From Octopus bimaculoides (lineage: Eukaryota): a DNA stretch of 41,086 bases. Below are positions 1 to 41,086 of the stretch, piece by piece. The notes under the pieces were generated by a model that saw only the letters and a program-made list of their open reading frames with translations, was not told the DNA's origin and did not search any database. A program made the translations under genes and the position numbers. Position 1 is the stretch's first letter; each line of letters opens with the position of its first letter. Where the stretch lies: contig NC_068991.1 in NCBI RefSeq assembly GCF_001194135.2, positions 1,856,225-1,897,310 on the forward strand. The letters run 5' to 3'.

Positions 1-33
<33 letters not shown>

Positions 34-504
34 CATGTATCTGTATGTGTATACATTTATATATTTTCATACATTTGTGTGTATATGCATATATATATAG
101 ATGCATGCATGCATAGTTGCATGTATATGCGCACATACGCGTATAATTCATATATATACATGTGTGTGTTTGTACGCGTTTGAAAAAATTTTTATGTGCG
201 TGTGTGTGTATGTGTGTGTGTGTGTGTTCATTCGTTCGTGTTAATATCTTGTGTGCATGTGTGTATATCCCTATGTCTATGTAATTCTTATAAAGCTATC
301 TTTTATCTGAAAGTATGAAACGATACAGAATCTATTTCCTCTTTACTAACCGCCTTAAACACATTTATCTCCCCTTTCCTCTCTATCTGCATTTTACTAT
401 TTCTTCTTTCCAATATATTTCATATATTTATTTCTTACATTTTCCAGGGTAATTATTATATTTAAATATTTTCCTCTTTTTATTTGAAAAATAAAAAACG
501 GCAT

Positions 505-743
505 TTATTATTATTATTAATATTATTATTATGATTATTATTATTATTATTATTATTACTACTACTACTACTACTATTACTACTGATATTGCATTTTATT
601 TGCTGTCCCATCAAGGTCAACTTCGACTTTCATCCTCCTATGGACAAGAAACTAAGGTAGAAGTGCATCTATGTTATCGACTGCAAAATTTCCCCTTCAA
701 AACTGTGTAGCTTACTTTGTGCCTATCTCAGAAAAAAAAATGC

Positions 744-800
<57 letters not shown>

Positions 801-828
801 CATCATCATTATTATTATTATCATTATT
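505..828. repeat. (ATT)n/(ACT)n microsatellite tracts (505-585, 744-828; also 1255-1380)
   Basis: Direct inspection. Confidence 0.95.
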
Positions 829-1240
829 AAGATAGTGAACTGGCAGAATGTTTAACGAGTCGGACAAAATGTTTAGCAGCATTTTGTTTGTCTTTACGTT
901 CTGAGTTCAAATTCTGTCAAGGTTGACTTTGTATTTCATCCTTTCAGGGTCGATAAAATGAGTACCAGTTCCCCCCAACCCCGCCAAAATTACTGGCCTT
1001 GTGCCAAAATTTGAAACCATTCTTATTAAAGGCGGCGATCGGACGGAACCGAGGGCAATTCGGACAAAGTCTTTAGTGGCGTTTTTCTGACCCTTTACCT
1101 TACGAGTCTAAATCCCGCCAAGGTCCACTTTGCCTTTCATCCTTTCGGGGTTGATAAAATAAAGTACCAGTCAAGTACTGGGGTCGATGAAGTGGCATGC
1201 ACCCTCTCCCTAAAATTGCTGGCCTTGTGCCAAAATTAAA
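829..1240 (+). mobile_element. SINE family A, two tandem copies (tRNA-derived head)
   Basis: GGCGGCGA.CTGGCAGAA...GTTCTGAGTTCAAATT head (A/B-box-like), core GACTTTGCCTTTCATCCTTTCGGGGTCGATAAAAT.AGTACCAG, tail GGCCTTGTGCCAAAATTTGAAA. The same family recurs more than 20 times in the window. The core resembles the Meta/MESC SINE domain (recall, unverified). Confidence 0.85.
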
Positions 1241-1792
1241 AAGCAAAACTTTATCATTATTATTATTATTATTTTTATTTTTATTATTATTATTACTACT
1301 ATTACTATTATTATTATTATGATTATTATTATTATTATGATTATTATTATTATTATGATTATTATTATTATTATTATTATCTTCGATGATATTCCTCTAC
1401 ATTTCAAACTGGCAAATCTATTTCAAATGATGTCATTTAAAGCGTAAAAACAAAAAAAAAAATACAATTTTTTCATATTTTGTTTGTGATCTTTATTTTT
1501 TTCCCCTGTTTTTATGAAATTATCTTTTTCTCGATCAAATTAAAATTTTTAATTAAAAACAAAAAATATAAAATAAATAAACAAATGAACATCAAAACTT
1601 CTTATTCAAAATATTTATTGGATTTCATGTTTTTCTCTTTTACTTTTTTTTCTGTTTTGAGATTTTCATTTTCTAAAAAGGCTTTTTGACGTCTTATTGT
1701 GTATTTGTATATGTAAAGAAACGTTCGCCACAGAGCGGCGCTTCTCTCAGTTTCTCGTGTTTTTGTGTATATGTGTATGAGATTATCTTTAT

Positions 1793-2027
1793 AGTTTACT
1801 TGTTTCAGTCATTAGACTGTGGCCATGCTGTAGCACCGTCTTGAAGAATTTTTTCTCGAACGAATTGATCCAAGTACATATTTTTCTAAGACAACTACTT
1901 ATTCAATAGGTCACTTTTGCCGAAATGCTAGCTTATGGGGATGTAAACACACCAACACCAGTTGTCAAGTGGTGGTGTGAGACAGACACACATACACATA
2001 CGCAGACACATACACTCACACACACAC

Positions 2028-2063
<36 letters not shown>

Positions 2064-2215
2064 GACGGGTTTCCGTCTATCAGATCTATTCATAAGGCTT
2101 TAGTCGACCCGAGGTTATAATAGAAGACACTTGCCCAAGGTGCCATGCAGTGGGACTGAACCCGGAACCATGTGGCTGGAAAGCAAGCTTCTTACCACAC
2201 AGCCACGCCGGTGCC
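1793..2215 (-). mobile_element. SINE family B, full-length copy
   Basis: Reverse complement begins GGCACCGGCGTGGCTGTGTGGTAAGAAGCTTGCTT...GGTTCAGTCCCACTGCATGGCACCTTGGGCAAG and ends ...CAGTCTAATGACTGAAACAAGTAAA. Confidence 0.85.
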
Positions 2216-2244
2216 TTTATTACATAATGTGCTTTTATTAACAG

Positions 2245-2279
2245 CTAAAGAAATATTGAAAGTCAATGAAATACGAGAG
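2245..2279 (+). CDS. Candidate internal exon of an unidentified plus-strand gene (AKEILKVNEIRE)
   Basis: Acceptor gcttttattaacag|, donor GAG|gtaaac, open frame with phase 0 exit. It is phase-compatible with the strong acceptor ttttattatcatttcag| at 2696 (IDPKSTATWIVIDLQYS-stop). No homology recognised. Confidence 0.3.
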
Positions 2280-3669
2280 GTAAACACAAAAAAAAAAAAA
2301 ATTAAATAACTTTTAAACATTATAAGAATGATCCAAGTGAAACCTTCATAAGAAAAGTTTCCGAACAAAATTTGCTTCTTTTTCATAAAATTATAATTAC
2401 TTTAAGAATATCGTTGTTATGGCAACGAAAGGTAGATTAACAGAAATAACAAAGAGGTTACTCAAATTTTAAAAGTGGAGAAAGTAAACAGACAGAGTAG
2501 GGAATCGTATGGAATGGAAGCTGTCGAGAGTGAACTGTAGTCTTTGAGCAAAAATCGGCGTTTACATAAATACTAAACTAATGAATGAAGGTTGCAGTTT
2601 ATGATCAATGATGTTGCTGTGAGTTAACAATAAACCAAGGTGTACAATAAAATATGTAAAAAATTGAAATTTTAAACATTTTATTATCATTTCAGATTGA
2701 TCCAAAATCTACCGCCACATGGATAGTGATTGATTTACAATATTCATAATCATTCGTTTTACAACAGCTCTGGTTTTTGACATGGCTGTAAGGTAAAAAG
2801 TTTGCTTCCAAACAACATGGTTCCGAGTTCAGTCTCACCTTGGTCAAAATAAATACAAAAGATATTAAATTTAACTACAGGGAAGTTTTATCTCAAGAGC
2901 AAGCAAAATAAAAATATAGCTTACATCAGATATAAGTTGAAGCCCACCAGTAATCCAGAGATGTTCTTTAGTCAGCAATACATATTAGAGAATATCAAAA
3001 CTGACCCTTGATAGGGATATATTCGAGTTGTACGCTACTATAATAATGCATTAATGAGAAGTGACGCCAAATGAAAAGGATATATGACGTGTACATAGTA
3101 CAACAATAAAAGACATTGTAATAACATCGTAGCATCTGACTTAAATATTAATTTCCCCGTATGGCATAGATATTCAGTCCCATCAATAGGAACAATGTTA
3201 AGACCAGCTATAGCTGTTCTCAAATATCAAACCACCAATAAGTCTACAGAAATAGAAACACTTTACCTTAGCTGCTAGAATTTAAATACACTAGCATGAC
3301 ATCCAGCTAGATGGATGGCAAAAGCATTGCAAATGTGCATGCGTATAGAGTAAAGATAAACCCTGAATATGGAAGCTAAAAGAACTGCATTAGTCTCAGG
3401 GGAAACACATTTAAAACCAGACAAACACAACACATCCATTCCTTTAGATTTTGAATTAGCTGCACTTCCCTAAGTCAATACGTCTGCAAACTAAAGGATA
3501 ATGAAATTAAAGGCATCCTATTCAACTGAAGAACCGAACAATCTTGATTCAAAGCTGAAGAATTTTTAATAAGGGAGCCAAAATTTTGTCTCAAGACATA
3601 CAAACGAATTTCTTCTGAAAACTTTTCGACTACAGATGTAGTAATCTGCCTTCCTTAAAGGTACTGTAC

Positions 3670-3900
3670 TTAAATCTTTAGCATTCAAACAGGCCATATC
3701 CGGCTAAAATATTCTACATATTTTTGTTCAAATTGGCCGTATCTGGCCTCTTACACCAACCAACCCTACAATATTATTCTAAAAATTAAGAGTTACCTCA
3801 TCAGAATCTCAAAACTACAAGTTAATGCATGATTAATTCAAAACAACGTGAATAAATAAGCATTCCCTTAGACAGAATAACGTGAATGGTAAAGGGTTAA
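3670..3900. mobile_element. piggyBac-type MITE (about 230 bp)
   Basis: Left end TTAAATCTTTAGCATTCA versus reverse complement of the right end TTAACCCTTTACCATTCA (15/18 match), with TTAA at both termini. Confidence 0.75.
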
Positions 3901-4195
3901 TACTTGACCCGGCTCTCTCGTGGTGGTGGTGGTGGGAGGAAAGGTTTTCAGGAGGGTTTTACGCACTTGAAAGGTTGTGGATACGCAGGGTTGCAGGTAG
4001 TAACACGCTACCCAAATAAATTCTACCACAAATAATAATACAACCGTCACTACTACTACAGCAACTATCATTGCTACTGCACCCTAACCCCTAATACTAC
4101 GCTACCTGCTACCATTACCTTTATTGTTACATGCACCAGTACTATTACTACAACAATGCCTCTACTACTACAACTACCGTAGCAATCACCAGGGC

Positions 4196-4202
<7 letters not shown>

Positions 4203-4235
<33 letters not shown>

Positions 4236-4260
4236 CAACAACAACAACAACAACAACAGC
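4203..4260. repeat. (AAT)n(AAC)n microsatellite
   Basis: Direct inspection. Confidence 0.95.
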
Positions 4261-4555
4261 ATAAGAGAACAAAGAATTTATTAAAAAACATATCGATAAG
4301 AACATTTATCAAACGAAAAACAACCATATCAACAAAAGCGAGATGTTGCTGCTGCTGCTCTGTAAAGTTTAATTAGCTGGGTTGATGATTATATTGAGAA
4401 TAGAATATACAAAACTAATAGAAAAAAAGAAGGAAATTATTGATCAGGAACTGTTTTTGAAATTGGACGAAAATATATCATATTTATTCTCCTAGTGGCG
4501 GGGCCGGTTTCAGATATATGTATGTGTGTGTGTATGCATATATATGTATATATAC

Positions 4556-4642
<87 letters not shown>

Positions 4643-4692
4643 AATGCATTTGTGTTATTGAATTTTGTGAATAATAGCCTCGTTGCCTGCAG

Positions 4693-4786
4693 ATTTCCAA
4701 GGACCCAATCACTGGTTCATTGTGTTTCCGATTGCGAGACTGACAACAGACTGTCTGCGCAATTCGGGCGGAATAAATACAACAAG
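4693..4786 (+). CDS. Candidate exon of an unidentified plus-strand gene
   Basis: Acceptor cctcgttgcctgcag|, donor AAG|gtattt. It is a 94-nt island of unique, higher-GC sequence between microsatellites, open in two frames (DFQGPNHWFIVFPIARLTTDCLRNSGGINTT or FPRTQSLVHCVSDCETDNRLSAQFGRNKYNK). No homology recognised. Confidence 0.3.
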
Positions 4787-5014
4787 GTATTTTTATTCGA
4801 GCGCACTAGTTTAATGCTTTTACAGATGGTATACACACACACATACACATACATACATAAAGAGAGAGAGAGAGAGGTGTATATATAATATATATATATA
4901 AATATATTCATAATATGCAGATACATATATATATACATATATATACGCACATATATACATACATGCGCACACGCAAACACGCATACAGGTTATATATATA
5001 TATTCTTTTATTCT

Positions 5015-5299
5015 TTTATGTTTCAGTCATTTTGACTGCGGCAACGCTGGAGCACAGCGTTTAGTCGAGCAAATCGACCCCAGAACATATTCTTCGGAAG
5101 CCTAGTACTTATTCTGTCGGTCTCATATGCTGAACCGCTAGGTTACGGGGACGTAAACACACCAACATCGGTTGTCAAGCGATGTTGGGGGGGGGGACAA
5201 ACACAGACACACAAACACACATATATATATATACATACATACATATATACGACGGGCTTCTTTCAGTTTCCGTCTACCAAATCCATTCACAAGGCTTTG
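5015..5299 (-). mobile_element. SINE family B, 3' portion
   Basis: TTTCAGTCATTTTGACTGCGG...GGTTACGGGGACGTAAACAC...GACGGGCTTCTTTCAGTTTCCGTCTACC. Confidence 0.85.
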
Positions 5300-5895
5300 G
5301 ACGGACGGACGGCCCGTGAAGAGTCCTCACTAAAAACGAACCATCACCAAACAATGCTATATGGACATTGCCCCGCTACCCGATCAATGATGAAAATATA
5401 TAAAATCACATATATTAAATGCAATGAATTCTACAACAGCAGCACCATCAGACAAGTATGCATAAGGGTTAAAGAATATCTCTATGCAAATGCTTCCTCC
5501 ATCGAACAACGGCAATGGAAATGCCACACTCAAGTCACCCCACAGAACGAAACATTGGGAACCTAAGAATAAAAGAAGCCATCATTCTTAGCAAGATCAA
5601 AGCACAGATTAACAACAGAACTGAGCTGAACGCAGCTGATTGGTTATTGTAGCAATGTTATCTGCACATGTAGAGCAACTCTCCATACATACACGCTACA
5701 GAACAGAAATGCTAGTTCACATTACGAGATTTCCGATGATTTTTTGAAGAAGGTGTTTTAACCCCGAAATATCAAAGTACAATATTAAAAAAGTACGAAT
5801 TATCGACTCGTATTATTTCTTAACTCGCATTGTTTTGGCTTTTAAAAGATTTTAAGCGGATGTGTGTATGTGTGTGTGTGTGTGTGTTTGTGTAA

Positions 5896-6385
<490 letters not shown>

Positions 6386-6469
6386 ATTGTTTGATAACGT
6401 CAAACTTAACTCAACAACAGTGACATGAAATGTTTTTTAAGTATCCTAAAATTGCGATGTTAAAGAAGT

Positions 6470-6940
6470 GTTGTAGTAGTTTCCTAGATGTGTTATAAAT
6501 GTGTCATAGATCTATCATAGAACTTTCCTAGAAAACTAATAGAATTGCTATGGAATTTCAGTTTAAAATGTCACAGATGTGTCGTAGAAGTAACAAAAGA
6601 GTCATAGAACTATTGATGTGACGCAGAACTGTCACTGGGTTGTCGCAGTTATATCATAAACCTGTCGTAAAACTCACACACAAGTGTCATAGATCTGTCA
6701 AGGAAGTTGCTGTCGCAGAACTGTCATAGAGGTGTTATGGAATCTTAAAGATATTTTACAGAAATGTAGAAGGAATGTCATAAAAGTGCCATAGAAATCT
6801 CGTAGAAAGTACCCAGTATTGTCTTAGAACTATTATTATAAACTGCATACAGCTGTCATAGAACTGTCATAGTGATATCAAAGAGCTATCATAAAACTGT
6901 CATAGAACTGTCATAAAACTGTCATAGAGTTGTCGCTGGA
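6470..6940. repeat. Degenerate 11-bp minisatellite (CTGTCATAGAA)n
   Basis: Best preserved at about 6850-6930 (ctgtcatagaa ctgtcatagtg ... ctgtcatagaa ctgtcataaaa ctgtcatagag), with decayed units back to about 6470. Confidence 0.8.
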
Positions 6941-7189
6941 TGTGTAGCAGAGCAAGCATAATAATATCGAAAGAAATAGCTTCACTATGACATTTCAGCG
7001 TTCTTATACGGCTTCCTCGAGAGTACCTGATACGCGAGCAATTAGCCTCTAACGATAAACATGGTAGCACAAAATTAATTCTTGATTAGCTTCTAATTAT
7101 TGCTTAATTAATGTCAAATATCTAATAAGAACTATCGAATAGATGCCTTCATATTACTTACTTACGCTTTACTCAGTCAATTATTATTA

Positions 7190-7375
7190 TTTGGCAGAAT
7201 GGTTAGCACGCCAGACCAGCGGCACTTCTACTGGCCTTAGGTTCTGAGTTCAAATTCCGCCGAGGCAGTCTTATGTCTTTCATTTTCCGAGTACCAATCA
7301 TGCACTGAAGCCGGTGTATTCGACTCTCCACTCCCCAAAATTTTAGATCTTGTGATTATATTAGAAAGGATTATT
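7190..7375 (+). mobile_element. SINE family A copy (diverged)
   Basis: TGGCAGAATGGTTAGCACGCC...GTTCTGAGTTCAAATTCCGCCGAGG. Confidence 0.75.
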
Positions 7376-8324
7376 ATCATTATTACTATCAATTAGGGAA
7401 TAGTAACCAAATCTCCCTCAAATCTCATATCTGTGTTTTAAAAGGGGAAGGACACATTACATAATATAGTCCTAGATGTACTTAACCTACATAAAAGATG
7501 GAATGGTCACACATGGAACGTAGTTCATAATAGATTTGCTAGATCAACGTTGATGACAAAATACGTAATAGACCTGCTTAAAATAACGGCCAAATACGCA
7601 TCAACCTATTCCCTATTGTCTTAGAAACATTGTATAATGTAGTCCCAGATACACTGAGTCTCAAAAGATGGCAACAGTTGAAACGTCTTTAGACCACAGC
7701 GAATAAACAGGACTTCCACCACAAAGAGTTCCCACATGCTTAACGATACGCTATGGTTACTGTGTTAAATGAAGTTAACGTTTGTTGCAATTCGTACGGT
7801 TTTTATTACGGATCAACATATCTGAACTTTATCTTTTTAAAGTTTATTTTATGGAAATTTAATCATTGCAAGAGTTTGTATTTTATCTTTTTTTTACTAT
7901 ATTTTTTTTAACCTTTGTTCTTGTCTGCTGCGATATAAAGAAATGTAATGAACAACACTGCAGATGAGAGGTTTCAATCATTTTAATTAAGCCAGATCTA
8001 ATTTTAGCAGTCAATTAACTGAAATCTTACATTCATATCAAAATGCATACATGTATTACGTGTGTATGTGTATATGTATATATACATAAATATATATACA
8101 AACATATATACACACAAATACATACATATAAATACACATGTACATATATATATTACATATATANNNNNNNNNNNNNNNNNNNNNNNNNNNNNNNNNNNNN
8201 NNNNNNNNNNNNNNNNNNNNNNNNNNNNNNNNNNNNNNNNNNNNNNNNNNNNNNNNNNNNNNNNNNNNNNNNNNNNNNNNNNNNNNNNNNNNNNNNNNNN
8301 NNNNNNNNNNNNNNNNNNNNNNAA

Positions 8325-8414
<90 letters not shown>

Positions 8415-9044
8415 CATATACACATACATATATATATGTATGTCTGTGTGTGTGTGTGTGTGTACATTTGTATAGCGTCTCCTTTTTTTTTCTAGTCTGT
8501 GGTAATACAAAGAAAATACTACATGTCGGCTGGTAGGCTGGTAGGTGCCACCCCGCCATTTGTCTTAAGTAAATGATATTCAATCTTCAAGAAAAAGAAA
8601 ATATTAATTATAAAAACGACATACTTCCAGTTTCTTTTTTCTTATTTTTTTTCTTTCTTTCTTTCTATTTTTTAAACTTGTTTTATTAATATCTTATATT
8701 CGTTTCGTTTTTGTTTCTTTTTGCTGTTTGTTTTTTATAGCCTTTGGCAAATATAATGAAGTGGAAAACAAAACGAGGAGACAAAGCTGCGAATGAGAGG
8801 CTTCGCTCGTTTCCAATTAATAATATCGAATCTAAAGGTTGTCTCCATACAAATCTGGCATACATCTTAGTCAGTCACTTTTGTATAATGCTTTATTGCG
8901 CGCACACACACACACACACATACATACATACACACACACATTCGTACATGCATTCATACACACCCATACACACACAGATGCACATTCGCGCATACGTTCA
9001 TACACATACATACGCACACACACATACATATGTATGTATGCACC

Positions 9045-9370
9045 GGCGCAGGATTAGCTGTGTGTTAAGAAGCTTGCTTCCCAACCACATGGTTCCGGGT
9101 TCAGTCCCACTGCGTGGCACCTTGGGCAAGTATCTTCTACTACAGCCTCGGACCGGCCAAAGCCTTGTGAGTGGATTTGGTAGACGGAAACTGAAAGAAG
9201 CCCGTCGTGTATGTATGTGTGTGTCTGTCTGTCCTCCGCCACCGCTTGACAACCTATGTTGATGTTTACGTCCCCGTAAACCTAGTGGTTCGGTCAGAAA
9301 GACCGATAGAAAAAAAGGCTTCAAACAAAAGTACTGGGGTCTCTTCTTTCCATTAAAAACTTTCTCAAGA
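9045..9370 (+). mobile_element. SINE family B (tRNA head, CORE-like GGCACCTTGGGCAAG, internal microsatellite)
   Basis: A-box-like TAGCTGTGTG and B-box-like GGTTCAGTCCC, then GGCACCTTGGGCAAG...GGTAGACGGAAACTGAAAGAAGCCCGTCG(TG)n...CTTGACAACC...TTTACGTCCCCGTAA. It resembles recalled octopus OR-type CORE-SINEs. Confidence 0.85.
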
Positions 9371-11019
9371 NNNNNNNNNNNNNNNNNNNNNNNNNNNNNN
9401 NNNNNNNNNNNNNNNNNNNNNNNNNNNNNNNNNNNNNNNNNNNNNNNNNNNNNNNNNNNNNNNNNNNNNNNNNNNNNNNNNNNNNNNNNNNNNNNNNNNN
9501 NNNNNNNNNNNNNNNNNNNNNNNNNNNNNNNNNNNNNNNNNNNNNNNNNNNNNNNNNNNNNNNNNNNNNNNNNNNNNNNNNNNNNNNNNNNNNNNNNNNN
9601 NNNNNNNNNNNNNNNNNNNNNNNNNNNNNNNNNNNNNNNNNNNNNNNNNNNNNNNNNNNNNNNNNNNNNNNNNNNNNNNNNNNNNNNNNNNNNNNNNNNN
9701 NNNNNNNNNNNNNNNNNNNNNNNNNNNNNNNNNNNNNNNNNNNNNNNNNNNNNNNNNNNNNNNNNNNNNNNNNNNNNNNNNNNNNNNNNNNNNNNNNNNN
9801 NNNNNNNNNNNNNNNNNNNNNNNNNNNNNNNNNNNNNNNNNNNNNNNNNNNNNNNNNNNNNNNNNNNNNNNNNNNNNNNNNNNNNNNNNNNNNATATATA
9901 TTATATGCATATACAAGCGTCGACATATGTGAGTATGCGTGTGTGTGTACGGGCGTATCTATGTATGCATATATATATATATATATATATATGTCCGTAT
10001 GTATGTGTGTGTATATATATTATATATGTGTGTGTGTATATATATATATATGTATATATATATACACACACACTTACGTACACAAATACAACGCATACGT
10101 AATTACACACACGCGCATATGCACACATGCACACGTATAAATATGGCGAACCAATTGTTTTGTCTCAGCAGTGACATCATCACATGATGAATGTGGAGGG
10201 TGGTGGCGATGGTGCAGGAGTAGAGACCCCTAATGCGCCGTCCTTAATTGCTCAACTCAGTAAACGCTCCAACAACATCGCTGTTCACCTTCTCTATGCT
10301 GAATTCAAATTCGACTCTGGTATGTCAAAGAACTACCAGTTATGTAATACGTTCAAGTCCATTGGCTGAGCATATACATGCACTGTGTGTGTGTGTTCTC
10401 TTCTGGTTTTAGTTATTTAAATCCTTTCTCTGAAGAAGGAGCTGGTCTCTAACAAAGATACAAAGCTCCATCTTTGGAATGTTGATAACGAAAACAACGT
10501 CACATTTTAGACTTGAGAAAAGTCTTGTATATTTTTACTGTTCCCTTTACGGATTGTGTTTGTAATGTGCAAATCAGTTGGTTGATTTCTTTTTCTGCAA
10601 ATCCAAGCTTATCCAGATTATCGCTTAGGCATTTACTCACAAAACCGAACCCTCCAATTACTATTGGTAGATATGTGAATTTGTAATCCGGATAGAGAAG
10701 CTGGAGGTTTCTAAGCAGTTGTCATCTTTCGCTTTGATTTTCAAAGGGATATTCATTCACATCAGTAAGACAGCTAACCTCTATGACGGTATTTAGTTTT
10801 TCCTGTCTGTCTGGATGGATGGATGGATGGGTGGACGGATGGACAGACGGACGGACTGATTGATTGGTTGATTGATTGATTTACTTTCTTTTAATGTTTG
10901 GAAGTCTACCTACAAGGAAACAAAAGCATCATCGCTGGAATTTGTATGACTACTATAATTGTTACATACTTAACTTGAGCAGAGTCTTGCATATTTGTAT
11001 TGTTCCACAACAAAGCTGG

Positions 11020-11355
11020 CCTCAGCGGAATTTGAACTCAGAACATGAAGACGGAAGAAATACCGCTAAGCATTCCGTCCGGCCTGCTAACGACTCTGCC
11101 AGTTCGCCCCGCCTTAGAATTAACAACAAAAACAACAACAACAATAGCAGTAATCCTTTCTACTAAAGGCACAAGGCCAGCAATTTGGCGGGAGAGGGAA
11201 AGTCTATTAGATCGACCCCAGTACTCAACTGGTACTTATTTTATCGACCCCGAAAAGATAAAAGGCAAAGTCGACTTCGGCGGAATTCGAACTCAGAACA
11301 TAAAGACAGACGAAACGCCGCTAAGCGTAGCCCCGCATCTTACTAACAATGGCGA
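11020..11355 (-). mobile_element. SINE family A, one partial and one near-full copy
   Basis: Reverse-complement family A motifs CGGAATTTGAACTCAGAAC, ACTGGTACTTATTTTATCGACCCCGAAA and AAAGGCAAAGTCGAC. Confidence 0.85.
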
Positions 11356-11651
11356 ATAAAGTCAATGGACCTAATTTCTTACAGAAATATGATTTGGCAC
11401 CACAGATCCTTCCTCTACGTTATTCTTCTCATTTTATCCTTATATGTCTTGTATTTTCATTTCTATTTACTTTCATTTCTTAACATTTCTCTAATATCAT
11501 TGCACATAACTTCATTATTTATCATTTATGGCCAACTTGCAAGCTGGGGGTAACTTGCTAAATGGATTTAGCTAAATTGGGCTTAATGACATGTGTGTGA
11601 ACATATGCATTCATGTATATAGGTATGCGTGTGTATGTATACAAATCTATG

Positions 11652-11689
<38 letters not shown>

Positions 11690-11703
11690 TATANNNNNNN
11701 NNN

Positions 11704-11740
<37 letters not shown>

Positions 11741-12390
11741 TATACATGTATTATATATATGTATGCGTGCGTAATATATCTATATATCATATATTTATAT
11801 ATATATTATATACATATGTAATATATATGCACACACAAATATATATGTATACTTATACACACGCATACATATACATCACTCTATTACCGGTTTCAACTTG
11901 AGGTTGTGACCATGCTGGGGAACCGCCGGTTGGACTAATGATTGTATGTATGCATGCGTGTATGTATGAATGAATGTTATCTCCCAAATATTATTTCCTG
12001 TAACGAGTAAATCCAATACATTTAGTTTCGTACACAACGTTGATTGACACGAAATGTTTTCTTATTTCATTTATAGTTCAGCATGATAGCTTTTAAATAG
12101 GCTCCCTTAATATTTATTACCTGTAACCTGCTTAATAGTAAGAAGTGACATTCTAAACAGATTTATGTAAATTAAAGGATAAAGATATACATAACCGTAG
12201 ATAAGGACATCCAGGGTTCAAAACGATTGTAAAGTTTTTTTTAATTTAAAAATATGAAACTCTACACTCGCCTTTCTGTATTGGTGCTACAAAGTGATTC
12301 ACTCTCGATTAAACCAATTTTAACACAGTAAATACGATAGAAATATATTTGTGAGAGAGAGAGGGGGGGAAGGAGGGAGACAGACAGAAG

Positions 12391-12398
12391 AAGAGAGC

Positions 12399-12456
<58 letters not shown>
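12391..12456. repeat. (GT)n microsatellite
   Basis: Direct inspection. Confidence 0.95.
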
Positions 12457-12462
<6 letters not shown>

Positions 12463-12974
12463 TATATAAGGCTACTTGAGATTACGCGAGTTTTTACAGA
12501 GCTTCAAATGCTGTTTTAGTTATTAAGTACACACGTAAGAATCGGTAACTCGTGTTGGAACATCTTTAATTGTTATTCTCTTGGCAGTGGAGTTGCATTT
12601 TCTTTTTCTAAGAGTCGGTGGAAATTGGTAATATGTCCATAGAGTTTGCGTTCGACAAAGTTTAATTACACTATGCGAATACATTCACGCGTGCTCTTCT
12701 ATGGCTGTCCACATGCGTCACAAGTCAGCATAGATCCTTCTATGAGGTTTACAAAGGATTTAAACGCATGAAGCACTCATTCTCAATGTTGGAATGTAGT
12801 TAACGAAAACAATGTCACATTTTTAACTTGTGCAAGTTGTGTGTGTGCGTGTGTGTATGTGTGTGTGCCTACACCCTTCAAGATGTCTTTTATCCACGTA
12901 AAATCAGAAAATATATTTAGATCAAATTCCACAATGATAAAATCATTTCACCAATACATTATATAAGATCTATG

Positions 12975-13360
12975 ATGATAATGATGATGATGACGATGAT
13001 GATGACGACGATGATGATGGTGGTGATGATGATGATGGTGGTGGGGTGGATTGTAATCACAGTTCGTGAAGGATATTTAACTATTATATCTACATAGACG
13101 TTAGTTTCTTATCGTTGTTGGTGCTGACAATGATGAAGGCGATGATGATGATGCATATAATGATCACAATTTTGAAAATAGTGATGATGGTGATGACGAT
13201 TGCGACAATGACTCCACCCGTGACCAATTCATGAAAATATGCTAATCAGAACGATTATGAAAATGATGATAGAGAGGATGAAAGGAGGGTGTGGTGCCAA
13301 AGATTTGGAGTCTTCAACGATGATGATGATGGCGGTGATGGTGATGGTGATGGTGATGCT
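12975..13360. repeat. Degenerate (GAT)/(GGT) low-complexity region
   Basis: Direct inspection; interrupted gatgatgac and ggtgat runs. Confidence 0.85.
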
Positions 13361-13779
13361 AACGTTAGCAATGAGTTGTCATCTTATTTAACAAAACGTC
13401 AACTTATCAGTAAACATAATCAGTAAACATAATCAGTTGAAAACGGCCGTTTATGGGATCAAATGGCAGCGAGTCCCCTCTCTCTGTTCTTTTTAAAACA
13501 ACTTCACAAACATGAAAGGCTTCAATACATTCATCCTCAGCGTTTCGTCTTAACGTCCACTTTTCCTTGCTTGCATGGGTCGGGTGGCATTTGTTAAGGC
13601 AGACTTCCTACAACTGGATGCCCTTCCTGTCGCCAGCCCATATGTTTCCATATATGGTAATATTTCTCCATGGCTGGGCATATTTTCACTGCAGATGGGG
13701 AACGAACGACACCACATGTATGAGAGTGACACTCGTTTACAACATTATGCACTACTGAAACAAAGACTCACATACACAC

Positions 13780-13950
13780 ACGGATAATATATATACACAT
13801 GCGATGGACTTCTTTCAGTTTCCATCAACCAAATCCATTCACAAAGCTTTGGCCAGCCCAAGGCTATAGCTGAAGATATTAGCCCAAAGAACCACACAAC
13901 AGAACTGAACCAAAAATCTTGTGGTTGGGAAACGGCTTTCTTAACTACAC
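13780..13950 (-). mobile_element. SINE family B, diverged 5' portion
   Basis: CTTCTTTCAGTTTCCATCAACCAAATCCATTCACAAAGCTTTGG...GAACTGAACC...TGTGGTTGGGAAAC. Confidence 0.7.
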
Positions 13951-14371
13951 AGGACTGTAAATAATTATGTGGTCACTTGACATGCTGGATATAGGAGCCA
14001 AATTTCCTTCTAATCATAGTGTATTATATTAAAGGAAGGATAATGTCTTGCTATGCAGGACATTATTTTAAAAATTTTAAACTTGTCCAACACCACAGAG
14101 AAGGTAGAAAAATTATATGGACACGGCTATCTTGGTTCCATCTTCTTATTGATAAGAAGTGGAGAAATTTTCAGAAATATTAAGCAAGGGCTGATAGTTG
14201 TCTGTTTGAGAACCACTGCCATAGACAGAAGACATTGTCTGAAAGAAAAAGTACAAAAAAAGAGAAAGAAACAGAAGGATGGTCATGTCCAGAACAGCTT
14301 TGATCATAGCTGACCCTGGGTTAAACAACAACAGAAATACAACAACAAAGAGATAAAAATAACAGAAATTC

Positions 14372-14377
14372 TTTATT
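14372..14377 (-). promoter_or_regulatory. Candidate polyadenylation signal of the calmodulin-like gene
   Basis: AATAAA on the minus strand outside SINE sequence, followed downstream by a U/GU-rich tract (ttatttttatctctttgttgttgtatttctgttgttgtt). It would imply a 3' UTR of about 2.7 kb. Confidence 0.3.
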
Positions 14378-14564
14378 CTAAATATGTTCTTAACAATTTC
14401 TCTGTCCCCAGATTAATACATGTAAAGAAACAGGGTCCTGGGCAGAGAGAGAGAGAGAAGGGGCAGAGCATGAGTGATTGTAGGGATTCCATTAACAGAT
14501 AGGACTAAATACCACAAGGCATTTGCCCAACTGTCTACCATTTCTGTCATTAACCAATAATGTT

Positions 14565-15460
14565 TCTAATTGAGGCACAAGGCCAGCAACTTTGATGGAG
14601 GAAATGAGGTTAGTGAATACCACTGACACCAGTAGTTGACTGGTATTTTATTGATCCCCCAAAGGAGATGAAGGGTAAAGCTGGCCTTGGCAGGATTTGA
14701 ACTCAGAACATAAAGAGCAGCAAGAAAAACCACAATGTGTTTTCCCCCAAAGCTATAACAACAACAACAATAATAATAATATTAATAGTCCTTTCTACTG
14801 GAAGCACAGGGCCTCAAATTTGGTGGGGGAAGGGATTAAGTCAATTACATCAACCCCAGAACTTAACTCGTATTTATTTAATCAACCCCAAAAGGATGAA
14901 AGGTAAATTTGACCTCGGCGGAATTTGAACTCAGAACGTAAAGACAGACTGCTAAGCATTTCGCCCAGCGTGCTAACGTTTCTGCCAGCTCACAGCCTTA
15001 AATGAAGTCATAATAATCCTTTCTTTTATAGGGCACAAGGCCTGGATATTGTGGGGAAGAGGACAGTCGATTACATCGACCCAGTGTTTCACTGGTACTT
15101 AATTTATCAACCCCAAAAGGACGAAAGGCAAAGTCAACCTCGGCGGAATTTGAACTCAGAATATAACAGCAAGCAAAATACCACCAGGCATTTTGCCCAG
15201 CGTGCTAACGATTCTGCCAGCTCACCACCTTTAATAATGATAATAATTTCATTTAAATGGCACAAGTCTACAAAATTTGAAAACGAGAGGAGGGGTGACA
15301 AGAATAATTAATTCAACCCCAGTATCTAACTGGTATCTATTTTATGGACCTTCAAAATAATGAAAATCAACCACATCAGGATTTCAAACTAAGAATATAA
15401 ATGTGTGTAAACTTAATACCACAAACTATTATGTTTGATGCTCTACCGATTCTTCTGTCT
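14565..15460 (-). mobile_element. Head-to-tail cluster of about four SINE family A copies
   Basis: Repeated GGCACAAGGCC...CTGGTA...ATCAACCCC.AAAGGATGAAAGG...GGAATTTGAACTCAGAA units near 14565, 14790, 15015 and 15245, separated by (AAT/AAC)n. Confidence 0.85.
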
Positions 15461-16277
15461 TCCACTCTAATACTCACAATGATTTTTCTAACACAGGCAC
15501 AGGGCTACAAATTTCAAAGAAGAGGCTGTTACAAGATTATTTTAACCTCCCCACCAAAAAAATTCCCCAGTAAATGACAGGTATGTTATTATCTCAGAAC
15601 ATAAGGGGGCGGGAGGGAGGTAAGCAAGAGACAAACCTGCAGGAATGTGGGTTGTTACTATGTAATGTCTGTGGGAATGTTGAAGTTGATGAGTTTAATT
15701 TAGTGGAGGGTCCAGGATGGATTGGGGAGGACGGGGTGGGGGAGTAAAGAAGGAGAGAAGAGAGAAGGGCTTGGAGCAGAGAGAAAGAGCTGGAGAGGGG
15801 CATAAAGGATGAACAGGGGTGGAGGCTGAACAACTGTTAGACAGACAGGTGTCAGAGTCATAAAGAGGGGACAGAGTTTGGGTGGCAGGGTTTTTAAGAG
15901 ATGGGGAAGTAAATAGATTCCTTGAGGAGACAAGGCAATGGGGATTAGAGGTTTAGATGGTATTTTGAAAGTGTGTCAGGTGGGTGTATGTATTGAGGTG
16001 AATGGGGATTAGGGACCACTTTGTTAGATTCTGGGTATTTTTGTTTCATATTTTGTTGGTGTCATTTCTGGGTGTGATTTCTGGATGCAGTCGGGGGGGG
16101 AGGGGTCTCTGAGTGTTTTGTGTGATTTTGTTTTTGAAAGGGTGTAGTTTGGGTACAAGTAAGGAGAGGGGTAGCAATTTAGATATTTAGTGTTACCACA
16201 GGTATGGTACAGTGTGTATGTGTGTTCAGTTTTGAGGAAAAGAGGAAAGAAAAAAAAGAGAGGTGGTGATGTTATAA

Positions 16278-16568
16278 CAGTAGTAGTAGTAGTAGTAGTA
16301 GTAGTCCATAGAAGTATGGCAGTGGTAGCAGTAGTAGACATACAAAAGTCTACTAGTAACTACTAGTAGTTATAGTAGTGGTGGTGGTGGTAGCAGCAGT
16401 AATAATAGTACGAACAGTTGTAGTACCACACTTGTAGCAGTTAAGTAGTAGTAGTACCACCACTAACAGCCTTGCAGTAGTACTACCACCACAGTAACAG
16501 TAGAAGTAGTAGTAAGAGCAGTAGTAGTATCACACTATTAGCAGTTGTACAATAGTATTAGCAGTAAC

Positions 16569-16603
<35 letters not shown>

Positions 16604-16650
16604 ACATACAGTACTAACATAGCAGTAGTAGTAGTAGTAGTAGTAGCAGT
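16278..16650. repeat. Degenerate (AGT)/(AGC) low-complexity tract in the putative 3' UTR
   Basis: Direct inspection. Confidence 0.9.
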
Positions 16651-17043
16651 GACATCAAATTAATTAAATCTGATACAAAAGTTTAAATCAAATAAGCAGA
16701 GAGCATGGGAGTGGGGGAGGGGTACTGGCAGGGTTGAGAGAATGTGTGTGTGTGTGTGTGCACAGATGTGCATGTGTGTAAGAGATCTATGTTGTGCATC
16801 AAAAAATGGATGTGTGTGTGTGTGTGTGTGTGTGTAATGAAGAAATGTTTACTGAGCAGAAGCCGCCCCAGAAGCAAGGCAACAGCAGCAGCAGCAGTAG
16901 CAGCAGCAACCATCCATCCTCTGATGCATTGTCCATCCAACAAGAGAGTCCAGTCAGCAGAAGTCACTCTGTTAGTTATCATCAGGTGTGCCCCCCCAGG
17001 ACCCAGCTGGACCCACTGGTGCCCATTGAGGACTCGAAGATCT

Positions 17044-17069
17044 TTAGGACCTAAGGATCTTTACAAAAT
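17044..17069 (-). CDS. Calmodulin-like gene, terminal coding exon (DFVKILRS-stop)
   Basis: Acceptor ttttctttttgtttcag|AT TTT GTA AAG ATC CTT AGG TCC TAA. It completes G|AT = Asp and aligns to the CaM C-terminus EFVQMMTAK; stop codon at 17046-17044. Confidence 0.93.
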
Positions 17070-17116
17070 CTGAAACAAAAAGAAAACATCAGTGTCATTT
17101 AATGTCTGTCTGAATA

Positions 17117-17165
<49 letters not shown>

Positions 17166-17167
<2 letters not shown>

Positions 17168-17386
17168 CCTTTCTACTAAATGCACAAGGCCTGAAATTTT
17201 GGGGGAGGAGGGGATTAAGTCGATTACATCGACCCCAATGCGTAACTGGTACTTATTTAATGGACCCCGAAAGGATGAAAGGCAAAGTCAACCTCGACGG
17301 AATTTGAACTCAGAACGTCACGGCAGACGAAATAGCGCTAAGCATTTCCGCCCAGCGTGCTAACGTTTCTGCCAACTCGCCGCCTC
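17166..17386 (-). mobile_element. SINE family A, near-intact copy in the last intron of the calmodulin-like gene
   Basis: Reverse complement begins GGCGGCGAGTTGGCAGAAACGTTAGCACGC...GTTCTGAGTTCAAATTCCG; (ATT)n tail at 17117-17166. Confidence 0.9.
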
Positions 17387-17852
17387 AACCAGAACAACAA
17401 CAATACTTCCAAAAGATCGAGTTGTTACCGAAATGTAAGCTAAACTCTGTGGAGAGAATAAAATGAAGGGCGGCGGCAGCAGTTGTGAGACGCGTGGCAG
17501 GGGTTTTGAATTTGGAACAAAGAGGAACAGTAAGATCTTGACTGAAAACCTCAGAAAATAGGGATTAGTGTACAAGGAGACTAATAAGTGAAGGAAAGGA
17601 AAAAATGAGTTTAAAAACGATTTTGAAAATATCAAGGGAGATAATCCTAGCAAAACTAGTGTGTAAGCAAGGGGAATAACTCTGGCTTATAACATTGAAA
17701 AAAGAGCAGGTGACAAGGGGTTATTAACCTACCCCATTTCATTCACAAGGTTTTGGTTAACCATGAGCTAACATAAGAGATACCTATCCAACAATGGGAC
17801 TAAACTCTGAACCAAATGCCTCTGACAGACTTCTTGACCAATGGACACTTAC

Positions 17853-18095
17853 CATCATAGTTAACTCTTCCGTCGGCTGTAATCTCAGCTTCCCTGATCA
17901 TTTCATCGACTTCCTCATCAGACAGTTTCTCACCAAGGTTCGTCAACACATGACGCAGCTCAGCACAGGAGATGTAACCGTTGCCGTCTTTGTCGAACAC
18001 ACGAAACGCTTCTTTCAGCTCGTCGTCTGTGTCCTGGGTTATCTGCTGTTTCGAAATGATGCTCACAACATCCTGATCGGTGAGTTTACGATTTC
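17853..18095 (-). CDS. Calmodulin-like gene, 243-nt coding exon (end of EF2, linker, EF3, most of EF4)
   Basis: Minus strand: acceptor ttgctttcag|GA AAT at 18095, donor GAT G|gtaagt at 17853, phase 1-1. Encodes (G)[80 protein letters not shown]. The segment EAFRVF...MIREA matches calmodulin 87-128 at 39/42 positions by manual alignment to the recalled CaM sequence. 243 nt equals vertebrate CALM exons 4+5 (107+136). Confidence 0.97.
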
Positions 18096-18360
18096 CTGAA
18101 AGCAACAAATATACATTCCAACACTGAACTCATCTAAATGTCAGCAAACATACAACAACTAAGCATGAAATTAGCATACGCTGATCGACCAGTACATATA
18201 TATACACACTGTTTGAGAATATACATCTTCACTCACTATATATATATATACACACATACATACATACATACATCCTTCTCCTTATAATTCCTGAATTTAA
18301 ATTTTAAATTCATAATCCAACTTCAAATGATCTCCCTTGTAAGAGGTGTCGCCACTAGAT

Positions 18361-18669
18361 CAGGAATTCTCAGCCAGTTTTTATCAATGGACCCCTTTGT
18401 TTGCTATTTTATCCTAGCAGACCCTCATAGTCATAAGATGTTGAAAAACTAGTTTTATAGGAACTCCCTTCAAAATTCCTCTTTTGGTTTTCACACATTA
18501 ACTTGTGTGGGTTGAATTATGTAAAATGTTAGAGAAAGAAACCCAGCTGTTTCTTGCAATACAGACCAATACATACATCTAAAGCAGAAATTCTTTCAGG
18601 GGCTCTAATATACTGTTTTGTTGCATGGAACCCCAGAAATCTTATATGGACCCTGGTTGAGAACCATTG
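18361..18669. mobile_element. hAT (Charlie/Buster-like) MITE in an intron of the calmodulin-like gene
   Basis: TIRs CAGGAATTCTCAGCC ... GGTTGAGAACCATTG (10/15 to each other, both near CAGTGGTTCTCAACC). The 8-bp flanks CACTAGAT and CATTAGAG (6/8) fit the NNNTAGAN target site. Confidence 0.65.
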
Positions 18670-18979
18670 CATTAGAGGGATCATGTGTGTTTTAATAACT
18701 TTAAATTCAAAAAATCTTTTTTTTCAAAATATTGTCACTGCAGCAGTAAATTTTTTCTAAAATGTCAACAGCAGCCAAATCTGCATCAGATCGTTTCTCA
18801 CCATCATAAAAAAGAGGAAGGACATCTTGGAAGAAAATAATCCAAGATATTGAACAGACGAAAAGACAACAGTGCCAAGTGTGGAACCTATCTGACTAGA
18901 GATCTGCTCAGCCAGGCCAACCTGGGGTTAAACAATAACAACAGACAAGAAATCAAATAATGAATCATTCGTTACCTAC

Positions 18980-19123
18980 CACTGCTATCAATGGCATCTC
19001 GAATATTTTTCACTTCAGCTTCTGTCGGACTGTAACCGATCGCTCGCATCACGGTCCCAATGTCTTGTGAGAAAATACAGCTGTCACCATCTTTGGCAAA
19101 CACAACGCAGGCCTCTCGGCACA
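18980..19123 (-). CDS. Calmodulin-like gene, 144-nt coding exon (EF1 and start of EF2)
   Basis: Acceptor ctctttgcag|TG TGC at 19123, donor AGT G|gtaggt at 18980, phase 1-1. Encodes CREACVVFAKDGDSCIFSQDIGTVMRAIGYSPTEAEVKNIRDAIDSS, which aligns without gaps to CaM [47 protein letters not shown]. It has the same 144-nt length as vertebrate CALM exon 3. Confidence 0.95.
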
Positions 19124-19164
19124 CTGCAAAGAGTAGCACATTGGTAGGACTCAATGATTACATG

Positions 19165-19171
<7 letters not shown>

Positions 19172-19237
<66 letters not shown>

Positions 19238-19238
19238 A

Positions 19239-19269
<31 letters not shown>

Positions 19270-19290
19270 TAGAGAGAGAGATACACACAC
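19172..19290. repeat. (AT)n(AG)n compound microsatellite just upstream of the 144-nt exon acceptor
   Basis: Direct inspection; reads as (CT)n(AT)n on the transcribed strand. Confidence 0.95.
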
Positions 19291-19817
19291 AAATATATAT
19301 ATAAATATATATAATTATAAATATATAGGGATTGACAGTAACCTGCTTCTCCAACATACTGAGAATTCAGAAATAGCAGTCAAGGAACTACTGATTTCAA
19401 AACTACAAATTATTACTCCAGATTGATAGCGATATAAGAAGGTTTTTTTCATACTGAGCTACCCGGCAGAATTGTTAATTATTAATTTTATTACTAATTG
19501 ATGATTCCCTGCCCTGCATATNNNNNNNNNNCAAATCAGACTGGAGCCTGGTGTTGCCATCCGGTTTCACCAGTCCTCAGTCAAATCGTCCAACCCATGC
19601 TAGCATGGAAAGCGGACGTTAAACGATGATGATGATGATGATGATGATGTATACATACATACATACATACATACAAATATGCATATACATACATATGGGA
19701 TAAAATATATGAAACCCAGTACACCCATCATGACTACCCGTCTGAATAGGATACACCAGGCACATGCATCACAACCGTATGTGCGTGACATGGTGATCTC
19801 ATATCAAGATAAACAGA

Positions 19818-20025
19818 GCTGGCAGAGGCATTAGAAGGTCAGGCTAAATGCTTAGCAGCATTTCACCCGTCTTTCTGTACTGAGTTCAAATTCTGCCAAG
19901 ATCAACTTCACCTTCCATCCCTCTGGGGTTAATAAAATAAGTACCAGTTCAACACAGGGGTCAATTTAAACAACTTACCCCCTTCCTCAAAACTGCTGGC
20001 CTTGTGCCAAAATTTGAAACCATTA
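19818..20025 (+). mobile_element. SINE family A copy
   Basis: GCTGGCAGA...AATGCTTAGCAGCATTTC...CTGAGTTCAAATTCTGCC...AAAATAAGTACCAG...GGCCTTGTGCCAAAATTTGAAACC. Confidence 0.85.
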
Positions 20026-20660
20026 TGATCACCACCACTACTACAACCACCACTACTACTACTACTACCACCACCACCACCACCACCACCACTACTACAA
20101 CACATCAACACATATGTTGTTGTTATCTCACTACAAGTAAAGGGGAGGGGTGTGGATCTCCTCAAACTGCAAACCTGGTGCAAACACTTCCACTAAAACT
20201 CACTGAAGGGCCAGGTGGTGCTGTTAAACCACCCATCAAATACACACAGTTCACCCTTTTACACTCTGTGTACCCCGGTGACCCATTTACAATATGTACC
20301 CAGCTGTCAGCTCCATATTATGCACAACTGATATTGTATATATATATATATATACACAAAGCTTGACAGGAGGGCCAGGAGGAGGACATGTGGACTTCAA
20401 CTAAATGAACTGATGTATATTCATTGCCAGAACTGTTGTAGTGGTGTTTGAGTGGTAGTCATGTTGGGAGTGGGGTTTCAGTACCCAAACATGGACGACC
20501 AGAACTGACCTGGGATTAAACGTCTAGTATGTGTGTGCATGTACATAAACACACACACACAAGTATATATTGACATAATATATATATATATATATTCTTT
20601 TAGTCTTTTATTTGTTTCAATCATTTGACTGCGGTTATGCTGGAGCACTGCCTTTAGTCA

Positions 20661-20738
<78 letters not shown>

Positions 20739-21058
20739 GTATGCATGTATATACACACACACACACACACACACTTATCCATATACCGTCCTACGCTGAG
20801 GTTGATCATTCTCTTTCATACATATTCTCTCTCTTTCTCTCTCTCTCTCCCCTGGAAGAAAAGGAGTTTTGATCAGACCTAGAAAGGGATGGGCACCACC
20901 AGGTTTGACAGTAATTGAGGGTCCAAGGAAGAGAGCAGAAAGGTTAGGGTTAACAGGCAGCATCAGAACTTAATATGAGGGTTAGCTTTAAGGTTAGGGT
21001 TAAGATAAGAATAAGGGTAATTTTCAAAGACTGATGAATAAATTTGATAAATACTCAC

Positions 21059-21092
21059 AGTCCATCTTTTCCCGATTCATTCTTATTGTAGC
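21059..21092 (-). CDS. Calmodulin-like gene, 34-nt coding exon (N-terminal ATIRMNREKMD)
   Basis: Strong acceptor tttttctctcatttcag|GCT and donor GAC T|gtgagt, phase 0-1. It starts with Ala like CALM exon 2 (31 nt; here one codon longer) and joins the 144-nt exon in frame (T|TG = Leu). Confidence 0.88.
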
Positions 21093-21866
21093 CTGAAATG
21101 AGAGAAAAATTGAGCAAAATTGAGATTTTACAGAAACAATATATACACCCTTCGGTTTATACACACATCAGACCCTGAATTTATAAACAATACATAAACA
21201 TTAGGTTTATATATATTCTGTAGGTTTTCCCTTTCCCCTCACATATCCACTTACCTGCACACAATATGCCCCTGTTGAATCCCTCCCCCACCCCCTCTAG
21301 CTCCTATTTTCCTTTTGAAATCTTGTGAGCTCACTAACCTACCCACCCTCTCCCGTCTCCAGACCCCTTCACTATATACATCCCCACCCCTTGTAACCTG
21401 GGTGTATGGCCTCTTCCCCCTCTCTGCCACATCTTCACCATCTGAGGAAGCCATGTCTCTCTTCTCATGCAACACCCATTTTCTGTCCCTCAAGACTAGT
21501 CCTCCCCACCCCAGTTGAGGAATCTTGTCCTGCAAGCTATTTTGGTCATCTTACAAGTGCTGAAGCCACGTAAAAAGCCACCCGGTCCACACTCTGTAAA
21601 GTAGTTGGTGTCAGGAAGGACATCCAGCCATAAAAACATAGAAACCATGCAAAAACAGACAGGAGAGGTTGACGCAGTCTTCAACCTATCAAACTGTCCC
21701 ACCCATGCCAGCATGGAAAAATGGATGTTAAATGATGATGATGATGGTGATGATGAATATATAGTTATGGTATATTCTGTTAAGAATGTAGTAGAAAATA
21801 GTATAAAGCTCAGATTTACCCTTTAAAACAACAACCACTTTAACAGTAAACTGGAAGGAGACTGTC

Positions 21867-21897
<31 letters not shown>

Positions 21898-22091
21898 CTG
21901 GAAAGCGGACGTTAAACGATGATGATGATATATATATAACTATGTGTATTTCTTCTATCTTAATGAATAAAAATTCTTCTGATAGAATAAATGGGTTAAT
22001 AGAAACCAATGTAGCAAAGAACACAAAATAACTGTGGTTTAGTTCCTGTTTTTAAGGCAGGAACTTGAAATTTTGGGTATTTGAGTATATT

Positions 22092-22240
22092 TAAGAATTT
22101 AAGGGATGGAGAAAACGCATGTTATAATTGCATACTTATCAAAGATCCCTATGGATCACACAGGTTGTAATCCTTTGAAACATATGTAGGAATAAAGTAT
22201 GCAATTATAACATGCGTTTTCTCCAATCCTTAAATTCTTA
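22092..22240. mobile_element. 149-bp inverted-repeat element (MITE-like) with 46-bp arms
   Basis: Arm 22092-22137 versus reverse complement of 22195-22240: 44/46 identical, with a 57-bp spacer and TA-rich flanks. Confidence 0.85.
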
Positions 22241-22259
22241 TATATATATATATATATAG

Positions 22260-22478
22260 GGAGAATTCACAAAAAAGCAAAAGACGAAGACAGGCGGTGT
22301 AGACAACAAACAGATGTATTAGTTTAACACACAGGAAGTGAAAAAGTCTTTAACGTTTCGAGCCTACACTCTTCTACAGAAAGAAACAAGGAGAGAAAAT
22401 AAAGAATATATAGTGGCTAGCGATCTATCATGGCGAATGCTGGACAGAGGGGTCACACAGGAGAGCTAGGAAGAAGTA
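22260..22478 (-). mobile_element. Penelope-like element terminal (pLTR-type) fragment
   Basis: Minus strand TCTGTAGAAGAGTGTAGGCTCGAAACGT (22380-22353) resembles the TGAAGAAG...CGAAACG motif typical of Penelope-like termini. It is inserted after a (TA)n tract. Family call is from recall. Confidence 0.5.
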
Positions 22479-22479
22479 T

Positions 22480-23070
22480 ACATTTGTGCGTCTGTGTTTG
22501 TCCTGCCCCCACCATCGCTTGACAACCGATGTTGGTGTGTTTACATCCCCGTAACTTAGCAGTTCAGCAAAAGAGGCCAATAGAATAAGCACTAGGCTTA
22601 CAAAGAATAAGTCCTGGGGTTGATTTGTTTGACTAAAGGCGGTGCTCCAGCATGGCCGCAGTCAAATGACTGAAACAAGTAAAAGAACACTGATACAATC
22701 ATGGCCGCGTGGTAAGAAGCTTGCTTCCCAACGACATGGTTCCAGGTTCAGTCCCACTTCATGGCACATTGGGCAAGTGTCTTCTACTATAGCGTCAGGC
22801 CGACCAAAGTCATCTGAGTGGATCTGGTAGATGGAAACTGAGAGAATCCCATCGTACATATGTGTGTGTGAGTGTGTGTTAGTCCTCTGCCACTGCTTAA
22901 CGACCAGTGTTGTCGTGGTTAATCCCCATAACTTAGCAGTTCGACAAAGGAGACCAACAGAATGAGTACCAGGCTTTAAAACAAAACTATTGGGGTCAAT
23001 TCATCTGACTAAAACTTCAAGGCACTGCCCCAGTATGGCCACAATCCAATGACAGAAACAAGTAAAAAAA
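22480..23070 (+). mobile_element. SINE family B: 3' half followed by a full-length copy (another 3' half at 32180-32410)
   Basis: CGCTTGACAACCGATG...GGCGGTGCTCCAGCATGGCCGCAGTCAAATGACTGAAACAAGTAAAAG, then GTGGTAAGAAGCTTGCTTCCCAAC...GGTTCAGTCCCAC, ending in an A-rich tail. Confidence 0.85.
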
Positions 23071-23896
23071 AAAAAAAAAAAAGGAACACCTCTTAGTTAT
23101 AGTACCAAATAGTATCCCTACAAATAAGGCCACTATTATTTCTCTGTACTAGTTATACTATTAACTAGTTTATGGAAGAGTTATGTAAACATTAGAATAA
23201 TTTCTATGCATGAAACAGATCCGAATAAAACGCTGACTGCATAGTTTCAGACGAAATGCCCCAAATATTTGTATTAAAATTTGAATGACCAAATATTATT
23301 GAGGTCGAATATATCACAGCGATTAATTATTGTGATGAGGGGTGGTCGGAAGAGCTATGCGGAATGTAGCAAACCTACTTGCTCTGTGTCTGAGTGTGTA
23401 TAATGCACACACACACTCATACACACACACACACATGTATATGGGAGAGGTGGGTGAATTCAGATTTGTGGGAGGGAGCATAAGCTATATCATTGTGTAG
23501 CGTGTGAACGTGGAAGGGCGCAGTTAGAGAAGAGGGGCAGAATATGCATGTGTGTGGTGATGGCGGTGGTGGTGAGTGGGGGAGGGTCACCAGTAGCCAT
23601 ATCTGCCCTCACCTGCCTAACTACCTGCTCTCTTCTCGAGTCTAATCTCTCAGCTATTTCCTACTTTAGCCTCACTCTACCAACTGACATCCTGTTCCCA
23701 ACGCCACCGCCACCACCCTCTCCACTCTACTTATTTCTACACCACCAACACCACAACCCGAGCAGCAACTTCACTGCTACCACCCTCCCCATTATCAGAA
23801 CCACACACATACACGCATACATACAAATATACACTTCACCCGGGAGAGGCAGACGTACTACTATGGGTGGTAGTAGAAGTAGTAGAGGTGAAGGAA

Positions 23897-23947
<51 letters not shown>

Positions 23948-23949
23948 GT

Positions 23950-24170
23950 AATGGTTTCAAATTTTGCCACAAGGGCAGCAATTTGGGAGGAGGGGGGATG
24001 AGTCGATTATATCGACCCCAGTACACAACTGGTACTTATTTTATCGACCCCGAAAGGATGGAAAGCAAAGTTGACCTCGGCGGAATTTGAACTCAGAATG
24101 TACCAACGGATGAAATATTGCTAAGCATTTTGTCCAGCATGCTAACGATTCTGTCAGCTCGACGCCTTAA
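23950..24170 (-). mobile_element. SINE family A copy
   Basis: Reverse-complement family A motifs with an (AAT)n tail at 23900-23948. Confidence 0.85.
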
Positions 24171-24900
24171 ATGAACATCACCATCATGCAAGCAGCACCC
24201 TTCATCTCCAGTTTTCCATGGAAACATGTCTGATCATGGGGAAGCATTATCTTTCCTGGAAATAAGGGAGGGTTAGTGGCAGGATGAGCATCCAGCTGTA
24301 GAAATCTGCCTCAATGCATGGAAAAGTTGATGTTAAAACAATGGCCATGGTATATACATGTACAAACACACATTTCATAATCGTCATCATTGAAAGTCCG
24401 TTTCCCATGCCGGAACAGGTTGGACAGTTTGACAAGGAGCTGGGGCAGCCAGAGAGCTGCAGCAAGCTCCAGCTGTCTGTTTTGGTAGGGGTTTTAAGGC
24501 TGGATGCCCTTCCTAGCACCAAACACTTTACGTAGCACAATGACGAAAGCTTTTTTACATGGCGTGAGCAGAGGTCTTTTTAAATGGCGCCAGCATGGGT
24601 GACATTCATAACACTCAGACTATACACCTGTACATATATTTATGTATGTATGCACATATATAAAAATAGGTATGCATGTGTGTGTTTAAGCATAGTGAAC
24701 TCAGTACAATTATGTCAAAGAGAAGACTTTGTATAATTGTAGAGTTACAAAGATCACAGTGACTAGCAGATGAAACTGCCAGTCACTGTGACATACTGAA
24801 TTTTATTATGTCCACTGTATACACATACGGAAACAGATTAATAGCTATGTAGGTCTACATGATAATATATGTATATATATATATATATATAATGTATGTA

Positions 24901-24949
<49 letters not shown>

Positions 24950-25006
24950 TTTATGTATGTATGTGTGTGTATATATATATATATATATATAAATAATTTA
25001 TGTATG

Positions 25007-25051
<45 letters not shown>

Positions 25052-25514
25052 TCATTCTTGGACAAGGATATTATTGACACTGATTTTGAAGTTTCAAACC
25101 ACTGAAGTCATATGTGTGTGTTTGTGTGTCTGTTTATACACACACATAAAGAAAGAGAAGTGGAGGAAAGATAGATTGAAAGGTGAGTGGATGAACAGAC
25201 AGACAGACAGCTACTGACACTTTAATATAGATATACATATATAAATATATATTTACACATGAAGAGAAATAGATCCAGCTATAAATATCTAAAGATACAT
25301 ATGTGTGTATATAAATATATATGTACACACACACACCTATAAAGATTTATATAAACACATAACGATTTACACATAGATAAGAGATAGTTACACATAATAT
25401 GTACACACATCCACACACACATATATATACACACATACATCAGATACACACAAACAAAGAATGAGAAAGTTTGAGAAAATAAAGAGAAAAGAAATAAGAA
25501 ACTTCAATATTCAC

Positions 25515-25534
25515 CATTATTTAAGTTGGTTTTC
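25515..25534 (-). CDS. Candidate initiator microexon of the calmodulin-like gene (5' UTR + ATG at 25517-25515)
   Basis: Minus strand ccacttatttatctttcacaag|GAAAACCAACTTAAATAATG|gtgaat. It ends exactly at ATG (phase 0), as in calmodulin genes, has A at -3, and gives a 149-aa product like CaM. The AAG acceptor and GTGAAT donor are only moderate, so this is not certain. Confidence 0.45.
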
Positions 25535-26184
25535 CTTGTGAAAGATAAATAAGTGGAAATATATAAACTTGGATAATAAGCACAACTAGTGCTACTACTA
25601 TTACTAATAAATACTGTTGTTACTGCAACACCTTAATGAGAGAGAGAGTGACGACGAACAAGCAGGTAGGCTGGGCGTTGTCTCGCACAGTTGGTCTCAC
25701 AGGGAAATAAGGTCAGCAACTGAAGCTATGAAGGAAAGTTTAATAAAGAAATACCACCACCACCGTCCCCGTTCTCACACACAATCTTTTGTGAATGTGT
25801 GTGTGTGTGTATGTGTGTGTGTGTGTGTGTGTGTGACCACACCTCTCTCTACTACAATGGCATAGAAAGACAGTGAGAAACAATGTGATCACTGGATCTG
25901 CTAGAAATATGTCCCAGCTATCACCTTTCTGTGTCAAGTTAGGAAGAATGCAAAAGACAAGGGAGTCCTAAATAGCCCTAATATACAGGGTTAACCGTGG
26001 CTAAATTGCATTTAAGACCAGGTCAGCTGGAGCAAGGCTGGTCTTGGGATTTATTTAATGAAATGGTGAATTATTTAAAATGGTGTGTTTGTTGTTTGTC
26101 AGACTTGGATTATTGAAACGAAACAAGTTTATAAAATTTTGGTTTTATTTATTAAATAAACATTGACTGAAGCAAGAGCACATT

Positions 26185-26640
26185 GGATAATGTTGTCATA
26201 GATACACTGTACCTGGACAATAAACAGCAATGTCATGGCTGGAAAGCATTTGAGTAGAAGTCTCCTTGTTCAGAGCTGACCTACGGCTAAACAACAATGA
26301 TATATTCAGGTTAGCAAGTCAACAAGTTGTGCCTCTATAGTGGATAGCTTGTTCAATCCTGCTGGAAATAGCAGCCAACAGTCCTTCAAACAACAACTTG
26401 TCTTAGCAATGTAAAGGAGACACTGAATAATGTAGTCTTAGATACACTACGTCTAAATAATCAACAAGATGGTCACATGTGGAATGTGCTTGATCATAGG
26501 ATTTCTAAATCAGGGCTGAACCAAGACAAAAGACCAATAAGAAAGGAGGGTCCCATGAGATGATGTAGTCCAAGATACACTATACCTAAATAATCAACAA
26601 GATGGTCACAGTTAGACTGTCTCTAACAAAGAGGGCTTCG
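26185..26640 (+). mobile_element. Repeat family D, tandem old copies (SINE/LINE-tail-like)
   Basis: Recurrent ATAATGTAGTC.TAGATACACT...GATGGTCA.GGCTGGAA..C.TTGATCATAG...GGGCTGACCT.GGG.TAAACAACAA. Related copies at about 7385-7705, 14225-14335, 18768-18942, 28745-28985, 29235-29490, 29735-29845, 33395-33545 (+) and 32690-32770 (-). Confidence 0.7.
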
Positions 26641-26714
26641 TTGATCAAAGCTAAACTACAATTAACCACTAACATTTATTATTTTTGGAGATGAAGAATC
26701 TATAAAATGTCACA

Positions 26715-27255
26715 CAAAATGCTTTGTCATGTTTGATTCTGAGTTCAAATCCTACCAAGGTCAACTTCACTTTTTATATTTCCAAGGCCAAAAGAAAATG
26801 TACCAGTCATGTACCAGGGTCAATAAAATTGATTATTCACCTCCTTTGAATTTTCAGAGTCTGTGCCTACGATAGAACCATAGAATTGTTACCAGGCCAG
26901 GAACAACGCTTCGCAGCATTTCATCCATCTTTACATTCCGAGTTCAAATTCTGCCGTGGTTGACTTTGCCTTTCATGCTTTCTAAGTCAATAAAATAAAT
27001 ACCAGTTGTGTACTGGGGACAACAGAATCTCTGTCGCACCCCCTTGAAATTGCTGGCCTTGTGCCAAAATTTGAAACTATCATCATTATTATTATTATTA
27101 TTATTATCGTTAAGATGGTGATCTGGCAGAATTGTTAGAATGTGGGACAAAATACTTTTTGGTAGTTCATCCGTCTTTTTACGTTCTGAGATCAAATTCT
27201 GCTGAGGTTGACTTTGCCCTTCATCCTTTCGGGGTCAATAAGTTAAGTGCCAATG
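26715..27255 (+). mobile_element. Three tandem SINE family A copies (diverged or partial)
   Basis: Repeated TTC(T/C)GAG(T/A)TCAAAT...GACTTTGCC.TTCAT motifs near 26737, 26935 and 27183. Confidence 0.75.
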
Positions 27256-27545
27256 TGTGTGATGAATTTCAGTTGCCACCAACATGATTTGAACCTGAAT
27301 AGACAAAAGAACTGATGATTGATAGTATAGCACAAGGTCACACACTGACCTCGAGAATGGTTTTTTAGCAGAGTTCAACATTGCACAGTTTTTCATCCAG
27401 ATGGAGCCACAGGCAATTTAGAAATGGCACTTCTTCAGTTTATTGTTCTCACAGAAATGGAATTCAGAGATGAACTTGGATCAGAAAGGGATGTGAGGAA
27501 AACACCACAAGGTGTTAACTTTGTTAATTTGCTGACCATTGCTAC

Positions 27546-27581
<36 letters not shown>

Positions 27582-28137
27582 CATTCAGAGAGCGCAAACC
27601 TCTGCCATGATTAGCCGGAGATGATTTTTAAAATGAGAATATCTGAAATAAAAAATCGACTGCTCTCACAAACGAGAATACTACAAATGAACCTGACCAC
27701 TCTCAAACAGAAAAATAATCCATATTCCTTGTCTGGTACCTGATCGATCCCAATGGGAGTCATGGAATGTGCAAGTGGGTGTGCAGGCTGTGTTTGTAAA
27801 GCTGTTTGTGTGTGTCATCTGGGTAATGAAAATATTTGCATGACTTCAGCGTACACGTGTCAATAAGTCTTTGGGAGTCACTTCGTAAAAGTTTTGGAGA
27901 TGTTTTGGTTGAAATGCAACAGGAACTTTGGTAGAGAAACGTAATGGAACATAAAAAGTATAATTGTAATCAAATGCATTCTGTATCAAGGTTTTAAATT
28001 CTGGTCTTCCTTTAGTAATCCTGTTGTTTTCGATTGATGTATCAAATTATGTATATATGTAAAGTGTTAAAATGTATGTATAATCTCCTAATATAATAAT
28101 GAGCCTTGTCTTTTTATATATTTGTGTGTGTGTATAG

Positions 28138-28445
28138 GATTTTCGAGCGAGATCGTTGCCGGTGCCCCTGGACTGGCTTGTGCGGGTGGCACATAAAAGA
28201 CACCATTTCGAGCGTGGCCGTTGCCAGTATCGCTTGACTGGCCTTTGTGCAGGTGACACGTAAAAGCACCTACTACACTCTCTGAGTGGTTGGCGTTAGG
28301 AAGGGCATCCAGCTGTAGAAACTCTGCCAAATTTAGATTGGAGCCTGGTGTTGCCATCCGGTTTCACCAGTCCTCAGTCAAATCGTCCAACCCATGCTAG
28401 CATGGAAAGCGGATGTTAAACGATGATGATGATGATGATGATGAT
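28138..28445 (+). mobile_element. Repeat family C (SINE-like, (GAT)n tail), near-full copy
   Basis: GGTTGGCGTTAGGAAGGGCATCCAGCTGTAGAAACTCTGCC...CCCATGCTAGCATGGAAAGCGGATGTTAAAC(GAT)n, with an internal duplication of about 65 bp at the 5' end. Related copies at 19530-19650 (+), 21530-21755 (+), 13545-13740 (-) and 24365-24600 (-). Confidence 0.8.
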
Positions 28446-31400
28446 ATATATATATATATCATAGAGCCGGAGAGTGAGGTGAAGGTAGAGGAGACAAATG
28501 GCAAAGAGAGTGTTGTATGAATGAGAAATGAAGGAGGTGACAGATGAATGAGAAAGGAAGGAATGAAAAAGCCGATAAATGGCGTTTGAAGTATGAGTGT
28601 ATGTGTGTGTGTGTGTAAACGAGAGGTATGTTTGTGTGTGTGTGTATACCCACTTTTGCAACGTAACTCTGCCATGTTTTTTCTTCTGCCTAGAATTAAC
28701 CAATATCTAATATTTCTTTTCAGCTTGCAACATTAACAAAAAAATGAGTCTTACTGGATGGTCATGGCTGAAAACACTTTTGATCATAGGATTGCAGTTC
28801 TGGATTAACCTAGGGCTAAATAAGAAAACAAAAGAATGTCCTGGTGGACAGGACATTCTGACAAGTCATTTCAGCAGGTTCTGTCCCCATGAAGAAATAA
28901 CAGCTAAATTTTCCTCAAACTGGACAATATAGCCCCTGATATAAAAAAATGGGATGGTCGTGGCTAGAATGCCTTTTATTAAAGTTCTTATTTAATCATG
29001 TCCGAGCTGGAGGTGAACAAACTTTAAAGATTAACTCCTCCAATAAGACAGCTGCACATTGATGTATGCACAAAAGCACACAAGTGCAAACATGTAGAAA
29101 CAGCAAGAAAACAATGCAGTTCAATAAGATTGGATCAATAGATCCGGATTATGGACAGATTAGCGGCTCAAGTATAAAACAAGACCATCCAACGGATATA
29201 AACAAATGTTAAACCAGGAAACCTCTTTGTTGTGGCTTAACCAGCTAAAAATAGCAACTAAATCACCCTCACATGTTCTAACTTATCAAATAAATAAACA
29301 TCAACTTAGTGTAGTCATATAACAGAAACAACAGACGTGAAGGTCATGGCTAGAATGCCTCTGATCATAAGTTGGCTCCGTTGACTACCACTACAATCAT
29401 CAATAATATTATGACCATTCAGCTCCACTACCAACACCACAGGATGATCATGGTGGGAACATCTTGTTCTATTGTGGCAGGGGGTTGACCTGGGGTTAAA
29501 TAAAAACAACCTCCACCTCAGTGGCCTACAAAAAATGTAATAGGTTCAGTTCCTCCTGTTCCAATCCACTAATGAAACAATGGATGTGGTGGCTTTCATA
29601 CAGTGACCAGTGTCCACCAGACACATCTCTACTGCAAGGACCCCTTAAAAAGGATATTCAAAAGCTCTACGAAAACTTTAAGGGGTACGCTTGCACCCTG
29701 TACTCCTGCATATGGGTTCAACATAAATAAAGAGGACACACAAAATAATAGAGTCCTAGAAATTCCAAAAAGCTAAGATGGTCAACTTTTGGAACGGCTT
29801 GGATCGTAGTTTTGTTAGACTTCATGGCTGACCTGGAACTAAGTATTAACCATTTACTTCATGTCGTATGAACATACCTCAGTTTATAAATTTTGTTAAC
29901 TGTTTGGCGTTTGGGTGGAGGTGAGTTTTCTGGCATGTTTATTTACTTTTTTCCGAGACCAAAACAATCACTAGTTTCTTGAGATTACAACTAAGAATAC
30001 AGGTGTGTTTATGTGTGTGTGTGTACATACATAGACATTGAGAGAGTTTCGTCAACACACGTGATGAATATAAAATACACATGGAATGACGTGCAGGTAC
30101 AAGTATACAGACTCACACTCACGTCTTAGTTCACTTCCTCTACATAAACCTGTTTGTTTCGTAATCAAACGCCCACTATTTCAGGTTGTAACTGGATTTC
30201 AGGTGTGACTAACACACACACATCAATTTAGATAGATAGATAGATAGATAGATGCGTGTGAGTGTGTGTGTGCATAGAGAGACACAGTGTGTTTGTGATT
30301 GTGTACGCGCGTTGCAATGACTGGAATGGTAACGATATCAGGTAACGGATGTAGTAAATATATTAACGGACATCTAGTTTGACTGTATAAGCATAGCTCG
30401 CCATGTATGTGTGTGTATTATATACATGTATGTAATGTATGTTTGTGCCCATTCTATGTCCCTGTGTCCCGTCTGTATAGCAAGTGTGTCTCGTTTGACA
30501 CCGAATGTCCCACAATATCCTCGTGATGGATGAAAGATTCAAATTCCATGCGTGGAAAAAAAATACCAAACTGAAATCGGAGCGAAGCCCTCGGACATAA
30601 GCTAAGAGACATACTCATCTCATAGCTCAGTCTAAATCTAACATTGTGGCCCAATGGGGGTGTGGTGTACCTTTCTGGTAACAACACAAGTCCCAAGAAG
30701 ATAGACAGGTATTATAGTTTAAAGACATTCTGTTTCTCCTTGGTTTCTGGTGATTAAAAACGTTTTATTCCCAGGCAGCAAAATATATTACGGAATTAAT
30801 AAAAGATTTTGGTTCTCTTACCTAAGCATGCTCTCGTCCTGTCTTTGAATATCAGAATTTTATTATAACAAGAGAAGAGAATGCACGATTTAAATAAAGA
30901 AAATCAGGTCCTAAAAGTTCTTCATAGAAGCACCTAAAACCTGAAGGTTGTGTAGATTTGATTCTACGAAATAATGGTGTGTAATATATATATATATATA
31001 TATATATATAGGTTAGATCATGTGTACATAGAAAATACGTAAGGTGTGTGTACAGACAGACAGACAATCATATATATATATAGGCAATATATATACAGAG
31101 GCTATGTAATGTATGCATAGAAAATACGCAAGGTGTGCGTATGTACACAGACATGTAGAAACTATGTTACGTGTATTTATATACATACATACACACATTT
31201 CGACTTTGCTAACTGAATCAGAAACGGTAATGTTAGCTAATAGTTTCCATATGTCAACAGGTAGAAACAGATAAATTACATATAACACCACAATGGATAT
31301 ATATTGTATTACACGGCACAGTGTTTTACAATATTGTATTCGACTATATTCCCTACCACAGATATGTACACGTCTGTCTCAGATTACATAATGTTACCTT

Positions 31401-31606
31401 GAAGGTAATGTAAAGCGGCAGTTTGTCTGTAAATGGTATAAACAAACGCATAAATATGGATGTATATATATTGTTTTAATTTCTAATCGGAATCAGAAAC
31501 CAAAATAACAATATTCAATAGATTATAAAGAGTTAATATATTATATATTGTGGAGCAATATTGGTATTTTTCCATGTCTTCGATCGCAAACTAAATTATT
31601 CTTCAG

Positions 31607-31628
31607 GTGAATACGATTCGAAATAATG
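31607..31628 (+). other. Candidate plus-strand microexon ending in ATG
   Basis: aaattattcttcag|GTGAATACGATTCGAAATAATG|gtatgt: good acceptor and strong donor directly after ATG. No downstream coding exon was identified in the window. Confidence 0.25.
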
Positions 31629-31735
31629 GTATGTCTTTGGAACTGAGAGAGAAGCAAGGAAGATGTTGCTTGCAGAGGAAGTGAAAGTGTTACTAAGTGA
31701 GTGTTCTATGAAATAACAAACAACATCTGACTTAC

Positions 31736-31821
31736 CTGGATGTTTGATCAAAGACAGGGAGGGTTGTTGTGATGGAAGAAGACCACTGCAACGGTGTTTA
31801 ATGTCTTGTAATATAATAAAC
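31736..31821 (-). other. Candidate non-coding 5' UTR exon (minus strand), possibly of the calmodulin-like gene
   Basis: Acceptor gatcgtcttcag| at 31821, strong donor CCAG|gtaagt at 31736, 86 nt with no ATG. A further donor GGGAG|gtaagc lies at 31900. Linkage to the CaM-like gene is inference. Confidence 0.35.
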
Positions 31822-32879
31822 CTGAAGACGATCCAGCGAAAAACGTTAATATATGAGAGAAGGTGGCGGGAATTAATTGATGGTGTTGTTGTTGCTTACC
31901 TCCCTTGGATCTGGACCTTCCTCACACTACTACTATTCCACCCCTCTCTCTCTCTATTCTTCTATATTATTATTATCTGCTTCCCAACACCTACTTCCTA
32001 CCATTGTTCGGATTTCCTCTTACCTTTACTCCCCCATCATCCTCCTCCTCCGTCTCTCTACCACTCCTCTTTTCTTCTACCTCTCCCTCTGTCTCTCTCT
32101 TTCTTTCCATCCCTTTCTCTTTCTCTGTCTCTCTCTCTGCACGCACACATACATATAGTGTATATATGTGTATGCGTGTGTGTGTGTCATTGTGTGCGTG
32201 TTTGTCCCCCACCACAACTCGACAACCGGTGTTGGTGTGTTTGCGTCCTCGTACCCTAACGGTTCGGCAAAAGAGTGATCGGTAAAATAAGTAAGAGGCT
32301 TTTAAAAAGAATGAAGCATTGGAGTCGACTCGTTCGACTAAAATTCTTCAAGGTGGTGCTCCAGCATGGCCGCAGTCACGAAAGATTGAAACAAGTAAAA
32401 GATAAAAGATTAACAGATTAGAAATAAAAGCAAGGACGAAACAGAAAAAAAAATGATGTTGGACCTTGGCACGGTCTCGGCCATGTTTCTTCTCACTGAT
32501 AACATAATGTGTGACTCGTATAAAGATTGAACCTGCTTTCAAATATTCCATTTCTATGGAAACTCATGACCCTTCCAGATATCCAACAATCCCATGAATG
32601 CCCCCCACCCCCGCCTTATTCGTCGTCCCCTCTTCAACTCAACGGATGTTATCGTTCGAATTAAGAAACCTTAATTTAATGTATTCTTTCCTTGTTGTTT
32701 AAACCAAGGTCAGTCTGATCCCGTGGATCAATGATCAAAAGCGTTCCAGTCGTGACCATCCTGTCTTATATTCAGCCACAGTTCTCTCTTCTTTGCTTTC
32801 TCCAACAGTTTCTACTTCCCGATGTTTGATCCCTTTTTTTCCTTCCAACCAATTCCTCAAGATTCACATCCATTACCAT

Positions 32880-33280
32880 CCTTCTTCTTCCTCTGCTTCT
32901 TTTCTCTTCAGTCTTTCTCTGCTCGTCACTAAATTCTCCCTGGGCCCTCTTTCCTCATCACGCAACCCAAGANNNNNNNNNNCCAAGAAATCTCAGATGC
33001 CTGGGCCCTCTTTCCTCATCACGCAACCCAAGAAATCTCAGATGCCTGGGCCCTCTTTCCTCATCACGCAACCCAAGAAATCTCAGACGCCTGGGCCCTG
33101 ATCTCACGAAGCAGTTTCCTATTTACCACAGCCCAGGTCACCACTTCCTCATCAGACACATTGTCTGTCCAGGCCATCCTCAATATTCTCCTCAAGAACC
33201 ACATTTCACAGTTCTCCAAGACCCTACTCATTTCTGATGCTAGAGACCATTCCTCACTTCCATACATTAACACAAGGTAG
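32880..33280 (-). mobile_element. RTE-clade LINE fragment (C-terminal RT-associated region)
   Basis: LMYGSEEWSLASEMSRVLENCEMWFLRRILRMAWTDNVSDEEV followed, after a frameshift, by sequence resembling LRFLG.VMRKEG.ENLV. This matches the RTE motif series LLYGSETW...EMW..RR.L.I.W.D.V.NEEV...LRF.GHVMR. Contains an internal 45-bp tandem repeat. Confidence 0.8.
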
Positions 33281-33795
33281 ACATAGCAGCTCAGTATACC
33301 GGTATCTAGGACTACACAATTTAATGTGGCTATTTAGTCCGAATCAAACCTGATCTAGCAGACCTAGGAAATTCTAAGTGGTTCCTTAAACTGTTAGAAA
33401 CAGCAGCCAAATCACTTTTAAATACTTACACTCTTAAACATACACTAAGCCTATCTTGATTAAGGTAGTAGACAGGCTGGTCATGGTTGGAACGTTTTTG
33501 ATAATTACTCTACTCCATCACAGTGACCTGATACCGCACAACAACTTTAACAATGACAAATAATCATGAATTATGACTGTGTTGGGTGGGGGATGTCAAG
33601 TGATTTCATTAACGTTATCATTATACTAGATAATCAAAAAAGAAAAAAATTGTAGCCCACGAACCAGCGTGCCGTGACGAGATATCTAAATATATTTTTA
33701 AGATATTATCTCGCGAGACGGCATAGTTTGAACTTGTCAAACTCGATTTAAATATCTATTGACGTGAACAACATTGGAATTAATGTTAGACTAAT

Positions 33796-33803
33796 AAACA
33801 CAC

Positions 33804-33888
<85 letters not shown>

Positions 33889-34093
33889 TGTGTGTGTTTA
33901 ATATGTATGTAGATAGATGGGTGGATATCTGCGTAACTATACAAACATGGGCGCGAGCATATGTGTTAAAACATATATAATTATTGTTGGTACGTATGTA
34001 TGTATGTATGTATGTACGTATGTATGTATGTATGTATGTATGTATGTATGTATGTATGTATGTACGTATGTATGTATGTATGTATGTACGTAT
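33796..34093. repeat. (CA)n and (TATG)n microsatellites
   Basis: Direct inspection. Confidence 0.95.
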
Positions 34094-34399
34094 GAAGCCC
34101 TGCAGTTACGCGTGTCCATCTGTCTAAAATATTGATTTCAAATTTTGGCATAAGGTCAGTAATTTGGGTGGGGGGCGGATAATTCGATTACATCGACTCC
34201 AGTTTTCATCTGGTAGTTATTTTATTGATCTCTAAAGGACGAAAGCAAAGTCTACCGCGGCGGAATTTGAACTCTCTTCTCAACGACTTCTACGACTGCC
34301 TTCACAAATACGACGGCACACACCACACCATAACCCCTTTATTCGGTTTAGGACAGTTCACTTGCTATCCTACAGGAGTGTCCGGATTTCACCACAACA

Positions 34400-35700
34400 A
34401 TTAGTTGGCTTCAGATCTGCAAGTGGAGAAGAACTGGGATGAGGCGACAAGCAGAGTAACCAATCTCACCCAGAAATGAGCCGAGAGAAAGTTCTCCTTG
34501 AAAGGTCGGCCATCGTCACATATCACCACCCGACTGGCGTACCTTGCCCCAATTCATGTCTGACTAGACTGGAGCAACTAACCTTCCGTTTTCTGTGAAA
34601 GAGACGTGTTCCACTGGTCAAGCGCTTTGTTTTTTGTCAATATCTGCTGAGTGGAGGAACTGGCATGCCGTGGTTGATGATTCGCAGATGTGTACTGAGG
34701 TCGCAAAACCTCCTGTGGTTCTTTGACGGCGAGCAAGTGTAACCGCCGTTTGTCAGGCTCGTTTTTTTTTTGTTTTTTTTTGCAGCTCGTCTCTTTGACC
34801 GAGCTGCAGTCATGGAACAAGTATAACCCAAGGCGGGGTGTCAGGCGCTCACCAACCCTTTGCTAATCGAGGCAACGCGGCCGTTGGAATTTCAACTTTA
34901 ACGTTCTCGGGGGAAGTCTGGACATCGAAGGGAATGAAGTGGCTGGTCTCTTCGGGGTGACTTTCAGCCGAAGCTCATGGATAATTTCCAGGAATCTCTG
35001 GCTCGGCAGTGCTACCAGGAATGGGCAGTTCGCGATGAAAGTTTACAGGCATGGAAATGCCATAAACTAGGCCTGCCTGAGATGCATACAGAGCGACGAA
35101 GCTATTTTACAGGTACTCATCTCGTACTTGAATATTGTAACTTGTTGGTTTATGTCGAGCATCTGCTGTTATGTGTAAGATAGAGTTGGCTGGGTCCATT
35201 GTGAACATCGTCCAATGGGCTTTCTTTTGCCGGGAAGAATAGGCTATTTTTATCTGTCTGTCTGATGGCGTTAGCGAAAGAGGTTGTGTGGTGCACCAGA
35301 CAGAAAATGATGAAGACAGAAACTTGTCACTTTAGCGAAGCTTCTATCAACTTGAGGCAAATTTGTTGAAAAGTGGGTGAGAGTAGTAAGAATAGTCCAA
35401 GCGTACGGACCTGCTCTGTTCAGGCGCTTGTTGATTGAGGGCGGAAGGCAGAAGGAAGTCACTTGCCCTGGTGACTAGGGAGACTATGGATTTAAGGGGG
35501 TTCCATGACAAGCCCTTGGGTTTCTCTCACTTTGGGGAAATTTTCTTGCTTGAATTTCTGTTCCTTTATTTTACGTTTTATATTTGTTTTATATTTCACT
35601 GAGGACACAACTTCATGTAACCCATCACTTCATCATATCATACTGTATTGTTACGTCCTTGATCGGCTCATAAAATTTTAGTCCTTAATAAATAAATCAT
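34400..35700 (+). mobile_element. Degenerate 5'-truncated Tx1/L1-clade LINE (ORF2 C-terminal region and 3' end)
   Basis: Translation through stops and frameshifts gives DLQVEKNWDEATSRVTNLTQK*AERKFSLKGR, LTRLEQLTFRFL*KRRVPLVKR...GGTGMPWLMIRR, a decayed zinc knuckle ACLRCIQSDEAILQVL, and ALAKEVVWCTR, which are typical post-RT motifs of Tx1/L1 ORF2. The element ends in aataaataaa followed by (CAT)n. Confidence 0.8.
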
Positions 35701-35794
35701 CATCACCATCATCATCATCATCATCACCACCATCATCATCATCATCATCAATCATCAGCATCATCAGCAGCATCATCATCATCATCATCATCAG

Positions 35795-35992
35795 GCAAAA
35801 GGCCTGAAATTTTGGGGAATGAGTTAAGTCGATTGCATGGACCCAAGAGCGTAACTGGTATTGAATTTATCGACCCTGAAAGGATGAAAGGCAAAGTGGA
35901 TCTCGGCGGAATTTGAACTCAGAACGTAAAGCCGGACGAAATGCCGCTAAGCCTTCTGCCCGGCGCGGTAACGATTCTGCCAGCTCGCCCCC
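35795..35992 (-). mobile_element. SINE family A copy (other partial copies at 34135-34273 and 37990-38170)
   Basis: Reverse-complement family A head and core motifs. Confidence 0.85.
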
Positions 35993-36429
35993 TTGATAAT
36001 AATAACAATAATAATGATCCTTTGTACTATAGGCACAAGGCCTGGATTTTGTGGACTGGCAGAGAATGCCATAATTGCTACAAAAGGTACGCAGTCAAAA
36101 ATGTTTTCCGCTATTTCTCCTCTTCCATTTAACATCCTGCCTTCGGGTTCCAATTTTACATCATCTAATTAAGATATGCTTCATTATGAATGTCGATGTA
36201 ATCAGGCTAGCCACAAGTGTGGCCTTCTATCGAAGATTAGACATCATGACTCAAAGACAAATTTCGAAATGACAATTCTATATTGTCATTACCGGAAGTT
36301 TTTCCAGGAAGAAAAGAGAAACATAATCGACATTAGATGATTCTAGAGAGAATTGTGCTTAACAAAAATAAACCTGGTGACCATTTGGTGAGAGATGCGG
36401 AAGAATGGACAGACAGCATTGATATAAAT

Positions 36430-36471
<42 letters not shown>

Positions 36472-37210
36472 NNNNNNNNNNNNNNNNNNNNNNNNNNNNN
36501 NNNNNNNNNNNNNNNNNNNNNNNNNNNNNNNNNNNNNNNNNNNNNNNNNNNNNNNNNNNNNNNNNNNNNNNNNNNNNNNNNNNNNNNNNNNNNNNNNNNN
36601 NNNNNNNNNNNNNNNNNNNNNNNNNNNNNNNNNNNNNNNNNNNNNNNNNNNNNNNNNNNNNNNNNNNNNNNNNNNNNNNNNNNNNNNNNNNNNNNNNNNN
36701 NNNNNNNNNNNNNNNNNNNNNNNNNNNNNNNNNNNNNNNNNNNNNNNNNNNNNNNNNNNNNNNNNNNNNNNNNNNNNNNNNNNNNNNNNNNNNNNNNNNN
36801 NNNNNNNNNNNNNNNNNNNNNNNNNNNNNNNNNNNNNNNNNNNNNNNNNNNNNNNNNNNNNNNNNNNNNNNNNNNNNNNNNNNNNNNNNNNNNNNNNNNN
36901 NNNNNNNNNNNNNNNNNNNNNNNNNNNNNNNNNNNNNNNNNNNNNNNNNNNNNNNNNNNNNNNNNNGTGTGTGTGTGAGAGAGAGAGTGTGTGTGTGAGA
37001 GAGAGAGTGTGTGTGTGAGAGAGAGAAAGATAGAAAGAGATAGATCGTGTGTGTGTGTGTGTGCGTGTGTGAGAGAGAAAGAGAGAGAGAGAGAGAGAGA
37101 TCGTGTGTGTGTGTGTGTGAGAGAGAGAGAAAGAGAGAGAGAGATCGTGTGTGTGTGTGTGTGTGAGAGAGAGAGAAAGAGAGAGAGAGAGAGTGTGTGT
37201 CCGTGTGTGT
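36430..37210. repeat. (GT)/(GA) compound microsatellite spanning an assembly gap of about 495 N
   Basis: Direct inspection. Confidence 0.95.
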
Positions 37211-38241
37211 ACTGATCGATTGCTCAATAGTTTTTGTGTAGTTTGTGTATTTATTCTACTTTAAAAAAAAGACGTGTATCAGTTACTTATATGTCTCTAA
37301 ATACCTGTAACTCTGCGTCGTGTCGAAGCTGGGCTGTGACGAGACGGTCTTGCTTTCCCAGCTTTTTTTCGTAACTATAAATTGTCGTCATGGAGACGTT
37401 GGACAAAATCGTGAAGACGAGTTTTCCAGTTCTCTCCCTTAGAACTATTTTTTCACAAAATGAGTGAGTTGTCTCCCTTGATTGTTAACCCACCTTTTTC
37501 GATTGACCACGAAAACTACGAAGTTGTGGTCTCTCTGACAGTCTTTCCGGACGCTAGAAACAATAGTCGTAGCTTCCGGAAATCACACTTTACTGCATTA
37601 GAAAGAGACAGGTAGTTGGATTATGAAGTTCAAGCTATGCAATACTAGTCGTACGAGGTAAAAGGAAGTCATTATTTGATCGCTTCACAAGCTAGAAATA
37701 GCAGTAAAATATTCCTCAAGTCATAATCTACTTTACGTAATGTCTCTCCAGACGCGTTTAGTTTAAACCTTTCAAAACGTGCTGGTTATTATGTTTTCGG
37801 TATTAGATCTGCTTAATAAGGGTTTCCATGGGGCTAAGCAGCTTCACCACCCATATCTATATTTATAAACATCATATATAACTCATACTTAGCGTTAGAG
37901 AGAGAATATAGACCCAATAACGACAGAAATCAGGTGTGCTTAATAGATAAGCATAAAGGCAGGGATTTCATGGGAGAGACCAATCGATAATGGCATCGGC
38001 ATTACTTGACAGGAACTTTATTTGATCGAAAGGTCGAAGGGTAAAGTCGACTTCAGCGGGATTTGAACTCGGAATGTAAAGGCCTGTGAACTTTGGTGTC
38101 TGGTTTCCAGTAGTAAGTGGTTGGGAAATAAGTCGATTTCACGCACCCCGTATCCAAAATTGCGCGCGCAAGTGTGTGTATGTATACATATTGTGCACCA
38201 GCATGACCGCAGCCACTTGGCTGAAACACATAAATAAATAA

Positions 38242-38274
<33 letters not shown>

Positions 38275-38682
38275 NNNNNNNNNNNNNNNNNNNNNNNNNN
38301 NNNNNNNNNNNNNNNNNNNNNNNNNNNNNNNNNNNNNNNNNNNNNNNNNNNNNNNNNNNNNNNNNNNNNNNNNNNNNNNNNNNNNNNNNNNNNNNNNNNN
38401 NNNNNNNNNNNNNNNNNNNNNNNNNNNNNNNNNNNNNNNNNNNNNNNNNNNNNNNNNNNNNNNNNNNNNNNNNNNNNNNNNNNNNNNNNNNNNNNNNNNN
38501 NNNNNNNNNNNNNNNNNNNNNNNNNNNNNNNNNNNNNNNNNNNNNNNNNNNNNNNNNNNNNNNNNNNNNNNNNNNNNNNNNNNNNNNNNNNNNNNNNNNN
38601 NNNNNNNNNNNNNNNNNNNNNNNNNNNNNNNNNNNNNNNNNNNNNNNNNNNNNNNNNNNNNNNNNNNNNNNNNNNNNNNNNN

Positions 38683-38726
<44 letters not shown>

Positions 38727-40448
38727 CACAAACATACAGACATATACATACATATATGCACACACACGTGTATATATGTATGTGTGTATTTGTGTGTGTA
38801 TGTGTGCGTGTGTGTGTATGTGTGTGTATGTGTGCGTGTGTGTGTGTGTGTGTTGTACGCGTTGTTTTTATGGCATTGTTGTTGTAGTTGTTGTTGTTTT
38901 CGTTCATGAGGCTGTATATGAATGTTGTTGTTATTGCTGACAGTGACAGCGTCGGAAAAATATTTTTGAAGTCGGCCAAAGCAACCGAAATGTCACACAC
39001 ACACACACACACACACACATATTCAAAACCACATCCCTCGCCCCCCACAAGCCAAACCACTAACATAACCGTTGGTAGGTAATACCATAATGATCCAATG
39101 GTTGACTGTTGGCATTTAAACATTTAAAAGCCAGGAATTCCTGTTGTCCAACACAGCCAAAGAGACGGTGTGTTGTTTAGGGAGAACTAACACTTGTCAT
39201 GTGCCTCTAGAATCGTGCTTCCGCCTTCAGTTTGGTGCCATATCAACCAGTTCAGGATTCCCTATCATAAATAACAACCGTATTATTGTTCTGTCGGCAC
39301 TAGCGTACCTAGAGCGTACCTGGGCGCGAGTTTTTTTTTCCCACGAGTGTTCCGGACCTTAGAAATGAACTCATTTGCATACAGCCAATCAGAGCTCACC
39401 TTGACCTTGTCATGTTAACAAGCACACTTTATCAAGTAAACTCAAGTACGAAGAACAGTGTTGTAAGTCGAACGATCGCCAAGTTATGCCTGATTTTAGA
39501 AAGAGACAAGTAATTAGAATTGCATTTCTACCTATTATCGGATTTTGTTAGGGTCCCATATGGTAAAGATGGGGATGGGGCAAATGTGGGCAGAGGGTGA
39601 TATGCTAGCAACCCTCTTCCCTTACAAAACTGTCCGACGAACGGGAACGTGAAATTCTGAGTAACAGTTTTCGCGCTTTTTTTGCTGCTTTTTAATGAAG
39701 CATATTACTCTACCTCTGGTACTCGAGCACTATTTATATATATATATATNNNNNNNNNNNNNNNNNNNNNNNNNNNNNNNNNNNNNNNNNNNNNNNNNNN
39801 NNNNNNNNNNNNNNNNNNNNNNNNNNNNNNNNNNNNNNNNNNNNNNNNNNNNNNNNNNNNNNNNNNNNNNNNNNNNNNNNNNNNNNNNNNNNNNNNNNNN
39901 NNNNNNNNNNNNNNATATATTGTTGTTATTATGCAAAAGTGGCGTAAGTAAAAAACGTTGTTTTTTCAGAAAACGAAAAAATAATTTCACTATTCCATTG
40001 CAAAACCGTTCTGCTACACTTTGACAATTTTTGATATCTTGGCATTTGAAGCAGCTGGAGATACGATAGTTTGACCAAAACAACCGGCTACCGCAACCAA
40101 AAATAAATATTGAAAATGCATTTTGCCAAATTTGGACATATGACAGTTTAACATAATAGCAACGATATGTATAGAGTTGTATATGGGCTCATAAAATGGA
40201 TATGTGCGCGTATGTATGTATGTATTTATAAAAATATTATATATGTGTGTATGTATGTTTGTGTATGTGTATATGTATGCACACATACACGTAGTTCTAA
40301 CGTAAAGTGCACATATGTGTGTGTTTGCGTGTGTATATGTATATGCATGTGTGTGCGCGTGCGTGTAAATATCAATGGATGAACAAATATAAACACATCC
40401 GTCGAGGACAACAGTAGCCTTTTAGCTTGGCTATTTTCGGGGTTAGAC

Positions 40449-40462
40449 AGGAGAGAGAGAGG

Positions 40463-40498
<36 letters not shown>

Positions 40499-40520
40499 NN
40501 NNNNNNNNNNNNNNNNNNNN

Positions 40521-40561
<41 letters not shown>

Positions 40562-40696
40562 GGAGGATGGCGTGTCTTGTAACTCGTAAACGTTCGGTGG
40601 TTCTAAATAATAATTATATATTTAAACAGGGTGTATACATATTTATATGTAGCAATTATATATACCCATCATTCGTACATAATTATTAAATACAAG

Positions 40697-40736
<40 letters not shown>

Positions 40737-40759
40737 NNNNNNNNNNNNNNNNNNNNNNN

Positions 40760-40797
<38 letters not shown>

Positions 40798-40800
40798 ATA
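40449..40800. repeat. (GA)n, (TATC)n and (AT)n microsatellites with small gaps
   Basis: Direct inspection. Confidence 0.9.
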
Positions 40801-41086
40801 TACGTATAAACATATTTATATTTATGTGTGTGTTTGTGTCTATATGTATGAAAATATGTCCGTTTATGTGTGAGTGTGTATTAATTGTTACCAGGAAAAG
40901 TTTGACAGCGACTTCGAAGTTTCAGGTTACCAGCCGTCACCACACTGCCAACCTTTTCGTTGTAAAAATTATCAAATGTGGAGTCTACTAAAAAAGGATT
41001 AAATGATCGTCCAGTTTAATGTTAAATTCTTTTTATATTATAGAACTAAAATATTGACATAAAAACAGCTATATATATATATATAT

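Follow-up and report, generated by a model that had tools for sequence, protein, structure and literature searches.

Calmodulin (CaM) is among the most invariant of animal proteins. In its EF-hand loops the glutamate at position 12 is a bidentate ligand, and replacing the aspartate at position 1 by alanine (as in CaM D20A/D56A) abolishes Ca2+ binding. The engineered CaM12, a lobe-specific mutant of the channel-regulation literature, carries this D20A/D56A pair. CALML4 (the Myo7b light chain), Drosophila Androcam, Mlc-c and the myosin essential light chains (ELCs) are derived from CaM or resemble it; they have four EF-hands with degenerate Ca2+ sites and act as dedicated subunits on IQ motifs. 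Squidulin, a calmodulin-like protein from the optic lobe of the cephalopod Doryteuthis (Loligo) pealei, is about 149 amino acids long and has four canonical EF loops. At the level of gene structure, the CaM genes of the abalone Haliotis discus hannai have five exons, with exon 1 contributing the ATG only and exon 4 lacking an intron, and some molluscs possess multiple calmodulin genes (PMC6171432).

The gene described here, LOC106876554 on chromosome CM046611.1 of Octopus bimaculoides, is an uncharacterised lineage-specific calmodulin-like paralogue of octopuses and cuttlefish. It lies within the window, that is the whole 41-kb stretch of DNA (41,086 nucleotides) that we analysed. A sequence-only reading of the window had proposed four exons of 34, 144, 243 and 26 nt with GT-AG sites that splice in frame and, together with an ATG, encode 149 amino acids. 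The borders of all four exons were confirmed (Table 1). Each is flanked by AG and GT on the minus strand, together they form a single open frame of 447 nt, and every junction is supported by RNA reads, which also placed the ATG in a separate exon 1. The spliced product, methionine plus 148 amino acids, is 100% identical to RefSeq XP_014780632.1 (‘calmodulin isoform X2’). RefSeq/GenBank already contains predictions of the gene for four species, and what it lacks is characterisation; a literature search with the gene and protein accessions returned no match and no functional study.

Table 1. Features of LOC106876554, in coordinates of the window.
Feature	Coordinates	Strand	Description
Exon 1	25515..25700	minus	~185 nt 5'UTR plus start ATG at 25517-25515; donor GT 25514-25513; 5' end approximate (coverage runs out between ~25685 and 25720)
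Exon 2	21059..21092	minus	34 nt, phase 0 to 1; codes ATIRMNREKMD(L)
Intron 2	19124..21058	minus	1935 nt as assembled; microsatellites and a SINE-like copy
Exon 3	18980..19123	minus	144 nt; end of helix A, degenerate EF1 (AKDGDSCIFSQD), helices B/C to first EF2-loop residues
Exon 4	17853..18095	minus	243 nt; remainder of altered EF2, central linker, canonical EF3, altered EF4
Exon 5, coding part	17044..17069	minus	26 nt; ..DFVKILRS, stop TAA 17046-17044
Alternative non-coding 5' exon	31736..31865	minus	donor GT 31735-31734; 5' end approximate; spliced to exon 2
First coding exon of RefSeq-predicted 177-aa isoform X1	37305..37391	minus	MTTIYSYEKKLGKQDRLVTAQLRHDAELQ; placed by tblastn

LOC106876554 is abundantly transcribed and correctly spliced. 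With 6% of each run sampled, exon 4 is covered at 400-600x. Two raw-read runs contribute 424 and 224 reads over the junction between 18095 and 18980, which transcript contigs of two further runs also span. At 17853, the loose ends of transcript contigs read ATCTTTAGGACCTAAGGATCTTTACAAAAT, which corresponds exactly to 17040-17069; those at 19123 continue exactly from 21059 onward, and about 200 reads per run splice directly from 21059 to 19123. Exon 2 is covered at ~230x, with coverage limited to 21059-21093. Loose ends at 21092/3 read ...AATAATG followed by GCTACA, the AATAATG side mapping to 25515, and in each run some 150 reads connect ...AATAATG with the GCTACAAT of exon 2. Because these loose-end reads place the ATG at the 3' end of exon 1 (25515), the predicted ATG is real. 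It stands alone at that exon's 3' end, 4.4 kb beyond the range covered by the sequence-only reading, as it does in true calmodulin genes. Exon 1 is further backed by its depth profile and by a contig piece spanning 25514-25671, and downstream the 3'UTR runs on below 17044 for at least ~230 nt, judged from the length of the transcript contigs.

The three RefSeq isoforms (X1, X2 and X3) differ in their 5' exons and share an identical divergent body. An alternative 5' exon, linked to exon 2 through ...CAAACATCCAG by 36 and 68 reads, has a depth of ~55-75x, or 15-20% that of exon 1. Its use leads to translation from an ATG inside exon 2 (MNREK), yielding the 144-amino acid isoform X3. For the first exon predicted for X1, we found zero reads or contigs in four RNA runs. 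A 10-N assembly gap at 19522-19531, present identically in assembly GCA_001194135.2, falls within intron 2; since it is intronic and reads splice across the intron, the continuity and frame of the coding sequence do not depend on it. We also searched for a tRNA that could account for the SINE-like copy in this intron and found none.

The exon layout (ATG/34/144/243/26 nt), with phase 1 introns at codons 12, 60 and 141 in CaM numbering, is that of a calmodulin gene. The earlier proposal that the locus arose by DNA-level duplication of calmodulin, with introns retained, holds: the gene has the ATG-only first exon plus three more introns at CaM positions and phases. It is neither a retrocopy nor a pseudogene, as four introns are present and spliced and all five species preserve the reading frame. 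A reading of the 243-nt exon, which gives a tblastn match to CaM at E = 7e-31, as a merger of two vertebrate exons was ruled out: 3/31/144/243/29 is the usual layout of molluscan and ascidian CaM genes (PMC6171432). Two small departures from it are seen, exon 5 being one codon shorter than in CaM and, in octopods, exon 2 one codon longer. To judge from the Sepia transcript, which implies 31 nt as in calmodulin, the 34-nt exon 2 is a one-codon gain in octopods.

Upon alignment with vertebrate CaM, 72 of 144 positions (50%) are identical; the best database matches outside the family reach 50-55% identity, and the near-invariance of calmodulin sensu stricto (above ~90% among animals) is not seen. 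The strong asymmetry of divergence that had been noticed from the DNA alone was borne out, with 23/72 positions identical to CaM in the N-lobe (32%) vs 48/66 in the C-lobe, and the finer counts were reproduced exactly (22/64 over CaM 12-75, 39/42 over 87-128 and 8/19 over 129-147). Across the family alignment 104 of 144 positions are invariant. Of these, 41 carry a residue other than that of CaM (28 positions in the N half, 13 in the C half), among them D20A, E31D, G61R, E67D, D131T, G132A, F12C and F16C. At the sequence level, EF3 alone retains the canonical loop (Asp 1, Gly 6, Glu 12) that calmodulin sensu stricto has in all four of its Ca2+-binding EF-hands, and its ligand positions are invariant across the family. 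The EF1 loop (A-K-D-G-D-S-C-I-F-S-Q-D) has lost the aspartate at position 1 to alanine and carries aspartate for glutamate at position 12. EF2 (D-x-S/D-x-N-R-K-L-T/S-D-Q-D) has arginine for glycine at position 6 and aspartate at position 12, and keeps oxygen ligands at positions 1, 3, 5 and 9. In octopods, EF4 has glutamate at position 1, Thr-Ala at positions 3-4 and aspartate at position 12; Sepia EF4 retains Asp 1 and Glu 12. Seven of the nine calmodulin methionines are replaced by isoleucine, leucine or glutamine, and the helix A core phenylalanines F12 and F16 by an invariant cysteine pair (C9 and C13). The residues of the C-lobe cleft (F92, I100, L105, L112, L116, M124, I125, A128, V136 and F141) are kept.

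The protein belongs to the EF-hand superfamily (Pfam EF-hand_7, E = 1e-22; EF-hand_1, E = 6e-17), with its best-scoring EF-hand stretches at residues 85-148. Its AF2 model, of moderate confidence (pLDDT 70) and silent on whether the lobes are open or closed, displays eight helices in four helix-loop-helix units. The best 50 Foldseek matches are all calmodulin with probability 1.00, and calmodulin is the closest PDB protein both by sequence and by fold.

The same exon layout, including the equivalent of exon 2, occurs in O. sinensis, O. vulgaris and Argonauta hians. In Sepia esculenta we found orthologous transcript contigs (L007 and L011), and an intron-retaining fragment from Sepia (P0131) has identical exon 3 borders. 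The duplication is old and predates the split between octopods and cuttlefish. Searches with the N-lobe only, by single sequence and by profile, returned just the cephalopod family plus one further fragment (P0269), and gave no evidence of orthology to CALML4, Androcam, Mlc-c or the ELCs; they were word-indexed and heuristic, and because they missed the Argonauta orthologue they are non-exhaustive and the limit of the family to coleoids is provisional. The additional fragment was rejected as a family member: it comes from metagenome contigs, is probably eukaryotic, and its EF1 is canonical (DKDNDGCITTPE). We also ran HMMER exhaustively against representatives clustered at 50% identity, a level that may merge the family with CaM. 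No representative had an intermediate N-lobe, with the best outsider at 41% vs at least 72% within the family; multi-repeat CaM fusions and ordinary CaMs, at ~175 bits, made up the bulk of the list.

Both lobes are under strong purifying selection. By the Nei-Gojobori method, O. bimaculoides and O. sinensis differ by 27 synonymous changes and one non-synonymous change (ω = 0.008), with 10 synonymous and 0 non-synonymous changes in the N-lobe alone. Between Octopus and Argonauta ω is 0.04, and for two decapod sequences (dS 0.2) it is 0.16 over the whole protein, with 0.33 for the N-lobe and 0.05 for the C-lobe. The remodelled N-lobe, with its 28 fixed differences from CaM, is now constrained like the rest of the protein.

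These data bear on several other accounts of the locus. An N-terminal half that matches CaM at so few positions, with substituted Ca2+ ligand positions and without the best-scoring Pfam stretch among its EF-hands, could belong to a decaying duplicate that is drifting toward a pseudogene. We give this explanation almost no credence: five species have an open frame, the splice sites are all intact and in use, read depth is high, and the 28 N-lobe differences are unchanged from octopus to cuttlefish. Furthermore, the dN/dS values among orthologues (0.008-0.16), proposed by the sequence-only reading as a check on decay along with RNA reads over the junctions, lie far from 1 and mark the gene as not a pseudogene. 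The 10-N gap inside the range of that reading and the RefSeq label of calmodulin isoforms might instead point to an artefact, either an assembly chimera across the gap or an alternative isoform of a canonical CaM gene. This, too, has a negligible chance of being correct, since RNA reads splice over the intronic gap, the RefSeq isoforms vary in their 5' exons alone with the divergent body common to all three, and independent assemblies of three other species carry the same gene. We saw no transcripts linking LOC106876554 exons to canonical calmodulin exons, and both the 41-kb window and the regions flanking the orthologous loci are devoid of canonical CaM exons.

Two further alternatives concern the conserved lobe. 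Restriction of the 39/42 identity to one block within one exon, in a phylum where some members have multi-copy CaM (PMC6171432), would fit recurrent gene conversion from canonical CaM, rather than selection on the protein's own function, as what upholds the near-identity of EF3 and helices F-G. We consider it very improbable. The family-invariant M109L sits in the middle of the block, and twelve further C-half substitutions are common to octopods and cuttlefish; because both groups share these changes, the sites have escaped conversion since the two lineages parted. Moreover, synonymous divergence of the C-lobe ranges from normal to saturated among orthologues (dS 0.4-0.5 within Octopus, above 1 in deeper pairs), and there is no CaM gene nearby: in four genomes we found no tandem copy around this locus. 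A Ca2+-independent structural light chain of the ELC/CALML4 kind, devoid of sensing, deserves more weight, although we still regard it as unlikely. Three of the four EF loops are altered, including octopod EF4, and the replacement of methionines by isoleucine or leucine suggests a single fixed partner. Against it stand the fully canonical EF3 with its invariant ligands and the Asp 1 and Glu 12 of Sepia EF4. Because the intact EF3 loop is so conserved, retained Ca2+ binding is the simplest account.

We therefore favor, with some confidence, a functional lineage-specific CaM paralogue that would combine a Ca2+-insensitive N-lobe with a Ca2+-responsive C-lobe and act as a dedicated subunit or sensor. 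The candidate roles of Ca2+ sensor and of IQ/light-chain partner are both plausible. Calmodulin was duplicated at the DNA level before octopods and cuttlefish separated. In the proposed mechanism, the N-lobe of the copy would be blind to Ca2+ and serve as a fixed, partner-specific anchoring module; this insensitivity is firm for EF1 only, since the oxygen ligands at positions 1, 3, 5 and 9 could allow EF2 to bind Ca2+ or Mg2+ weakly. The C-lobe is predicted to bind Ca2+ at EF3, and perhaps at EF4, and its cleft to grip a calmodulin-type helix, whether that of an IQ-like motif or that of a classical CaM-binding one. Such a protein would be a dedicated light-chain or regulatory subunit with C-lobe-only Ca2+ regulation, a natural counterpart of the engineered CaM12. 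A more speculative and rather doubtful extension is that coleoids use this protein as a natural ‘N-lobe-dead’ calmodulin, which would compete with or replace CaM on ion channels, unconventional myosins and other targets of the IQ type and convert bilobal to C-lobe-only regulation. Under this reading the invariant cysteine pair C9 and C13 might add redox or metal sensitivity. If true, Ca2+ signalling would have gained a layer specific to this lineage, in a nervous or sensory system of unusual complexity for an invertebrate.

Lineage-specific genes that resemble calmodulin occur commonly among invertebrates, which makes the finding unsurprising in kind. Its value lies in the combination of one lobe that stayed near calmodulin with another that was rebuilt and then frozen from octopus to cuttlefish, a clean natural experiment on lobe-specific function, and the partner, if found, could reveal how Ca2+ signalling diversified in cephalopods. 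The RefSeq name ‘calmodulin isoform X1/X2/X3’ is misleading, and expression or proteomic work that pools this gene with calmodulin would misassign its signal.

Compared with known systems, the octopus protein shares with canonical metazoan calmodulin its four EF-hand units in two lobes, a closely similar length (149 or 144 vs 149 amino acids), the ATG-only exon 1 with introns at the same codons and phases, and the near-identical block over EF3 and helices F-G. By contrast, it contains four cysteines, two of them family-invariant, and vertebrate CaM has none. Squidulin presumably differs from the octopus paralogue in its N-terminal half. CaM12 is matched by the natural D20A, an impaired EF2 and a largely intact C-lobe, from which C-lobe-only signalling would be expected; unlike CaM12, the octopus gene is natural and anciently fixed, its N-lobe core and surface are remodelled, and EF4 is altered. 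The light chains CALML4, Androcam, Mlc-c and the ELCs are the most plausible analogue for how the protein works, a likeness suggested indirectly by degenerate EF loops and by methionine replacement with isoleucine or leucine, with IQ binding putative. These light chains, however, are diverged throughout, whereas the octopus protein keeps one lobe close to calmodulin.

The window is part of O. bimaculoides chromosome CM046611.1 (GCA_001194135.2, ~1.86-1.90 Mb; 100% identity to the matching stretch). When its 41 kb were searched by tblastn with vertebrate calmodulin (CaM), the exons of LOC106876554 were the only matches (E = 7e-31 and 4e-10). Exons 2-5 splice into a 447-nt open frame that terminates in TAA, and its product with a leading methionine matches XP_014780632.1 ('calmodulin isoform X2', O. 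bimaculoides, LOC106876554) at 100% identity. RNA evidence from the same species came from raw reads of two RNA-seq runs (~6% samples) and transcript contigs of two further runs. Junction 18095/18980 is crossed by 424 and 224 reads in the two samples, read ends at 17853 run on as exactly 17069-17040, and those at 19123 run on as exactly 21059 onward. Because the assembly gap lies inside intron 2, these junctions prove the frame at the RNA level, independently of the gap. The sequence-only reading had proposed just these four GT-AG exons, joined in frame into 149 amino acids with an ATG; borders, frame, junction reads and the RefSeq protein all agree with it, and its identity counts against CaM were exact (22/64 over CaM 12-75, 39/42 over 87-128, 8/19 over 129-147). 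No second calmodulin-like gene was found anywhere in the window or next to the orthologous loci, so LOC106876554 does not belong to a tandem array.

Features of the LOC106876554 locus, in window positions
Feature	Position	Strand	Remarks
Exon 1	3' end at 25515	minus	~185 nt 5'UTR, last codon ATG, then GT
Exon 2	21092-21059	minus	34 nt, AG...GT borders
Intron 2	21058-19124	minus	contains 10-N assembly gap 19522-19531
Exon 3	19123-18980	minus	144 nt, AG...GT borders
Exon 4	18095-17853	minus	243 nt, AG...GT borders
Exon 5, coding part	17069-17044	minus	26 nt, TAA end, 5' AG border
Alternative non-coding 5' exon	31736-31865	minus	used in ~15-30% of transcripts
First coding exon of X1 (177 aa)	37391-37305	minus	RefSeq prediction
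Further assembly gaps, first five of ten	6004-6013, 8164-8322, 9371-9893, 11694-11703, 32973-32982		
Further assembly gaps, last five of ten	36472-36966, 38275-38682, 39750-39914, 40499-40520, 40737-40759		
SINE-like repeat	17170-17395		~200 bp; 14 further places
SINE-like repeat, examples of other places	11157-11347, 14792-15001, 15033-15230, 19816-20007 (minus), 23968-24170, 35795-35993		

Upstream of exon 2 the reads split into two classes. In the first (~150 reads in each run) the sequence goes on as ...CTTAAATAATG and maps to 25515. The earlier guess that the first coding exon would consist of the ATG alone was right, and the reads place this exon 4.4 kb outside the range then reported. 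The minority class (36 and 68 reads) derives from a non-coding exon whose end is 31736, and such transcripts must start at an internal ATG (MNREK...), yielding the 144-aa RefSeq isoform X3. Sepia transcripts likewise come with the upstream ATG present or absent. The predicted first exon of X1 drew 0 reads across the four RNA runs. Exon depth reaches 400-600x in a 6% sample, indicating high expression in those libraries. Recoding RNA editing is widespread in coleoids. Inside exons 3-4 (17853-19123), two deep RNA runs showed no base difference of at least 10%, A-to-G (T>C on the plus strand) included; there is thus no sign of strong editing there, and in those samples the transcript is not a strong recoding target.

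The surrounding DNA is repetitive. The SINE-like interspersed repeat occurs in ~15 copies or fragments (66-84% identity), several within LOC106876554 introns; ARAGORN found no tRNA gene in the window. Two intron 3 patches (18205-18294, 18475-18609) show very high read and contig depth with many joints that go back. They are not exons of LOC106876554: one finds there a microsatellite, (TA)n/(TACA)n, and a short repeat whose transcripts originate elsewhere. Most of the ten further gaps are bordered by long dinucleotide microsatellites, and those covered by the matching chromosome stretch all persist in the chromosome-level assembly. Two of them (32973-32982 and 36472-36966) fall within the annotated gene span 17044-37391, in the interval that separates its 5' exons at 31.7 kb and 37.3 kb.

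The exon layout of LOC106876554 (ATG/34/144/243/26) matches that of CaM (ATG/31/144/243/29) codon for codon and in phase. Canonical molluscan CaM genes, of which abalone has four, are built of five exons; exon 1 comprises the start codon only and exon 4 is intronless, as in ascidians (PMC6171432). LOC106876554 therefore stands on the standard invertebrate calmodulin scaffold: the earlier view of an intact scaffold holds, but the vertebrate six-exon layout to which it had been compared was the wrong reference. Exon sizes and GT-AG borders are identical in O. vulgaris, O. sinensis and Argonauta hians, the ATG-ending exon was also found in Argonauta, and an intron-retaining Sepia fragment has identical exon 3 borders. 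In cuttlefish, the transcript form MAAR-MNREK points to an exon 2 of 31 nt, the length found in CaM, so that the 34-nt exon reflects an octopod gain of one codon. This shared scaffold places LOC106876554 in the calmodulin gene lineage.

The product has a calmodulin fold. Its best PDB match by sequence is calmodulin (E ~1e-46 to 1e-55), the AF2 model has eight helices (pLDDT 70), and Foldseek returned calmodulin in all top 50 hits for that model. The best-scoring Pfam EF-hand stretches all fall within residues 85-148. EF-hand loops require Asp at position 1 and Glu at position 12. EF1 (A-K-D-G-D-S-C-I-F-S-Q-D) has Ala for the position-1 Asp, Ser for Gly6 and Asp for Glu12; EF2 has Arg for Gly6 and Asp for Glu12; EF3 is canonical. 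In EF4, Asp3-Gly4 is Thr-Ala in all family species, and octopods also carry Glu at position 1 and Asp at position 12; Sepia retains Asp1 and Glu12. The changes D20A, E31D, G61R, E67D, D131T and G132A (CaM numbering) are shared by every family member. Of the nine methionine positions in CaM, seven are now Ile, Leu or Gln, leaving only M36 and M124. In helix A an invariant Cys pair replaces F12 and F16, and Val-Val replaces F68/L69; the C-lobe cleft keeps its hydrophobic residues.

The O. sinensis and O. vulgaris orthologues are 1-2 amino acids apart from that of O. bimaculoides, and for that of Argonauta hians identity is 85% across all 149 aa and 88% across the 144-aa core. Many RNA runs contain family transcript contigs at 78-83% identity, and a Sepia esculenta study names two of these runs in its data statement, so the family covers Octopodiformes and, within Decapodiformes, cuttlefish at least. 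By Nei-Gojobori estimates, O. bimaculoides and O. sinensis differ by 27 synonymous and 1 non-synonymous changes (omega 0.008), omega is ~0.04 between Octopus and Argonauta, and deeper pairs are saturated at synonymous sites, with dN at most 0.13 over the whole protein. Taken per lobe, as had been suggested, selection is purifying: the N-lobe of the O. bimaculoides-O. sinensis pair shows 10 synonymous and 0 non-synonymous changes, and two decapod sequences at dS 0.2 give an omega of 0.16 overall, 0.33 in the N-lobe and 0.05 in the C-lobe. At 104 of 144 positions the family is invariant, 63 of them the same as CaM and 41 different, of which 28 belong to the N half and 13 to the C half. The rebuilding of the N half was thus a single, ancient event, and its outcome has stayed constant ever since. 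Low omega, invariant positions and orthologues across octopods and cuttlefish exclude a pseudogene. The original interpretation of a calmodulin paralogue with asymmetric lobes is supported, its scaffold reference corrected. We also noted at least three distinct decapodiform gene versions (an ERR4030425 contig, the Sepia esculenta type and an SRR7548197 contig) with mutual dS of 0.12-0.23. Of the ten amino-acid changes in the SRR7548197 version, eight fall in the N-lobe, a hint that this lobe has evolved adaptively or under somewhat relaxed constraint in that lineage.

The data show LOC106876554 to be a calmodulin paralogue that is both expressed and conserved and whose ligand residues have changed. 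By EF-hand rules, high-affinity Ca2+ binding by the N-lobe would be lost, certainly at EF1 and probably at EF2, and this lobe may have turned into a fixed module specific to one partner. The C-lobe is predicted to retain Ca2+ binding at EF3, perhaps EF4, and could still grip a target helix of the calmodulin type. Such a protein would be a dedicated light chain or regulatory subunit, conferring Ca2+ control through its C-lobe only. The main rival, a purely structural light chain indifferent to Ca2+, strikes us as rather improbable. The CaM-like block of the C half might instead be ascribed to gene conversion, but this is unlikely given the family-invariant M109L in mid-block, twelve further C-half substitutions common to octopus and cuttlefish, and normal synonymous divergence in the block.

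GenBank/RefSeq already lists predictions of the gene for four species, under the misleading name 'calmodulin isoform', and a literature search found no paper citing its accessions in the library covered. Lineage-specific calmodulin-like proteins are common in invertebrates, and LOC106876554 is an uncharacterised one, distinguished by its sharp lobe asymmetry plus deep conservation. Among ~270 collected relatives, N-lobe identity is 72% or more for family members, and no relative outside the family exceeds 41%. Heuristic searches with the N-lobe alone against 5.8 billion proteins gave the cephalopod family and nothing else, though they missed the Argonauta protein, and an exhaustive search on 50%-clustered proteins could not tell the family apart from calmodulin; the family can therefore be called coleoid-restricted only provisionally. 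Squidulin has four canonical loops and probably an N half unlike this one. With 50% identity to calmodulin and three of four loops non-canonical, the product falls outside calmodulin sensu stricto. The searches do not point to orthology with CALML4, Androcam, myosin light chains or CaM12. By analogy, the protein may nevertheless resemble CALML4, Androcam and myosin light chains in function, as well as the engineered CaM12 mutants: the Ala at EF1 position 1 is the very change of the engineered D20A knock-out.
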